Part shown: one piece after another, positions 1 through 59,439 of the stretch | How positions within the stretch are numbered: position 1 is the first letter of the stretch | Layout of the letters: every line of letters begins with the position of its first letter | From: Vicinamibacteria bacterium | GTDB taxonomy: Bacteria > Acidobacteriota > Vicinamibacteria > Fen-336 > JAGNNV01 | Reading direction: 5' to 3' | Length of the DNA: 59,439 bases | Assembly (NCBI GenBank): GCA_039932395.1 | Contig: JBDTQB010000001.1 | Coordinates: 1 to 59,439 of the forward strand | The notes under the pieces: generated by a model | The model's database searches: none | The model's input: the letters and a program-made list of their open reading frames with translations, nothing else | What the model was told of the DNA's origin: nothing | Translations under genes and position numbers: made by a program

Positions 1-1879
1 CGGCCAGTTCCTTCATGCCCGCAACCTGATCGGGCAGAGTGTTGTCGCGGCCCATCCGGCCGTAGTACGCGTCGTGAAATGACTTCGATCGGCCCGGTGT
101 TCCGGTACCGTCGATCGACACCACGATGAAACCAAGCTCAGCAAGCGCCTGCTTGTCGCCGCGCGAGGCCGCGAACGAACGTCCGCCCACGCTGCCCGAC
201 TGCGGACCCGGATAGGCCTGATTGATGATCGGGTACTTCTTCGTCGGATCGAAGTTCGTCGGGCGGAAGAGCTGGCCGTAGATATCCGTCTTGCCGTCGG
301 CCGCCTTCACGCTGAAGCCCATCGGCGCCTTCCAGCCCGTCGCAAGCAGCTTCGAAATGTCGGCCTTCTCGAGTGGCATCACGAGCTTGCCCATCGCGTC
401 GCGGAGGACGACAACAGGCTCGCGATCGACCGTCGAGTAGGTGTCGACGAGGTACTTGCCGGTGGTCGAGAGCTGAACCTGGTGATCGCCCTCTTCAGCG
501 GAGAGCGAGGTGTAGCCTTTGCCATCCAGACCAATGCGGTAGAAGTGGCTGAGGTAGGGATCCTGACCCGCCTCGCGACCATTGGCGGAGAAGTAGATCG
601 TGCGGGCCTTCTCGTCGATGCGATCAATGCGGGTCACCGGTCCGGGACCTGAGGTGATCTGATTCTTGAGCGCACCCGTCGTGAGGTCATGGAGATAGAG
701 ATGACCCCAGTCGTCGCGCTGGGAATACCAGATCACTTCGTTCGTAGGCCACAGCACGCGGAAGCCGGTACGCGACTCGTACTGAGTCTTCACGGTTTCG
801 TCCATGACCTGGCGGATGTCGCCGGTCGCGACGTTGGCTACGCGCAGGGTCGCCGACTTGTGGTCACGCGACGTGGAGACGAACGCGAGTTGCGACGCAT
901 CCGGGCTCCAGATCATGTCGCTGACCGAGAAGTCGTCGCCGAGCATGGCGCGGTGGAAGTCGGGCTCCATCTTGAAACGAACGGTCGCGCCGGTGTCGGT
1001 GTCGATGACGACGCGGCTCAGCATCGCCACGAACTCATCGCCGGGCAGCGGATACTTCCACGCCTTCAGCACGGGATGCCCGGCCTTGGTCTCGACGAGG
1101 TACATGTCCCCGACTTTGCGTTCGTCCTGCTGGAAGGTCGCGACCTTCTTGGAGTCGGGTGACCACAAGACGATGGCGCGGGCGCTGCTCGTCCAGCCCG
1201 CGTTGTCGGTGGCATAGCCGAAGTCCTTGACGCCGTCGGTGGTGAGGGCCTTCTCCTGCTTGGTGGCCACGTCGCGCACCCAGAGATTCCAGTCTTTGAT
1301 GAAGACCGCGCGCTTGCCGTCAGGCGAAGTGACCGCGTTTCCAGCACCTCGTCCGCCGCGTCCGCCGAATGCGCCAAAGCCACCGCGCTCGCTCTTGGCG
1401 TCGCCCGTTGACGCGCATGCGAGTCCCTTGACGTCACACGACCAGCGCTTCTGTTCGACGTCGAACGAGACGCTCTTGCCGTCGGCTGAGAGTTCGATGG
1501 TCTGGAAGGGCAGCTTCTTGGCGTCGAATGTGCCGCTCGCCGCCTTCGACAACGTTGCCGCAAGCTTCTCGTGATCGAACGCGGGCACACGCGTCTTCTT
1601 CAAAGGATTGACGAGGAAGAATTCGCTTCCCGCCGCGGTGGTGCTCTTATAGGTGAAGCGATCATCCGGCAGCCAGGTGGCGTTGACGCTGCCGCCCACG
1701 ACCAGGGAGTTGACGCCTCCTGCGAGCATCTTTTCCGCGCGTGCGTAGTCGGCGGCGGTGAGGGCTGCGGGTTGAGAGGTGCTACTGGCCGCCGGCTGAG
1801 CGAATGCGAACGGAGCATGCGCCGCGGTGAGCAGCAGCAGGGAGGTGCGAAGGACGGGACGGGAGGCACGCGAAAGCAT
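1..1879 (-). CDS. S9-family dipeptidyl-peptidase IV-like peptidase, N-terminal part (signal peptide plus DPP-IV-type beta-propeller). The catalytic C-terminus lies beyond the window start.
   Basis: My own minus-strand translation from the ATG at 1879 (MLSRASRPVLRTSLLLLTAAHAPFAFAQ...) stays open to position 1. It is missing from the ORF track because it is edge-truncated. DPP-IV N-terminal-like strings: WSPDSKKVATFQQDERKVGDMYLV, WSPDASQLAFVSTSRD, KKYPIINQAYPGPQS, IVVSIDGTGTPGRSK. Confidence 0.85.
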   Translation of the reverse strand, partial: MLSRASRPVLRTSLLLLTAAHAPFAFAQPAASSTSQPAALTAADYARAEKMLAGGVNSLVVGGSVNATWLPDDRFTYKSTTAAGSEFFLVNPLKKTRVPAFDHEKLAATLSKAASGTFDAKKLPFQTIELSADGKSVSFDVEQKRWSCDVKGLACASTGDAKSERGGFGAFGGRGGRGAGNAVTSPDGKRAVFIKDWNLWVRDVATKQEKALTTDGVKDFGYATDNAGWTSSARAIVLWSPDSKKVATFQQDERKVGDMYLVETKAGHPVLKAWKYPLPGDEFVAMLSRVVIDTDTGATVRFKMEPDFHRAMLGDDFSVSDMIWSPDASQLAFVSTSRDHKSATLRVANVATGDIRQVMDETVKTQYESRTGFRVLWPTNEVIWYSQRDDWGHLYLHDLTTGALKNQITSGPGPVTRIDRIDEKARTIYFSANGREAGQDPYLSHFYRIGLDGKGYTSLSAEEGDHQVQLSTTGKYLVDTYSTVDREPVVVLRDAMGKLVMPLEKADISKLLATGWKAPMGFSVKAADGKTDIYGQLFRPTNFDPTKKYPIINQAYPGPQSGSVGGRSFAASRGDKQALAELGFIVVSIDGTGTPGRSKSFHDAYYGRMGRDNTLPDQVAGMKELA

Positions 1880-1970
1880 CTGGAAGCTCCTGAAGGTGGA
1901 TGTTCAAAGGGCGCGAACGTGCCCGCATGTTATCCGCCTTCGTTCAGCGGATTGGATGAAGCTGTCTCGT

Positions 1971-3632
1971 TTAGGCCCAGTAAGGAATGTAGCGGCGGAG
2001 CTTTTGGGCGGCGTTTGGTTCAGCCAATCGGATGACCTTCGCTTCGAGCGCATCGTTGAGGTAGCGGGCGGCCGAGACCGTGTTTTCCGCTTTGACCGCG
2101 AAACGTTCGCGCACCGACGTGATGTTCATCGGCTCGCGGCTTACGTAGCGCAGGCATGCGTGGAGGTAGCAGGCGTGGACCTGGTCAGCTTTGGGCATGC
2201 GCGCCAGGGAGCTGCCAGCGAAGAGGACCACGCGCGTCTGATTCTTGACGACTTCGAAGGCGGGTGCTGGGAGATGTGCCGCTTCGACCTCCGCGATCAC
2301 CTTGTCGATGCCCTGGCCGCGATCCTCAATGTCGCCCACCCGCGCCATGAATGCGGCCACCCCCTCGTTGCGGGACTGCGGTGCGGTATCGAGGAAACGA
2401 TCAGTCTCCATCAACGGCACGCCGGTGTTGGAGACTTCCACTCGATCCTTGAAGATCTCGATCAGGGGTCCGGGTCCCGCCACCGTGAAGTCCTGGTGAA
2501 CGAGAGCGTTTGCGACGACTTCACGCACCGCTTCGACGGGACAGATCGGCGCCGATTCCTGAGCGCCGCCGTGCTCCGACTCGCGCATCGGAAGAACCTG
2601 GGCCAATTCCTTCATCAGCCCCGCGAATCCCACCGCGTAGCCCGAAGCGGCCGTGTACTCATGCCGAATCTTGCCGCGACCTTCGCCCATGTAGGCGACC
2701 ACCCGAACGCTCCGGTCATGCAGCTCGGGGAAATCGCTCAACTGCCTGGCGAAAAGGATCGCGCCAAGATGGGTGATCGTCCACCGATCGCCCTCGCTGC
2801 GGGCCACGAAGGATTCACGCTCGAACGCAATGAGGGTATCGCTGGCCGATCCAGGATCCTCGAGGTTGCTTAGTTCGGAGAGCGCTTCGTGGTCCAGTCG
2901 AGCGAGGACTCCCTCGGCGGTCATATTTTCCGCGGCGAACGTGCGCTCGAACGCAGGGCGATCGAGTAGCCGCACCAGGGCCTGTTCATTCCCGGCCACG
3001 TCCTTGAGCGGTTGCTTGCGACCGCCGATCCGAAGGAATGCGTGGCCCTGGAACTGTGCTGGACGCCCCGACGCCGGATCGACGCGAAGAATCACGATGC
3101 GCTTCCCACGTGCTTCGACCTCGTAGAAGCCGAAAGCCACGTTGGGGGTCAGATGGCGGACGAGCCAGCTCTCCAATTCCTCGTGGTTGACGCTGGCCCC
3201 GGCCGGCACGAACGACGTACCCACCGCGATGCGGGTCCCTTCGTTGATTCCCCAGACGACGTAGCCATGAGGTTTCCCGAGCAGAGCCGCGGTGTTGGCG
3301 AGCGCGGAGATCGACTCACCGATCTCCACGGGAGCCGCGCCGCTGACCTTGATGTCCAGCCAGTCGGTGCTTCTCGGCAGCGCCAACAGGTCTTCGACGA
3401 GTTGAGTGAGGTACGCGGCGGCCAGAACTGGCTTGACGCGACGAGGTGCGCGGGCCTTGGGAGGCTGATGGCCGCCTCCGGAGTCCACGACCGGGGATTC
3501 CGCTGAAGCCGCGTCCACCAACACTCCGGACTCCGCCACGACTTCGGCGGACGGCTCGCCGTCCATCGGCGTCTCGACGGGTCTTACGGACTTCTTTGCG
3601 ATCCGCGGCGCGGCTCCGGCTGGTCTAAACAT
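1971..3632 (-). CDS. AlbA_2 (Schlafen-type) DNA-binding domain plus HATPase_c_4-like ATP-binding domain protein, often annotated as RecG-like or transcriptional regulator
   Basis: 553-aa ORF. N-terminal strings WLDIKVSG..ISALANTAALLGKPHGYVVWGI are typical of AlbA_2. REVVANALVHQDFTVAGPGPLIEIFKDRVEVSNTG is typical of the HATPase_c_4 region. The true start may be an internal Met. Confidence 0.7.
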   Translation of the reverse strand: MFRPAGAAPRIAKKSVRPVETPMDGEPSAEVVAESGVLVDAASAESPVVDSGGGHQPPKARAPRRVKPVLAAAYLTQLVEDLLALPRSTDWLDIKVSGAAPVEIGESISALANTAALLGKPHGYVVWGINEGTRIAVGTSFVPAGASVNHEELESWLVRHLTPNVAFGFYEVEARGKRIVILRVDPASGRPAQFQGHAFLRIGGRKQPLKDVAGNEQALVRLLDRPAFERTFAAENMTAEGVLARLDHEALSELSNLEDPGSASDTLIAFERESFVARSEGDRWTITHLGAILFARQLSDFPELHDRSVRVVAYMGEGRGKIRHEYTAASGYAVGFAGLMKELAQVLPMRESEHGGAQESAPICPVEAVREVVANALVHQDFTVAGPGPLIEIFKDRVEVSNTGVPLMETDRFLDTAPQSRNEGVAAFMARVGDIEDRGQGIDKVIAEVEAAHLPAPAFEVVKNQTRVVLFAGSSLARMPKADQVHACYLHACLRYVSREPMNITSVRERFAVKAENTVSAARYLNDALEAKVIRLAEPNAAQKLRRYIPYWA

Positions 3633-3704
3633 GTGCGCCGATACTACTTTGGCCCTTGGTATCGCCCCTGCTTCGTCCCTGATGAGGATTCGGTTCTTGA
3701 TCCT

Positions 3705-4091
3705 CTACCAAGTGGGATGCATCGGCGTTGGTGTGGGAACGGGCTTGCCAGGCGCGGTCGGCGTCATGGTCGGGACGGGGGCGACGGTCGGCAACGCCCC
3801 GGGGGTCGGCACGACCCTGGGTGGAGGCGGCGTGCGTGGAGTGGGAATCTGTTTCGGCGTCGGAGCGACGGTGGCCGTAGGAACGGCGCCCGGCGTGGGG
3901 ACGATTCTTGGCGTTGGCCCGGGAAGTCCCGGCGTCGGAACGCGTCGCGGGGTTGGGACCACCGGAGGCGGTGCAACGGTGGGAACGGGTGTGACTTGAG
4001 AGGCCGCAGCAGCCGCGTGCATCGACGGCGATGGGACGGCCAAGGCGCCGACGGCGACTGCGAGCGCGACCGCGCATTTCGTGCTGTTCAT
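3705..4091 (-). CDS. Secreted Pro/Thr-rich repeat protein (VPTP/TPxxVP repeats)
   Basis: Signal peptide MNSTKCAVALAVAVGALAVPSPSMHA-AAA, followed by almost pure P/T/V repeats. G/C-rich third codon positions favour the minus strand over the antisense GVGT ORF. Confidence 0.65.
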   Translation of the reverse strand: MNSTKCAVALAVAVGALAVPSPSMHAAAAASQVTPVPTVAPPPVVPTPRRVPTPGLPGPTPRIVPTPGAVPTATVAPTPKQIPTPRTPPPPRVVPTPGALPTVAPVPTMTPTAPGKPVPTPTPMHPTW

Positions 4092-4124
4092 GGATTTGTC
4101 CCTTGTGGTGCTGCGCTCAGCCCT

Positions 4125-4709
4125 CTACCTACGGGCGGTGGGCGACGGGGTGGGTGACGGGGTTGACGGCCTGGCCACCGGCGTCAGCGTTGGCAATGGC
4201 CCCGGCGTGGGTGCTGCGGGAAGATTTGGAACCACGGTCACCGTGGGCAGGGCCGACGGCGGGGCCAGCGTCGGAACCGCACCTGGAGTCGGAAGCGTTG
4301 GCAGCCTCTGGATGACGATAGGCGTGGGAAGGATCGATACGGTCGGGATCGTGTTTGGCGTCGGAACGACCTTGGGTGTCGGGACGGTCTGCGGTGTCGG
4401 CACGACTCGCGGTGTGGGGACAGTGTTGGGTGTCGGGACGGTGCGTGGCGTTGGAACCGTGGCGGGGGTTGGAACGACCCGAGGTGTTCCGACGGCATTC
4501 GGGGTTGGGACCGTGCGTGGCGTGGCGGCAACGCGAGGCGTCGAGGCCGGATTCGCCTGAAGGGCAGGGCCAACGGCTGCGCGCACGAAAGCCGATGTCA
4601 TGGCCGTGATCATTGCCGCGACGGCCAGAAGAATCCAGAACGCACGACTCAGGTGCACAGTTGTATCCGAGGGACGATCAGTCGTTGAACTCCGCAGGGT
4701 GTGGCTCAT
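4125..4709 (-). CDS. Membrane-anchored Pro/Thr-rich hexapeptide-repeat protein, paralogue of 3705..4091
   Basis: The ORF runs to 4760, but the ATG at 4709 is preceded by GGAG (ggagtgatcATG). It has one TM helix (FWILLAVAAMITAMTSAF) followed by about 11 TPxxVP units. The alternative start is 4760. Confidence 0.65.
   Translation of the reverse strand: MSHTLRSSTTDRPSDTTVHLSRAFWILLAVAAMITAMTSAFVRAAVGPALQANPASTPRVAATPRTVPTPNAVGTPRVVPTPATVPTPRTVPTPNTVPTPRVVPTPQTVPTPKVVPTPNTIPTVSILPTPIVIQRLPTLPTPGAVPTLAPPSALPTVTVVPNLPAAPTPGPLPTLTPVARPSTPSPTPSPTARR
4341..4541 (-). repeat. 18-bp-period tandem coding repeat (hexapeptide TP-x-x-VP, about 11 units)
   Basis: Protein string TPRVAATPRTVPTPNAVGTPRVVPTPATVPTPRTVPTPNTVPTPRVVPTPQTVPTPKVVPTPNTIPT. 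The corresponding DNA shows repeated ggtgtcgggacggt-type units. Confidence 0.8.
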
Positions 4710-4853
4710 GATCACTCCTTCCTCCGGACTCGATTCCGAAGACATCCGTAGCAGAAGCACGATCGGTGCCTTGCATCTCTCGATCCACCGAGCCGTCAGC
4801 TCGGCGACAAGTCTCTGGAAAAGAAATGTTTAAGCCAGTCAAGTCCCAGACCC

Positions 4854-6179
4854 TTGTTGAGGCGTTTGTACAAAAAACCAAACGGGGAGGATCCCTGCGC
4901 TATCTTTCGCGCCGTGAACCGACTGCTTGGCGTTTTCCTCGCGCTGCTCGTCACTGCGTGCCGGTCGTCGGGCCCGCTTCAGCCTGGTCCGATCGCCGCG
5001 GATCGCGCGGCGCGTCCCATCGTGATTCTCGTGTCGATCGATGGCTGGAGATACGACTACTTCGGTCGTTTCAATCCTCCGACTTTGACGGCCCTCGCGA
5101 AAGACGGCGTGCGCGCGGAAGGTTTGATCCCTCAGTTCCCTTCGAAGACTTTTCCCAACCACTACACGCTGGTGACCGGACTTCGTATTCCGCATCACGG
5201 GATCGTGTCGAACAACATGGTGGCGCCCGACCTGCCGGGCAAGTTCACGATGTCGGCGCGCGAAGTGACCAAGGACCCGCGCTGGTGGGGTGGCGAGCCG
5301 ATGTGGAACACCGTCGAGCGTCAGGGCGGAATCGCCGCGGCCATGTTCTGGCCCGGTTCGGAAACGGTCATCGGCGGACATCAGGCGACGTTCTGGAAAC
5401 CGTTCGACGACACCATGCCCGATCACGAGCGCGTCGCCCAGGTTCTTGATTGGCTGCGCCTTCCCGAAGAGAAGCGTCCGTCGTTTCTGACCCTCTATTT
5501 CAGCGATGTCGATCACGCTGGCCATGACGTGGGACCGGAGTCGACCACTTCCAAGGAATTGCCTGAAGCGATCGCCAAGGTCGATACCGCGTTGGGCGAA
5601 CTGGTGAAGGGCGTCGCCGCGATCGGACTGAACGGTCGCGTGAACTACGTCGTGGTCAGCGACCACGGCATGTCGCAGCTCAGTAAGCAGCGACTCATCA
5701 TGCTCGATGACTTCATCGATCCGTCCACCACGCAGATCCTTGACTCCGGGCCGGTGCTCGCGATTTCGCCCAAGGACGGCGACACGGAGAAGCTCTACGC
5801 GGCGCTCAAGGGCCGCAGTCCGCATATGGCGGTCTATCGGAATGCCGAGATTCCTGCGATCTACGGACTCGCGGGGCATCCGCGCGTGCCCGCGATCATG
5901 GCCATCGCGGACGACGGCTGGTACATCACGTCGAAGCTCGAGGTCGAGCGCTGGAAGCCCTCGGGGATGCTGGGCGAGGGCGGCGCGCATGGATATGACC
6001 CGCGCCTGAAGTCGATGCACGGCCTTTTCATTGCGTCGGGTCCAAAGGTTCGCAACGACGGCGCGGTGGTGAAGCCGTTCGAAAACATCCAGGTCTACGA
6101 CTTCCTGTGCGTCCTGCTTGGACTCCGGCCGGCGGCGAATGATGGCGATCCTTCGCTCACCAAGGGCTTTCTCCGTTAG
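4854..6179 (+). CDS. Ectonucleotide pyrophosphatase/phosphodiesterase (NPP, alkaline-phosphatase superfamily), probable lipoprotein
   Basis: VILVSIDGWRYDYF, FPSKTFPNHYTLVTGL, GGEPMWNT, FWPGSE, YFSDVDHAGHDVGP and VVSDHGM are NPP-family motifs. Lipobox-like LALLVTAC. An alternative GTG start lies at 4914. Confidence 0.85.
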   Translation: MLRRLYKKPNGEDPCAIFRAVNRLLGVFLALLVTACRSSGPLQPGPIAADRAARPIVILVSIDGWRYDYFGRFNPPTLTALAKDGVRAEGLIPQFPSKTFPNHYTLVTGLRIPHHGIVSNNMVAPDLPGKFTMSAREVTKDPRWWGGEPMWNTVERQGGIAAAMFWPGSETVIGGHQATFWKPFDDTMPDHERVAQVLDWLRLPEEKRPSFLTLYFSDVDHAGHDVGPESTTSKELPEAIAKVDTALGELVKGVAAIGLNGRVNYVVVSDHGMSQLSKQRLIMLDDFIDPSTTQILDSGPVLAISPKDGDTEKLYAALKGRSPHMAVYRNAEIPAIYGLAGHPRVPAIMAIADDGWYITSKLEVERWKPSGMLGEGGAHGYDPRLKSMHGLFIASGPKVRNDGAVVKPFENIQVYDFLCVLLGLRPAANDGDPSLTKGFLR

Positions 6180-6189
6180 GGTTCTTCCC

Positions 6190-7143
6190 ATGGAACCGCG
6201 CTACGTCGTTCACACCGTCTTCCGCGAAGGCGTTGAATTCTTTCTGCTGGAAGACGGCACGCGAGCGGCTGCGGCGAGCGCGCCCTCGCTCGGCAACAAC
6301 CTCTTTCTCTACTCGGCCGGATTGCCGGTCCTTGAGCCCATCGCTTTCGCTGACTTCCTCAAGAAGCCGACGAGCTTCGGGATTCCGCTGCTGTTTCCAT
6401 TCCCGAATCGCCTCCGCGACGGTGCGTTCACCTTCCAAGGCAAGCGCTATGAGGTGAATCCGCCCCGCCACGGTTTCGTGCGTGACAAGGCCTGGAGGGT
6501 GATCGACACGGGGGCTTCGGTCAGCGAAGGTGCCTGGATCCTGAGTGAAATCAAAGCCGAGGATTATCCGCTCGAGATCCTGAGTCAGTTCCCGTTTCCG
6601 TTCACGCTTCAGACGACGTATCGGTTGCGCGAGGCGGCGCTCGAGATCCACGTCGTTGCGGAGAACACGGGGCAGGGCGACATGCCGGTCGGTTTCGGCA
6701 TTCATCCCTACTTCCGCCGTCCGGGCCGGGGAAGTGTTGAAGTTCCCGCGCGAAAGAGATGGGAGTTGAGCGACTCGCTTCCCACCGGAACTCTGCTGGG
6801 TGTGGACGGCGCGTTTGATCTGAGACAGCCAAGGGACATCGCGACGCTCAGCCTCGACGACATCTACGCGGATGCCATCCCGGATGAAGACGGGCTCGTC
6901 CGTTGTCGCTTGCGTGATGAAGTGACGGGCGTACAGACAGTCGTCGAGTTCAGCGCCGCCGAGTTCCCCGACATCGTGGTCTACACGCCTCCAGCACCCC
7001 GGCCCGCCATCTGCATCGAGCCGAACTCATGCCCAACGGATGCCTTCAATCTTCACGAGCGCGGAGTGGATGCCGGCGTGCTCGTCCTGAAGCCAGGCGC
7101 GAAAGCCGAATGGAACGTTCGGATCTTCTCGGAGCCGCTCTAG
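6190..7143 (+). CDS. Aldose 1-epimerase (galactose mutarotase-like) family protein
   Basis: The ATG at 6190 (MEPRYVVHTVF...) lies just after the preceding stop. FGIPLLFPFPNRLRDG, GKRYEV, HGFVRDKAW and GFGIHPYF are typical of the aldose-epimerase fold. Confidence 0.8.
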   Translation: MEPRYVVHTVFREGVEFFLLEDGTRAAAASAPSLGNNLFLYSAGLPVLEPIAFADFLKKPTSFGIPLLFPFPNRLRDGAFTFQGKRYEVNPPRHGFVRDKAWRVIDTGASVSEGAWILSEIKAEDYPLEILSQFPFPFTLQTTYRLREAALEIHVVAENTGQGDMPVGFGIHPYFRRPGRGSVEVPARKRWELSDSLPTGTLLGVDGAFDLRQPRDIATLSLDDIYADAIPDEDGLVRCRLRDEVTGVQTVVEFSAAEFPDIVVYTPPAPRPAICIEPNSCPTDAFNLHERGVDAGVLVLKPGAKAEWNVRIFSEPL

Positions 7144-7190
7144 CCCTTCGACTGTGACGCCCACAGACTCCTGCTCAGGGACCACCCGGC

Positions 7191-7247
7191 CCCTATCAGT
7201 CTGGACTTACGCTGGGCCGCGCTGGATCAGGCGGATGGCGATCGAGC
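7191..7247. repeat. Left copy of a 57/56-bp direct repeat; an orphan duplicate of the rapA 3' end
   Basis: Aligns with 11145-11200 with 3 substitutions and one 1-nt indel (counted by hand). On the minus strand it reads ..IAIRLIQRGPA-TAA. Confidence 0.9.
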
Positions 7248-7311
7248 AACGGGGAAGACGCCGATTCCGATTGAGGATTGGCGAGAAGTCGCCGACAAAG
7301 GGTTGGACGCC

Positions 7312-7746
7312 TCAGGCGGAGGTTCGGCGATGCGGTCCCGGGCGGTCACGGAGAGCGTCAATAACCCGCACGTCTCGAAAAGACTTCAAGCGACGGTCGG
7401 CCGTGAGGTAGCCATCGACTTCATATTCAGCCGCGGTCGCGAGATGCAGAGCATCGGGCGATCTGAAGGGATACGTGGCGCGAATTTCAGCAGCTCGCCG
7501 GACGACCAGATCATCGAGATCGAGAATCAGAATTTCAGAAAGCGCGGCTTCCGTGCGTCGCTTCCGTTCGATGTCTTTCTTCTTGATCGGCCCAACCAAC
7601 ACTTCAAGGACGGTCAATCTCGACGTGACGAGGAGAGCACCCGGTTGTGTGGCGTGCCAGTCGAGCCACCTGCGAACTGGGTCTCGGAAACGGGGGCTGG
7701 CCGCGATGTTGTAGACGATGACGTTGGTATCGAGATAGAGAATCAT
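7312..7746 (-). CDS. vapC: PIN-domain ribonuclease toxin (VapC family), full length
   Basis: MILYLDTNVIVY.. N-terminus, ..S.L...E.. centre, DALHLATAAE and YLTADRRL C-terminal acidic positions. ATGA overlap with the upstream antitoxin ORF. Confidence 0.85.
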   Translation of the reverse strand: MILYLDTNVIVYNIAASPRFRDPVRRWLDWHATQPGALLVTSRLTVLEVLVGPIKKKDIERKRRTEAALSEILILDLDDLVVRRAAEIRATYPFRSPDALHLATAAEYEVDGYLTADRRLKSFRDVRVIDALRDRPGPHRRTSA

Positions 7747-8045
7747 CTATCCCAGTCGCCACGGACCTCATCGATTTCGCGGTCTATTTCTGCGGCGGAC
7801 ATGCTGCCCGGAGGCAGGGTGTCGAGGAGCGCCAAGAATTTCTTTGGATCTCCTCGCCCAGGCGTTCGAGCGAGCGCCGCTCTGATCCTGCGGGAGCGAA
7901 CGGGCTTGGCGATCGTAGCCGGGGATCCTGACTTGTACTTCCGAGTCGCGAGCGCTGGCATTGAGGAGTCCCTTCTACGCTTTGATGCTACTACCGCGTC
8001 AACGGACTCGAGAAGGATGACTGGTTCCGAGGGTTCCTTCATCAT
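7743..8045 (-). CDS. Antitoxin-like small protein coupled to vapC (module 1)
   Basis: Start taken at ATGATG (8045/8042). Its stop overlaps the vapC start (ATGA at 7743-7746). The C-terminus AAEIDREIDEVRGDWDR resembles the antitoxin at 8251..8469. The 122-aa form in the track would overlap the upstream stub. Confidence 0.65.
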   Translation of the reverse strand: MMKEPSEPVILLESVDAVVASKRRRDSSMPALATRKYKSGSPATIAKPVRSRRIRAALARTPGRGDPKKFLALLDTLPPGSMSAAEIDREIDEVRGDWDR

Positions 8046-8254
8046 TGAAGTCCCCACCCCAAACCCCTCCCACGAAGCGAACGGCCTGTCAGGATCGGCA
8101 TCACGAGGCATTCGGCGCGTGCGAGCTGGGACGCCAACAGGGTTCCGCCTGGGGTGTTCTCGGCTCGTTCTACCCAGCTGACGGCAGCGTCATGTTCCGC
8201 GTAATGCGCTTCGACGCAGAGTCTGAGGATGCTCGTATCGAGGTAGAGCTTCAC
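8042..8254 (-). pseudogene. Truncated PIN-domain toxin (N-terminal about 58 residues of a vapC paralogue plus a short unrelated tail)
   Basis: (GTG)KLYLDTSILRL...PGGTLLASQLARAECLVMPI aligns by eye with the N-terminal half of the intact VapC (ILYLDTNVI...PGALLVTSRLTVLEVLVGPI). It stops after 70 codons, so the C-terminal acidic residues are missing. Confidence 0.7.
8045..8070. repeat. 26-bp C-rich (minus-strand G-rich) direct repeat, copy 1
   Basis: ttgaagtccccaccccaaacccctcc versus ttgaaatctccaccccaaacccctcc at 8994-9019, 24 of 26 identical. Confidence 0.85.
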
Positions 8255-8469
8255 CGCTCCCAGGAGTCTCGCTCTTCCTTCAACTCTGCGGAGATCTCAG
8301 CGCCGGTGCGGGTGCCTTTGGGCATGTTGCGAATGTATTCCGACATGGACTTGCGTGGAGAGGCGGGGGCATATGCGACGACCTCGACTCGCTCGACTTG
8401 GGGAGGAAGGGGCGCGTCAAGATGGATGACTCCGTTCTCAACGTGTGCGGCGATTTTGAATGCGTCCAT
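8251..8469 (-). CDS. Antitoxin-like small protein (module 2)
   Basis: The ATG at 8469 is preceded by AGGAGG (caggaggtctgccATG). It reads MDAFKIAAHVENGVIHLD... The C-terminus GAEISAELKEERDSWER matches the module-1 antitoxin. GTGA overlap with the downstream PIN stub. Confidence 0.7.
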   Translation of the reverse strand: MDAFKIAAHVENGVIHLDAPLPPQVERVEVVAYAPASPRKSMSEYIRNMPKGTRTGAEISAELKEERDSWER

Positions 8470-8498
8470 GGCAGACCTCCTGAACGGAACCGATGCTA

Positions 8499-8681
8499 CT
8501 ACGCGCGCCGCTTCGAGAAGGAGGGAGAGTTTCGTCTTCTCTCGATCAGAAAGAGCTCTGGTTCCACGAGGCTGATTCGATCTTCTCTGTAGAGGTAGAG
8601 AAGGTGATTGGCCTTTTCGTTGCCCGTTGTCTCGCGAACAAACCATTTGACCGCGACGCTCGCATCGATGACGAATCGCAA
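8499..8681 (-). pseudogene. Truncated PIN-domain toxin (N-terminal about 47 residues, then an out-of-family tail)
   Basis: TTG start 3 nt after the upstream antitoxin stop. RFVIDASVAVKWF...LVEPELFLIE is a classical VapC N-terminus. The ORF ends after 60 codons, immediately before the SD of the next antitoxin. Confidence 0.65.
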
Positions 8682-8684
8682 GCT

Positions 8685-8915
8685 CTACTCGACTCCGTCT
8701 CGCCATTCTCGGATCATGTCGGCGCTATCCGGAAGTTCTCCGTTGCGCTGGAAGATACGTTCTCGGCGCGCCGCCATGCGCTCCATCAACGAATCTCTTT
8801 TGACTGCGACGGTGGACGCCGAGCCCTTGGCGAGTTGCTCGATGTGGGACTCGATCTCGCGCTGCTGCTGAGGCGTGAGGGACTTGATTCGTTCGATGAG
8901 TTCAGTGGTGCTCAT
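8685..8915 (-). CDS. Antitoxin-like small protein (module 3; addiction-module-component-like)
   Basis: 76 aa, MSTTELIERIKSLTPQQQREIESHIEQL.., with an AGGAG SD (caggagtccatATG). It sits directly upstream of the PIN stub in the usual antitoxin-toxin order. Confidence 0.6.
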   Translation of the reverse strand: MSTTELIERIKSLTPQQQREIESHIEQLAKGSASTVAVKRDSLMERMAARRERIFQRNGELPDSADMIREWRDGVE

Positions 8916-8993
8916 ATGGACTCCTGATAGCGCCCGATGGTACTAGTCAAGCGCCTTCAACAAGGAAGGCCGAATCCGTCGCGTCGCTCTTCC

Positions 8994-9019
8994 TTGAAAT
9001 CTCCACCCCAAACCCCTCC
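8994..9019. repeat. 26-bp C-rich direct repeat, copy 2
   Basis: See 8045-8070. The two copies bracket exactly the two decayed TA modules. Confidence 0.85.
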
Positions 9020-9341
9020 AGGTTTCACCTACTGAGTTCAATGTCGACTTCACCGCGAACGCCCTGATATTGCCTGTCGTGCGGATCAGGCGAGTGGTTA
9101 CGGGTTTCGTGTCGGACGCTCAATGCGTCTCAAATCCCGTCGAGTGGGCCATGCGCGATTCCACCGGGCGGAGCCATGGCAGACTACTCTGACAAAGCGG
9201 ACGATAGGTTCGAGACTTTTGGCGACGGCCTTACGATCGCAGGATGGATTCCCGCCAATGCGTTGGGCTCGAAGACGGGGGGCGGCGGCACCGACGGCAG
9301 CGTATCGAGATGGGCAAGTACACCGGAGCGGATCACGGAGC

Positions 9342-9674
9342 ATGAAACAAATCTGGGGAACAAATGCGCCATCCGATGGAACGCGCGCCAGGCGGACGCG
9401 TTACTGGGGTGAATTGGCGAGCTGGTATCCGGCGCTATCGTACGCCGCTGGGGTTGCGCCGGTGGCAAGCTTTAGTGCGCCAGATGCTCAGCTGTCTGCT
9501 GAGATGTTTGGCCTCCCCGTCCTCGGACGCAACATCGACTTCAGTTTGATCGGCGGGACTTCGGACTTCAGCGTCAGCGAGGGCTTTTTTTCCTCGCATT
9601 CGTACCTGAACGCCCGCAAGTTCTCGACGGTCTGGAAGGGCTTCCGGGCGATGCAACAGTTGTTCTCCTACTAG
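9342..9674 (+). CDS. Hypothetical protein (orphan), possibly co-transcribed with the HEAT-repeat membrane protein
   Basis: The ATG is preceded by GGAGC. The 3' half has G/C-rich third positions (FGLPVLGRNIDFSLIGGTSDFSVSEGFF..). Its stop lies 1 nt before the GTG of the next gene. I recognise no family. Confidence 0.3.
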   Translation: MKQIWGTNAPSDGTRARRTRYWGELASWYPALSYAAGVAPVASFSAPDAQLSAEMFGLPVLGRNIDFSLIGGTSDFSVSEGFFSSHSYLNARKFSTVWKGFRAMQQLFSY

Positions 9675-9675
9675 G

Positions 9676-11100
9676 GTGGGGCCTGCGGGTTTCTTCGTTG
9701 CTGCGGTGCTGGCGGCAGGGCCAGTTGAGGAGGCAGTAACGCGCCTTCGCGAGCCGCCCATGAGAGAGGCGGCGATGGCGGATCTTGTGCGAATGGGCCC
9801 GCCCATTGCCCTTGACCTTGTGAAGGCAGCCCAAGGAGCCTTGTTGCCCGTACAAGCAGCGATCGTGGACGTTCTTGTTCAGATTGGGCCGGCGGGACTG
9901 CCGGAGCTTTCTCGGTGCTCAGTTCCAATGTTTCGAGATGAATTCTCGGAGTGCGATTTCGCGGTTCGAGCGGTGCAGCGAATGGGGGACGAGGCTTTGA
10001 CTGTTTTGGAGGCGTGGGCGCCGGAGCCAAGCTCTGCGCGGGCCTCTTTTGCCTTGCACTGCCTTCGCTCGTTTGGGCCGAAGCGCTCGCTTTCTGTATT
10101 GGAGCGGCTAACACGGCATCCGGACGAGAGGGTACGGCGGGACGCCTTCGGCATCATCGCTTCCTGGAACGATCCGATGATTGGTGACGTATTGGTGAAA
10201 GGGTTAGAGGACAGGGATGGGCCTATTGTGTCGAAGGCCCTGACGGGATTGAGAAAGATTCGCGACAGGCGCCTGATTCCCGTGGCGCTAACACTCGCCG
10301 CCGATGATCGAAATGGAGGTCTTCAAGAGGACGCTGTAGCGGGTCTTGGAGTGTTTTTCGGTCGTGAGTTACTCCAACCTATCCTAAGAGTTGCCAGACA
10401 AGCTCCTGATGTTGGCGCTCGGCGGACGGGGGTGAGCACACTTGTTTGGGTGAAGGATTCAATCGCGAATCGACTGGGCCAGCGTTATGACGTGATCACA
10501 GTCGACCCCGGCGCTCAGCCCGGAATATGGATGCGGCATATGGTGCAGTTGGGCGGAACGGCGCTGTTCGTGTTTGTGTGCCTTCGGCTCGCGGCCTTGA
10601 TTCCGCTGGGAGTGTTAGTAAGCGGTTGCGTGCTTACCTCGGCCGGGTACTTTTGGGGGAACGTGATCACAAAGATCAACGGATCGGTGGAGCGCGAATT
10701 GTTGTTGTTGATGATTCCATGCGTGTGGCTCGTTGCGCGGATTCTTGGGGTGAAGTTATTGGGCCTAGCCGACCTCGCGATGCCGTTTGTCCTGGCAATG
10801 GGTGGCGGCTTGGTTGCATCCATTTGCGTGTTCGCGCTCGGGCAATTCAGAGCGATCAATGCCGTATTGTTATCGCAGTATGGCTGGGTTCTGGTCTATA
10901 CGGGATTGCTGTTCGGTGCGGCCATAGGATTCAGGCGATTTCTGTTTCGGCAAGAGGCGAAGAAGGTTGTGGCCCTGGAGCACAACGTGAAGTTCACACG
11001 CCTCGCAACTGTTGGCTGTGTAGCTTTTTACGCGGGCTATGTCTTCGGCTGGTGGAGGCTGTGGGACTACTCGTCGGACGCATTCCGGTGCCTGCTGTGA
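9676..11100 (+). CDS. HEAT-repeat domain protein with a C-terminal polytopic membrane domain
   Basis: The N-terminal half has HEAT-like units (LTRHPDERVRRDAFGIIAS, LEDRDGPIVSKALTGLRKIRDRRLIPVAL, DDRNGGLQEDAVAGLG). The C-terminal roughly 190 aa form about 6 hydrophobic helices. GTG start. Confidence 0.6.
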   Translation: MGPAGFFVAAVLAAGPVEEAVTRLREPPMREAAMADLVRMGPPIALDLVKAAQGALLPVQAAIVDVLVQIGPAGLPELSRCSVPMFRDEFSECDFAVRAVQRMGDEALTVLEAWAPEPSSARASFALHCLRSFGPKRSLSVLERLTRHPDERVRRDAFGIIASWNDPMIGDVLVKGLEDRDGPIVSKALTGLRKIRDRRLIPVALTLAADDRNGGLQEDAVAGLGVFFGRELLQPILRVARQAPDVGARRTGVSTLVWVKDSIANRLGQRYDVITVDPGAQPGIWMRHMVQLGGTALFVFVCLRLAALIPLGVLVSGCVLTSAGYFWGNVITKINGSVERELLLLMIPCVWLVARILGVKLLGLADLAMPFVLAMGGGLVASICVFALGQFRAINAVLLSQYGWVLVYTGLLFGAAIGFRRFLFRQEAKKVVALEHNVKFTRLATVGCVAFYAGYVFGWWRLWDYSSDAFRCLL

Positions 11101-11144
11101 CGCGACCAGCGACTCGGCCCGCAGCGCGTTTGTCCCGGTCCGGT

Positions 11145-11200
11145 CCCTATCAGTCTGGACCTACGCCGGGCCGCGCTGGATGAGGCGGATGGCGTCGAGC
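11145..11200. repeat. Right copy of the direct repeat; it forms the functional 3' end of rapA
   Basis: Contains the rapA stop (TAG, 11161-11163) and the last 13 codons (..LDAIRLIQRGPA). Confidence 0.9.
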
Positions 11201-13914
11201 CGCAGTCGCGCGGCGGAGAGATGTTCGTCGAGCGCCGTCTTCTGCTCGATCAGCAGGTCAACCTCTTCGGGCCGAACGCTGCGATTGACCTTCTGAAGAT
11301 CGCGCAGACGCTGGATCTCCTGATCGAGTTGGTCCGCCATGGTCTTCCTGGCCTGGAGGACCAGCGGCGGCACGCGGCGATCGGCGATCGACTGGGCCTT
11401 GGCGATCAGCGAGGGCAGAAGCTCTTCACGGACTTCCGGCCGCTGCAGGATGGACGTATCGCCGCGTCGCAGCAACGGCGTCATCATCGCGGTGGTGATC
11501 GCTGTACTCGCATCTCCACCCCGATGATCGAGCATGACGCGGATCGGCGTGGGCGGCAGGAAGCGATCGATATGAAGGTGAAGCGGGGCCACGCATTCCA
11601 GAACGTAGACCGCTTCCACGTACAGCGCGGAGGTCCTGCTGTCGGGCCATTTGGCGAAACTGCTGTTGCCATTCTGAGAGCCCAGGACGAGGTCAATCGC
11701 GTTCGTCACAAGCGGATGATCCCAGGTCAGAAACTGAAGATCCTCACGTGACAAGGCTTTCGTGCGATCGGCCGTCACGGTAAGTCCGTCCGCGGGAAGG
11801 CCGGGGAAGGTGTCCGCGAGAACGCCGGCCGAACCTAGCTGGTAGGTCCGCGGCGCGATTTCCTCCACCTGGATGGTGAAGTGATCGAACGCCGCGATCA
11901 TGAAAGCGTCGAGCGACTGATCCTGATCGCGATCCTTGATGTCCTCAACCAAGTGCGCCGCGACTTCGGGGCGGAAGGAGTTCAGCTCAAGCAAGCGATC
12001 GCGCCCGGTTTCCAGGCGACTGCGCAACGCCTCACCCGCGGAACGCGTTTCGGAGATCAACGTCTCGATGGCCGCGCGCGCGTCGGCATCCGAATCGGGG
12101 AAGGCGCGCGCCAGATCTCGCACGCGATCGCCAAACAGGTCGAGCAGCTCATTGCCGCTGTTGAGATTCTTCTCGAACGAGTTGAGGCCCTCGTTGAACC
12201 AGCGCGCCAGAACCTCCTGCGGACTTCCCGGCACGAAGGGAACGTGGACGTGAATCTCAGAAGTCTGCCCGATGCGATCAAGCCGGCCGATGCGCTGTTC
12301 GATCAGTTCGGGATCGAGCGGCAGATCGAACATCACCAGGTGATGGGAGAACTGGAAGTTCCGGCCCTCGCTGCCGATCTCCGAGCAAATCAGCAGACGC
12401 GCCCCACCCTCTTCCGCGAAGTAGGCCGCTTGTCGATCGCGTTGGACCAGCGTTAGCCCTTCATGAAACATCCCCATCCTGATCTTGATGAGATCGCGCA
12501 TCGCCGCTTCGATCGCTTCCACCTTCTCGCGCGTGCGGCAGATCAGCAGCACTTTCGACTTCTTGTGGGAACGCAGCAGGCTGATCAGCCAGGGAATCCG
12601 CGGGTCGGCGGTGAAGTCCGGCTCGAAGATCGATTCCTTCACCGGCTTGATGTCCGACTCGAATTCGTCGCGCACCCGTTCGAGCAGCGTGCCTTTGTCG
12701 CCTTCAAATGTGAGGGGAACAAGATGAGCGACGCGATTCGGAAATCCCGTGATGGTGGCGCGTGTGTTGCGGAACATCACGCGGCCGGTGCCGTGCTGAT
12801 CCAGCAGGTCGGCGAGCGCTTTGCGATCGGTCAGCGCGGCCGCTTGCTTCGCGACCTCGCGGTACGCCTCCGTCTCTCGCGCGAACTCGGCCAGATCGTG
12901 GAAACGCGCGGGGTCGAGCAGGCGCAGACGCGCGAAGTGGCTGGCGATACCGAGTTGCTCGGGTGTCGCGGTGAGAAGCAGCAAACCGGGAGAGGATTTG
13001 CTGAGCGCCTCGACCACCGTGTATTCCGGGCTGGCCTTCTCGGGCGTCCAGCCGAGATGATGCGCTTCATCCACCACGACCACATCCCAGCCAGCATCTA
13101 CGGCCTGTTTAACGCGGTGGGGGCGCTGAGTGAACAGGTTGATGCTGGCGAGCACCAGCTGATCTTCGAGGAAGGGATTGGCGCCGGGATTGGCCGCTTC
13201 AATCGACGCGCAGCGCTTCTCGTTGTAGATGCGGAACCAATGATTGAAGCGACGCAGCATCTCCACCAGCCACTGATGAACCAGCGAGCCCGGAACGAGC
13301 AGCAGAACACGATGGGCGCGGCCGGTCATCAGGAGACGGTGAACCACGAGACAGGCCTCGATGGTCTTGCCCAGGCCCACTTCATCGGCAAGCAGGACGC
13401 GGGGGACCAGTCGGCTCGATGTCTCCGACGCGATGTAGAGCTGGTGTGGAATCAGGTCGATCCGGCCACCCACGAAACCACGGACCCGGGATCGACGCTG
13501 CCGATACTGAAGATCCAGCGCGGCAACTCGCAGATCAAAGACATCCGGCGCGTCCGTCTGTCCGACCAGGAGACGCTCCTCGGGCTTGTTGAAACTGATC
13601 GCGTCGCTCAGGTCGCGCTCGCTGATCTCGACGACCGCGCCGTCACGAGAGCCTTGGTAGTGGAAGAGACCTTCCCGCTCGACCACTGCGGTGATGCGCA
13701 GCGACGCGTTCGCGCGATCTTTGATGGTGTCGCCTGCGTGAAAGCGCACGCGTCGCAGAGGCGCGTTGTCACGAGCGTACTCTCGGGTCTCTCCGCTCGC
13801 GGGGAAAATCAGCTTCACCCGCTGCGGGTCAGCGCTCTGGATGGAGCCGAGCCCGAGTTCTGGTTCGGAGTCGCTGATCCAGCGCTGGCCGGGATGAAAG
13901 AGAGAGTCGGCCAA
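11161..13914 (-). CDS. rapA: RNA polymerase-associated SNF2-family ATPase RapA (HepA)
   Basis: Collinear by eye with E. coli RapA: GQRWISDSEPELGLGS, LIPHQL, VLLADEVGLGKTIEA, QWLVEMLRRFN, VVVDEAHHL, LLLTATPEQLG, HFARLRLLDP, LLCSEIGSEGRNFQF, QRIGRLDRIGQ, FLPPTPIRV. Confidence 0.95.
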   Translation of the reverse strand: MADSLFHPGQRWISDSEPELGLGSIQSADPQRVKLIFPASGETREYARDNAPLRRVRFHAGDTIKDRANASLRITAVVEREGLFHYQGSRDGAVVEISERDLSDAISFNKPEERLLVGQTDAPDVFDLRVAALDLQYRQRRSRVRGFVGGRIDLIPHQLYIASETSSRLVPRVLLADEVGLGKTIEACLVVHRLLMTGRAHRVLLLVPGSLVHQWLVEMLRRFNHWFRIYNEKRCASIEAANPGANPFLEDQLVLASINLFTQRPHRVKQAVDAGWDVVVVDEAHHLGWTPEKASPEYTVVEALSKSSPGLLLLTATPEQLGIASHFARLRLLDPARFHDLAEFARETEAYREVAKQAAALTDRKALADLLDQHGTGRVMFRNTRATITGFPNRVAHLVPLTFEGDKGTLLERVRDEFESDIKPVKESIFEPDFTADPRIPWLISLLRSHKKSKVLLICRTREKVEAIEAAMRDLIKIRMGMFHEGLTLVQRDRQAAYFAEEGGARLLICSEIGSEGRNFQFSHHLVMFDLPLDPELIEQRIGRLDRIGQTSEIHVHVPFVPGSPQEVLARWFNEGLNSFEKNLNSGNELLDLFGDRVRDLARAFPDSDADARAAIETLISETRSAGEALRSRLETGRDRLLELNSFRPEVAAHLVEDIKDRDQDQSLDAFMIAAFDHFTIQVEEIAPRTYQLGSAGVLADTFPGLPADGLTVTADRTKALSREDLQFLTWDHPLVTNAIDLVLGSQNGNSSFAKWPDSRTSALYVEAVYVLECVAPLHLHIDRFLPPTPIRVMLDHRGGDASTAITTAMMTPLLRRGDTSILQRPEVREELLPSLIAKAQSIADRRVPPLVLQARKTMADQLDQEIQRLRDLQKVNRSVRPEEVDLLIEQKTALDEHLSAARLRLDAIRLIQRGPA

Positions 13915-14011
13915 GGGGGCGAAGACTAACCGGACTTCGCGCCGAGACTCTAAGTTTTGGAGCGTTTGGGCCTGAGGCGTCGTAGGAACCGAGTACGCTC
14001 CGCCCTCCCCG

Positions 14012-17000
14012 ATGCTTCAGATCACCGACCGTCTCATCCTTTCCCCCACCGACCTGGTCGGGTTCCTGGCCTGCGGTCATCGCACCCGGTTGGAATGGGA
14101 GGCGGCCCAAGGTCTTCGGACCCAGGCGTTTGATGGCGATCCTGTGCTCGACCTGGTTTCACGCAAGGGCGCCGAGCACGAGAAGCACTATCTGGCCGAG
14201 TTGCGAGCCAGCGGGCTGTTGGTGGTTGATCTGAGCAATCTCGGCAACAAGTCGGTCGCTGAATCCGAAGCAGCGGAGGCGGCCACCGTCACGGCGATGC
14301 GCGATGGAGTCGATATCGTCTACCAGGGCGTTTTCTTCGATGGCCGCTGGCGCGGTCGCCCTGACTTTCTCCGAAAGCTTCCGATCCCTTCGGCGCTCGG
14401 CGACTGGAACTACGAGGCCATCGACACCAAGCTTGCGCGCGATGTGAAGGCGGGCGCGATTGTCCAGCTGGTCCTCTATTCGATGCGACTCGGCGAGTTG
14501 CAAGGGCGCGTTCCGGATCACATGCACGTGATCACCGGAGCCAACGAGCCGCGTGCTTTCCGTGTCGATGACTACGCCGCCTATGTCCGTACCGTCCGCG
14601 AGCGATTCGAAGCGCAGATCAGTGAGCCCGATCCGCTTGCGAACTCTTATCCCCACCCGGTCGAACATTGCCGCGTGTGCAACTGGGTGGCGGTTTGTGG
14701 AGAGCGTCGGCGAACCGACGACCACACCTCTCTGGTCGCGGGCATGACGCGCACCGTCACCCGAAAGCTGGTCGACGCGAAGCTCACGACCACGGCGGCG
14801 CTTGGCGCGGCTTCCGCTGATCTTGCGATCGCCGACCTGGCGCAGCCGACCTTCGATCGGCTCCGCGCGCAGGCATCGCTCCAGCTCCAACAGCGCGTCG
14901 ACGGCGTCGTTCGGTTTGAGTTGATAGATCAGGCCGAGGTGGAGACTCTCGCCACGGTTCTGACCGCTGAGAAGACGAAGAGTCCGATGGGGCTGGCCGT
15001 TCTTCCGCTGCCGACCGAAGACGATCTTTTCTTCGACATCGAAGCCGACCCGTGGGCGGGGGAAGCGGGGGAAGGCATCGAGTATCTCTTTGGTCTTGCG
15101 AGTCGCCGCGGCGGCGAAGTGCGCTACGAGGCGCTCTGGGCGCACTCGGCCGAGCAGGAGAAAGCGCTGCTCGAAGCCTTCATCGATCGATGTGTCGCCG
15201 CGCGCAAGGCGAACCCCGGATTTCACGTCTACCACTACGGCGCCTATGAGAACTCCGCGCTCAAGCGCCTGGTGAATCGCTATGGCACGAGAGACCTCGA
15301 CCTCGCCTGGCTCAATCGCGCCGAGGTCTTCGTCGATCTGTACGGCGTGGTGCGGCAGGGGATTCGGATTTCCCAGGATTCCTATTCGCTCAAGAAGATC
15401 GAGGCGCTCTACATGCCTCATCGCGAAGGCCCGATTACCAAGGGCGGCTTCAGCGTGGTCGAGTACGAGCAATGGCTGGACGATCAGGATCAGGCGCATC
15501 TTGATTCACTCGCCGCCTACAATCAGGATGACTGCGTTTCAACGCTGTTGCTGCGCGACTGGCTTGAAGCGAGACGAAGTGAGGCGGAACGCCGTGCCGG
15601 TGATCCGATGCCAAGGCCCGAGCTCAAAGAGGGCGATGCGCCGGAAGCGACCGCTGCTGAGATCGCAGCGAGTCAAGTGCGTTTCGACAAGCTACGAGCG
15701 GGCCTGTCCGCGGACGAGACGCTTCGGGACGCGGCCGCGAATGCACGCTGGCGGTTGTCGCTCCTTCTCGACTTTCATCGGCGCGAGGCTCTTCCCGAAT
15801 GGTGGCGTCACTTCGATCTGAAGAAGAAGTCGTCGATCGAACTTGTGGCGGAGACAGACGCGATCGGCGAACTCACATTTGAACGCACCGTCGGCACAGT
15901 GAAGAGTTCGAACATCTTCAGATACCGGTTTGATCCCGATCAGGATCAGAAGTTCGAAGCGGGGAAGAAAGTGCTTGATCCCGCGACCGGCGACGAGGCG
16001 GGATCTATTCATGCGATCGACCCGGGAGAAGGCAGCATCGATCTCAAACGTGGCAAGGCGAGTGCCGCACCTCACCCGCGCGCGTTGATTCCCGCTAAGC
16101 CCATGGGCACGGCACCGCTTGAGAAGGCGCTCGCCCGCCTGGCTGACGACGTTATCGAACGGGGCATGGAGGTCGACCACGGCTCGTGGCTCGCGGCGCG
16201 CCGTCTGCTGCTTCACGAGACGCCCCGAATTGAAGGGCACGCGCGGGGAGCCGCCATTCGACGCGATGGAGAAACATTCGCGGATGCCGCCGTTCGATCG
16301 ATCATCGGCCTGCGTGATTCGTACCTTCCGATTCAGGGACCGCCCGGCACCGGAAAGACGTGGACTGCAGCGAAGGCCGTGCTTGCGCTCTTTCAGGCGG
16401 GGAAATGTGTGGGTTTGACCGGACCGTCCCACAAGGTCATCGGCAATCTCATCAAGGCTGTGCTTGATGAGGCCTCGCGCACCGGGACCACGCTGACGAT
16501 CGTCCAACGCGCTGACGAAGGCGAAGAAGTACTGGACCCAAGCGTGGAGCGCGCCAAAAACACCGCCGGCGTTGCGTCAGCTCTGTCGGCGGGCACACGA
16601 ATCACCGCAGGCACTGCCTGGCTTTATGCATCTGATGCTCTGGCCAATTCCCACGATGTCCTCTTCATTGACGAAGCCGGCCAGTTCTCGCTCGCGAACG
16701 CGTGCGCCGCGTCGGGCGCGGCTTCGTCGATGGTCTTGATTGGAGACCCGAACCAACTTCCGCAAGTCACCAAAGGAAGTCATCCCGAAGGCGCGGGGCT
16801 TTCAGCGCTTGGTCACGTCCTGGGCGACGCGCCCACGCTCGGCGTCGAGCAGGGTGTCTTTCTGGGCCGAACGCATCGCTTGCATCCTGATCTGTGCGCT
16901 TTGATCTCGGATTCGTTCTATGAGGGGAAGCTCGATTCGGATCCGAAGACGGCCCTTGTGCGGATCAATGGAAGCGGGACGCTCAGCGGGACGGGACTGC

Positions 17001-17488
17001 GTCTGCGTCCGGTCTCTCACGAGCATTGCGCCAGTCGAAGTTTTCAGGAGGTCGACGCTGTGATCGATCTGATGCGCGACCTCCTCGCGCGGACATGGGT
17101 CGATCGAAAAGGCGTTGAGCGCGCTCTGACGCCCCAGGACATTCTTGTCGTCGCTCCCTTCAACGCTCAGGTCGGCGCCATCCGTGATCGCGTGAAAAAG
17201 GCGCTGGGCATCGACGCGCGTGTCGGCACCGTCGACAAATTTCAGGGACAGGAAGGCGCCGTCGTCATCTATTCCATGACCAGTTCCAGCGCGGAAGACG
17301 CACCCCGTGATCTTGAGTTTCTCTACTCGCCGAATCGACTCAATGTCTCCATTTCGCGCGCGCAGGCGCTGGCCGTGCTCGTCTACAACGAAGCACTCCT
17401 TCAGGCCCAGTGCCGCACACCGGAGCAGATGAAGCTCGTGAATGCGCTGTGCCGCATCGTCGAACCGCGAGCTGCGCGGGTTCGGTGA
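14012..17488 (+). CDS. TM0106-type RecB-like PD-(D/E)XK nuclease plus RNase-H-like exonuclease plus SF1 (AAA_11/AAA_12, Upf1/Dna2-like) helicase fusion
   Basis: N-terminus: LSPTDLVGFLACGHRTRL, YEAIDTKLARDVKAGAIVQLVLY, CRVCNWVAVC. Middle: FFDIEADPW, YHYGAYENSALKRL, YNQDDCVST. C-terminus: GPPGTGKTW, LFIDEAGQ, LIGDPNQLPQV, VDKFQGQEG, LNVSISRAQ. Confidence 0.85.
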   Translation: MLQITDRLILSPTDLVGFLACGHRTRLEWEAAQGLRTQAFDGDPVLDLVSRKGAEHEKHYLAELRASGLLVVDLSNLGNKSVAESEAAEAATVTAMRDGVDIVYQGVFFDGRWRGRPDFLRKLPIPSALGDWNYEAIDTKLARDVKAGAIVQLVLYSMRLGELQGRVPDHMHVITGANEPRAFRVDDYAAYVRTVRERFEAQISEPDPLANSYPHPVEHCRVCNWVAVCGERRRTDDHTSLVAGMTRTVTRKLVDAKLTTTAALGAASADLAIADLAQPTFDRLRAQASLQLQQRVDGVVRFELIDQAEVETLATVLTAEKTKSPMGLAVLPLPTEDDLFFDIEADPWAGEAGEGIEYLFGLASRRGGEVRYEALWAHSAEQEKALLEAFIDRCVAARKANPGFHVYHYGAYENSALKRLVNRYGTRDLDLAWLNRAEVFVDLYGVVRQGIRISQDSYSLKKIEALYMPHREGPITKGGFSVVEYEQWLDDQDQAHLDSLAAYNQDDCVSTLLLRDWLEARRSEAERRAGDPMPRPELKEGDAPEATAAEIAASQVRFDKLRAGLSADETLRDAAANARWRLSLLLDFHRREALPEWWRHFDLKKKSSIELVAETDAIGELTFERTVGTVKSSNIFRYRFDPDQDQKFEAGKKVLDPATGDEAGSIHAIDPGEGSIDLKRGKASAAPHPRALIPAKPMGTAPLEKALARLADDVIERGMEVDHGSWLAARRLLLHETPRIEGHARGAAIRRDGETFADAAVRSIIGLRDSYLPIQGPPGTGKTWTAAKAVLALFQAGKCVGLTGPSHKVIGNLIKAVLDEASRTGTTLTIVQRADEGEEVLDPSVERAKNTAGVASALSAGTRITAGTAWLYASDALANSHDVLFIDEAGQFSLANACAASGAASSMVLIGDPNQLPQVTKGSHPEGAGLSALGHVLGDAPTLGVEQGVFLGRTHRLHPDLCALISDSFYEGKLDSDPKTALVRINGSGTLSGTGLRLRPVSHEHCASRSFQEVDAVIDLMRDLLARTWVDRKGVERALTPQDILVVAPFNAQVGAIRDRVKKALGIDARVGTVDKFQGQEGAVVIYSMTSSSAEDAPRDLEFLYSPNRLNVSISRAQALAVLVYNEALLQAQCRTPEQMKLVNALCRIVEPRAARVR

Positions 17489-17511
17489 CCTTCGTTCAAT
17501 AAAGTGCGGCC

Positions 17512-18288
17512 ATGACCTCCGCCTCTCGCTCTCCCGTTCTTCTTCTACATAGCGGAGGGATGTCTAGTCGTCAGTGGCGGCGCCTGAGCGAAACGCTCGA
17601 GCCCGCGCATCGCGTCTTCGCTCCTGATTTCATCGGATCAGGCGAGAACCCGCTTTGGCCCGATGACGCGCCCTTCGACTTCGTGCAGGACGTCGAACTC
17701 ATCGAGCGCATGGTGGACGACCTCGGCGAGCCCGTCCACGTCGTCGGTCACTCCTACGGCGGTCTGGTCGCCGTGACGATGGCTCGTCGTGATCCGAAGC
17801 GCGTTCTGTCGGTTGCCGCCTATGAGCCCGTAGCGTTCGGTGTGCTCTACCGCGCGAACGACGAAGAAGGACTCGCTGACTTGAACCGCGTGGGCGATGT
17901 GCCGGTGTTCACCGACTTCGCTTTAGGCGGAGGGGACCTTTGGTTTGAAGCGTTCATCGACTATTGGAATGGAAAGGGTGCATGGCGCGGAATGGCCCCG
18001 TCCTCTCGTGAGTCGTTCCTTCGCACCGGCCGCAAGGTGTTCTACGAAGTCATGTCCCTCAAGGAAGACCGCACGCCTCAGGCGGGGTATGCGCACATCA
18101 TCGCCCCCGCCCTGTTTCTCAGCGGTCAGAAGTCGCCGATGGCCGCGCGCCGGGTGGCGGCTTTACTGGGCGAAGCCTTTCCGCACGGGCGCTCGATCAC
18201 CATTGAGGGCGCGGGGCACATGGGACCGCTCACACACCAAGGCACAGTGAATGACGCGATCGCCGCGCACATCAAAGAGGCTTCGTAA
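17512..18288 (+). CDS. Alpha/beta-fold hydrolase
   Basis: VLLLHSGGMS, nucleophile elbow VVGHSYGG, C-terminal GAGHMGPL. Confidence 0.75.
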   Translation: MTSASRSPVLLLHSGGMSSRQWRRLSETLEPAHRVFAPDFIGSGENPLWPDDAPFDFVQDVELIERMVDDLGEPVHVVGHSYGGLVAVTMARRDPKRVLSVAAYEPVAFGVLYRANDEEGLADLNRVGDVPVFTDFALGGGDLWFEAFIDYWNGKGAWRGMAPSSRESFLRTGRKVFYEVMSLKEDRTPQAGYAHIIAPALFLSGQKSPMAARRVAALLGEAFPHGRSITIEGAGHMGPLTHQGTVNDAIAAHIKEAS

Positions 18289-18311
18289 AGAAAGGAGCGC
18301 TGTTCGGGCTG

Positions 18312-18710
18312 CTACGCCTTTAGCTCAGCGAAGGAGCGCCCCGGTTCCGCGGTGGTTGATTGGGGCAGGGTGGTCTCTCGCCATCCAGGCTCGCGGCCGT
18401 TGCCATCGAATCCTGCTCGTTGCTCAAGCAGATCCTTGAAGCCGGCCATCTCCATGATGCCGACGGCACTCACCGAGCGCCCGCCACTCTTGCAGCCGAC
18501 CACGATCTTCGCGTCCTTGGGGAACGCCTTCATCACCTGTTCCATGAAGGCGGAGTTGGGCGACATGCCCATCGGCCCCATGTTCATCAAAGGGATGTTG
18601 TACGCGCCCTTGGGATGGCCCGTTTCGAACTCGGGGACCGAGCGGACATCGAGGTAGAGGTAGCCCTCCTCCATTTTCGCGGCGGCTTCGTCTGGCGAGA
18701 TTCGTTTCAT
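18312..18710 (-). CDS. Rhodanese-domain sulfurtransferase
   Basis: YLDVRSVPEFETGHPKGAYNIP and active-site loop CKSGGRS. Confidence 0.8.
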   Translation of the reverse strand: MKRISPDEAAAKMEEGYLYLDVRSVPEFETGHPKGAYNIPLMNMGPMGMSPNSAFMEQVMKAFPKDAKIVVGCKSGGRSVSAVGIMEMAGFKDLLEQRAGFDGNGREPGWRETTLPQSTTAEPGRSFAELKA

Positions 18711-18720
18711 GCCCGCGACA

Positions 18721-19884
18721 TTACCGCACGGCCGAGGCCATGAGGACGGGAAGTGCTTGATCGAAGAGGTCGGTCTCGCAGAGAAGACTCACCACCAGAT
18801 AACAGCCGGAATCGAAGTCGAAGAAATGGCCGGGATGAACCAGGACGCCCGCGCTCAGCGCGTCGAGCGCGCGCTCTTCATCCGTGAGCGTGGCGGGGCA
18901 TTTGATCAATGCGGACCAGCCTCCTTCAGGCTGGATCAGCGAAAGCTCGGGCTGATTTCCAACCGCGTTCTCCAGGGCGGTCAAGTTCCGTCGCAGGCGC
19001 TGCCGGATCGGCTTCTGGAGCGTGGCCTTCTGATCGAGAATCGAAGGCAGCGCGAGTTGAATCGGCGTCGACACCGAAAGGTAGGTGTCGGCGATGAACT
19101 CCAGACGCGCCAGAGCTTCGCGTCGAACCGCATCTGGCCCTGCGACCGCGATCCATCCGAGCTTGAGTTGAGGCAGCGCGCACGACTTCGAAAGACCGCC
19201 CAGAGCGAAGCTCAGGGCTTTGGTTTCGGCAGCGAAGGTCTCGAAACGTTGTGGATCAGGCTCGAACGCAAAGTCCGCGAAGACTTCGTCCGCGATGATG
19301 GCTACGCCACGCTCGGCGCAAAGATCGGCCAGCGTGCGAGCTTCTGACTTTTTCAGAAACGATCCCGTCGGGTTGTTGGGATGCACCACCACCACGGCGC
19401 GGGTCTGGTCGGTGATCAACCGCGCGAGCGAATCCACACTGAGGTGCCATTCGTGGTCGAAATGAAGCGGATATGTGCCGACGCGCACGCCGTCGAGATC
19501 GGCAAGAAACTCGAACAAGGGGTAGGACGGAGCCGGCACCAGCACTTCGTCCCCAGGATTCGCGAGGAGCTTGAAGAGGAGCGAGTACGACTCGCTGCTG
19601 CTCGCGGTGAGAACGATGTCGAGGGGATCCACAGAGACGCCGCGTCGCGCGTAGTCGGACGCGATCGAGGTTCGCGCCGACAACATCCCCTGAGGGTCTG
19701 GCGCGTAGTGAGCGCCCTCAGGATCCCCAAGCAACGTCAGCAGAGACGGGGGGGCTAGAAACCCCGCCCGCGTCGGATTGGACTCCGTGAGATCGAGAAA
19801 GCGCGCGCCCGATTCCCGCATCTCGCGAATGCGGGCGGAGAGGGCGTTCTCCGAAATGTCTTTGGGCAGTCGCTTGGAAAACAT
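18721..19884 (-). CDS. PLP-dependent class I/II aminotransferase
   Basis: Start taken at the ATG at 19884 (MFSKRLPKD..). ESNPTRAGF, YAPDPQG, VVHPNNPTGS and GGLSKSCALPQLKLGW (PLP lysine region). The longer 443-aa form would overlap the divergent gene. Confidence 0.85.
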   Translation of the reverse strand: MFSKRLPKDISENALSARIREMRESGARFLDLTESNPTRAGFLAPPSLLTLLGDPEGAHYAPDPQGMLSARTSIASDYARRGVSVDPLDIVLTASSSESYSLLFKLLANPGDEVLVPAPSYPLFEFLADLDGVRVGTYPLHFDHEWHLSVDSLARLITDQTRAVVVVHPNNPTGSFLKKSEARTLADLCAERGVAIIADEVFADFAFEPDPQRFETFAAETKALSFALGGLSKSCALPQLKLGWIAVAGPDAVRREALARLEFIADTYLSVSTPIQLALPSILDQKATLQKPIRQRLRRNLTALENAVGNQPELSLIQPEGGWSALIKCPATLTDEERALDALSAGVLVHPGHFFDFDSGCYLVVSLLCETDLFDQALPVLMASAVR

Positions 19885-19951
19885 GGAGTCGAGGGTGACG
19901 AGGCTATACGACCGGACCTTCGACCCTCCATGTTTGCCATAGACTCCGCAG

Positions 19952-22644
<2,693 letters not shown>

Positions 22645-22648
<4 letters not shown>

Positions 22649-23418
22649 AAATTGTCAGTTGGAACGTGAACTCGATTCGCGTGCGCGAGTCGCGGCTTGT
22701 CGCCTTTCTCGCCCGTGAACAGCCAGATGCCTTGTGTCTCCAGGAGCTCAAGGTCGTCGACGATGATTTCCCCGCGGACGCGGTGAAGGCCGCTGGATAT
22801 CAGGCGGTGACTTTCGGCCAGAAGACCTACAACGGAGTCGGCATTCTCACGAAGCTCGGCACGCCGGTCGAGAACGTCGTGCGCTCGTTCGACGACGGTG
22901 ACGACGATCCCCAGGCGCGCGTCATCGGCGCCGACATTGGCGGCGTCCGTGTCGTTTCGATCTACGTGCCAAACGGCGGCGACGTCGGCTCGGAGAAATG
23001 GGCCTACAAGAAGGCGTGGCTGCAGCGCCTGAAGGCGTATGTCTCCACGAAGATCGACTTGAAGGGGCGGGTTGCGATCTGCGGCGACATCAACATCGCC
23101 CCCGAGGCGCGCGATGTCGCGAAGCCCGATCGCTGGAAGAACAGCGTGCTGTTTCACCCGGAGATGACCTCCGCCTTTCAGGAGCTTCTGTCCCTCGGGC
23201 TCGTCGACACCGCGCGCCTGCACCACCAGGGTGAAGGCCCTTTCACCTGGTGGGACTACCGAATGCTGGCGTTCCCGAAAGGCGATGGCCTCCGCATCGA
23301 CCACATTTTCACGTCGAAGTCGCTCGCGGCGTCGTGCACGGAAGTCAGAGTCGATCGGGACGAAAGAAAGGGCGCGCAGCCGTCCGATCATGCGCCCCTG
23401 ATCGCTGTCTTTAGCTGA
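22645..23418 (+). CDS. xth: Exodeoxyribonuclease III (AP endonuclease)
   Basis: [45 protein letters not shown] and PSDHAPL. The ATG overlaps the preceding stop (ATGA at 22645-22648). Confidence 0.9.
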
Positions 23419-23496
23419 CTCTCCTGGCCCCGTTTCCCCGTATAGTTCCGGCTTCCTAGGCCGCGCGCCCCGGCGTTTTGAGCGTCTTTATTCCCT

Positions 23497-25686
23497 ATGT
23501 CCGACACTGGTCCGAAATCAATTCCACCTGGCGACGGGATGACAAAGATCCCCGCCAAGATTGGTCGTTACGAGATCCTCGAGAAGGTGGGGTCCGGACG
23601 CACCGGCACGGTTTTTCGCGCGAGCGATCCGCTCATCGGACGCATCCTCGCCATCAAGACCTTCCGCGTTGACCTGACGCCCGGCCCGATCCGAGACACC
23701 TTCCTTCAGCGCTTCTACCACGAGGCCCGGATCTCCGGCGGCCTGTCACATCCGAACATCGTGGCGCTGTTTGATGTGGGCGAAGAGGACGGCCTTCCGT
23801 ATCTCGTTTTCGAGCACGTCGAGGGTCCGACCCTGGATGTCGCCCTGGCGCGCGCCGGCCGCCTGGATTCCGCTGAAACCATCCGTGTCGTGGAGCAGAC
23901 CGCTGCGGCGCTCGACTTCGCGCACGCGCGGGGCATCGTCCACCGCGACATCCGTCCCGCCAACATCATCCTGGCGAACGACAAGCGGGTGCGCATCGCC
24001 GATTTCGGGATCGCGCGCGTCGAAGGCTCCCAGCTCACCCAGCATGGCGAGGTTCTTGGAACACCGGCCTACATGTCGCCCGAGCAGATTCGTGGACAGG
24101 AACTCACCGCGGAGACTGACCTCTTTTCGCTCGCGGTGTGCGCTTACGAGATGCTGTCGGGGAATCGGCCGTTTGCGGGGAAGACGCAACCGGAGCTTTT
24201 TGAGGCCCTGGTCTATTCGCCGCCTGCCGAGCCGAAGGAATTGCGGTCTCTCGGCATCCCCAGCCGCGAATTCATGTTCGTCTTTGAACGCGCTCTTGCC
24301 AAGGATCCGGCGCATCGGTTCGCCGATGCCGCATCTTTCGCGCGCGCCTTGAAATCCTGTCTCGGCGTCGTGGCGCCGGGAGATGAACCCGCACCCATCT
24401 CGCGAATCGCCATCCCCGACCCGCCCCGGCCCGCGCACCGTCAGATTCTTCCTCCCGTGGCGCCTCCTCCGGCTCAGCGTTACGCCGCGTCGAACCCCGG
24501 AATCAAGCCGCCGCAACCTCCCTCTTCCAGCGATCCGTCGGCCGATGCGACGTTCGTGTCGAGCCCGTCGGCGGGCGATGATTCAAGCGAAGAGCTCGCT
24601 TCAACACTCGGTTTCGACTCCGGCATCAACTCGAAGCAGGTCGCGGCGGCGGTTGCGGCCGCGATGGCGTCTTCCGCTTCTTCCGCGTCGGTGCCTCTTT
24701 CTCCGCCGTCAAACCCTTCCTCCGATGCTTCGGCCGATGCCACTATGGTCTCCGGCGCCCAGGATTTCGAACTTCCGTCGACCCATCGCATGTCGCGGGC
24801 CGCAGTGGAGGACGTCCTCTCGAAGTCCGGTGCCAACCAGAAGTCGTCGTCGAATCACCAGAAGTCGCGCGCGGAGGCTCACAAGGTCGAGCGCGGCGGC
24901 GCGGCGAGCGCGATCGAGGATCTCCTGCCTCCTACGCGCGAGATGCCAAAGCTGTCGAACGACCTCGGGGCCACGGGCGCGCTGTCCCCGGCGCCACCGC
25001 CGCGACCCGCAACTGATCCGAGCCGAACCGCCAGTAACGCCGGAGGTCTTCCGAAGGCGACGGACAAAACGCTCATCATGACGGACGCCGAGAAAGTCTC
25101 GGCCGCGAAACTTCGCGATCTCTCGGCAGCCAGGCTGCCGACGCGGGCGGCGCAGAAATCCATTCCGCCTCCTCCGCCCCCTCCGACCCGGACGGTCGCC
25201 CGCCCGCTGCCGCCTTCGCTCGCGCCGCCCGTGCCGTCATCGCCCGCGATCGCACGCCCGTCCCTGGTTCCGAAGATCCTGCTCGCGGTCATTGTCCTGA
25301 TGACGATCCTCGCGGCGATGCTGGGCGTTCTCTTCTGGGGCCGGGCTCAGGTCATCGCTACGCCCGTGGTTGAGAAGTGGAACGACCTTCCCGTCTATCC
25401 GGAGGCCGACGTCGATAAGTCGCCCCTCCTCTTCTCGCATGAGATTCCCAAGCCGAAGGTCGATCACGTGCTTTCGGTCACACTGTCCTGGATCGTGACT
25501 CCCGACGGTGTGGTCGACGAACCTAAAATCGTGGTGTCGGCGTCCAAGGAGATCGACGCGTTCGTGATACAGACCGTGAAGAAGTGGCGCTACGAACCGG
25601 GACAGAAGGCAGGCAAGACCGTGCCGGTCAGGCTGCTTCGGAAGTACACCTTCCAGCCTCGGGAAAACAATGGCGAGGGGAACTAG
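23497..25686 (+). CDS. Eukaryotic-like Ser/Thr protein kinase with a long P/S/A-rich linker, one TM helix and a TonB-C-terminal-like domain
   Basis: GSGRTGTVF, LAIKTF, HRDIRPANIIL, DFGIAR and GTPAYMSPEQ. TM helix ILLAVIVLMTILAAMLGVLFW. C-terminus VYPEADV...VTLSWIVTPDGVV...VKKWRYEPGQKAGKTVPV (TonB_C-like). An alternative start lies at 23539. Confidence 0.85.
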   Translation: MSDTGPKSIPPGDGMTKIPAKIGRYEILEKVGSGRTGTVFRASDPLIGRILAIKTFRVDLTPGPIRDTFLQRFYHEARISGGLSHPNIVALFDVGEEDGLPYLVFEHVEGPTLDVALARAGRLDSAETIRVVEQTAAALDFAHARGIVHRDIRPANIILANDKRVRIADFGIARVEGSQLTQHGEVLGTPAYMSPEQIRGQELTAETDLFSLAVCAYEMLSGNRPFAGKTQPELFEALVYSPPAEPKELRSLGIPSREFMFVFERALAKDPAHRFADAASFARALKSCLGVVAPGDEPAPISRIAIPDPPRPAHRQILPPVAPPPAQRYAASNPGIKPPQPPSSSDPSADATFVSSPSAGDDSSEELASTLGFDSGINSKQVAAAVAAAMASSASSASVPLSPPSNPSSDASADATMVSGAQDFELPSTHRMSRAAVEDVLSKSGANQKSSSNHQKSRAEAHKVERGGAASAIEDLLPPTREMPKLSNDLGATGALSPAPPPRPATDPSRTASNAGGLPKATDKTLIMTDAEKVSAAKLRDLSAARLPTRAAQKSIPPPPPPPTRTVARPLPPSLAPPVPSSPAIARPSLVPKILLAVIVLMTILAAMLGVLFWGRAQVIATPVVEKWNDLPVYPEADVDKSPLLFSHEIPKPKVDHVLSVTLSWIVTPDGVVDEPKIVVSASKEIDAFVIQTVKKWRYEPGQKAGKTVPVRLLRKYTFQPRENNGEGN

Positions 25687-25689
25687 TCG

Positions 25690-26688
25690 TTGGCGAAACT
25701 CATTCTCAATCCTCAGATGCCCTCCCGGAAGGAAATTGACCTTCCCAGGGCCGGGTTGTCGATTGGGAGAGACCCAAACAACGATGTCGTCATTCCAGAC
25801 GCGTTGGTTTCGCGTCGCCACGCTCGCATCGTTTACGACGGCCGCGAGTTCCTTTTTCACGACTGCGAATCCTCCAACGGTTCGCTGCTCAATGGCGACC
25901 GAGTGTCGGAACGCAAACTGGCGGATGGCGACATCCTTTGGCTCGGAGCCTCGCGTCTGTTGTTCCGAGCGCCAGAGGCGCCGGTCGAGGGCAATCTGGC
26001 GAAGGTCATTCAGCACCCCTCGTCGCAGAAGATGCGCTGTCCTGCCTGCGATCACGCGTTCCGGGCCGGCGACGTCTTCTGCCGACATTGCGGCGCCACC
26101 ATCGAAGCGCAGGAGGCGGTCACGCGGTGCGCCTCATGCCATGCGCGGGTCGTCGGGCCGGCAAAGTTTTGTAACGCCTGCGGAGATTCGCTGACCGCGC
26201 GTGCAGGCCGAGGCGGCCTTGACGACCAGCGGATCGAGCGACCGGATCAAGTTCCCGTCAAGGGCGGCGAGATGCCGGTTGCGCCGGCCACCGCGGAGAA
26301 GCGGCTCCTGGCCGCTTTGGTCGATCTTCTTGCCGCTGCCGCGATTTTCTCGCTGTTTTCGTTGCCGCCCCTTTGGGCCTATTTGAGATTCGATACCGGA
26401 AATTCGCTTGCCGCGTATCTGATGGCCCTTCCCCTGCTTTCCTTTCCGGCGTACTTCATCGGGTTTTGGGCGGTGCGGGGTGCGACCCCCGGCAAGGAAC
26501 TCCTGGGCCTCACCATCGCGATGAAGGACGAAACCGCGACCTTTGGCCTGCGACAAGCCGTCGCGCGCTTCTTGGGGTTCTCGATCTCGCTCGCTACCTT
26601 CGGTCTTGGGTTCATGCTGATTCTGGTGGATGGCGACACGCTGCACGACCGCCTCGCCGGAACACGCGTGATCGAGCGCCAGCCGTGA
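25690..26688 (+). CDS. FHA domain plus double zinc-ribbon plus RDD-family membrane domain protein
   Basis: TTG start. FHA: LSIGRDPNNDVVIPDALVSRRHARI..SSNGSLLNGDRV. Zinc ribbons: CPACDH..CRHCG and CASCH..CNACG. RDD-like C-terminus with 3 hydrophobic helices. Confidence 0.8.
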   Translation: MAKLILNPQMPSRKEIDLPRAGLSIGRDPNNDVVIPDALVSRRHARIVYDGREFLFHDCESSNGSLLNGDRVSERKLADGDILWLGASRLLFRAPEAPVEGNLAKVIQHPSSQKMRCPACDHAFRAGDVFCRHCGATIEAQEAVTRCASCHARVVGPAKFCNACGDSLTARAGRGGLDDQRIERPDQVPVKGGEMPVAPATAEKRLLAALVDLLAAAAIFSLFSLPPLWAYLRFDTGNSLAAYLMALPLLSFPAYFIGFWAVRGATPGKELLGLTIAMKDETATFGLRQAVARFLGFSISLATFGLGFMLILVDGDTLHDRLAGTRVIERQP

Positions 26689-27407
26689 GCGATCCGAACG
26701 ACCTGCCCATCGCCGACACCTCGCTCGACGGCCCACCCGCGGTCCCAGGCTTCGAGGGTGATGCCATTCCAGACGCCCCCGCAGCGGTGATGACGACGTC
26801 TTCGACCATGAGCGTTGATGCCGCGTCGATCGCGCCTCCGCTCGTGGTCGAGATCTCTCCGGAAGCGGCTGGCGTGCGCGTTCCGAAGCGTCACCTTCTC
26901 TCCGCCGCCTGGGATCTGCTTCACGACGTCTCCATCACGGTGCTGTTCTGCTTTTTCATCGTGACCTTCGTGGCGCAACCGGTTCGCGTTCAGGGAGCTT
27001 CGATGCAGCCGCGCATCGAAGACAACGAGCGCATCCTGATCAATAAATTTATCTATCGCTTCCATGGAATCGAAAGAGGAGACGTGGTGGTGTTTTACTA
27101 TCCGCGTGATCCTTCCGTTTCGTACATCAAGCGCGTCATTGGATTGCCCGGAGATCGAGTTGAGATCCGCATGGGATCGGTGTACGTGAACGGAACGAGC
27201 ATTGAGGAGCCCTATCTTTTGCCCGAATATCGCGACCGCTATGACATGCCGGAGACCACCGTGGAACGGGGTCACTACTTCATGATGGGCGATCACCGTT
27301 CGAGCAGCCAGGACAGCCGGGCGTTCGGCCCGGTGCCCGAGAAGTACATCTACGGCAAGGCGTCTTTTTGTGTCTGGCCCATCGCCAAAACGGGCCGCGT
27401 TCAGTGA
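26685..27407 (+). CDS. lepB: Signal peptidase I
   Basis: The GTG start overlaps the previous stop (GTGA). VQGASMQPRI (catalytic Ser box), GDVVVF, YIKRVIGLPGD (Lys box), FMMGDHRSSSQDSR. Confidence 0.9.
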   Translation: MSDPNDLPIADTSLDGPPAVPGFEGDAIPDAPAAVMTTSSTMSVDAASIAPPLVVEISPEAAGVRVPKRHLLSAAWDLLHDVSITVLFCFFIVTFVAQPVRVQGASMQPRIEDNERILINKFIYRFHGIERGDVVVFYYPRDPSVSYIKRVIGLPGDRVEIRMGSVYVNGTSIEEPYLLPEYRDRYDMPETTVERGHYFMMGDHRSSSQDSRAFGPVPEKYIYGKASFCVWPIAKTGRVQ

Positions 27408-27442
27408 GCGCTCCGGAAACCGGAAATCGCCCCGAGGCGGCG

Positions 27443-28561
27443 ATGCGGCGTCCCGCCGTACTCGTTCTTGAGGACGGCGCTTCCTTTCACGGCGTGAGCT
27501 TCGGCCGTGCCGCCGACACCACCGGCGAAGTCGTTTTCAACACCTCGCTTGCCGGTTACCAGGAAATCCTCACGGATCCGTCCTACGCCGGACAGATGGT
27601 GGTGATGACGTATCCGCACATCGGCAACTACGGCGTTTGTCTTGAGGACATGGAGTCGAAACGCGCGCAGGTCGCGGGCTTCATCGTGCGTGAGATCGCA
27701 TCGATCGATTCGAGCTACCGCTCGGAAGGTTCGCTTGAAGGCTGGCTCGACAAGCAGGGGATCGTCGGCATCGCGGGCGTCGATACCCGCGCGCTGACCC
27801 GGCACATCCGCACGCACGGCGCCAAGCGCGGAGTGATCTCCAACGCGGTCGGCGACATTCCTGCTTTGGTGGCGCGTGCGCGCAACTCACGCGACATGAA
27901 CGGCCTCGACCTCGCGAAGGAAGTCACCACTCCAACCGCCTACGACTTCAAGGCCGCCTCGAAGGTCATCAAGCCCCGTTTCAAGGTCGTCGCTTACGAC
28001 TTCGGCATCAAGCGCAACATTCTTGAATTGCTGGCTGGTTCCGGCTGCGATGTGCGCGTGGTTCCGGCGACCACCAGTGCGGCCGAGACGCTCGCCATGA
28101 ATCCCGACGGCGTCTTTCTCTCCAACGGTCCAGGCGACCCCGACGCGTGCACCTACGCCATCGAATCGGCCAAGGGGATCATGGATTCAGGGACGCCGAC
28201 GTTCGGCATCTGCCTCGGCCATCAGATCCTCGGCCTCGCCTGCGGCGGCAAGACCTACAAACTCAAGTTTGGCCATCGCGGCGCCAACCATCCGGTAAAG
28301 GATCTTGAGACAGGCAAGGTCGAGATCACGTCGCAGAACCACGGTTTCGCTCTCGACAACTCGGTCTTCGAGAAGAAAGAGTTCGCGATGACCCACGTGA
28401 ACCTCAACGACGGGACCGTCGAAGGCTTCCGCCATCTTGAACTTCCCGTGATCTCGGTTCAGTACCATCCGGAGTCGAGCCCTGGTCCCCACGACTCCCG
28501 TCACCTCTTCGCCGGTTTCGTGCGGATGATGGAAAAGAAGCAGGAAGGCCTCAAGGCGTGA
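27443..28561 (+). CDS. carA: Carbamoyl-phosphate synthase small (glutaminase) subunit
   Basis: [21 protein letters not shown] aligns with the E. coli CarA N-terminus. [15 protein letters not shown] (catalytic Cys), QNHGF, QYHPE. Confidence 0.95.
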
Positions 28562-31500
28562 GAGATCAGAGCATCAAGTCGGTCCTTGTCATTGGCTCGG
28601 GTCCCATCGTCATCGGCCAGGCGTGCGAGTTCGACTACTCGGGCACCCAGGCGATCAAGGTCCTGAAGCGCGAGGGCATCCGCGTCATCCTGGTCAACTC
28701 GAACCCCGCGACCATCATGACGGATCCCGAGTACGCGGACGCCACCTACATCGAGCCGCTGACTCCGGAATTCGTCGAGAAGATCCTGGAGAAGGAAAAG
28801 CCCGACGCGATTCTTCCCACCGTTGGTGGACAAACGGCCCTGAACCTTGCCATTGCGCTCGCCAAGCGCGGTACTTTGGATCGTCTCGGCATCCGGCTGA
28901 TCGGCGCGTCGCGTCGCGCGGTGGAAGTCGGCGAAGATCGGCAGCTCTTCAAGGAAGCGATGGCGCGTATCGGCCTTGACGTCCCGCGCAGCGCCGTGGT
29001 CAAGACGATGGAAGAGGCCCGGGCCGCGGTCAAAGTGACCGGCATCCCCGCCATCATCCGCCCTTCGTTCACCATGGGCGGTTCCGGCGGTGGCATCGCG
29101 CGCACCGATGCCGAGTTTGAAGACATCGTCACGCGCGGTCTCATGATGTCGCCCGTCCACGAGGTGTTGATCGAAGAGTCGATTCTCGGATGGAAGGAAT
29201 ACGAACTCGAGGTCATGCGCGACAAGGCCGACAACTTTGTCGTCATCTGCTCGATCGAGAACTTCGATCCGATGGGCGTCCACACCGGCGACTCCATCAC
29301 GGTCGCACCTACCCAGACTCTGTCCGATCCCGAATACCAGCGCATGCGTAACGCCGCGCGCGACATCATCCGCGAAGTCGGCGTCGAGACCGGCGGATCC
29401 AACATTCAGTTCGCCACCAATCCGAAGGATGGCCGGCTCATCGTCATCGAGATGAACCCGCGGGTTTCGCGTTCCTCCGCACTCGCGTCGAAGGCGACCG
29501 GTTTCCCGATCGCGAAGATCGCGGCGTTGCTCGCCATCGGCTACACCCTCGACGAGATCACCAACGACATCACCAAGGTGACCCCGGCGTCGTTCGAGCC
29601 GACCATCGACTACGTCGTCGTGAAGATTCCACGTTTCGCGTTTGAGAAGTTCCCGGGCGCTTCATCTACGCTTGGCACCCAGATGAAGTCGGTGGGCGAA
29701 GTCATGGCCATCGGCGGCACCTTCAAGGAAGCGTTCCAGAAGGGCTTGCGCGGTCTGGAAGTCGGCGCGAACGGCTTCTTCCTCAAAGGCATCAGCGACT
29801 GCGGTCTGACCGGGGACGCGCTTGATGCCGAGATGGCGCGGCCGAGTCCCGACCGCCTCTTTCATGTGCGCGCGGCGTTCGATCAGGGCCGCAGCATCGA
29901 GAACATCCACGCGGTGACCGCGATTGATCCGTGGTTCCTTGATCAGTTGCAGCAGATCGTTGATGCCGAGCGGGTCATCGCGCGCGAAGGTCTGCCCACG
30001 ACGCCGAAGGGGTGGTTCCAGACGAAGCAGCTTGGTTTCTCAGATGCCCGTCTGGGCGATCTGGTCGGCAAGACCGAGGCTGAGGTTCGCACCGCGCGCA
30101 AGGCGGCCGGCATCGTGCCCGTCTACAAGCGTGTCGACACCTGCGCCGCCGAGTTCGAGTCGCACACGCCGTACATGTACTCGACTTATGAGACGGAGTG
30201 CGAGGCCGATCCGACCAACAAGCGCAAGGTCATGATCCTCGGCAGTGGTCCGAACCGCATCGGCCAGGGCATCGAGTTCGATTACTGCTGCTGTCACGCG
30301 AGCTTCGCGTTCCAGGAAGAGGGCTGCGAGACCTTGATGGTCAACTGCAACCCCGAGACCGTCTCGACCGACTACGACACTTCGGATCGCCTCTACTTCG
30401 AGCCGCTGACCTTCGAAGACGTCATGAACATCGTTGAGCGGGAGAAACCGGATGGTGTCGTGATCCAGTTTGGCGGCCAGACGCCGTTGAAGCTGGCGCT
30501 GCCGTTGTTCAAGGCCGGCGTCCCCATCTGGGGAACCACGCCCGACATGATCGACCTTGCGGAGGACCGTAAGCGCTTCGCGAAGCTTCTTGACGAACTG
30601 ATGATTGCGCAGCCGGAAAGCGGCACCGCGTCGTCGATTCCCGAAGCTGCCGAAGTCGCGCGCCGCATCGGCTACCCCGTGCTGGTTCGGCCTTCGTATG
30701 TCCTTGGCGGTCGCGCCATGGCCATTGTCTATTCAGCCGACGATCTTGAGGCCTATGCCCGCGAAGCGGTGAAGGCGTCGCCGGACCATCCGATCCTGGT
30801 TGATCGATTCCTCGAAGACGCCTTTGAAGTCGATGTCGATGCTTTGGCCGATGGCGAACGCGTCATCATCGGTGGCATCCTCGAACACATCGAAGAGGCC
30901 GGCATTCATAGCGGCGACTCGGCGATGGTTCTGCCGACTTACAAGGTGAAGGCCGAACACATCACCACCATCCGCGACTACACGCGTCGTCTCGGGCTCG
31001 CACTCAACGTCCGCGGCCTGATGAACGTCCAGTACGCTATCAAGGATGACAAGGTCTACGTCATCGAAGTGAACCCACGTGCGTCGCGCACCACTCCGTT
31101 CATCAGCAAGGCCACCGGCGTTCCCATGGCCAAGGTCGCGGCGAAGATCGCGGCGGGCCGTACCCTCGAACAACTCGGCCTCATTGCCGATCTTGAAGTG
31201 CGTCGTGTCTTCGTCAAGGAATCGGTCCTGCCCTTCGTGAAGTTCCAGGGCAGCGACATCCTTCTTGGACCCGAGATGAAGTCCACCGGGGAGGTCATGG
31301 GCATCGCGCGCGGCGTGGGTGTGGCCTTCGCGAAGGCACAGGCTGCGGCGGGAACGTCGATTCCCACGAGCGGTTCGGTCTTCATCTCCGTCCACGACCG
31401 CGACAAGGCGGAAGTTCTGGAGATGGCGCGGTTCCTTCATCAGAGCGGTTTCAAGATCCTCGCCACCAGCGGGACGGCCGCTTTCTTCGACAAGGGTGGC

Positions 31501-31764
31501 GTGCCCGCGGAGAAGGTCGACAAGGTGGGCGAAGGCAAGCCCGATTGCGTCGATCTGATCCGGGGTGGTCAGATTCAACTCGTGATCAACACGCCTCTCG
31601 GCCGGAAGTCCTTCGTCGACGACGGCGCCATCCGCAAGCAGGCGACCCAACAGGGGATTCTCGCCCTCACGACTTTGACCGCAGCGGCGGCGACCGTCGA
31701 TGCAATCCGTGCGTTGCGCACCGACGGCTTCGAGGTCGAATCGCTCCAGGAGATCCTCGCCTAG
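28558..31764 (+). CDS. carB: Carbamoyl-phosphate synthase large subunit
   Basis: The GTG start overlaps the carA stop (GTGA). [47 protein letters not shown], second ATP-grasp half [19 protein letters not shown]-like C-terminus. Confidence 0.95.
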
Positions 31765-32546
31765 TGACTTCGGCCTCGGCGAGAAAGCCGTTGGTGCTCG
31801 CCTTGTCAGGCGGCGGAGCGCACGCCGCGTCGCACGCAGGCGTCATCCAGGAGCTGGTGGCGCACGGCGTGGTTCCGACCGGATACGCCGGAGTGTCAGG
31901 AGGAGCGCTGGTCGCGGGGGCGTACCTCGGCGGGGCCAGCATGGAAGCTCTCGTTCGGGAGGCGTCGCAGCTCCATCCCTGGTTCTGGGTGCGCGGCTGG
32001 GGTGGCGGCCTTCTTTCGGGCACCAAGCTTGGAATCCTGATCGATGAGTTCCTGCCTAAGGAGATGTTCGAGGACCTCTCGGCGCCTCTCGCGGTTCTCG
32101 CGACCGACATGGAGTCCGGACAGGGGGTTGTCTTCAAGTCGGGCAGCGTCCGTGATGCGGTGCGCGCTTCGTGCAGCTTCCCCGGCATCTTTCCTCCCTT
32201 CATCCATGAAGGCCGCAGGCTCTACGACGGCGGCGTCACCGACGTTGTTCCCGTGAAGCTTGCTCGCGAACTCGCGGGAGACGAAGGCATTGTCATCGCG
32301 GTAGACGTGAACGGCGGAACGCGCTGGCCCGCGGCCGAATCGTTCGTCGCGATCGCCCTTCGCGCCGGGCTCACGCTTCTGCGCTCGCGCACCCGCGTCG
32401 AGTTGTCCGGTGCTGACCTCGTGATCGCGCCGGCCATGGGCGACTCCGGCTGGATGCAGCCGCGCAAAATTCCATCGTTCTATGAGGCGGGCCGAGAAGC
32501 CGCCCGCACGGCCCTTCCGGAGATCGTGCGCCTGATCGAGTCCTGA
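31764..32546 (+). CDS. Patatin-like phospholipase
   Basis: The GTG shares a G with the carB TAG stop. LALSGGGAHAASHAGV (oxyanion GGG), GVSGGA (GxSxG) and YDGGV (catalytic Asp motif DGG). Confidence 0.8.
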   Translation: MTSASARKPLVLALSGGGAHAASHAGVIQELVAHGVVPTGYAGVSGGALVAGAYLGGASMEALVREASQLHPWFWVRGWGGGLLSGTKLGILIDEFLPKEMFEDLSAPLAVLATDMESGQGVVFKSGSVRDAVRASCSFPGIFPPFIHEGRRLYDGGVTDVVPVKLARELAGDEGIVIAVDVNGGTRWPAAESFVAIALRAGLTLLRSRTRVELSGADLVIAPAMGDSGWMQPRKIPSFYEAGREAARTALPEIVRLIES

Positions 32547-32551
32547 TCCGC

Positions 32552-33472
32552 TTGGGTAAGTTTCTCCGCCGGGCCGCTGTCGTCGCGGTTCTCCTTGTTG
32601 TGTTCCTGGCGGCGTTTGGTCGCGAGAAGGCCGCTCCCACGGGAAAGTGGTTGAGTCGCGCCAATCTTCAGGCGCAGACGCTTCACGTCGGCCGCTTCGA
32701 CATCCGCTACGTCCGCAAAGGATCCGGCCCCACCGTGATCCTGATTCACGGTCTCGCTTCGTCGATCTACACATGGTCGGACGTCATCAATCTGCTCGCC
32801 GAGAAATTTGATGTCGTGGCGTTTGACCTTCCGGGTTTTGGCGAGTCGTCACAGCCGCCCGACCTCGCCTTCGCCGATTACATCCCGACGGTTCTCGGCG
32901 TGATGAAGGCACTTGATATCGAGAAGGCGCACTTCGTCGGCAACAGCATGGGCGGAGCCATCTCCCTTCTCATGGCCGCGCGGGAGGCGGCGCGCGTGGA
33001 TCGCGTGGTGGTGCTGGACGCCGCCGGCTTCAACCTCGGGCCGGGCGAACGGCCTTTCGCGGTGAGGCTGCTGGGCTCAAGAGCGGCGGGGCTTCTCGCG
33101 GAGAATCTGCCGGTGCGCAGGATGCTGACGAAGGCGACGTTGAGGCATCTCATTCATGACGAGACACGGGTGACCGACGAACGCGTGAACGAATACCTCG
33201 CGCCCATCCTGCGTCAGGGCGCCATGGAATCCGCGCGTTCGCTTCTCGTCTCCCGCCTCGATGAGAACTTCGCTGAAGACCTGCCGAAGATTCAGGCGAA
33301 GACGCTGATCCTCTGGGGACGCTTCGATCCCTGGCTTCCCGAAGCGCATGCGGATCGTTTTGTGACCTCGATCAAGGGGGCGCGCAAGGTGATGCTGGAG
33401 ACCGGTCACATGCCCCAGGAAGAACTGCCGGCCGACGTGGCCCGGATCATTGGGGAGTTTCTGTTGTCATGA
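32552..33472 (+). CDS. Alpha/beta-fold hydrolase
   Basis: TTG start. ILIHGLASS, FVGNSMGG (nucleophile elbow), ETGHMPQEE. Confidence 0.75.
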   Translation: MGKFLRRAAVVAVLLVVFLAAFGREKAAPTGKWLSRANLQAQTLHVGRFDIRYVRKGSGPTVILIHGLASSIYTWSDVINLLAEKFDVVAFDLPGFGESSQPPDLAFADYIPTVLGVMKALDIEKAHFVGNSMGGAISLLMAAREAARVDRVVVLDAAGFNLGPGERPFAVRLLGSRAAGLLAENLPVRRMLTKATLRHLIHDETRVTDERVNEYLAPILRQGAMESARSLLVSRLDENFAEDLPKIQAKTLILWGRFDPWLPEAHADRFVTSIKGARKVMLETGHMPQEELPADVARIIGEFLLS

Positions 33473-35703
33473 AGCTGCGGTCCTTCGGCAGGCTGGCCCT
33501 CAGCGTCGCCGCGATGTTGGCGATTGGCTGCCGTGGCAAGGAAGAAGGCGTTGACCTGAGCATCTACGCGGCCAGGCTCGTTGACGGCAAAGTGGTGGGG
33601 GAAGGCAAGGCCTTCGTCGCCGACGTCCAGGGTCGCATGATCTACATCGACGACATCGGTCTGCGTGTTCTTCCCGCGTCTCCGCCTTCGAAGATCGTGC
33701 TCAAGACCGACATCCCGCGCGGTGGCATCCTGAACGTCGCGGCCGGCATCCCCGACGATCGTCAGCAGAAAGGCGCCGTGGAGTTCGTGATCAGCGTGAT
33801 GGAGAACGGCAAGAGCCAGACCGTTCTGTCCCGTGTGGTTGATCCGATTTCCAGATCGGAGGACCGCTTCTTCGTGAACCTGAAAGCCGACCTCTCGAAG
33901 TTCGCCGGCAAGGATCGGGAACTCGTGCTCGAAACACGGGCCTTCGAAAAAGACGGCGATCTGTTCCGCGCCTACTGGGGCGCGCCCGCTCTTTCGGTCG
34001 ATGCGAAGACGCCCGTCAAGAAGAATCCGCTGGTCATCGTGTATCTCGTTGATACGCTGCGGGCGGATCACACGACACCCTACGGCTACGACAAGAAGAC
34101 GACGCCTGAGCTTGGCAAATTCGCCTCCGACGCGGTGGTGTTCGAGCACGCGATCGCGCACGCGTCCTGGACCAAGCCCTCCGTCGCGTCGTTGATGACG
34201 TCACGGCTGCCTTCGCGTCACCACGCGGTTCAGTTGCGCGACCCGCTGGATTCCGGTCAGGTCACCCTGGCGGAGATGCTTGACGCGCGCGGCTTCGGCA
34301 CGGGCGCCGTGATCGCGAACTCCGTCATCTACGCGGCCGACTCCAACTTCCAGCAGGGATTCGACGTCTTTGAAGGACTCCATGGCGACGAGGGCCGCCG
34401 CTCCAAGATGGTCGACACGAAGATGGTTGTTGATCGCGCTCTCAACTTCATCGACACCCGCCGCGGACTTCCCACGTTTCTCTACGTCCATACGATGGAC
34501 CCGCACGTTCCGTACTCGCCTCCCGCGCCCTTTGACACGATGTTCATGCCGAATCCTTCGCCGGGTCATCCGGGAACGGATCCGCGCTACGACTTCCACG
34601 AGCCGCAGGATCGTGACCGGTTGATCGCCCAATACGACGGCGACATCGCCTATGGCGATCAGCAGTTCGGCCGCTTCATCGATGAGTTGAAGAAGCGCGG
34701 CGTCTACGACGACGCCTTGATTTTCTTCCTCGGCGACCATGGCGAAGAGTTCCAGGATCACGGCGGTTGGCTGCACGGTCGTTCCGTCTTCGATGAGCTG
34801 ATTCATGTTCCGCTGGTGGTGAAGTTCGCGGGCGGTCAGGGCAAGGCATCAAGAGTCGCGCAGCAGGTGGCGCTTTCCGACGTGCTCCCGACGATTCTTG
34901 AAGCGCTGGACATGCCCGTGCCGGACCCGCCCGCGATCATCGGTCGCCCACTGCAGGGCGTGGCTTTCGGAAAGGCGCCGGAACAGACGGTCGTCTCAGA
35001 GATTTCCCACCGCGGTTTCGTCTCATCCGGGATTCGCACGGGGACGTCGAAGTACATCCGCCGCTTCGAGCCGCAGACCGACGAGCTTTTCTTTGACTTG
35101 ACCAAGGATCCGAAGGAAGAACACAACCTCATCGATCAGAAGCCTGAGGGCCTGAGGCGCCTGCGTTCCGCGGTCGAGGCGACCATGCAGGTCACTCCGT
35201 ATCGCTACGCCCTCCGTGCTTTGACTGTTGAGCCGCAGACCCTTTTCATCGAAACGCCAGGATGGATCGAAGGCGTGGAAACCGCCGGGCTCGGAATCAG
35301 CGAAAAGGCCGAGATCAAGAATGACGGCAAGCTGCTCCAGATCACCTTGTCGCCGAAGCCTGGAAGTCCGCGTGATGTGTTCTTCCGCGTGAGGCCGATC
35401 GGCGTGCCTGTTGCGATCCGCGGAGAGATCGGCACGCGAGACCTGGGCGTGGCCGACGTGTTTGTCGGAGAAAAGGGATGGCATCCGAAGGCGCTCCCGT
35501 TTGCGCTGCCGGGACTTGATGCCGACAGTCTGGAAGGACTGTTCAAACCGGGCGAGTCAAAAGTCGGCGTTGTTATTTATCTCGATCAGCCTTCGGGCCG
35601 GGTCGTGCAGGGCATCGACAAGGACTGCGCGCGCATCGAGGAGATGTGCGCCCTCGGCTATCTCGCGGGTGATGCGTGCAAGCAGAAGTGCGTGACCAAG
35701 TGA
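33469..35703 (+). CDS. Sulfatase-like (alkaline-phosphatase superfamily) hydrolase/transferase, probable lipoprotein
   Basis: ATGA overlap with the previous gene. Lipobox LAIGC. IVYLVDTLRADH, HASWTKPSVASLMT, YVHTMDPHVPY, FLGDHGEEF. Confidence 0.75.
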   Translation: MKLRSFGRLALSVAAMLAIGCRGKEEGVDLSIYAARLVDGKVVGEGKAFVADVQGRMIYIDDIGLRVLPASPPSKIVLKTDIPRGGILNVAAGIPDDRQQKGAVEFVISVMENGKSQTVLSRVVDPISRSEDRFFVNLKADLSKFAGKDRELVLETRAFEKDGDLFRAYWGAPALSVDAKTPVKKNPLVIVYLVDTLRADHTTPYGYDKKTTPELGKFASDAVVFEHAIAHASWTKPSVASLMTSRLPSRHHAVQLRDPLDSGQVTLAEMLDARGFGTGAVIANSVIYAADSNFQQGFDVFEGLHGDEGRRSKMVDTKMVVDRALNFIDTRRGLPTFLYVHTMDPHVPYSPPAPFDTMFMPNPSPGHPGTDPRYDFHEPQDRDRLIAQYDGDIAYGDQQFGRFIDELKKRGVYDDALIFFLGDHGEEFQDHGGWLHGRSVFDELIHVPLVVKFAGGQGKASRVAQQVALSDVLPTILEALDMPVPDPPAIIGRPLQGVAFGKAPEQTVVSEISHRGFVSSGIRTGTSKYIRRFEPQTDELFFDLTKDPKEEHNLIDQKPEGLRRLRSAVEATMQVTPYRYALRALTVEPQTLFIETPGWIEGVETAGLGISEKAEIKNDGKLLQITLSPKPGSPRDVFFRVRPIGVPVAIRGEIGTRDLGVADVFVGEKGWHPKALPFALPGLDADSLEGLFKPGESKVGVVIYLDQPSGRVVQGIDKDCARIEEMCALGYLAGDACKQKCVTK

Positions 35704-36371
35704 CCGGCCGCCCCCAGGGCGCTCCCGAACTGGTGGTCTTCGATCTCGATGGAACCCTGATCGACTCGATCGGCGACATCGCATCCTCGGCGAACCAAGC
35801 GCTGGCCGAGGCTTACGGCGATCCGGCTCGTTTGCCTCAGGACATGGTTCGCAGCTTCGTTGGAAGTGGCGCGCGCCATCTGATGGAACGCTGCGTGGCG
35901 GCCGCCGGACAATCGCGAGACGACGTGCCGAGGGTGTTCGATCGATTCCTCGAAATCTATCGAAGCCGTCTGACGGAAACCACGCGCCTTTATTCCGGGA
36001 TGGACGAGACGCTCATCACCTTGGGCGCATCGGCCCGACTCGCCATCCTCACGAACAAACCGGGTGAAATGAGCCGGAGGATCGTCAAGGATCTTGGACT
36101 GACGAGTCGCTTCCTGGCCGTCATCGGGGGCGACGACCTCAAGACGAAGAAACCGGATCCTGAGGGTCTGCTGAAGATCGCCGCGGATGCGGGTGTTTCC
36201 ATCAAGCGGGTCGCGATGGTGGGCGATTCCGCGGTTGATATGCAGACCGCGCGTCACGCGGGCGCCCTCAGCGTCGCGGTTCTGTGGGGCTATGACGTCG
36301 AAGGCGCCCGCCTCAGCGAACCCGATGTGGTTGTAGCGAGTCCCGGTGAACTCGCTTCCGCTCTGGCTTAG
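35700..36371 (+). CDS. HAD-superfamily phosphatase (phosphoglycolate phosphatase-like)
   Basis: GTGA overlap with the previous gene. VVFDLDGTLIDS (motif I), LAILTNK (II), KKPDPEG, MVGDSAVDMQ (III/IV). Confidence 0.8.
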   Translation: MTGRPQGAPELVVFDLDGTLIDSIGDIASSANQALAEAYGDPARLPQDMVRSFVGSGARHLMERCVAAAGQSRDDVPRVFDRFLEIYRSRLTETTRLYSGMDETLITLGASARLAILTNKPGEMSRRIVKDLGLTSRFLAVIGGDDLKTKKPDPEGLLKIAADAGVSIKRVAMVGDSAVDMQTARHAGALSVAVLWGYDVEGARLSEPDVVVASPGELASALA

Positions 36372-37021
36372 CTATACAGAACGCGGTAGTTCTCGGCTGA
36401 ACCGCCGACGGACGCGTCGATTCGTTCCATCGTCAATCCCTTTAACTCACCGGCCGACTCCACTGCCGCCCGGGTCAGAAGGATCTCGCCGGACTTGGCG
36501 GTGTCTTCCCCCAGTTTGCTCGCGGCATTGACCTCGCGGCCAAAGACATCAAGGTCGCCGATGCGCAGCATCTCGCCATAACCGATGCCCACGCAGAGCA
36601 AAACCTCGGTCTCGGGCGGTCGCTTCTGATTGAAGACCTCCAGCGCCTTCTGCATTTCCACCGCGCATCGCACTGCGGATTCCGCCCGCCGGAAAATGAT
36701 GAGGAGCGAGTCGGCCTCCACCTTGATCAGAATGCCGTCGTATTTCTGGATCACGGGCGAGAGCAGCTTCTTGTGTTCATGGATGATCTGCAGGAAGTGG
36801 AGGATTCCGAACTTCTCCACCTGCCTCGAAAACCCCGAGAGATCAGTGAACATCACGGCCCAGGTCTCTCCGAAGAGATCCCAGATGCGGCGGTCCAGCG
36901 CCTTCAGATCGACTCCCGGATCGGCTCGCTCGGCGATGAGATCCCACAGCCGATCTTCGCTGCTTTTCAGGAGTTGGTCTTGCACCGCAATGAAGACTAC
37001 TCTTGTCTTCGGACGAGCCAC
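36368..37021 (-). CDS. Class III adenylate/guanylate cyclase domain protein
   Basis: VMFTDLSGFS, GILIKVEADSLLIIF, VGIGYGE, DVFGREVNAASKL. The start is uncertain. GTG 37021 is preferred, because ATG 37099 would overlap the start of the divergent gene at a shared CATG. Confidence 0.75.
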   Translation of the reverse strand: MARPKTRVVFIAVQDQLLKSSEDRLWDLIAERADPGVDLKALDRRIWDLFGETWAVMFTDLSGFSRQVEKFGILHFLQIIHEHKKLLSPVIQKYDGILIKVEADSLLIIFRRAESAVRCAVEMQKALEVFNQKRPPETEVLLCVGIGYGEMLRIGDLDVFGREVNAASKLGEDTAKSGEILLTRAAVESAGELKGLTMERIDASVGGSAENYRVLYS

Positions 37022-37097
37022 AATCCACCGGTTTCCGCGGGGGAGGCGCGCTCCGCGCCCTTGGGGCTGTGTGCTACGCTCGCACGGCCCATATTCC

Positions 37098-39038
37098 ATG
37101 AATACGTATGTTTTCGGCGATCCGCGGGCTCTTTTCACAGAGCCTCCGACCCGTGTGTCGCGAGTGAGCGATGAGCCTCATCTGTATCGGCTTTTGGGTG
37201 ACCGTGACGCGCTGATCGTCGCGGAAGCTCAACTCGTCCTCAAGCACGCCGGGTTTCTTGCCGCGGCCCTCGTCTCGTGCCCCGCGGCCATGATCGTGGT
37301 GGGCAGTGCCGAGCAGGTCACTCCGACCCTCGAAGCCATTCCGGCCCTGCCGGCCGTGCTGGTCGGACCCATCTCACCCCTGGCGCTTGAACGTGCATCG
37401 CAGTTTGCCCAGGAACTCGCCGGACGGAAGATCGCGGTGTCGTCGCTGCAGGGTGAGCTCGCTCGTCGCAACGGCGAACTCTCTGAACTCAATAAGATCG
37501 GCGCCGCCCTTTCCGCCGAACGCGACATCAATCGCCTGCTCACCTTGATTCTCGACAAGTCCCGTCAGATCACGGCGGCCGACGCAGGCAGTCTCTATCT
37601 CGTGGTGCACGGGGACGATCCCGGCCAGCCCGATACCCTCAAGTTTGCCCTCGCGAAGAACGATTCCGTCCAGATCGCCTTCCAGGAATCGCGCATGCCG
37701 CTCGATCAGACGTCAATTGCGGGGTACGTCGCGGTCAAGGGCGCTGCGGTCAATGTGGCCGACGCTTACGAACTTCCGTCGGGCACGCCCTACAGCATCT
37801 CGAAGTCCTTCGACGTGAAGTCCGGCTACCGCACGAAGTCGATGCTGGTCGTGCCCATGCGTGACCACCAGGGCAACATCATCGGTGTCATTCAGCTCAT
37901 CAACAAGAAAACGGATCCTGCGGCCATCCTCCGGCCGAGCTCGCTCGTCGAGAGGCTGGTGGTCTCCTTCGATCAGCTCGACCTCGATCTGGTGATGTCC
38001 CTCGCCTCTCAAGCGGCGGTGGCTCTGGTCAACACGCGGCTGATCGAGGACATCAAGGCGCTCTTCGGATCGTTCGTCAAAGCTTCGGTGACCGCGATTG
38101 AAAGCCGGGATCCCACCACCTCCGGTCATTCAGAGCGGGTCGCTGAATTGACCATGGGACTGGCGCAGAAAGTGGATGGCGCGTCCGCTGGAATCTACGC
38201 TCCCGTGCGTTTCACCGGCGACCAGATTCAGGAGATTAAGTTCGCGAGCCTGCTTCACGATTTCGGAAAAGTCGGCGTGCGCGAGAAGGTGCTGGTCAAG
38301 GCGAAGAAGCTTTACTTCGGTGAGATGCTGGCGCTCAAGCAGCGTTTCGGCGTGATCAAGCGGACGGTGGAAGCCGAATACCTGCGCGCCAAAGTCGCCG
38401 CCATGGAAGCGGGGGCCGGCCGCGACGCCCTGCTGGCGCTCGATGTCGCGCACCTGGAGCGGCAGGGGGAGATCGATCATTCAATCGAGCTGATCGCGCG
38501 CTCCAACGAGCCGTCGCTCTTAGACGGCGAAACCGCCGAAGCGTTGAAGGCGCTTCCGGGACAGAGCTACCTCGATGTGGATGGCGTCCATCGCCCGTAC
38601 ATCACTTCGAACGAACTCGAATCTCTATCGATCCGCCGCGGCTCTTTGTCCGATCAGGAGCGGGTGGAGATCGAAAGTCACGTGACCCACACGTTCACGT
38701 TTCTGTCGCAGATTCCGTGGACGGGTGAATTCGCGCGCGTGCCGGAAATAGCGTTCGCCCACCACGAAAAATTGGACGGCACCGGCTATCCACGCCGCCT
38801 GCATGCAAGCGAGATCCCGCTGCAATCGCGCATGATGACCATTTCCGACATCTTCGACGCGCTGGTTGCCTGGGATCGGCCCTATAAGAAGGCGGTTCCC
38901 ATCGACCGGGCGCTGTCTATCCTGAGCGATGAGGCGAACGCGGGCAAGCTCGACAAGGATCTCCTTCAGGTGTTCGTCGAGGCGCGGGTCTATGAACTCA
39001 CGGCGGGTCGCGCGGCCGGAAACGCACCGGGCCGGTGA
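37098..39038 (+). CDS. GAF-domain HD-GYP phosphodiesterase
   Basis: Real start at ATG 37098 (MNTYVFGDP..). The 802-aa track ORF has a spurious N-terminus antisense to the cyclase. GAF: ITAADAGSLYLV...SMLVVPMRD..GVIQLINK. HD-GYP: HSERVAEL, LLHDFGKVGV, HHEKLDGTGYPRRL. Confidence 0.85.
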   Translation: MNTYVFGDPRALFTEPPTRVSRVSDEPHLYRLLGDRDALIVAEAQLVLKHAGFLAAALVSCPAAMIVVGSAEQVTPTLEAIPALPAVLVGPISPLALERASQFAQELAGRKIAVSSLQGELARRNGELSELNKIGAALSAERDINRLLTLILDKSRQITAADAGSLYLVVHGDDPGQPDTLKFALAKNDSVQIAFQESRMPLDQTSIAGYVAVKGAAVNVADAYELPSGTPYSISKSFDVKSGYRTKSMLVVPMRDHQGNIIGVIQLINKKTDPAAILRPSSLVERLVVSFDQLDLDLVMSLASQAAVALVNTRLIEDIKALFGSFVKASVTAIESRDPTTSGHSERVAELTMGLAQKVDGASAGIYAPVRFTGDQIQEIKFASLLHDFGKVGVREKVLVKAKKLYFGEMLALKQRFGVIKRTVEAEYLRAKVAAMEAGAGRDALLALDVAHLERQGEIDHSIELIARSNEPSLLDGETAEALKALPGQSYLDVDGVHRPYITSNELESLSIRRGSLSDQERVEIESHVTHTFTFLSQIPWTGEFARVPEIAFAHHEKLDGTGYPRRLHASEIPLQSRMMTISDIFDALVAWDRPYKKAVPIDRALSILSDEANAGKLDKDLLQVFVEARVYELTAGRAAGNAPGR

Positions 39039-39796
39039 TGCCTCTGGTCATCGCCCACCGCGGGAATTCCTCCGCGGCGCCCGAGAACACGTTCGCTTCC
39101 TTTGAGAGCGCGCTCGCCGCAGGCGTCACCGCGGTCGAGTGCGACGTTCAGATGACGCGCGACGGCGAGCTGGTGGTGATCCACGATCACACGCTCGACC
39201 GAACGTCCGATCGCATCGGTGACGTGCGGCAGATGACTCTCGCGGAAGTTCAGGCGGCCGATGTGTCCTGCCCCGCGACGTTTGGCTCACGGTTCGCCCC
39301 GCAGCGTGTGCCGACGCTGGGTGAACTTCTGGCCTTCGTGAAGGGCCGTTGTCGCCTGATGCTGGAGATCAAGCGCGAGTCGTCGCTTGCCGGCGCCGAC
39401 ACGTTCGAGCGACGCATCGCTTCCGAGGTCGTTCGTTCAGGTCTTCGCTTCGCTCCGGGCATGCAGACGGAGATCGCCTTCCTCTCCTTTTCGACGCTCG
39501 TGTTGGAGCGCATGAGGGAGATCCTTCCCGAAGCGCCGCGCGGGCATCTTTTCTATCGGGATCCGGAAGACGCCCTTTTCGCCCTTGCCGGGCGCGTCTC
39601 TGCCAATTTCATCATGCCGGAGAAGGGGCATCTTTCGTCCAGCCTGCTCGCTCGTGCTCGTGATCTGGATCTCGGTGTTGCAACCTGGGTTTGCGACGAT
39701 GTGGTGGAGTTCCAGCAACTCAGCACGCTGGGCTTGCTCGGCATCGGTACAAATCGGCCGGCCGAGATGATGGCGGCCTTGAGGCCCGGTGTCTGA
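39038..39796 (+). CDS. Glycerophosphodiester phosphodiesterase (GDPD family)
   Basis: PLVIAHRGNSSAAPENT, ECDVQMTRDGELVVIHD. The start lies in a GTGATG overlapping the previous stop. Confidence 0.85.
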   Translation: MPLVIAHRGNSSAAPENTFASFESALAAGVTAVECDVQMTRDGELVVIHDHTLDRTSDRIGDVRQMTLAEVQAADVSCPATFGSRFAPQRVPTLGELLAFVKGRCRLMLEIKRESSLAGADTFERRIASEVVRSGLRFAPGMQTEIAFLSFSTLVLERMREILPEAPRGHLFYRDPEDALFALAGRVSANFIMPEKGHLSSSLLARARDLDLGVATWVCDDVVEFQQLSTLGLLGIGTNRPAEMMAALRPGV

Positions 39797-41088
39797 TGCA
39801 CATTCACCTCGATCCCGTCGGCGGGATCGCGGGCGATATGTTCGCCGCGACGATGCTCGATGCCTTCCCTCCTCTTGAGGAAGCGGTGCAGCGCGCGGTC
39901 CGTGCGGCCGGCCTTCCCGAGCGCTTTCGTTGCGACCTCGTGCCCCATGCCGATCATGCCCTGACGGGCAAACGCTTCCTGGTCATCGAGGCTCATGCGC
40001 ATGGGCACACCCAGAGTCACGACCACGGACATGAGCATTCTCATTCGCATGCGCACACGCACGAACACGGCGACTCTCAGGGTCGGGAGCATCATCACGA
40101 GCATGCTGCGGACCATGAGCACGGCCACCGGCCGTTCTCTGCGATCCGCGCTGGGCTCCTGGCTTCGCCTCTCGATCCTGGCGTTCGCGATCATGCGATC
40201 GCGATCTTCACCCGCCTCGCGGAAGCGGAAGCCCAGGTCCACGGCATGACCACCGATACCGTGAGCTTTCACGAGGTGGGCGAGTGGGATTCCATCGCCG
40301 ATATCGTGGCCGCGGCGGCCATCCTTCATGCCCTTCCCTCCGCCACCTGGAGTGTCGGCCCGTTGCCGCTGGGCTCGGGCTTCGTAAAGTCAGCTCACGG
40401 ATTGCTCCCCGTTCCAGCACCCGCGACCACACTTCTGCTTCGCGGTCTTGCGGTTCGCGAAGATGGGATTGGCGGAGAACGCGTCACTCCGACCGGTGCC
40501 GCCATTGTTCGGCATCTGATGTCGCTTCCGGGGCAGCCGCCTCGTGAACGGACGCTTCTCGGCACGGGTCTCGGCTTCGGCACGCGGGTTCTAAAGGGAA
40601 TGTCCAACTGCGTTCGGGCGATTGTCTTTGATGCGGCTCTGCCCGCCGTTTCGCACCAGGCCAGCGAAGACGTGACCGTGATCGAGTTCGAGATCGACGA
40701 TCAGACGGCCGAGGATCTGGCGATGGGTCTCGACCACGTTCGTCGACACAACCGCGTTCTTGACGTGATTCAGATGCAAGCCGTCGGCAAGAAAGGACGG
40801 GTGGTTGTCTCGATCCGCGTGCTGTGCCAGAGCGGCGCGACCGATGAAGTCGCGGCTCTGTGTTTCTCGGAGACCACGACCCTGGGCCTGCGCATCCACG
40901 ATGTCCGCCGGCAGACGCTGGCCCGTTCAACCAGCGCGGTGAACGTCGAGGGGCGCCAGCTGCGCACGAAGACCGCGAACCGGAATGCCTGTGGCCCCAC
41001 GACCAAGGTCGAGGCCGACAGCCTGGCCGACGTGCAGGGTCATGAAGAACGTCAGACGCTCCGTCGCGCGGCTATGCCCCCGAAGTGA
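39796..41088 (+). CDS. larC: LarC, nickel-insertion (pyridinium-3,5-bisthiocarboxylic acid mononucleotide nickel chelatase) protein
   Basis: MHIHLDPVGGIAGDMF N-terminus. His-rich tract HAHGHTQSHDHGHEHSHSHAHTHEHG..HHHEHAADHEHGH. FHEVGEWDSIADIV. Single uninterrupted ORF. The ATG overlaps the previous stop by 1 nt. Confidence 0.85.
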   Translation: MHIHLDPVGGIAGDMFAATMLDAFPPLEEAVQRAVRAAGLPERFRCDLVPHADHALTGKRFLVIEAHAHGHTQSHDHGHEHSHSHAHTHEHGDSQGREHHHEHAADHEHGHRPFSAIRAGLLASPLDPGVRDHAIAIFTRLAEAEAQVHGMTTDTVSFHEVGEWDSIADIVAAAAILHALPSATWSVGPLPLGSGFVKSAHGLLPVPAPATTLLLRGLAVREDGIGGERVTPTGAAIVRHLMSLPGQPPRERTLLGTGLGFGTRVLKGMSNCVRAIVFDAALPAVSHQASEDVTVIEFEIDDQTAEDLAMGLDHVRRHNRVLDVIQMQAVGKKGRVVVSIRVLCQSGATDEVAALCFSETTTLGLRIHDVRRQTLARSTSAVNVEGRQLRTKTANRNACGPTTKVEADSLADVQGHEERQTLRRAAMPPK

Positions 41089-41120
41089 CGAACAGGGTCG
41101 CTCAAATAAGCTTGAGGCCC

Positions 41121-41957
41121 ATGACGACACCGACCCTGCGCGAATCGTCCGACCTTCGCGATGCCACGGACCGGCTTGAAGCGGTCCTTCGTGGCGCGGG
41201 CGACGTGGCCATCGCGTTGAGCGGCGGGGTCGATAGTCTGACCCTCGCGGCGTTCGCGGTGAGCGTGATCGGCGATCGGGCGAAACTCGTGCACGCGGTG
41301 TCTCCCGCCGTGCCCGCCGAAGCCACCGTCCGGGTGAAGGCGTTCGCAGAGGACCGGATGGCGTCGCTGACCGTTTTGAACGCGGGCGAGTTCTCCGACG
41401 AGGCCTACCGAGCGAATCCCGCGAACCGCTGCTACTTCTGCAAGAGCCATCTTTACGACGCGATCCGTTCGCGCTTCAACATGACCGTTCTCTCGGGAAC
41501 GAACTTTGATGACCTGGGCGACTATCGCCCCGGCTTGATCGCGGCGAGCGAGCGGGGCGTGAGGCATCCCTTCGTGGAGGCGGGGCTCACCAAGGCGCGT
41601 GTCCGTGAGCTGGCGCGCCACTTGGGGCTCGGAGAGATCGCCGAATTGCCGGCCTCGCCCTGTCTCTCAAGCCGGGTCGAGACAGGCATTCGCATCGAGG
41701 CTCCAGCACTTCAACTGATCGACGCCCTCGAAACGGAGCTGCGCAAGGAGCTGGCGCCGAAAACGGTCCGCTGCCGTATTCGTAAGCGCGGCGTGGTGGT
41801 GGAGATGGACGAAGCCTCCCTCGCCCTCCTCGCGGATGACGTTCGTTCGACCTGGATGGATCGCATCGCACAGCGCTCGATGGCTGCCGGCCTCAAGGGC
41901 GTCGTCGATTTCGAGGTCTACCGCCAGGGCAGCGCGTTTCTTCGTCCCCCGTCGTGA
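41121..41957 (+). CDS. larE: LarE, ATP-dependent sacrificial sulfur transferase (PP-loop)
   Basis: ALSGGVDS (PP-loop), CYFCK, and PASPCLSSR (sacrificial Cys context). The alternative GTG start at 41085 would give a GTGA overlap with larC. Confidence 0.85.
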   Translation: MTTPTLRESSDLRDATDRLEAVLRGAGDVAIALSGGVDSLTLAAFAVSVIGDRAKLVHAVSPAVPAEATVRVKAFAEDRMASLTVLNAGEFSDEAYRANPANRCYFCKSHLYDAIRSRFNMTVLSGTNFDDLGDYRPGLIAASERGVRHPFVEAGLTKARVRELARHLGLGEIAELPASPCLSSRVETGIRIEAPALQLIDALETELRKELAPKTVRCRIRKRGVVVEMDEASLALLADDVRSTWMDRIAQRSMAAGLKGVVDFEVYRQGSAFLRPPS

Positions 41958-42616
41958 GCGAAAAAGAATTCGACCTCGATCTGCTGCGCTCGGAGCGCGT
42001 TGGTCTTGATGAAGCGCTCTTCTGCGCGGGCAAGACCGTCGATCAGATCGCGCGGATCGTCGACACAATGGTCTTGGCGAACCGTCCCATGTTGCTGACG
42101 CGCCTCGATGTCTCTCGCTTTGAGTCTCTGGACGAGGGCGCGCGCGCGCACCTCGACTTCGATGCCCTGTCGCGTACCGCGATCCTCGGGCCGCGGCATG
42201 CCGCGCGCAACGGTATGCGGGTTGCCGTCGTTTGCGCTGGAACCTCCGACCTTCCGGTGAGCCGGGAAACAGTTCGGACACTCGAGTACTACGGCGTGTC
42301 CGTCACGGAATTCAACGATGTCGGTGTCGCGGGTCTGCATCGCCTCCTCGGCCGGATCGAGGACATCCGAGCCCATGACATCGTGATCGCCGTTGCCGGG
42401 ATGGACGCTGCGCTTGTGAGTGTTCTGGGCGGGCTGGTGAAGGCACCCATGATCGCAGTGCCGACTTCGGTCGGCTATGGAGCCACCCGCGGAGGAGAGA
42501 CAGCACTTGCCGCGTCCCTTGCAAGTTGCGCGGCGGGAGTCGCGGTGGTGAACATCGACAATGGTTTTGGTGCTGCCTGTGCCGCCCTTCGCATCCTGAA
42601 CCTGCGCCGTTCGTAG
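41954..42616 (+). CDS. larB: LarB, pyridinium-3,5-biscarboxylic acid mononucleotide synthase (PurE-like)
   Basis: GTGA overlap with larE. RVAVVCAGTSDLPV, DVGVAGLHRL, AVAGMDAAL, PTSVGYG. Confidence 0.85.
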   Translation: MSEKEFDLDLLRSERVGLDEALFCAGKTVDQIARIVDTMVLANRPMLLTRLDVSRFESLDEGARAHLDFDALSRTAILGPRHAARNGMRVAVVCAGTSDLPVSRETVRTLEYYGVSVTEFNDVGVAGLHRLLGRIEDIRAHDIVIAVAGMDAALVSVLGGLVKAPMIAVPTSVGYGATRGGETALAASLASCAAGVAVVNIDNGFGAACAALRILNLRRS

Positions 42617-42665
42617 TTCCATCGTTCGGACGACATCGGCAAAATCCAGCCGTCGGTAGAATCGA

Positions 42666-43754
42666 ATGAGCAAAGGGGCGCCATTGAATCCAACACGAAG
42701 ACACCTCGCGGTCGTTCTGTTTGCCTGCCTGACTGCAGGTCGCACAACGTCGGCGCAAGACTCGGTCTCCAAGCAGTACACCATTCCGAATCACGGACGG
42801 CTGACGTTGAGCGTTCCGGCGGGCATGGTGGATGCCAGCAGACCCATCACCGGTCAGGCCGGGGTTGAGTTGCACGTTGGACCGAAGGCCGGGAAGGACT
42901 TCGATCTGCAAGTGACGGCGGTCTGGCTGGATGCCGACAAAGTCGCCCGCGGGCGCGTATCCCTTCGGGAGGCGATGAAGCAGAGCGCCGCCGGTCCGCT
43001 CGCTCAATCGGTCGAAACGGAAGCGAAGATTCTTGAACTCGGAGGCTCTCCCTCGCCCGGATACTTCTATTCGCTTACCGACAAGGCACCGCCGCCGGGC
43101 GAGTTCAAATACCTCACCCAGGGCGCGCTGGTGACGGGTGAGATCATGGCGACATTTACGCTGCTTCAACAGCGCCCTGACGAAGGTCAGAAGACGGCGA
43201 TCCTGCGGATGCTGGGCGCTGCGAAATACTCAAACGCCGCCTTCGCATCAGAGGAGGGCGTTCAGTTCCGATCGCGCGATGGAGTTCTTGAGATCACCCA
43301 TCCGTCCAGCCGTCTCTCGATGACGATTCCCGACCCCGACCATGGTTTCAGGAAGACCAGTTCAGGCGGCGACGGCCCCCGGTACTTCCGTTTCGAGGAC
43401 ACCTCCACGGCGACCATCGTCTCAGGCTGGTTTGAACCCGCGCCCGGCTTCTCGAATATCCAGAAATTCTGGAAGGATGAGACGGCGGAGGCCAAACGCA
43501 ATGGCCTGCCAGCGGCTGTCAACGTGGAGTTCATGGATGCGGGAGCGTGGAAGATCGTTGCCTACGATCTGCCCCTGCCGCTCGGAGTTGCGTCGCACCT
43601 CCGTGCCCATTGGGTTGAAGCGGGGACATGGATCGATATCCATCTTTCGAATTCAGGAATGCCGGCGGCGCAAGGCCGCACCGCTCTGCGCGCTCGGCTC
43701 AGTGGATTCAAGGTTGCGCCGAAAGAGCCTGCTTCGGCGTTGAGTTCGCGTTAG
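42666..43754 (+). CDS. Secreted hypothetical protein (two-domain, no recognised family)
   Basis: Signal peptide HLAVVLFACLTAGRTTSAQ. The 362-aa ORF has coding-like third positions. Confidence 0.6.
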   Translation: MSKGAPLNPTRRHLAVVLFACLTAGRTTSAQDSVSKQYTIPNHGRLTLSVPAGMVDASRPITGQAGVELHVGPKAGKDFDLQVTAVWLDADKVARGRVSLREAMKQSAAGPLAQSVETEAKILELGGSPSPGYFYSLTDKAPPPGEFKYLTQGALVTGEIMATFTLLQQRPDEGQKTAILRMLGAAKYSNAAFASEEGVQFRSRDGVLEITHPSSRLSMTIPDPDHGFRKTSSGGDGPRYFRFEDTSTATIVSGWFEPAPGFSNIQKFWKDETAEAKRNGLPAAVNVEFMDAGAWKIVAYDLPLPLGVASHLRAHWVEAGTWIDIHLSNSGMPAAQGRTALRARLSGFKVAPKEPASALSSR

Positions 43755-44182
43755 CGGCTGACCACTTCGACCCGGACCTTGCCGGTCCCCGGACCAATGA
43801 GTCCGATCTTCTTCGCGGTCCCCTTCGACACATCGATCAGTCGACCTTTGTGGTTTGGAAAGAGGTCATTGATTTCGACCACTGCGCTCTTGCCGGTTGA
43901 GAGCAGCGTGACCTTGACCCGCGTCCCGCAGGGCCAGGTGCCGTGAGCCGCCGTGAGTGCGTCCTGATCGAATCGGTCGCCGCACGCGGTTCGCTTGCCG
44001 TCATATCCCGGGCCGTACCACGATGCGATCCCGGTTGCGGTGGTTCCGATCCTGGGTACGGGCCGATTCGCGATGCCGCGCCCCTGTGGTTTCGGATTAG
44101 AGGCACACGCGGAGACGGTGAGTGCGACGAGGAGGGCGCCAACACGCCGCGCGATCGAACCGTGCCGTCTCAGGGGCGGAAT
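43751..44182 (-). CDS. RlpA-like (DPBB fold) lipoprotein; no canonical start codon
   Basis: Hand translation of the minus strand gives ..RRHGSIARRVGALLVALTVSAC-ASNPKP..ASWYGPGYDGKRTACGDRFDQDALTAAHGTWPCGTRVKVTLLSTGKSAVVEINDLFPNHKGRLIDVSKGTAKKIGL..VRVEVVSR-TAA. The frame opens at a TGA inside deoA and has no ATG/GTG/TTG before the signal peptide, only ATT (44182), CTG (44173) and ATC (44155). Confidence 0.7.
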   Translation of the reverse strand: MPPLRRHGSIARRVGALLVALTVSACASNPKPQGRGIANRPVPRIGTTATGIASWYGPGYDGKRTACGDRFDQDALTAAHGTWPCGTRVKVTLLSTGKSAVVEINDLFPNHKGRLIDVSKGTAKKIGLIGPGTGKVRVEVVSR

Positions 44183-44192
44183 ACCCGGCCGC

Positions 44193-45521
44193 CTATTCGA
44201 TGACTTCTCTGAAGAGGGGCGCGCGGGTCACCGGCTTGTCACTGACCTCGAAGCCGCCATGCAGGCGCGCGAGCGCCGCATCGAGGCGGACGCGATCGTT
44301 GTAGTGGATGGTCGCCACCGACTCGCCGAGGTCCACCGCGTCGCCCACCTTCTTGTGCAGCGCGATGCCGACGCCAGGGTCGACATTGTCGGTCACGCGA
44401 TTGCGCCCGGCTCCGAGAATCATCGACGCCTCGCCCGCGGCGCGACAGGCGATCCGTTGCAGGACGCCCTTCGCGTCCGCGCGAATCTCGTGACGATTCT
44501 TCGCGTGAGGAAGCACGGCGAAGTCGTCGCACACACGGGGATCGCCGCCTTGCGCTTCGATGACTCGGCGGAAAACTTCAAGACCCGCGCCCGAGGCAAT
44601 GGCGCTGCGGATCTTCTCCCGCCCGGCCGCGAGGTCCGGCTGGACGTTGGTGAGGACCAGCATCCAGGCGGCAAGTTCAACCGACAGGTCCGTCAGGTCT
44701 TTCGGACCCTTGCCCTGCAACGTCAGAATCGACTCTTCGACCTCGAGGGTGTTGCCGATCATGAGACCGGTCGGTTCGTCCATGTCAGTGATGATCGCGG
44801 CCACGCGCTTGCCCATGCCTTTGCCAATGGCGACCATGCGACGCGCGAGCGTCTGCGAATCTTCGTAGCGCTGCATGAAGGCGCCGTCACCGGTCTTCAC
44901 GTCGAGGATCAGGGCGTCGATGCCTTCGGCCAGCTTCTTGCCCATGATCGAGGCGACGATCAAAGGCAGGACGGGGACCGTGCCCGTGACGTCACGCAGC
45001 GCATAGAGCTTGCGGTCGGCGGGGGCGAGTTCCTCCGTCTGACCGATCAGGCAAAGACGATGCGCGCGCAAGACGCGTCGGAACTCGTCGAGGCCGAGGC
45101 CGACGCGGAAGCCGGGAATCGATTCCAGCTTGTCGAGCGTGCCGCCCGAATGACCGAGCGCGCGGCCCGACATCATGGGGACGGTCACTCCGCAGGCCGC
45201 AACCAGAGGCGCGAGAATCAAACTCGTCTTGTCGCCGACTCCGCCGGTCGAGTGCTTGTCGACTTTCGGCCCTTCGATGTCGGACAGGTCGAGGATCTCG
45301 CCGGAGAAAAGCATGGCGCGCGTGAGGTCGGTGGTCTCCGCGTCCGTCATGCCCTTGAAGTGCACGGCCATGGCGAAAGCCGACATCTGATAGTCGGGCA
45401 CCTCGCCCGACGTATAGCCCGCGATGAGGAAGTCGATCTCGGCGCGGGAAAGAGTATGCCCGTCGCGCTTGCGTTCGAGGATGGTCGGAACGCGGAAAGA
45501 CTCCTGCGGGCTGGCGGTCAT
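44193..45521 (-). CDS. deoA: Thymidine/pyrimidine-nucleoside phosphorylase
   Basis: KRDGHTLSRAEIDFLI, QMSAFAMAV, DKHSTGGVGDKTSL, MSGRALGHSGGTLDKLESIPG. Confidence 0.9.
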   Translation of the reverse strand: MTASPQESFRVPTILERKRDGHTLSRAEIDFLIAGYTSGEVPDYQMSAFAMAVHFKGMTDAETTDLTRAMLFSGEILDLSDIEGPKVDKHSTGGVGDKTSLILAPLVAACGVTVPMMSGRALGHSGGTLDKLESIPGFRVGLGLDEFRRVLRAHRLCLIGQTEELAPADRKLYALRDVTGTVPVLPLIVASIMGKKLAEGIDALILDVKTGDGAFMQRYEDSQTLARRMVAIGKGMGKRVAAIITDMDEPTGLMIGNTLEVEESILTLQGKGPKDLTDLSVELAAWMLVLTNVQPDLAAGREKIRSAIASGAGLEVFRRVIEAQGGDPRVCDDFAVLPHAKNRHEIRADAKGVLQRIACRAAGEASMILGAGRNRVTDNVDPGVGIALHKKVGDAVDLGESVATIHYNDRVRLDAALARLHGGFEVSDKPVTRAPLFREVIE

Positions 45522-45868
45522 TTCACTTCGCCTTCCGTGGTTCCCAAGGCCGCATCCTTCTTTTCATTGATGCGACCAAGCGTGGCCCACAGATCGCGCT
45601 TTGGTTTGACCAGCGGCGCGGGCGGCATCGCGGGCATCTGCGGCATGTTGCGCAACACCTGATCCATGAGGCTCTGCTTTGTCTCGACCTTCTTCGCGGG
45701 GCGCTTGGGGATCTTGCCCTGCTTGTAGTCGTGGGTGTTGAAGCAGGTGCGGCATGTGGTCTTGGCGATCTCACCATTCACGACACTTGCGATGTCGTGG
45801 GAAAGGAGGAGATGGCAGGAGGTGCAGTAGTCGTCCTGAACTTGGCCGACTTGTAACTCAGTGGACAT
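45518..45868 (-). CDS. Small zinc-ribbon protein (CxxC...CxxC), hypothetical
   Basis: MSTELQVGQVQDDYCTSCHLL..TTCRTCFNTHDY. ATGA overlap with the deoA start. Confidence 0.55.
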   Translation of the reverse strand: MSTELQVGQVQDDYCTSCHLLLSHDIASVVNGEIAKTTCRTCFNTHDYKQGKIPKRPAKKVETKQSLMDQVLRNMPQMPAMPPAPLVKPKRDLWATLGRINEKKDAALGTTEGEVK

Positions 45869-46031
45869 AGGTCTTGAAGGGTGTTCCTTGAAGCGGCATA
45901 CGCTTGGCAACGTGGAAAAGAGCGCGATCGTGCCCGTGCTGGGCGGCTCTTCGAGTGGGGGCTCACGACGTGAAGCCGAGCCCTCGTGTCAACAAAGAGC
46001 CTATCAGGGTGCGACGGAATTGGGGGCAGGG

Positions 46032-47192
46032 TCAAGGCGTTCGCTTGGCGAAGACAAGTGACCAGACCAGCCACAGCGCGACCATGATGCCGGTCACGAT
46101 GAAGTTCGCCGGCTGGTAGAGGCTCGATCCCGAATAGTCGTTCCAGCGGGTGAGGCCGAAGTGCACCATCTGCGCGCCCACGCACATCACGGCCAGGCGT
46201 TGGAATGGGTTCCGGAACGGGATTTTCAGGTTGGCGGCCAGACCACGAAAACCCGCAGCGCCTGCCGCAGCCAGCGCGGGCCACGCATAGGCCAGAGGGC
46301 GTTCTGTATTGTTCGAGATGATCAAGGTTCCATACGTAGCGATCGCCATGAAGGTCAGGTCGAGGTTCTCTCGCACTCGCCGCCCAAAGGCACGGACGTC
46401 AGCGAGTGCTAGCGGGACGAACACGCCCCAGGTTCCGATGGTCAGCACGTACCACTGGTTCTGCAGCAAACGCCGGTAGCGGAAGCCCATGCTGTCGACG
46501 ACACCCGACCACCAGTCGTCCGGGGCGATGGGGGTGATGACGGCGTGGAGCGCCAAAGACACCGAGAAGAAGGCGACAGCGATGGCCGCCGTGCGGAGGA
46601 AGGCCTGCTTGATGTCGTGCTTCGCGAGGGTTCGGAAGAAGGCGAACGGGAGCACGAGCACAAAGCTCTCTCTCACGAAACCGGCGGCGATCGCGATCAC
46701 GATGGCCCAGCGCCAGGGTTTGTCGAGTTCGATTGCGAGGACGGCAGCGGCCACCAGCGCCATGCAGAGCGGGTCGGACATCCAGTACTGATACTCAAAC
46801 CACCGCACCGCGCCCTGGGTGAGGCCCATCAGGACCAGCATCAGTGCGGAGATCTCGAGGGAGAAGCCCCGCGCGCGCAAAAAGAGAAACGTGCAGGCGA
46901 GGAACGTCAGAAGCGACGTCTGCGTGAGCGCGTAAAACGCTTCATTCACGTTGAGGCCCCAAGCCATCAGGCCTCTCGCGAGGGTCGGTGCCGCAACGCG
47001 AAACGCATACGGCGGATCTTCCGGTTCCTCCGGATTCATCGCCATGTGGATGTAGTGGCGATGGTCGGTCTCCAGAACCAGGCGGACGCGATGGACGAAT
47101 CCGAGTTTCGAGGTGACGTAGCCGGCGTTCGCGAAGACGATCAACGCGGAGAGCGCCAGCGCCATGCGGATGTCGCGTCCGGAGAGTTTCAT
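46032..47192 (-). CDS. Polytopic integral membrane protein of unknown function
   Basis: About 10 hydrophobic segments across 386-400 aa. Start at 47192 or 47234. Confidence 0.6.
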   Translation of the reverse strand: MKLSGRDIRMALALSALIVFANAGYVTSKLGFVHRVRLVLETDHRHYIHMAMNPEEPEDPPYAFRVAAPTLARGLMAWGLNVNEAFYALTQTSLLTFLACTFLFLRARGFSLEISALMLVLMGLTQGAVRWFEYQYWMSDPLCMALVAAAVLAIELDKPWRWAIVIAIAAGFVRESFVLVLPFAFFRTLAKHDIKQAFLRTAAIAVAFFSVSLALHAVITPIAPDDWWSGVVDSMGFRYRRLLQNQWYVLTIGTWGVFVPLALADVRAFGRRVRENLDLTFMAIATYGTLIISNNTERPLAYAWPALAAAGAAGFRGLAANLKIPFRNPFQRLAVMCVGAQMVHFGLTRWNDYSGSSLYQPANFIVTGIMVALWLVWSLVFAKRTP

Positions 47193-47264
47193 GCGAAGCG
47201 GGAGCTTAGCGTCGGGCGGCGCGCGGAGCGGCACTTACGGAACGGGCTTGACTCGAAACCATAG

Positions 47265-47296
47265 GCATAGATAATCTATGCGTACCTTATCTATGC
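47265..47296. promoter_or_regulatory. Perfect 8-1-8 palindrome GCATAGAT-A-ATCTATGC plus a third half-site ATCTATGC; candidate PadR autoregulatory operator
   Basis: The palindrome is at 47265-47281 and the extra half-site at 47289-47296. The right half of the palindrome (ATG 47278) and the extra half-site (ATG 47293) each contain one of the two candidate padR-like start codons. Confidence 0.5.
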
Positions 47297-47619
47297 CAAA
47301 GAATGAAATGCCTTCCGGCGCGCTCGTCTTATTGATCCTGCGCGTCCTTCGATCCGGTCCGCTTCACGGCTACGCCATCGCCCAGCGGATCCACCAGCTT
47401 TCCTCCGACGCGCTTCGGGTGGAAGAGGGATCGCTTTACCCAGCACTCCAGAAGATTCTGCTGAATGGCTGGGTCACCGCGAACTGGGGAATTTCGGAGA
47501 CGAACCGGAAGGTGCGCTTCTACAAGATCACGCGCGATGGCTTGAAGCAGCTCGAGTCGGAAATGACCGACTACGACCGCCAGACCCGCGCCATTCAGGC
47601 GATTCTGCGTACGGCCTGA
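47278..47619 (+). CDS. PadR-family transcriptional regulator
   Basis: LLILRVLRSGPLHGYAIAQRI....EGSLYPALQKILLNGWV......RKVRFYKITRDGLKQL is the canonical PadR winged helix. Confidence 0.9.
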   Translation: MRTLSMPKNEMPSGALVLLILRVLRSGPLHGYAIAQRIHQLSSDALRVEEGSLYPALQKILLNGWVTANWGISETNRKVRFYKITRDGLKQLESEMTDYDRQTRAIQAILRTA

Positions 47620-47627
47620 GGACGATC

Positions 47628-50204
47628 ATGACCAGACTTCTGCGCCGCCTTCACTACCTTCTCAACCGACGCCGCTTGGACAACGAACTTGCCGAGGAAA
47701 TGGAGTTTCATCGCGAGATGGCGGCGAAGAGCGGCGGCATGCCCATGGGCGACGCGCTCCGACTGCGTGAGGATTCGCGTGAAGCGTGGGGCTGGACGTG
47801 GATCGATCGGCTTGGTCAGGACCTCCGCTACTCCTTCCGGATGATGCGCACGTCGCCCGGTTTCAGCTTTGCCGCAGTCCTGGTGCTGGGGATCGGAATT
47901 GGCGCAACGGTTGCCGCGTTCTCCGCCTTCAACATGATCGTCCTGCGCAAACTTCCCATTCGTGATCCCGACACCATCCTGCGCTTTCAGCGTCAGGGTC
48001 CGAAGGAGTTCTGGTCGGACGTGCCGTACACGCACACCGTTTTCTATCGCGAGCATGCCAAGACCCTGTCCACCGTGCTGGCCCTGACCTCCGCCCGTCT
48101 TGTGGTCGAGGAGGACGAGAAGTCTCCCATTACCTACTTCGTAACGAGCGACTTTCTGTCGGAGCTGGGGGCCTCCGCGCGTGTCGGCCGCATCTTTACC
48201 GCCGCCGACGATGGGCCGCAAGCACCTCCCGTCGTCGTGCTCGGGCATGGGTTCTGGCAGAGCCGGTTCGCGGGCGATCCTTTGGTGGTCGGGAAGACCA
48301 TTCACCTCAACGGGAAGACCGCCACCATCATTGGCGTCGCGGCCCAGGAGTTCAGCGGTCTGGGCGCTGACGCTCCGGGGTTCTGGGCCATGATCGGCCA
48401 GCATCCTTACTTCGTTCACGGCAGTGAGATCACAACCGACTTCACCGGCCAGCGAAACAGCGGTGTCGTGATGTGGGGGCGCTTGTGCCCGGGAGCGACG
48501 GCGGCAGGTGCCGAGACCGAACTGGCGACACTGGCGGCCCAACTACGCCAGGCCCATCCTGATGATGTCTGGGAGGGAGAGCGTCTTCCCAGCGAGCCGG
48601 GTGGGTACGCCCAGAACGTTGGTTCCACGAACCGAGGAAGCGACCGACCTCCCTCGTTGCGGACGCGGCTCTATCCAATCTTCGGGCTGGTCGGCGCTCT
48701 CGTGCTGCTGATCTTCGCCGTCGCCTGCGGAAACCTCGGCAGCCTGCTTCTGGCGCGGGGTGCGGCCCGTCAGCGTGAGATGTCGATCCGCGTCTCGGTG
48801 GGTGCGGGTGCGGGTCGATTGATCCGGCAACTGTTCACGGAGAGTCTGGTGCTGGCCGCTATGGGTTCCATTGTGGGCCTGGTTCTTGGCTCCGTTGTGC
48901 TCAGAGTGATCCTGGTCTGGACCGATGCGCCTGCGTGGCTCGATCCGTCGCCCGACGCACGGGTCGTTTTCTTCGCGCTGGCCGTCGGTTGCGCCGCTGC
49001 GATCTTCTTTGGATTGACTCCGGCCCTTCACATCGCGAAGCAGAAGGCGCGCATGACCTTCGGGCGCACCTTTCTGATTGGCGCACAGGTGGCCTCGAGC
49101 TGCGTGCTGCTGATCGTCGCGGGACTATTGATCCGCGCCTTTGATCGGGTCACGTCGTCCAGTCCCGGCTTCGAGTATCAGCACGTGATCAGCATTGATC
49201 CCGATCTCGGCTCCCATGGATATTCGCCCGCGCGAGCCCGCACCTACATTGACGATCTGCGTTCGCGGCTTCTCGCGACCCCCGGCGTGGAGTCGGTCGG
49301 AGTGTCGTCGACGCCGCCGCTGGGCGGTTCGCGCATCATGGCTTCGGTGGAAGTCGAGGGCCGGCAACTGGACATCTACATCCATCAAGTCGACGCGTCC
49401 TACTTGTCGACGATGAAGATTCCGATCGTCCGCGGACGCGACCTGGCACCCGGCGACACCCGGAGCATTCTCGTCAGCGAATCCATGGCGAGGCGTCGAT
49501 GGCCGAACGAGGACGCGCTGGGCAAGCCCTTCTCGACCGGGTCGGTGGATGAGGACGGTAAGCCCATCGACTTCACCGTGGTGGGCGTCGCCGGGAGTGC
49601 CCGTTCACTCGCCTTGAAGGATCCCGAGGCGGTGGAAATGTATCGGCTGGTAGGCGAGAACGGTTTCGCCGGCGTCACGCTTCTGGTCAGAACGGCCGGC
49701 GCGCCTGAAACGCTGACTTCTGTTGCCATGAAGGCGGCGAAGGCCCTCGATCCGGAGATCACGCCGCGGGTTCAGCTTCTGAAAACGCTGTTCCGCCAGA
49801 ACGTCCGCGACGTGGAGCGGAGTGCCTTCGCGGTGACAGCACTTGGCGTCATCGCCCTGCTGGTTGCCTGTCTCGGCATCGTGGGATTGGTCGCCTATGC
49901 CGTGTCACAGCGGACCAAGGAAATCGGCATCCGCATGGCGCTGGGCGCCGAGCCGACTCACATCCTCACAAGTCTCGCTCATCAGTTCCAGAGGACGGTC
50001 GTGGTCGGACTCATCGTTGGCGTGGCGGGAGCGGCGGCGCTGTCTCAGGCCTTGCGACGCGAGCTCTACGGACTGAGCACGCTGGATCCGGTCAGTTACA
50101 TCGCGGCGGTGACGTTGTTTATCTTCGTGGTCGGCCTGGCCGCACTTCTGCCCGCGCGCAAAGCCCTTCGCGTGGATCCCCTCACCGCCCTCCGCTGCGA
50201 TTAG
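47628..50204 (+). CDS. ADOP-type duplicated MacB/FtsX-like ABC permease (no ATPase domain)
   Basis: Characteristic N-terminal extension LNRRRLDNELAEEMEFHREM. Two FtsX-type 4-TM modules separated by periplasmic MacB_PCD-like domains. Lies 9 nt after the PadR gene. Confidence 0.85.
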   Translation: MTRLLRRLHYLLNRRRLDNELAEEMEFHREMAAKSGGMPMGDALRLREDSREAWGWTWIDRLGQDLRYSFRMMRTSPGFSFAAVLVLGIGIGATVAAFSAFNMIVLRKLPIRDPDTILRFQRQGPKEFWSDVPYTHTVFYREHAKTLSTVLALTSARLVVEEDEKSPITYFVTSDFLSELGASARVGRIFTAADDGPQAPPVVVLGHGFWQSRFAGDPLVVGKTIHLNGKTATIIGVAAQEFSGLGADAPGFWAMIGQHPYFVHGSEITTDFTGQRNSGVVMWGRLCPGATAAGAETELATLAAQLRQAHPDDVWEGERLPSEPGGYAQNVGSTNRGSDRPPSLRTRLYPIFGLVGALVLLIFAVACGNLGSLLLARGAARQREMSIRVSVGAGAGRLIRQLFTESLVLAAMGSIVGLVLGSVVLRVILVWTDAPAWLDPSPDARVVFFALAVGCAAAIFFGLTPALHIAKQKARMTFGRTFLIGAQVASSCVLLIVAGLLIRAFDRVTSSSPGFEYQHVISIDPDLGSHGYSPARARTYIDDLRSRLLATPGVESVGVSSTPPLGGSRIMASVEVEGRQLDIYIHQVDASYLSTMKIPIVRGRDLAPGDTRSILVSESMARRRWPNEDALGKPFSTGSVDEDGKPIDFTVVGVAGSARSLALKDPEAVEMYRLVGENGFAGVTLLVRTAGAPETLTSVAMKAAKALDPEITPRVQLLKTLFRQNVRDVERSAFAVTALGVIALLVACLGIVGLVAYAVSQRTKEIGIRMALGAEPTHILTSLAHQFQRTVVVGLIVGVAGAAALSQALRRELYGLSTLDPVSYIAAVTLFIFVVGLAALLPARKALRVDPLTALRCD

Positions 50205-50206
50205 GT

Positions 50207-50223
50207 AGGGAGGGCCGCTCCCT
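50207..50223. terminator. Short GC hairpin (AGGGAG-ggccg-CTCCCT) between convergent permease genes; possible bidirectional terminator
   Basis: 6-bp perfect stem and 5-nt loop, seen directly. No U-tract. Confidence 0.25.
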
Positions 50224-50236
50224 GCCGGCCACCGAC

Positions 50237-52561
50237 TCACTCGTAGCGCAGAGCTACATTGGGTTCCACGCGTATCGCCTTCACCGCCGGGCGCCACATC
50301 GCAACCAGCCCGACGATCGTGATGAGTAGGCCGACGGTCACGTAGTTCATCAGGTCGAGCGGCCGCACTCCTGCGGGCAAGCCCCAATGCCGCATCAAGA
50401 AACCGCTGACGATCGCGCCGACGGTTCCCGCTGCCAGTCCGGAACCCAGCGACCCCGTGGCGGGCTTGAGGATCGCCATGAGGATGTGCCGCGGCCGCGC
50501 TCCCAGAGCGGTTCGGATGCCGATCTCTCGAGTCCGTTGTCGAACGAGGTACTCGGACAGACTGAAGATTCCCATCGCCGTCAGGGCCAACGCAAAGGCG
50601 CCGAATTCGCCAAACACCCGACTGCTGAGGGCAGCACCCGGCGACGTGCGGCTTAACCAGAGGCTTCCGGGAGTGGCGTCCAGTTGAAGCCCTGCGTCCA
50701 CCGACGCCGCAATCGATGGCGCGCGCTGACGGAAATGCCTTTCCGAATCGCGGACGAAGAACAGGTTCATGTCCTTCGCGAGGATCGGTCGATAGGAGGC
50801 AGCCTCCCCGATGGACCGATCGCGGACCACGCCGATGACTTCGAGCGGCGCGGAGGTGGAATTTGTCAGGGGGAGCGTGTGTCCGATAGCGCTCTCGCCC
50901 GGCCACAGAGTTTTGGCCAGGGTCTCGCTGAGGATCACGACGCCGTCGTTCGTGTCGTTGGTTGTGAACGTCCTGCCTGCTGTGAAGGGAAGACCCATGA
51001 CGCCGAAATACCCCGCCGAGACATCCAGGGTGATCCGCTGGCCCGGTTCTTGAGCGACGGGTTCATTCCGTGCGGCCGCGATGTTTTTGGATCCAAACCC
51101 GGTCACGAGAGCATCCAGCAGTCGCTGCTGCGCCTGGGCCACACGGGTTGGGTCGTAGCCCTCCGGGAACGTAGGACGAACCATGACGAGGGATTCCATC
51201 CTGCGTGCGAGTTGCTGCGTCTGAACGTAGGTGTCGCTGCGCAACACCAGGCCGGCGATCCCCAGTGCCATCACCGACACGAAGGCCTGAACGGACGAGA
51301 GCGATGTCCTGAGCGCGGGGGCGGCCTGGCCGTTCGAGTCCTTCAGCACTTCGTTTGCTTTCAGGCCGGTGACCTTCAGCGCTGGAGACAATCCGAAGAC
51401 TATGCACGCGAGTGTCGACAGCATCAGAGTCCACACAAAAATACGAGTGTCCAGGCGGAAACCGATCTGCATCATCTGCGCGAAGTCGGGGACGCTGCTG
51501 AAAACGTGGGAGGGCAGGAAGCTCGCGAAGGCGATCCCTACAAGGCCCGCGGCGAGAGAGAGGACGAACGCCTCCACTAAAAACTGCCGGAGCAGACGAC
51601 CGCGGGTTGCGCCAAGGGAGAGGCGCACCGCGATCTCTCCTCGTCGGGCATGGCCCCTGGCGAGCATCAGGTTGGAGACGTTCGCGCACGCGATCATGGT
51701 GAGGAAGGCGATGGCGAGCGTCCAGGTGAGGACGGTGGCGCGTGCGCGTGGTGAGGCCGATGTCTGGGCGTAGGTCTCGGGTGTTTCCAGCGTGAGGCTC
51801 ACAGGTTTCAATCCAAGAGAGGCTCGGAACTGCTGCCTCAAAGGGTTGAGTTCAGCTTCCGCCTGCTTCGCCGTGACTCCTTCCGCAAGCCGACCCACCG
51901 CGAACACCTCCTGCCGAGGGTCAGAGTCATTCTTCGTCTGGGCAACCACGGGCCGCGGGTCCAGCGCGGCCCGCGCCGCTAAAGACGTCCAGAAGGGAAA
52001 GCGGATAATGCTGCCGGCGCCGTTAAACCCGGGCGCCACCACCCCCACGATGGTCAGCTTCGAGCGGCCGAAGGGAATCCTGGTGCCAATGACGTTCGGA
52101 TCGCGACCGAAGAGTTCCGCCCAGCTCTGGTCGCTGATCACGATCTCCGGTTCCGATCCGGAAAATCGGTCATCGGTGTCGGTGAACATCCGTCCGAGCG
52201 CGATCTTGACCCTCAGAACATCAAAGTAGTTCGGGGTGACGTATTGATAGAGGGTCTGCCGCCCGCCGTTCCGCTGATCGGCGAATCTGAATCCAAGGGC
52301 CACACCTGCCACCCCGTCGAAGGACCGCGCGTGTTCGGCCCAAAGGTGCAATTCCTCCAGGGACATCGAGACGGGCACGGTCACGATCCGTTCCGGATTC
52401 GGCACGGGCCAGATACGCGACCACGATAGATCCGCCATAGAGAAGAGGGCGGTGCTGATACCCATGGTGCTTCCCAGCGTGAGAACGATAATCAGAGCGA
52501 AGCCCGGCTGTCGGCGAATCTGCCGAAACGCGTATGCGACGTCTTGCCGGATCCCGTTCAT
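50237..52561 (-). CDS. Duplicated MacB/FtsX-like ABC permease (ADOP paralogue)
   Basis: MNGIRQDVAYAFRQIRRQPGFALIIVLTLG.. Two FtsX modules. C-terminus RVEPNVALRYE. The longest ORF starts at 52594. Confidence 0.85.
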   Translation of the reverse strand: MNGIRQDVAYAFRQIRRQPGFALIIVLTLGSTMGISTALFSMADLSWSRIWPVPNPERIVTVPVSMSLEELHLWAEHARSFDGVAGVALGFRFADQRNGGRQTLYQYVTPNYFDVLRVKIALGRMFTDTDDRFSGSEPEIVISDQSWAELFGRDPNVIGTRIPFGRSKLTIVGVVAPGFNGAGSIIRFPFWTSLAARAALDPRPVVAQTKNDSDPRQEVFAVGRLAEGVTAKQAEAELNPLRQQFRASLGLKPVSLTLETPETYAQTSASPRARATVLTWTLAIAFLTMIACANVSNLMLARGHARRGEIAVRLSLGATRGRLLRQFLVEAFVLSLAAGLVGIAFASFLPSHVFSSVPDFAQMMQIGFRLDTRIFVWTLMLSTLACIVFGLSPALKVTGLKANEVLKDSNGQAAPALRTSLSSVQAFVSVMALGIAGLVLRSDTYVQTQQLARRMESLVMVRPTFPEGYDPTRVAQAQQRLLDALVTGFGSKNIAAARNEPVAQEPGQRITLDVSAGYFGVMGLPFTAGRTFTTNDTNDGVVILSETLAKTLWPGESAIGHTLPLTNSTSAPLEVIGVVRDRSIGEAASYRPILAKDMNLFFVRDSERHFRQRAPSIAASVDAGLQLDATPGSLWLSRTSPGAALSSRVFGEFGAFALALTAMGIFSLSEYLVRQRTREIGIRTALGARPRHILMAILKPATGSLGSGLAAGTVGAIVSGFLMRHWGLPAGVRPLDLMNYVTVGLLITIVGLVAMWRPAVKAIRVEPNVALRYE

Positions 52562-52612
52562 CGCGCTGCCTCCCATTTTGGGACGATCGAACACAGCTTG
52601 CCCCGATAAATG

Positions 52613-55039
52613 CTACTCGGCCCGCAGCGCCACCAGCGGATCGACCCGGGTGGCTCTTCGGGCCGGGACGTAGCAGGCGAGAAGCGCCACACCCATGAGG
52701 ACGAGGGGAACGACGGAGAAGGTCGGCGGATCGGCCACGCTTGTCTGGAACAACATACCGGCCATGGTGCGGGCGAGGCCAAACGCAGCCACCAGACCGA
52801 CCGCTATGCCGATGAACGACATCTTCACTCCGAAGCGCAGCACCATTTTTGAGATGTCGCTGCGCTCGGCGCCCAGCGCCATGCGGATGCCAATTTCCTG
52901 CGTCCGCAAGGCAACGGCATAGGACATGACTCCGTAGATACCGATCGCGGCGAGCAGGAGCGCTACGGCTGCGAACACACTGATTAACTCGACCGCCAGT
53001 CGCCGCTGAGCGGTCTGAGACGAGATGATTTCGTCCAGGGTGCGCACCGCGTAGAGCGGCAGTTCGGGATCGACGCGGCGGACTGCTTCACGCACACCGG
53101 AAGTCAGACTGGCGGGGTCGCCCGCGGTCTGTACGAGGATGGTCGCGGTGCCGAAATTGCGCTGATAAAACGGCTGGTACAACTCGGATCGGGACGGCTG
53201 ATCAACGCCGTAGTTCTTGACGTGCGCCACTACACCGACGACTTCCATCCAGGGCTGCGACATGTCCTGTAGTCCCCCGAATTTCACGCGTTTGCCGAGG
53301 GAACTTTCGCCAGCAAAGTGGGTCTTCGCGAACAGCTCGTCGATGACGCAGATCGGCGGTGTGTCGGCGCGATCGGAATTGGCGAAGACGCGCCCTTCCA
53401 CGAGACGCACGCCCATCGTCTTGAAGTAGTCGGGCGTGACGCGAGCCAGGTCCGCGGAAGGCCGCTGTCCGGGAAGCGGTTCGGGCCGTCCCTCTACGTT
53501 GAACGAGCTTTGGTTTCCGCCGAGCAACGAGCTGGTCACCGCGACGGAGCGGACGCCGGGCGCGGCCTGGATCTGGGCAAGCACCTGCTCGATCAACGCG
53601 GTGCGTTTCTCCAGTTCGGCGAAACGGGCGGGCGGCATGGGCAGGTTGTCGGCGAGGACACCTGTCGAGCGGATGCCATTGTCTGCGTCGATGACGTGGA
53701 AGAAGCTGCGCAGCAGAAGCCCCGCGCCGATCAAGAGAACAAGAGCCAGCGAAATCTCAGTAATGACGAGCGCGTTGCGCAGACGGTGCTGACCAGGGGT
53801 CGCGGTGCCCCGACCGGTTTCCTTCAATGTGTCGTTGATGTCCGTGCTCGACACCTTCCATGCGGGAGCGAGTCCGAACACAAGTCCGGTCAAGAGAGCC
53901 ACGAACGCGGTGAACGCGAGGACGGTTCCATCGAGCCCGATCTCGTCGGCACGCGGCACGTTCGCGGGAAGGCTGGCCACCAACGCCCGCACGCCGGCGT
54001 AGGCCAGTCCGATGCCGACCAGTCCACCGAGCGTCGACAGCAAGACGCTTTCGGTGAGGAGTTGACGAATCAGCCGCCATCGATTCCCGCCGACCGCCAT
54101 GCGCAACGCGACTTCCCGCTGACGATCCGCCGCGCGCGCCAGGAGCAGATTCGCGACGTTCGCGCACGCGATGAGAAGAACCAGCAGCACCGCGCCAAGC
54201 AGGAGAAACATCGCAGGCTTGAGATCGCCGATGACGGCGTCGAGTAAGGGCTCAACGGTCATGCTCTGACGCGCATTCGACAGCGGATGCTCCTCGGTCA
54301 GCCGCTTCGCCAATGCCTTCACATCAGTGCGCGCCTGCTCCACTGTGACGCCCTTCTTGAGGCGGCCTACGGCGTAAATCCCGGGATGATTGCCGCGCTG
54401 GTTCTCGCCGCCGAGTTTGTCCTCGAGCCACAGCAGGGGAGTGAAAGCGTCGGTGGTCTTCCAGGAAGAATGAAACGTGCCCGGCATGACGCCGATGACG
54501 GTGAAGCTCTCGTCGCTCAGAGTCAGGGCGCGTCCGATGACACCTGGATCGCGGCCGAAACGTCGTTCCCAGAATCCTTCGCTCAACAAAATGACGCGAG
54601 GCGCGCCCGGCTTGTCTTCGTCGGCGGTGAACGCGCGTCCGATCAGAGGCGCTTTCTGCAGCGTCTCGAACATGCCCGACGTGACCTGACGGACGTTGAC
54701 CCGCTCTGAATCGGGACCGACACCGGTGAGGATGAAGCTGGTGCTGTTCGATCCCATCACCGCGTCAAAGACCTGATTTTGATCGCGCAGGTCCTTGAAG
54801 TTCGCCACGGAGAAGCTCATCTCCGGCACCTGCTCTGACCATTCCGTCATGAAGACCAGTCGATCGGCGCCGTCGTAGGGGAGAGGACGCAGCAACACGG
54901 CGTTCACAACACTGAACACCGCGGTATTGGCGCCGATGCCCAGGGCGAGGGTCAGCACCGCGATGGCGGTGAATCCTTTGGATTTTCGAAGCATGCGGAG
55001 CCCGTATTGGATATCTCGCCAAACATTGTCCATGCGCAC
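52613..55039 (-). CDS. Duplicated MacB/FtsX-like ABC permease (ADOP paralogue)
   Basis: WRDIQYGLRMLRKSKGFTAIAVLTLALGIGANTAVFSVVNAVLLRPLPY. C-terminus RVDPLVALRAE. Confidence 0.85.
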   Translation of the reverse strand: MRMDNVWRDIQYGLRMLRKSKGFTAIAVLTLALGIGANTAVFSVVNAVLLRPLPYDGADRLVFMTEWSEQVPEMSFSVANFKDLRDQNQVFDAVMGSNSTSFILTGVGPDSERVNVRQVTSGMFETLQKAPLIGRAFTADEDKPGAPRVILLSEGFWERRFGRDPGVIGRALTLSDESFTVIGVMPGTFHSSWKTTDAFTPLLWLEDKLGGENQRGNHPGIYAVGRLKKGVTVEQARTDVKALAKRLTEEHPLSNARQSMTVEPLLDAVIGDLKPAMFLLLGAVLLVLLIACANVANLLLARAADRQREVALRMAVGGNRWRLIRQLLTESVLLSTLGGLVGIGLAYAGVRALVASLPANVPRADEIGLDGTVLAFTAFVALLTGLVFGLAPAWKVSSTDINDTLKETGRGTATPGQHRLRNALVITEISLALVLLIGAGLLLRSFFHVIDADNGIRSTGVLADNLPMPPARFAELEKRTALIEQVLAQIQAAPGVRSVAVTSSLLGGNQSSFNVEGRPEPLPGQRPSADLARVTPDYFKTMGVRLVEGRVFANSDRADTPPICVIDELFAKTHFAGESSLGKRVKFGGLQDMSQPWMEVVGVVAHVKNYGVDQPSRSELYQPFYQRNFGTATILVQTAGDPASLTSGVREAVRRVDPELPLYAVRTLDEIISSQTAQRRLAVELISVFAAVALLLAAIGIYGVMSYAVALRTQEIGIRMALGAERSDISKMVLRFGVKMSFIGIAVGLVAAFGLARTMAGMLFQTSVADPPTFSVVPLVLMGVALLACYVPARRATRVDPLVALRAE

Positions 55040-55158
55040 GTCCTCCGGGAAACGAAGTGAGCCTTGTAGTTTGAAGACGCTCTCCCTCTGGAAAAGGTTC
55101 CTAAGATCCTTCTGCGATCGCGCTAACCTCTAGCCGCTCTTGTCGTCCAAAGAGGAAT

Positions 55159-57678
55159 ATGAGCAACTTCATCGCCAGCCTGCGCTACGCCGTTCGTGGT
55201 TTGCGCCGCAGTCCGCTCTTCGCCTCAGTTGCGATTCTGTCGCTTGCCCTTGGAATCGGTGCCAACACTGCGATTTTCACCCTGATCGATCAGATCCTGC
55301 TCCGGAAACTTCCCGTGGTGGAGCCGGACCGGCTGGTGATGCTCTATCAGCAGGGCAATCACATGGGCAGCAACATGGGAGCACGCGCTCACTCGTATCC
55401 TCTCTTTCAGGATATTCAGCAGAAGGCGACGCCTTTCTCCGACGTTCTCTGCCGCCGCCTGACGGTTGCGACCGTGGCGGTGGGCCAGCAGACCGAACGC
55501 GTGCAGGCAGAGCTTGTGTCGGGCAACTACTTCACCATGCTGGGCGTTCAGCCGGCCGTGGGTCGCGTCTTCAGCTCGCCCGATGACGACAAGATTCCGG
55601 GCGGACATCCCTACGTGGTGTTGAGCTACGGCTACTGGGCCAGCCGATTCAAGAGCGATCCTCAAGTGGTCGGCACGACCATCCGCGTCAACGATTTCCC
55701 CATGACCATCGTCGGGGTTTCGGCGGAAGGGTTCGCGGGCTTGGATCCGGCGACGGGTCCGCAGATCCGCGTGCCCGTCATGATGAAGGAGGCGCTGATG
55801 CCGGAACTCGGCTGGCTGAAGATGGAAGATCGGCGCGCGCGCTGGGTTCAGGTGTTCGCTCGCCTCAAGCCGGGATACACCGTCGAGTCGGCAGCCGCGC
55901 CGTTGCAAACGCTCTTTACCCAGGTCCGCGCCGAGGAAATGACTCTGCCGGCCGCGAAGGACTGGTCGCCCTATTCGCGCACCCAGTTCATGAAGGGCAA
56001 GCTGCTGGCCGAAAGCGCGCCCGGCGGCTATTCAAGTCTGCGCAACGACTTCTCGACCGCGCTGGTGGTGTTGATGTGGATGGTCGGCCTCGTTCTTCTC
56101 ATCGCCTGCGCGAACGTGGCGAACCTGCTCATCGCGCGCGGCTTCATGCGGCAGAAGGAGATCGCGGTGCGCATCTCGCTTGGCGCGTCCCGTGGCCAGA
56201 TCGTGCGCCAGTTGCTGGCGGAGAGCCTGGTGCTGTCTTTCATGGGCGGAGTGGCGGGGATAGGAGTCGCCTTCGTGCTGACGCGCAGCCTGATCACTCT
56301 TATTCCGGCGGGCAGCCAGCCCCTTCTCATCACCCCTCACCCGGATCTCCGCATCCTGTCGTTCACATTCGCGCTGACCCTGATCACGGGCATCGTCTTC
56401 GGACTGGTTCCCGCTCTACGCGCGAGTCGGCCCGACCCGTGGACCACATTGAAGGACACCATCGGTTCGATCGCCGGCAGCGGGGGATCGTTGTTTCTCC
56501 GCAAGGGTCTGGTGACCGCGCAGGTCGCCTTGAGCTTCCTGCTGCTCTTCGGCGCCGGACTCTTCGTTCGTAGTCTCCAGAACCTCAAGACCAAGGACGC
56601 GGGCGTCGTGGTCGACAACCTCCTGACCTTCCAACTGTCTCCCGCGCTCAGCGGGTATGACAACGCGCGCGCCATGATTTTCTATCGGAACCTGCGAGAC
56701 CGTTTGAAGGCGTCGCCTGGGATCGAAGACGTGTCCTTCGCCTCCGTGGGCATCCTCGCTGGAGACGAGTGGGACTCATCGATGGGAGTGGAAGGGCATC
56801 AGATGGCCGACGGCGAAGACATGCAGGCCTTCATGAACGCGGTGGCGCCCGAGTACTTCAAGACGATGAAGATCCCGTTGCTCGAAGGCCGCGATTTCGT
56901 CGACGCGGACGGATTCGACCGCAGCGGCCCCGACGAGAAGCCCGGCGTCGCGATCGTGAACCGGAGTTTCGCCGAGCACTTCTTCAAGGGGCGAAGTGCG
57001 GTCGGCAGGCACATCGGCCAGAGCACCAAGCCCGACGCGAAGCTGCTGATTGAGATCGTGGGTGTCGTCGCCGACTCATTGTACGAAGGGCCGCGCGATG
57101 GCGTTCACCGTCAGGTCTTCCTTCCGAACTACGGAAAGAACAGCGCGGTTTTCTACGCCCGAACCCACACGGGTTCCGCGTCCGCGTTCAACATGGTGCG
57201 CGACCAGGTGAAGCTGCTCGATTCCAGTATTCCTGTTTATGGAACCAAGACCCTCGAAGGTCAGCTTGATGAGACTCTGTTGACCGACCGGCTTATTGCG
57301 ATGCTCTCGGCGGGCTTCGGCCTCCTCGCCACCTTGCTCGCGACGATCGGCCTGTACGGCGTGATGTCGTTCGTGGTGGCTCGCCGCCGCAAGGAACTCG
57401 GCATTCGTCTGGCGCTTGGAGCCGAGCCCGGGATCATTTTGTGGCTGGTGATGCGGGAGGTGTTGATGCTTCTCGGGATCGGGCTTGCGATCGGCGTTCC
57501 TGCCGCGATCGGCCTGGGCCGGTACGTCGGGTCTCAGCTTTACGGTGTTCAGGGTCACGATCCCGTTGTCGCCGTGGTGACGGTCATCCTGCTGAGCGTG
57601 GTGTCAGCCGCCGCCGGCCTGATCCCGGCGCGCAAGGCAAGTCGTATCGATCCGATCCTGGCTCTGCGTTACGAGTAA
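55159..57678 (+). CDS. Duplicated MacB/FtsX-like ABC permease (ADOP paralogue)
   Basis: LRYAVRGLRRSPLFASVAILSLALGIGANTAIFTLIDQILLRKLPV. C-terminus RIDPILALRYE. Confidence 0.85.
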   Translation: MSNFIASLRYAVRGLRRSPLFASVAILSLALGIGANTAIFTLIDQILLRKLPVVEPDRLVMLYQQGNHMGSNMGARAHSYPLFQDIQQKATPFSDVLCRRLTVATVAVGQQTERVQAELVSGNYFTMLGVQPAVGRVFSSPDDDKIPGGHPYVVLSYGYWASRFKSDPQVVGTTIRVNDFPMTIVGVSAEGFAGLDPATGPQIRVPVMMKEALMPELGWLKMEDRRARWVQVFARLKPGYTVESAAAPLQTLFTQVRAEEMTLPAAKDWSPYSRTQFMKGKLLAESAPGGYSSLRNDFSTALVVLMWMVGLVLLIACANVANLLIARGFMRQKEIAVRISLGASRGQIVRQLLAESLVLSFMGGVAGIGVAFVLTRSLITLIPAGSQPLLITPHPDLRILSFTFALTLITGIVFGLVPALRASRPDPWTTLKDTIGSIAGSGGSLFLRKGLVTAQVALSFLLLFGAGLFVRSLQNLKTKDAGVVVDNLLTFQLSPALSGYDNARAMIFYRNLRDRLKASPGIEDVSFASVGILAGDEWDSSMGVEGHQMADGEDMQAFMNAVAPEYFKTMKIPLLEGRDFVDADGFDRSGPDEKPGVAIVNRSFAEHFFKGRSAVGRHIGQSTKPDAKLLIEIVGVVADSLYEGPRDGVHRQVFLPNYGKNSAVFYARTHTGSASAFNMVRDQVKLLDSSIPVYGTKTLEGQLDETLLTDRLIAMLSAGFGLLATLLATIGLYGVMSFVVARRRKELGIRLALGAEPGIILWLVMREVLMLLGIGLAIGVPAAIGLGRYVGSQLYGVQGHDPVVAVVTVILLSVVSAAAGLIPARKASRIDPILALRYE

Positions 57679-57753
57679 ACGGTTCGTTCGGAGGCCGTCA
57701 TCCGTCTGTCATCATGAGCGTGATGGCCCGCCCGACTCTGCGCTCACGCTGCG

Positions 57754-58146
57754 ATGACTGACCTTTCCGCCACCGAGATCCTGGGCAGAAAGGCCCGCCG
57801 GGACACCTGGGTTGCATTCGTCGCCGCGGTGGTGATCGTGCTGCTGCTCGTCGTCGTCATGCGACGGGCGCGCCGCGTCCTGTCATTCGAGAAGGTTCAG
57901 ATCGGCCAGCTGATCGTGGTGGAGCCCAAGTACGCGTTCCCATCGAAGACGGGAGAAGCCTCCTACGGATACGTGCTGCGCACGGACGATGGACAGACCT
58001 TCGACGCGGAATTCCGTGAGCCGCTGACCCTGAATGAGCGCATCGCCGCCCGCTATGCGCTCATCAAGGGCACGTCAGCGATTCGTATGGACGCCTACGT
58101 CCGCTGCGGCTCTTCGCCCTGCGGATCCCAATCCCAACCGCAGTAG
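57754..58146 (+). CDS. Hypothetical single-pass membrane protein
   Basis: TM helix WVAFVAAVVIVLLLVVVM. Its 3' end overlaps the convergent ORF by 83 nt, so one of the two ends is doubtful. Confidence 0.4.
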   Translation: MTDLSATEILGRKARRDTWVAFVAAVVIVLLLVVVMRRARRVLSFEKVQIGQLIVVEPKYAFPSKTGEASYGYVLRTDDGQTFDAEFREPLTLNERIAARYALIKGTSAIRMDAYVRCGSSPCGSQSQPQ

Positions 58147-58588
58147 CGGATTCCTCCCTTACTTCGCACTCGCCATCATCTTCCGCGCGAGGTCTGGAGA
58201 GCTCGTCCTTCATCCACTTGATCCTTTGTTCGTAAGCGTCCCTTGACGCCGCATCCGTGGGCTTATCCATCCCGCCGCCGGATGCAAGCGCTGCGCGGAC
58301 CCTTGCGATCTGCGCCTTCTGGGCCTCGATGCTTTCTGTCATCTGATCCACCGCGGCCTGCGCCTTCGTCAGTCTCTGGTCCTGGAGTGTCAGCCGGGTG
58401 ACCAGGAGTTGAGCGCGGGTGGTCGACGCGGATTGCTTCTCCACCGCCTCCCGGAGATTGCGCACTTCACGCAGCAGGGCTCGGATCGATTCATCCGGGC
58501 CGCCCCCGTCGGTTTGCGCTTGAACGAGCGTGGCGCCTCCGGAAAACGCCGCCATCAGGACAACAGCCATCGCGGTCTTCCTCTTCAT
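58064..58588 (-). CDS. Secreted coiled-coil hypothetical protein
   Basis: Strong SD (aaaggaggaagtcATG). Signal peptide MKRKTAMAVVLMAAFSGGATLVQAQ. Heptad-like Q/A/R/E-rich centre. Confidence 0.55.
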   Translation of the reverse strand: MKRKTAMAVVLMAAFSGGATLVQAQTDGGGPDESIRALLREVRNLREAVEKQSASTTRAQLLVTRLTLQDQRLTKAQAAVDQMTESIEAQKAQIARVRAALASGGGMDKPTDAASRDAYEQRIKWMKDELSRPRAEDDGECEVREESATAVGIGIRRAKSRSGRRRPYESLTCP

Positions 58589-58735
58589 GACTTCCTCCTT
58601 TAGGACTTCATCACGCGGGTTGTTTCCGACTCCGACCCAAACATCGCGGGGCGACGCCGGTTATTGAAGAGACGCGTCACCGAATGAAATCCTTGGCGCT
58701 GACGGCCTGACGAGTTTCTGGTGAACGCCTTCGTC

Positions 58736-59241
58736 TTACTGGGGTATCGCGGAACGAAGCGACATTTCGATCAGGCGTTTGATGAACGACCGAATCTCAT
58801 CTGGCGGCAATCCTGCTGGAATGGGCGCGTCATCCGCCACCTCAATGTACCCGCTCCCATACGAGATCCACCAAGAGTCCCTCTTCGCCCCGGCTGGCGA
58901 AGTAGCGCTTGAAGCCGGGGGGTGTCTTGTTTGATGAGGAGTGTCGAGCCGCTCCGGTCGGCCGCGGCGCGCGTGGATGAGCTGGCTCGCTCGAACGCAC
59001 TCGGATCTCTCGTGAACAGATCCAGGTCCGTGGTCTCACGATGATGCAGATAGAAGCCAGCCAGGGCTGCACCGCCGGTGAGGAAGAAGCCACGCTCGCT
59101 CTCGAAGAACGCCTCGAGGAAGTCTCTCTGCAGGCGGGTCAGCTTATCCGTGGAGGATGCCAAGGCGACGCCATCCGTCGATGAGAAATGGCCAGAACCG
59201 CTGGCGTCGGCCGAGCTTTCGATCGAGGAACGGCAGCGCAT
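58736..59241 (-). pseudogene. AbiEii/AbiGii-like nucleotidyltransferase toxin, frameshifted and shortened
   Basis: The N-terminal part LTRLQRDFLEAFFESERGFFLTGGAALAGFYLHHRETTDLDLFT matches the family signature. The sensible reading then moves to a second frame after the C6 run (58917-58922: ..TPPGFKRYFASRGEEGLLVDLVWERV) and to a third frame (..YIEVADDAPIPAGLPPDEIRSFIKRLIEM.. stop at 58736). Confidence 0.5.
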
Positions 59242-59439
59242 CGGCTACATCCTGAGGGCTTACGAACTGCCACACGCACGGTCGCTTCTCCGGATCGAGA
59301 AGATCGGCAGACCGGGGACGCATCGGTCGTAGTTTAGCTACGAGTCTGCTTTCACCTGCCGACGTGGCAAGCCCGCCAAGCGCCCGCTGACGACGGTTCT
59401 TCACCTTCGGGTACGATCCCTTCGACCATGGCGGAAGGT
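59144..59439 (-). CDS. Hypothetical protein upstream of the AbiEii-like remnant (possible cognate antitoxin); open to the window edge
   Basis: The frame is open from the window end to the TAA at 59144. An internal GTG start at 59404 would give 86 aa. I recognise no family. Confidence 0.3.
   Translation of the reverse strand, partial: LPPWSKGSYPKVKNRRQRALGGLATSAGESRLVAKLRPMRPRSADLLDPEKRPCVWQFVSPQDVADALPFLDRKLGRRQRFWPFLIDGWRRLGILHG

Follow-up and report, generated by a model that had tools for sequence, protein, structure and literature searches.

A foreign, decayed islet between two copies of the rapA 3' end in a Vicinamibacteria bacterium, probably the remnant of an integrated circular element

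We found that a 3.9-kb islet (~7248-11139) lies between two copies of the 3' end of rapA in a 59,439-nt stretch of Vicinamibacteria DNA, hereafter the window. We put a probability of about 0.6 on the islet being, like a cis-mobilizable element (CIME), what decay has left of an integrated element, here a foreign circle that recombined at a mimic of the rapA end. The circle would have brought its own version of the rapA terminus, with the final ~12 codons, the stop codon and ~21 nt beyond, and would have recombined with the chromosomal rapA end by Campbell-type integration. As a result rapA would have stayed whole, its end replaced by the incoming one (the right copy), and the original end would have been displaced to a position beside the aldose epimerase gene (the left copy). 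Most of the element would later have been deleted, with the loss of ~92% of a gene of 1721 codons and presumably of the integration module, and two of the three toxin genes in a tandem PIN array would have been left truncated. The earlier note on this DNA had proposed a site-specific element in the 3' end of a gene. Insertion, foreign composition and decay were all borne out, and we infer the site-specific, integrase-mediated event, with a circular intermediate, catalysis not by RecA but by an integrase of the tyrosine or serine type, and a former integrase gene.

The direct repeat is ~61 nt long including one indel (Table 1). The ungapped match covers 7186-7240 and 11140-11194 with 51 of 55 positions identical (93%), and, once a gap is opened for one additional T at ~7241, the alignment carries on to 7247 and 11200; the longest exact run common to both copies is 16 nt. 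A repeat at 7191-7247 and 11145-11200, with three substitutions and one indel over 57 nt, had been described before. The repeat and the indel are present, but the repeat begins 5 nt further left, at 7186 and 11140, so that the substitutions number four. In each copy the last 10-12 rapA codons and the stop codon are followed by 21 nt of non-coding sequence, identical between the copies at 20 of 21 positions. The earlier note had correctly taken the right copy for the genuine rapA end; the open reading frame at 11161-13914 (minus strand) ends there in ..LDAIRLIQRGPA-TAG and matches RapA_C. The left copy, orphaned downstream of the aldose 1-epimerase gene as the note had also stated, lies 43 nt past the stop codon of that gene and reads ..IAIRLIQRGPA-TAA on the minus strand. 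The peptide LSVWTYAGPRW was likewise recovered from the plus-strand reading frames over both copies. Past the distal repeat edge there is a weak collinear similarity between 7151-7170 and 11094-11114 (p ~0.016), and the homology may reach ~100 nt. A short GCTCGA microhomology was seen at the proximal edge.

Table 1. Features of the islet and its host flanks
Feature	Position	Strand	Evidence or remark
Aldose 1-epimerase, conserved convergent neighbour of rapA; host flank outside the islet	6118..7143	+	Pfam Aldose_epim 2.6e-31
Orphan rapA 3' end (attL-like)	7186..7247	-	21 nt post-stop, TAA stop, codons ..AIRLIQRGPA
PIN1, PIN-domain toxin, sole full-length toxin of the array	7312..7746	-	Pfam PIN 1.4e-17
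Putative PIN1 antitoxin; stop overlaps PIN1 start (ATGA)	7743..7961	-	Start uncertain, ORF open to 8111
20-nt motif GGAGGGGTTTGGGGTGGGGA, junction of PIN2 fragment and module 1	8051..8070	-	Pattern match
PIN2 fragment, truncated PIN-like toxin, ~54 codons	8093..8254	-	35% identical to PIN1 N-terminus, E 1.7e-5 to 8.6e-5
AT2, putative antitoxin, 72 aa; stop overlaps PIN2 start (GTGA)	8251..8469	-	No family match
PIN3 fragment, truncated PIN-like ORF	8499..8681	-	N-terminal resemblance only, no family match
AT3, putative antitoxin, 76 aa, upstream of PIN3 fragment	8685..8915	-	Sub-threshold DUF2281 hint only
20-nt motif, second copy, upstream of module 3	9000..9019	-	Pattern match
Pseudogene, last ~140 codons of a gene of ~1721 codons, frameshifted	9251..9674	+	62% identity over 105 aa, E 3e-42
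HEAT-repeat protein, intact, hydrophobic C-terminal half	9676..11100	+	Pfam HEAT_2 2.7e-11
Functional rapA 3' end, second repeat copy (attR-like)	11140..11200	-	40 nt past HEAT gene stop codon
rapA, RNA polymerase-associated SNF2 ATPase, intact, 917 aa, target gene	11161..13914	-	Pfam RapA_C 1.9e-114, Tudor_1_RapA, SNF2-rel_dom, Helicase_C

The repeat is confined to these two places. A 50-nt degenerate pattern, allowing up to three mismatches, matched exactly two sites in the window and none in 100 dinucleotide-preserving shuffles. Local alignment of either copy with the islet interior scored 20-24, the level of the shuffled null (21.5 +/- 2.5), indicating that the interior holds no third copy. 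The sequence was also absent from 170 loci and from viral and metagenome collections, and so it does not behave as a dispersed intergenic repeat. These results bear on an account without any insertion, in which the orphan copy would be a chance match, a dispersed repeat, a leftover of tandem duplication or an assembly artefact. Such an account could appeal to the window being a metagenome-assembled contig, yet we regard it as highly improbable. Chance is excluded by the shuffles, and the copy counts speak against dispersal. The interior contains no rapA-derived sequence and is foreign in composition, which disfavours tandem duplication, and an exact run of 16 nt is too short for mis-joining of contigs at usual k-mer sizes.

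By composition, the islet is the most deviant 4-kb stretch of the window. Its GC content is 0.588, compared with 0.624 +/- 0.011 in sliding windows, and its tetranucleotide distance is 0.0191, compared with 0.0130 +/- 0.0018; these are the lowest and the largest values, respectively, and none of the 222 sliding windows was more extreme. Furthermore, GC3 ranges from 0.63 to 0.73 in the islet genes and from 0.74 to 0.78 in the flanking genes. The deviation from the flanks that would be expected of foreign DNA was found in all three measures.

Comparison with relatives indicates that the 3.9 kb between the copies is an insertion. In the closest relative found (locus L081; RapA 78% identical, DNA ~75% identical), rapA and the epimerase gene are directly convergent with a single rapA end, the arrangement that the earlier note had foreseen for an empty site. 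At ~75% DNA identity, and with none of the 21 post-stop bases of the repeat present, this site is empty at the level of gene order only, not at the nucleotide level. The opposite outcome, one gene order in all relatives and an interior of ordinary composition, does not apply, because this relative is without the insert and the interior is deviant. Epimerase orthologues adjoin rapA in L081 and in four further loci (L012, L018, L095 and L097), and the NPP-epimerase-rapA neighbourhood is kept in other relatives. The stop codon of the orphan copy lies 63 nt from that of the epimerase gene, a natural convergent spacing; the corresponding gap in L081 is 181 nt, 165 nt of which is an inverted-repeat insert.

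Homology to the one rapA end of L081 is seen in both repeat copies, which counts in favour of an integrated element. The orphan copy is 88% identical to that end over 34 nt and the right copy 92% over 38 nt, so that in this highly conserved coding part each copy is about as similar to L081 as the copies are to each other. All three coding differences between the copies fall on third codon positions, which had been read as divergence under coding constraint. The pattern itself is correct, and as an argument for constraint it is weak (n = 3), with P = 0.037 if changes are random and P ~0.125 if one copy was selected and the other free. With 4 mismatches in 55 positions and an indel between them, the copies may have ceased to function as recombination sites.

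Several results count against an integrated element: no recombinase was found, no related element was found, the copies have diverged, the HEAT operon occurs elsewhere in seemingly chromosomal contexts away from rapA, and the only empty site belongs to a relative of ~75% identity. In agreement with the earlier note, which had reported no integrase, none of the islet's open reading frames on either strand matched a recombinase or a remnant of one in Pfam, and a heuristic tyrosine-recombinase motif scan of the whole 59-kb window was negative. Transfer genes are also absent from the islet. The att pattern did not occur in viral or metagenome collections, viral contigs contained no RapA C-terminus, islet DNA had no match in plasmid or phage collections, and no parent element with the same site was present in any collection searched. 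A second duplicated rapA end was not found within 10 kb downstream in 156 relatives (82 loci from genomes or assemblies and 74 from metagenomes), a search in which the window itself, as positive control, gave E 3e-18. Occupied rapA sites that still carry an integrase, which the earlier note had hoped to see in relatives, were detected neither among these loci nor in viral contigs. Sampling of this lineage is very sparse; even the nearest RapA is only 78% identical.

The same topology would result from a single RecA crossover if a circle of DNA (a plasmid, for example, or a fragment after excision) had by chance carried ~60-100 nt of a rapA end, in which case the repeats would have had no att role. 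The negative integrase searches and the lack of recurrent targeting of rapA ends in the 156 relatives are consistent with this course, and the homology, if it extends to ~100 nt, would be long enough for RecA. However, 55 nt at 93% identity with a longest exact run of 16 nt is a poor RecA substrate, duplications of this kind are unstable unless they are old or their copies have diverged, and the crossover leaves unexplained why a foreign circle should carry exactly a gene end. We therefore consider it distinctly improbable.

A second route, homology-facilitated illegitimate recombination, would require neither a circle nor an integrase. Here a linear fragment from a close donor, in which the HEAT operon converged on the donor's rapA, would have entered by a homologous crossover inside rapA. 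The other, illegitimate joint would have fallen short of the recipient's rapA stop codon by ~40 nt, stranding the last codons as the orphan copy. The absence of integrases and related mobile elements from every search agrees with this, as do the differences between the copies, which resemble orthologue divergence, the weak similarity of the flanks, expected if both are orthologous rapA-downstream spacers, and the microhomology at the proximal edge. We nevertheless judge this route to be unlikely. The donor would have to share 20 of the 21 post-stop bases, yet the insert is the most deviant DNA of the window. No other genome was found in which the HEAT operon and rapA adjoin. In a sliding identity profile against relatives, which has poor resolution, rapA showed no mosaic break. 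A joint within the last 40 nt of the gene would be a coincidence, whereas an att model predicts it.

The cargo is accessory and decayed, as truncated toxins and a frameshifted gene remnant attest. What had been called an orphan ORF is the 3' remnant of a 1721-codon gene, with tblastn segments at 9287-9361 and 9351-9665 in different frames and an extension back to 9251; in locus L082, the full ~1721-codon gene precedes the HEAT gene. The HEAT-repeat membrane protein was correctly recognized, as its gene is intact, it matches HEAT_2 and it has hydrophobic segments at 289-399. Its family is rare, with 8 matches in 5.8 billion proteins, and the best non-self match is 55% identical over 98% of the length. 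The three PIN toxin-antitoxin modules of the earlier note hold for one intact toxin, PIN1, which is the PIN-domain toxin of a putative VapBC-type module; the other two are N-terminal fragments of ~47-57 codons. The PIN2 frame breaks at the start of the upstream region of the next module, and the toxin-like sequence of PIN3 stops at ..PELFLIE, around codon 47. Neither fragment matched a Pfam or NCBIfam model, and none of the three small upstream ORFs reached the threshold of any family in either collection. The C-terminus of the PIN1 antitoxin is 32% identical to AT2, and the stop-start overlaps of modules 1 and 2 can be read from the sequence. The 20-nt motif matched twice, compared with 0.01 matches expected.

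A comparable case is that of e14 and phage 21 in icd of Escherichia coli, where the gene receives a different 3' end from the prophage and the displaced icd fragment remains. The islet shares with them a duplicated gene 3' end whose copies differ mostly at silent positions, and e14 is also a defective remnant. In contrast, the icd duplication is longer (~165 nt), e14 keeps its integrase, and a phage origin is established there. CIMEs, described for the ICESt1/ICESt3 family at the fda 3' end, are integrative elements in a decayed state, with attL and attR still in place and the integration and transfer genes lost; a repeat of 55-61 nt that takes in a housekeeping gene's end is the documented signature of integrative elements (PMC5704250). 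The islet likewise lies between direct repeats, one of them serving as the functional 3' end of a housekeeping gene; it lacks integrase and transfer genes, and its accessory cargo includes toxin-antitoxin modules. It differs from CIMEs in having no known parent ICE or IME and no cognate integrase for its site, in the 7% divergence of its repeats, in its host, a Vicinamibacteria MAG rather than a Firmicute, and in that its mobility is putative. IMEs and islands in gene 3' ends include SGI1 and MGIVchHai6 (trmE), Gisul2, ATE-1 and other guaA elements, and IMEs in rplL, rpsI and rpmG (PMC5704250, Table 1). These, too, insert at the end of a conserved housekeeping gene, which remains intact because one repeat supplies its 3' end, and they commonly carry toxin-antitoxin cargo. 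Unlike the islet, they have a tyrosine integrase gene at one end, and that table does not list rapA as a target. Limited searching of the literature on this point returned no report of rapA as an attachment site.

Integration at a gene end with duplication of that end, followed by decay to an integrase-less remnant, is of a textbook kind; only the target gene is unusual, and the islet reveals no new mechanism. It corrects the annotation of one pseudogene and two truncated toxins, and flags rapA as a possible attachment site. A bolder proposal, which we hold to be doubtful, is that integrative elements of a family not yet described may use the rapA 3' end as their attachment site in Vicinamibacteria (Acidobacteriota), with the islet as a CIME that could still be mobilized in trans. 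If this were true, a cognate integrase acting in trans could mobilize the HEAT gene and the toxin-antitoxin cargo. The repeat fixes the exact boundaries of the islet and predicts the empty-site sequence for future Vicinamibacteria genomes. The islet thus offers one well-delimited case of gene-end integration and decay in a poorly studied soil phylum, the Acidobacteriota, whose mobile elements are barely characterized.

The earlier note had placed a direct repeat at the end of rapA, and reading both stretches, aligning them and searching for the pattern all bore this out. We found that 7186-7240 and 11140-11194 are identical at 51 of 55 positions without a gap, and that beyond a 1-nt indel the match runs on to 7247 and 11200; one copy carries an additional T at its proximal edge. 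A previous count of three substitutions and one indel over 57 nt holds for the stretch then used, but the repeat begins 5 nt earlier and the copies differ by four substitutions (CTC/CTG, CCG/CCA, TAG/TAA and one post-stop A/G). On the coding strand of rapA, each copy takes in the final 10-12 codons (..AIRLIQRGPA) together with the stop codon, and extends 21 nt past that stop. A degenerate 50-nt pattern of the repeat, allowing up to 3 mismatches, occurred at two sites only in the window and at none in 100 dinucleotide-preserving shuffles. It was also absent from 170 fetched loci, viral contigs and metagenome contigs, and a repeat dispersed at unrelated loci, a case the earlier note had considered, was rejected. 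Smith-Waterman searches of the islet interior with either copy on both strands scored 20-24, within the shuffled null of 21.5 ± 2.5, indicating that there is no third copy. A third internal att copy, as left by accretion of two elements, was likewise rejected, the 15-nt match at 9083-9097 not exceeding the shuffled null. The repeat folds no more stably than shuffled sequence (z -0.45 to -0.9) and has no terminator-like site, so a terminator or structured RNA was also discarded.

All three coding differences between the copies (3/3) are third-position changes, either silent or from stop to stop. This had been taken as divergence under coding constraint; the positions agree, but the argument is suggestive only, since three third-position events have P = 0.037 under randomness and P about 0.125 if the functional copy takes only silent changes and the orphan copy is free. 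The peptide AIRLIQRGP is kept across phyla, so that even L081, the contig of the closest relative, matches the coding part of the repeat at about 90% identity. The specific tie between the two copies is the identity of the non-coding tail past the stop codon, at 20 of 21 positions.

The window is a contig of a metagenome-assembled genome deposited at NCBI as Vicinamibacteria bacterium (P0001), and the nearest RapA in a large protein collection (P0002, 78% identical) is encoded on L081. There the rapA and aldose epimerase genes are directly convergent, 181 nt apart, with a single rapA end that both window copies match at 88-92%. The empty site that the earlier note sought in a relative thus exists at the level of gene order only, the 21-nt tail being absent from L081. 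An insert at 4863-5027 makes up 165 of the 181 nt; its 46-nt terminal inverted repeats are 89% complementary, it begins and ends with CTAG, and it resembles a MITE or large hairpin. More distant Vicinamibacteria relatives retain this neighbourhood with minor differences: a macro-domain gene lies between rapA and the epimerase gene (L012, L018, L095 and L097) or directly after rapA on a contig that ends before a further gene can be identified (L090), a phosphodiesterase (NPP) gene directly follows rapA (L016 and L098), or three hypothetical genes do (L087 and L089). The window's islet content was absent from these nine loci. The differing gene content indicates that the interval is variable and, as a recombinase was seen in none of the nine, that the spot is plastic without recognisable mobile elements.

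The islet also deviates in composition, as the earlier note had expected of an insertion. Its GC content was 0.588, compared with 0.624 ± 0.011 over 222 same-size sliding windows, and its tetranucleotide distance 0.0191, compared with 0.0130 ± 0.0018; none of the 222 windows was more extreme in either. GC3 was 0.63-0.73 in islet genes and 0.74-0.78 in flanking genes. The arrangement in L081 and the deviant composition thus speak against the case in which relatives offer no empty site and the interior is ordinary. Together with a two-copy repeat that no shuffle reproduced, they make chance, a dispersed repeat, tandem duplication or mis-assembly highly improbable, even taken together.

Features of the islet, its flanks and one further repeat in the window
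Feature	Coordinates	Strand	Description
18-nt periodic repeat	3802-4511		at least 10 copies; local GC up to 0.71
ORF	4125-4760	-	Pro/Thr-rich VPTP-type repeat encoded by the 18-nt repeat
Aldose 1-epimerase gene	6118-7143	+	left flank; gene end 43 nt before orphan copy
Frame common to PIN1 stop codon and orphan rapA tail	7207-7314	-	start codon absent between
Three small-ORF and PIN-like modules	7312-9019	-	head-to-tail
PIN1 toxin gene	7312-7746	-	last toxin of array; Pfam PIN 1.4e-17
20-nt motif GGAGGGGTTTGGGGTGGRGA	8051-8070 and 9000-9019	-	two occurrences only
Pseudogene	9251-9674		frameshifted last ~140 codons of a ~1721-codon gene; E 3e-42
HEAT-repeat gene	9676-11100		intact; hydrophobic C-terminal half
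rapA	11161-13914	-	full length; Pfam RapA_C 1.9e-114, both Tudor domains, SNF2, Helicase_C

Three PIN toxin-antitoxin modules had been described within the islet. Three small-ORF/PIN-like modules are indeed present, but PIN1 is the sole intact toxin; the two upstream PIN-like ORFs end after about 47-57 codons, exactly where the region upstream of the following module starts, and none of the three putative antitoxins passed any Pfam or NCBIfam threshold. The putative antitoxin ORFs of the two cut-off toxins are still open, which looks like serial toxin inactivation. All three modules have homologous, promoter-like upstream regions (TTGAC..GTAGTA[G/C]CATC). The tandem modules and the 20-nt motif prompted us to consider an integron-like cassette array, which seems unlikely: the motif occurs only twice, the upstream regions are of an ordinary promoter-like kind and an integron integrase is absent. 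The frame that PIN1 shares with the orphan rapA tail is probably a coincidence, expected in 1 of 3 cases.

What had been called an orphan ORF proved, at 62% identity over 105 aa, to be the remnant of the ~1721-codon gene. Such a gene lies directly upstream of the HEAT gene in L082, a metagenome locus, and its truncation in the window shows a loss of at least about 4.7 kb of islet interior. The HEAT family is very rare, with 8 matches in 5.8 billion proteins and a best non-self match 55% identical. The two-gene unit of a ~1721-aa protein and a HEAT-repeat membrane protein is rare as well (window 9251-11100, L082 4830-11422, L084 and L085); the window keeps an intact HEAT gene but only a frameshifted stub of its large partner. 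The ~1721-aa protein gave no Pfam match above threshold, with weak hints of Big_1 and DUF900. Elsewhere the pair was found in two contexts, apparently chromosomal and away from rapA.

An intact gene end, foreign DNA and a displaced end at its natural distance from a convergent neighbour together have the topology of a single crossover with a circle. We favour a Campbell-type insertion (probability about 0.6, roughly three quarters of this figure integrase-mediated), in which the chromosome would have undergone one reciprocal crossover with a circle bearing a mimic of the rapA end. The displaced rapA end would have been left where the orphan copy now lies, 63 nt from the conserved, convergent epimerase gene when measured between the two stop codons. 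A RecA-mediated single crossover with a circle would give the same topology, but the copies are 93% identical with a longest common exact run of 16 nt, a poor substrate that makes this route decidedly unlikely.

At 35 and 46 nt past the distal repeat edge, 7151-7170 and 11094-11114 are weakly similar and collinear (CTGTGACGC..GACTC; p about 0.016), and the right-hand stretch overlaps the stop codon of the HEAT gene. Duplication or orthology may thus cover about 100 nt rather than 61. This would fit acquisition of a linear fragment from a closely related donor by homology-facilitated illegitimate recombination, for which a circle is not needed and the copy differences would be orthologous divergence. 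This origin is rather unlikely: the interior is foreign in composition despite a near-identical non-coding tail, a genome with the HEAT operon beside rapA was not found, and the joint within the last 40 nt of rapA would have to be a coincidence. Sliding identity of rapA against three relatives, too distant to inform, had no break of the kind that a donor-derived 3' part would leave.

Insertion of integrative elements into the 3' ends of housekeeping genes is documented, and so is the decay of such elements to integrase-less attL/attR remnants, the CIMEs (PMC5704250). For the Campbell-type insertion, an integration module, whose former presence we infer, would have been lost with the deleted interior, where room for it exists. 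As the earlier note had stated, the islet has no integrase: islet ORFs on both strands gave zero matches to recombinase models in a Pfam scan. Alternative-strand and intergenic islet ORFs were without any Pfam match, arguing against a hidden recombinase pseudogene, and a heuristic motif scan, not a profile search, found no tyrosine recombinase in the window. In the fetched loci the same heuristic scan picked up a single Xer-like gene, which lies upstream of rapA, and nothing downstream of any rapA.

The parent element was sought by comparing, in each locus, the final 63 nt of rapA and the next 30 nt with the sequence that follows. Among 82 genome or assembly and 74 metagenome loci, a very thin sample of the lineage, searched up to 10 kb downstream, beyond which longer elements would escape, we detected only 12-15-nt chance matches to a second rapA end; the window itself, as positive control, gave E 3e-18. 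The occupied site carrying an integrase that the earlier note had hoped for was not found within this range. Blastn with the islet was blank in phage and plasmid collections, and RapA C-termini were not found in viral contigs, so that a phage or plasmid origin found no support there. The post-stop part of the repeat was not found in viral and metagenome collections. Of the reading as a decayed site-specific element, four points are supported, namely that the islet was inserted, that it is foreign, that it has decayed and that it lacks an integrase, but site-specific recombination is unproven. A limited literature search found no prior report of rapA/hepA as an integration site, and the islet would hardly surprise a specialist. 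It is a gene-end integration scar or CIME-like remnant, of a known kind, in an under-studied phylum.

Follow-up and report, generated by a model that had tools for sequence, protein, structure and literature searches.

A tandem VapBC-like array in a Vicinamibacteria genome, probably pruned by deletions into a conserved leader

The minus strand of a 59,439-nucleotide stretch of DNA from a Vicinamibacteria MAG (the whole analysed stretch, hereafter the window) carries at 7246..9019 three tandem PIN-type (VapBC-like) cassettes, arranged head to tail. All three antitoxin ORFs are full length and only the last toxin is complete, the two other toxin ORFs being N-terminal thirds of two different PIN toxins. 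Overall, the locus is probably a decaying tandem VapBC array shaped by two deletions, each running from a toxin gene into the next leader. Orphan antitoxins arising through toxin-first decay are known, and this is an ordinary decay route for TA modules; the array leaves the understanding of TA biology unchanged, and its value is that of a clean example from a soil phylum that has been little studied, with one live VapBC module, two successive orphans and mapped junctions. Of greater interest is the leader itself, which is more conserved than the genes downstream of it.

Results and discussion

Anatomy of the array

The array occupies a chromosomal gap with an aldose-1-epimerase gene on one side and a HEAT-repeat gene on the other. 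In a Pfam scan of flanking genes, three matched aldose 1-epimerase, HEAT repeats and RapA, and the flanking ORFs 9123..9674 and 4839..6191 had no match. A first-pass annotation had read the locus as six ORFs forming three tandem PIN-type TA modules, two of them with toxin stubs that lack the C-terminal catalytic half; all six ORFs are present on the minus strand where it placed them, and our analysis supports this reading (Table 1). The couplings it described also hold and recur in homologous cassettes, namely TAG, 3 nt and TTG for A1/stub 1, a GTGA overlap for A2/stub 2 and an ATGA overlap for A3/T3. A conserved non-coding leader, U, stands in front of every antitoxin, giving three copies in the window. 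Downstream of the last cassette lies a conserved flank, X, whose match in L013 follows the A2-T2 cassette of that contig; the X motif is also found after T2 in L021 and directly after the leader in L011.

Alignment of the leaders revises one gene start. The stop of stub 2 had been described as embedded in an ATGATG start of antitoxin 3, an arrangement that proves coincidental, as 7962..8045 is conserved non-coding leader and the corrected A3 start codon lines up with those of A1 and A2. The case shows how antisense or upstream ATGs within a conserved leader can mislead start calls. The plus-strand translation of 7858..8046 (..SAALILRERTGLAIVAGDPDLYF..) was likewise considered as an inverted PIN C-terminus and set aside as an antisense artefact, because it has no Pfam match and the minus strand there is the conserved A3 N-terminus plus leader. 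Exact look-ups of T3 and of three possible forms of A3 returned no match.

Table 1. Features of the array and loci carrying related cassettes
Feature	Position or locus	Strand	Description
Leader copy U_A, upstream of A1	8916..9019	-	G-rich core 9019..8994 GGAGGGGTTTGGGGTGGAGATTTCAA
U_A boxes		-	CCTTCCTT box; TAGTACCATC box 8945..8936
Antitoxin 1 (A1)	8685..8915	-	76 aa, full length, orphan
Toxin 1 stub	8499..8681	-	codons 1-47 (8681..8541) from PIN N-terminus
Leader copy U_C, upstream of A2	8470..8540	-	3' part only; G-rich core deleted (leader alignments)
U_C boxes		-	CCCTCCTTCTCGA box; TAGTAGCATC box 8501..8492; AGGAGG Shine-Dalgarno
Antitoxin 2 (A2)	8251..8469	-	72 aa, full length, orphan
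Toxin 2 stub	8042..8254	-	codons 1-54 (8254..8093) from PIN N-terminus
Leader copy U_B, upstream of A3	7962..8091	-	part of hairpin loop; 5' partner strands missing
U_B core	8071..8045	-	GGGAGGGGTTTGGGGTGGGGACTTCAA, four-G-tract motif
U_B boxes		-	TCCTTCTCGA box; TAGTAGCATC box 7993..7984
Antitoxin 3 (A3)	7743..7961	-	72 aa; corrected start 7961, not 8045; ATGA overlap with toxin
Toxin 3 (T3), complete PIN/VapC-type	7312..7746	-	144 aa; D6, E48, D98, D117
Conserved 3' flank X, downstream of last cassette	7246..7288	-	88% identical to L013 4293..4335
Leader-element candidate G-quadruplex sequence			GGGAGGGGTTTGGGGTGGGG
A1-type + 143-144-aa PIN, behind leader	L016, L019
A1-type + PIN pairing, further locus	L024
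A2-type + 138-145-aa PIN, behind leader	L013, L021, L023
A3-type + T3, behind leader	L003, L007

PIN origin of the toxin stubs

T3 matched PF01850 with an E-value of 1.4e-17 and 64.9 bits (cut-off 23.6) over profile positions 2-117 of 120, and its predicted acidic quartet falls at the conserved active-site positions. It has 24 homologues of the same length, up to 76% identical. Full-length homologues of T1 and T2 also scored above threshold for this family (36.7-49.1 bits), making the T2 relatives PIN proteins by Pfam; T2 is paralogous to T3, and T1 falls in a different PIN subgroup from T3.

The stubs themselves fall short of a complete PIN domain. Residues 1-49 of stub 1 (60 aa) align with columns 1-48 of 144 in a profile built from PIN toxins of 142-144 aa (hhalign, E 1e-11 at 97.4% probability), and tblastn relates the stub to a VapC on a Rubrobacter plasmid at 50% identity over 44 aa. 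Stub 2 (70 aa) corresponds to aa 1-54 of full-length 138-145-aa PIN toxins, with 63% identity to the T2 proteins of L013 and L021 (E 2.7e-19), and, as noticed by eye in the first-pass annotation, it aligns with the N-terminus of the intact toxin (35% identity over 54 aa, E 3e-8). Searches of Pfam, NCBIfam and PDB with either stub by itself gave no match, so the PIN homology is shown via full-length relatives, and the HMM search suggested earlier would by itself have pointed wrongly away from a PIN origin. Toxin remnants of some 50 codons thus escape profile searches, a lesson for annotation. The stubs evidently derive from PIN genes and are not PIN domains. They are presumably catalytically dead, since of the PIN acidic quartet they retain the initial Asp and the Glu and have lost the third and fourth residues.

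The remainder of each stub is translated leader. The last 13 codons and stop of stub 1 are read from U_C, its TAG (8501..8499) being the first TAG of the leader's TAGTAG box, and the tail of stub 2 (LTGRSLRGRGLGWGLQ) and its stop are read from U_B. These tails speak against a function for the 60- and 70-aa products as independent small proteins, for instance as PIN N-terminal fragments titrating antitoxins. Although the stub starts are coupled to the antitoxin as in intact cassettes, a word-indexed search of 5.8 billion clusters for proteins of like length and sequence recovered only stub 1 itself and no homologue of stub 2 (an exact look-up of stub 2 was also empty), and remnants elsewhere differ, with 11 codons in L007 and about 60 frameshifted codons in L024. 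We regard functional stubs as extremely improbable.

Three predicted antitoxins and their relatives

None of the three antitoxins scored above threshold against the described antitoxin families of Pfam and NCBIfam, including AbrB/SpoVT, RHH, Phd/YefM and DUF2281. A1, deposited as hypothetical protein ABI672_00050, gave a weak match to DUF2281 below the cut-off (E 0.18; best family member E 0.0066), and A2 and A3 matched no Pfam or NCBIfam family at all. PDB sequence profiles yielded nothing significant; in a Foldseek search, VapB chains ranked top at a non-significant E of 0.57. The AF2 model of A2 has a pLDDT of 87. What distinguishes type II antitoxins by gene order, a small coupled gene upstream of a toxin in a pairing conserved across genomes, was found for all three, the conserved pairings all having a 3-nt gap or a 4-nt overlap. 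Gene pairing thus identifies A1, A2 and A3 as predicted type II antitoxins.

Complete two-gene forms of all three cassettes occur in other Acidobacteriota contigs, each type (A1-T1, A2-T2, A3-T3) behind U (Table 1). Two of these loci, L003 and L007, were retrieved via T3 homology rather than via the leader and nonetheless carry it; L008 has complete A3-T3 and A2-T2 pairs on a contig that begins at A3, so its leader cannot be seen. Over aa 1-73, A1 shares 51% identity with antitoxins of 72 aa preceding full-length PIN genes in L016 and L019. A2 is 56-58% identical over its full length to 72-aa antitoxins overlapping full-length PIN genes in L013 and L021, and it conserves each of the four positions that are invariant in an alignment of 17 family sequences. 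A3 aligns end to end with the 72-73-aa antitoxins encoded ahead of the T3 homologues of L003, L007 and L008, at 69, 63 and 60% identity, respectively. The AEI..E..E.R..W.R motif, earlier assigned to antitoxins 1 and 2 as a sign of paralogy, is instead common to A2 and A3 (E 1e-5), which are alike over their C-terminal ~35 aa; A1 has no detectable similarity to A2 or A3.

In their basic layout the window cassettes resemble type II VapBC modules: antitoxin then toxin with a 4-nt overlap or 3-nt gap, small antitoxins (72-76 aa) with a conserved C-terminal region, and toxins with a supra-threshold PF01850 match and the acidic quartet, as seen in T3 and in the full-length homologues of T1 and T2. 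They differ in that no window antitoxin belongs to a described family or matches a PDB sequence, and in that two of the three toxins are remnants.

Two probable deletions ending in the next leader

At both junctions, toxin sequence passes straight into a 5'-truncated leader copy and the ORF stops at the first in-frame leader stop. Junction 1 (8541/8540) lies ~71 nt and junction 2 (8092/8091) ~130 nt upstream of the next ATG, with breakpoints placed to within a few nucleotides. The truncations had been described as falling just before the next RBS; they lie inside the leader, and the argument from a regular truncation point is weakened because it rests partly on the mis-set start of antitoxin 3. 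Measured against the leader element, the junctions sit at three different depths and not at its canonical end. No 3' remnant of T1 or T2 was found by tblastn anywhere in the 59-kb contig.

The probable history behind these features is two independent deletions, each of which would have taken out the 3' coding portion of a toxin (~270-290 nt), the spacer and the 5' portion of the leader that follows. Toxins would be lost first, because loss of an antitoxin under an active toxin is lethal. Deletions reaching further downstream would silence the next antitoxin, with lethal effect at least for A3/T3; survivors would end inside the leader, since its promoter-proximal part and the following antitoxin must survive. 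Each window antitoxin keeps that part of U, comprising a pyrimidine box, a TAGTAGNATC box and a Shine-Dalgarno sequence. The regular look of the truncations would then reflect an end-point constraint and not a site-specific mechanism.

The first-pass annotation had also offered serial insertion, here taken as mobile leader-antitoxin-toxin units each cutting the resident toxin just upstream of the incoming leader. The end of every stub is the exact start of a leader copy, as insertion would have it, and the wider setting has a mobile-element-like appearance: leader and cargo sit in unrelated genomic contexts beside 5'-truncated genes, L011 and L021 are syntenic on both sides and differ in the presence of the A2-T2 cassette, and in L024 a core-A1-T1 unit lies between two copies of a transposase 5' end (seen by eye in the translations). 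We nevertheless consider serial insertion improbable, as the contig has no 3' toxin remnants, whether behind the supposed inserts or at any other place, and the junctions lie off the leader's canonical left end. The left-end losses are moreover unequal, U_B lacking about 150 nt of the ~177-nt element and U_C the core as well, which neither transposition nor site-specific insertion predicts; no terminal inverted repeat or attC-like site was found, and no recombinase came to notice in the interval between the two flanking genes scanned. Insertion with later loss of the 3' toxin halves that it displaced would formally also fit. A further point against the deletion history is the pair of near-identical G-rich cores (24/26) that lie 949 nt apart and bracket A1-stub 1-A2-stub 2, which could mean that recombination at U helped to build or reshape the array. 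The closest relatives in the searched collections share about 50-76% protein identity, and without closer ones the pre-deletion state is not reconstructable.

The array evidence comes from a single MAG contig, and the leader core is repeated at several loci, so an assembler might have joined different TA loci at leader repeats and produced apparent truncations. The longest exact stretch common to the two window cores is no more than 17 nt (GGAGGGGTTTGGGGTGG), which is probably below the k-mer sizes typical of metagenome assemblers. Junction 1 has no core at all, and equivalent truncations appear in independent assemblies (L007, L024). An assembly artefact is therefore very unlikely.

Orphan antitoxins and the question of selection

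Toxin erosion with selective retention of antitoxins was the other history suggested at first. Its erosion half fits the anatomy and recurs in the unrelated loci L007 and L024: in L007 an A1-like gene precedes a PIN stub of 11 codons that is fused to a leader in decay, after which come an intact A3-T3 pair and a second A1-like gene without toxin, and in L024 the toxin behind an intact A2-like ORF is a T2 pseudogene carrying frameshifts and an in-frame TAG. Of ~14 cassettes inspected, 5 combine an intact antitoxin ORF with a toxin that is broken or missing, and none shows the reverse. A1, an orphan because its toxin is truncated, and A2 are thus orphan antitoxins that may still be expressed.

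In the retention half, A1 and A2 could have been kept by selection after deletions of the kind proposed, serving in anti-addiction, as an anti-phage decoy, in cross-neutralisation of T3 or in regulation, roles of a type already proposed in the literature (PMC7192599). Both are full length, with all family-invariant residues, their own Shine-Dalgarno sequences and conserved leader boxes, and orphans of the A1-like and A2-like kinds are seen again in L007 and L024. The C-terminal likeness of A2 and A3, together with T2/T3 paralogy, makes cross-binding conceivable; A1 is unlikely to act on T3, being unlike A2 and A3 and paired with a toxin of another PIN subgroup. The codons of stub 2 are, however, equally undamaged: the 54 that remain contain no stops or frameshifts and are only slightly more diverged than expected, a small difference from n = 3 comparisons of stub 2 identities for relaxed constraint. 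With so little excess divergence the deletions may be recent, and antitoxin intactness perhaps says nothing about selection. Overall, selected retention, and with it any of these roles, seems rather unlikely.

That decaying TA pairs leave orphan antitoxins behind is well documented; a Klebsiella pneumoniae survey lists such pairs among the possible sources of orphans and names possible anti-addiction roles (PMC7192599). The window orphans likewise combine intact antitoxin ORFs with missing or broken toxins, and differ from those of the survey in forming two successive orphans and one live module head to tail, in deletions that end in a shared leader, and in their lineage, an uncultured Acidobacteriota class. 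In the orphan arrays downstream of CDI and Rhs loci, displaced incomplete toxin modules persist in tandem beside intact protective genes; these orphans are missing the 5' end of the toxin and originate through recombination at coding sequence that is conserved. The window shares the tandem arrangement of incomplete toxins beside intact protective genes, whereas its toxins lack the 3' end and its shared sequence is non-coding.

A conserved leader element

Elsewhere, U is the 3' part of an apparently structured element of ~177 nt, in which five nested helices accompany the four-G-tract core. The full element is strand-specific with a sharp left boundary, its helices, supported by covariation, contain conserved G-U pairs, and its C-rich and G-rich arms are complementary (CCCCTCCCC / GGGGAGGGG and CCACCTC / GGGGTGG). 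U precedes three unrelated antitoxin families. The window copies are truncated versions. U_A forms a direct repeat with 8008..8070 and could be aligned to leaders of A1-, A2- and A3-type cassettes elsewhere; in it the full element's upstream partner strands are missing or degenerate, and nhmmer covered profile positions 187-219 of 219 only, compared with 148-219 of 219 for U_B. The U_B core, one of just three canonical G4 motifs in the window, is identical to that of L013 at 29 of 29 positions, with adjacent coding DNA ~67% identical.

Rfam 15 covariance models found nothing in the window at the gathering threshold; at E<=10 the sole match in 6900..9400 was a chance one inside T3, and at E<=1 the element went unmatched in six loci. 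The leader as a known RNA family was rejected on these results. The leader was not found in plasmids, and a literature search by sequence string returned nothing. The element is a new finding, without a match in Rfam or the searched literature. Unusual stability of the leader hairpins as single-sequence folds was also rejected, z-scores for the truncated window copies being -0.5 to +1.1. No sigma-70 consensus promoters or terminators were found at the junctions; the retained boxes suggest a putative promoter role for this part of the leader.

The arrangement invites comparison with integron cassette arrays, in which small cassettes of the same orientation are likewise separated by a repeated hairpin-forming non-coding element and cassette content differs between genomes behind a conserved platform. 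The window repeat differs in lying 5' of each cassette, with promoter-like boxes, and not 3'; attC-type R''(RYYYAAC)...R'(GTTRRRY) pairs numbered 0 on both strands of 7000..9300 (0.14 expected in shuffles), and no integrase was seen among the flanking genes scanned beside the array or beside the platform in the L003 and L007 gene tables. REP/BIME repeats offer another likeness, in that U has complementary C-rich/G-rich arms and its core hairpin is also found, in other contexts, in genomes of alpha-proteobacteria and cyanobacteria; they differ in that the Acidobacteriota element is a ~177-nt multi-helix structure with a sharp left boundary and a specific VapBC association.

One speculative extension, which we hold to be rather doubtful, is that U is a remnant of a ~177-nt structured element marking a VapBC cassette slot in Vicinamibacteria, with the array and its truncations as products. 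If real, it would represent a new type of cassette platform or of RNA/DNA motif associated with TA modules, one that could favour the gain and exchange of cassettes and deletions next to it, whether through recombination at the near-invariant core or through breakage stimulated by a hairpin or G-quadruplex. If the leader governs expression or turnover of TA cassettes, it would offer a handle on the assembly and pruning of chromosomal TA arrays. A peptide encoded on the antisense strand of the leader element and fused to the truncated neighbour genes was considered, the junctions all being in one frame, and rejected, as L003 has no ATG and L019 is frameshifted.

A tandem array with one complete PIN toxin

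All six minus-strand ORFs described in the first-pass annotation are present, and its three tandem PIN modules with two toxin stubs are real and well described apart from three details: the start of antitoxin 3, the pair of antitoxins sharing a motif, and the placement of the truncation points. The third toxin, T3, has a complete PIN domain, matching PF01850 at profile positions 2-117 of 120 (E 1.4e-17), with acidic residues D6, E48, D98 and D117 at conserved positions. Stubs 1 and 2, the N-terminal remnants of toxins T1 and T2, gave no Pfam, NCBIfam or PDB sequence match even at E <= 10, although both are PIN-derived; the profile search proposed as a check would by itself wrongly discard the finding. 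Stub 2 shares 35% identity with the N-terminal 54 residues of T3 (E 3e-8), bearing out the resemblance noted earlier by eye. Its identity to residues 1-54 of toxins of 138-145 aa from other contigs is 63% (E 2.7e-19), and Pfam recognizes these toxins as PIN domains. For stub 1, a 44-residue alignment with the annotated VapC of a Rubrobacter plasmid shows 50% identity, and hhalign places it on columns 1-48 of the 144 in a profile built from full-length relatives (probability 97.4%, E 1e-11). Of the acidic PIN active-site residues, the first Asp and the Glu survive in both stubs, and the third and fourth are absent.

The window spans the entire length (59,439 nt) of one contig from a metagenome-assembled genome that NCBI labels Vicinamibacteria bacterium (Acidobacteriota). 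Array GC is slightly below that of the surroundings (0.55-0.61 vs 0.61-0.70), and no tRNA genes or Rfam families were found within the 59,439 nt. Downstream of the last toxin gene lies a conserved 3' flank, X (88% identity between the window and L013); its opposite strand translates as ..IPIE(E/D)WR.. with a third-position-like substitution pattern, and X may mark either where a convergent gene ends or the boundary of a cassette. We rejected a 292-aa open frame at 7303..8181 (+), antisense to T3, antitoxin 3 and the leader and PIN-like in part by eye, which no profile supports and which overlaps features conserved on the minus strand; it exemplifies the long spurious antisense ORFs of this GC-rich contig.

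Features of the array and of related loci (L numbers denote other contigs bearing related cassettes or the leader core)
Feature	Position	Remark
Antitoxin 1 (A1)	window 8685..8915 (-)	ABI672_00050
Stub 1	window 8499..8681 (-)	60 aa; deposited as hypothetical protein ABI672_00045
Antitoxin 2 (A2)	window 8251..8469 (-)	ABI672_00040
Stub 2	window 8042..8254 (-)	
Antitoxin 3 (A3)	window 7743..7961 (-)	72 aa
T3	window 7312..7746 (-)	
63-nt direct repeat	window 8008..8070; 8957..9019	
G-rich core copies	window 8045..8071; 8994..9019 (-)	
Flank X	window 7246..7288 (-); L013:4293-4335; L021 ~9480-9520; L011 ~6630-6670	
Aldose 1-epimerase	window 6118..7143	Pfam match; ordinary chromosomal neighbour
HEAT-repeat membrane protein	window 9676..11100	Pfam match; ordinary chromosomal neighbour
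RapA	window 11161..13914	Pfam match; ordinary chromosomal neighbour
Full element copies	L003:3540-3715; L011:6720-6900(-); L013:3283-3460; L018:4275-4455; L019:271-450; L021:8522-8698; L007:3175-3350	
Element left-boundary sites	L003:3150-3540; L018:3795-4275; L019:1-270; L011:6905-7100; L021:8400-8520; L013:3100-3285	
Parallel array	L007:3392-4688	A1-like gene, 3 nt, TTG-started 11-codon PIN stub (MEFIVDANVAL) fused to decayed leader; then intact A3-T3; then second A1-like gene, no toxin downstream
T2 pseudogene locus	L024:3600-5550 (-)	Intact A2-like ORF, then T2 pseudogene with frameshifts and in-frame TAG
T3-type remnant	L013:4342-4395	18-residue C-terminus, 78% identical to T3 residues 118-135, downstream of intact A2-T2
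Occupied slot	L021:8700-9781	A2-T2; 1082 nt
Empty slot	L011:6376-6719	No TA genes; 344 nt
PF05635 genes	L003:5774-6298; L007:5054-5464; L011:5595-6140; L016:1022-1540; L018:4544-5065	

Antitoxins of full length

The start of A3 was corrected from 8045 to 7961, where its ATG matches the A1 and A2 start codons in an alignment of the three upstream regions. The product shows 69, 63 and 60% full-length identity to 72-73-aa genes overlapping T3 homologues in three unrelated metagenome contigs. The interval 7962..8045 is non-coding leader, and the stub 2 stop embedded in 'ATGATG', previously read as a coupling signal, is therefore accidental. Over residues 1-73, A1 shares 51% identity with antitoxins preceding full-length PIN genes (L016, L019); for A2 the figure is 55-58%, against antitoxins that likewise have 72 aa and overlap full-length PIN genes (L013, L021, L023). 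An exhaustive HMMER search of 1.84 billion representatives returned only 22 relatives of A2, mostly of 72-79 aa, and every invariant column of their alignment is present in A2. By comparison with homologues in cassettes carrying full-length PIN genes, the antitoxins are intact, as claimed. The AEI..E..E.R..W.R motif also exists, but the pair sharing it is A2 and A3 (E 1e-5), not A1 and A2; A1 has no detectable similarity to A2 and belongs to a different family.

A1, A2 and A3 fall below the threshold of every described family and have no significant match to a PDB sequence. The AlphaFold model of A2 (pLDDT 87) comprises an N-terminal beta-hairpin and two C-terminal helices, and its top fold matches are VapB chains of VapBC complexes, not significant (E 0.57). 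The putative antitoxin role is therefore assigned from the conserved association of these ORFs with PIN genes to which they are translationally coupled.

Toxin-leader junctions

Aligned, the regions upstream of the three antitoxins are copies of one leader, U, consisting of a G-rich core, a pyrimidine box (CCTTCCTT / TCCTTCTCGA), a TAGTAGNATC box 21-26 nt upstream of the start codon and a Shine-Dalgarno sequence; the copy before A2 has no core. The window's 63-nt direct repeat opens with the 26-mer GGAGGGGTTTGGGGTGGRGAYTTCAA (2 occurrences vs 0 expected). U precedes A1-, A2- and A3-type cassettes in at least 10 other Acidobacteriota contigs, among them L003 and L007, which were fetched by T3 homology alone. 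Between the window and L013, 29/29 core positions are identical vs about 67% of adjacent coding DNA.

PIN homology in stub 1 runs to about 8541, the 3' part of U begins at 8540, and the ORF stops at the first TAG of a TAGTAG box (8501..8499). Stub 2 homology ends at 8093/8092, in sequence common to the L024 T2 pseudogene (...TGCCTCGTCATGCCGATCC, ECLVMPI), which there continues as toxin; the window continues from 8091 with the loop and 3' arm of the U hairpin and then the core, and the 'junk tail' RGRGLGWG is translated U core. Distances from the junctions to the start codon downstream are 71 and 130 nt, which places them farther upstream than just before the ribosome-binding site.

Had cassette units inserted serially into a resident toxin gene, as the first-pass annotation suggested, each should have brought its own complete end. 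The window copies of U are instead truncated to three depths, two being covered by the element profile only at positions 148-219 and 187-219 of 219 and the third beginning still further in. The 3' halves of T1 and T2 are absent from the whole contig, where tblastn with full-length relatives matches the stubs only, and neither attC-like sites nor inverted terminal repeats were found at the array. These observations favor two deletions over insertion, each of which would have run from inside a toxin gene into the leader of the next cassette. Microhomology of 3-4 nt is possible at both junctions, the relatives being too distant to establish it. With neither a stop nor a frameshift inside stub 2, the deletions may be recent.

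Probable toxin-first decay and orphan antitoxins

The L007 locus is an independent parallel to the window's stub-plus-antitoxin array. In L013 the antitoxin and 5' part of a T3-type cassette are gone, so cassettes are also lost in another way. Synteny between L011 and L021 extends to either side of the leader element, and A2-T2 occurs only in L021, between leader and right flank, a presence/absence polymorphism. Further on in L024, a core-A1like-full-PIN unit lies between two copies of a transposase 5' end (..LPVRFRVRGLKDLVTERLANRVIL..), by eye from translations.

A broken or missing toxin stands beside an intact antitoxin ORF in 5 of about 14 cassettes inspected, and the reverse in none. Such a bias is expected if a cell cannot survive losing the antitoxin as long as its toxin is active, and agrees with published orphan-antitoxin surveys (PMC7192599). 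The ordinary explanation probably holds, in which a tandem VapBC array decays by deletions that remove toxins first and leave their antitoxins as orphans; of the earlier proposal that toxins eroded while antitoxins were selectively retained, this covers the erosion part only. In intact module-2 pairs, conservation of the toxin N-terminus exceeds that of the antitoxin by 2-29 points (2 in the closest pair, 16 and 29 in the two distant pairs) vs 5-15 points in the window, a weak hint that constraint on stub 2 may be relaxed. A2 and A3 have their C-terminal third in common and T2 is a T3 paralogue, so A2 could conceivably cross-neutralize T3; A1 and T1 are members of different subfamilies.

The leader as part of a larger element

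Array decay is of a known type, and the conserved leader element is the part of the finding worth follow-up. Elsewhere, U is the 3' end of a conserved element of ~177 nt with a sharp left boundary, in which the G-rich core is the 3' strand, and which precedes three unrelated antitoxin families. The predicted common fold of seven full copies has 43 pairs in six helices: a 5' stem enclosing an inner hairpin, a long-range stem of CCACCTCG with TGGGGTGG, two inner stems and a CCCCTCCCC/GGGGAGGGG hairpin. In the alignment 93.7% of cells are paired vs 42-51% with partners slid, and 7 pairs show double changes vs 2.5 in shuffles (observed value reached in 0/500), which, coming from seven related sequences, is suggestive of conserved structure, short of proof. 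Several conserved G-U pairs point to the cassette-sense strand. All three window copies lack the 5' partner strands, and the structure therefore cannot form there. With its four G-tracts, the U core also fits the canonical G-quadruplex motif, of which the window holds three. Neither Rfam nor plasmid searches gave a match to the element, and its core string had none in the literature searched.

The same hairpin plus GGGGTGGGG is also found in other contexts, in genomes of alpha-proteobacteria and cyanobacteria, a distribution suggestive of a REP-like family. The CCCCTCC-loop-GGGAGGGG hairpin followed by TTNGGGGTGGGGA lies away from TA genes in six contigs (L012, L014, L015, L017, L020, L022), with hosts including Hyphomicrobiales, Sandarakinorhabdus and Crocosphaera watsonii; the adjoining ORF in L015 looks DUF559-type, by eye only.

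The left boundary (…CCCCGAGGGAGCGGA) always adjoins a 5'-truncated gene reading away on the other strand, and all of these genes share one antisense frame. They encode the C-terminus of an RND pump, the final ~120-150 aa of RpoC (matching beta' residues ~1250-1367 at E 4e-44) and a single giant surface protein, whose gene is truncated at three different places. The pattern resembles an element end that stays fixed next to deletions of variable extent. Genes of the 23S_rRNA_IVP family (PF05635), whose products are four-helix bundles, occur near VapBC cassettes or the leader in five contigs, at distances from tens of nt (L016, L018) up to about 1.3 kb (L003).
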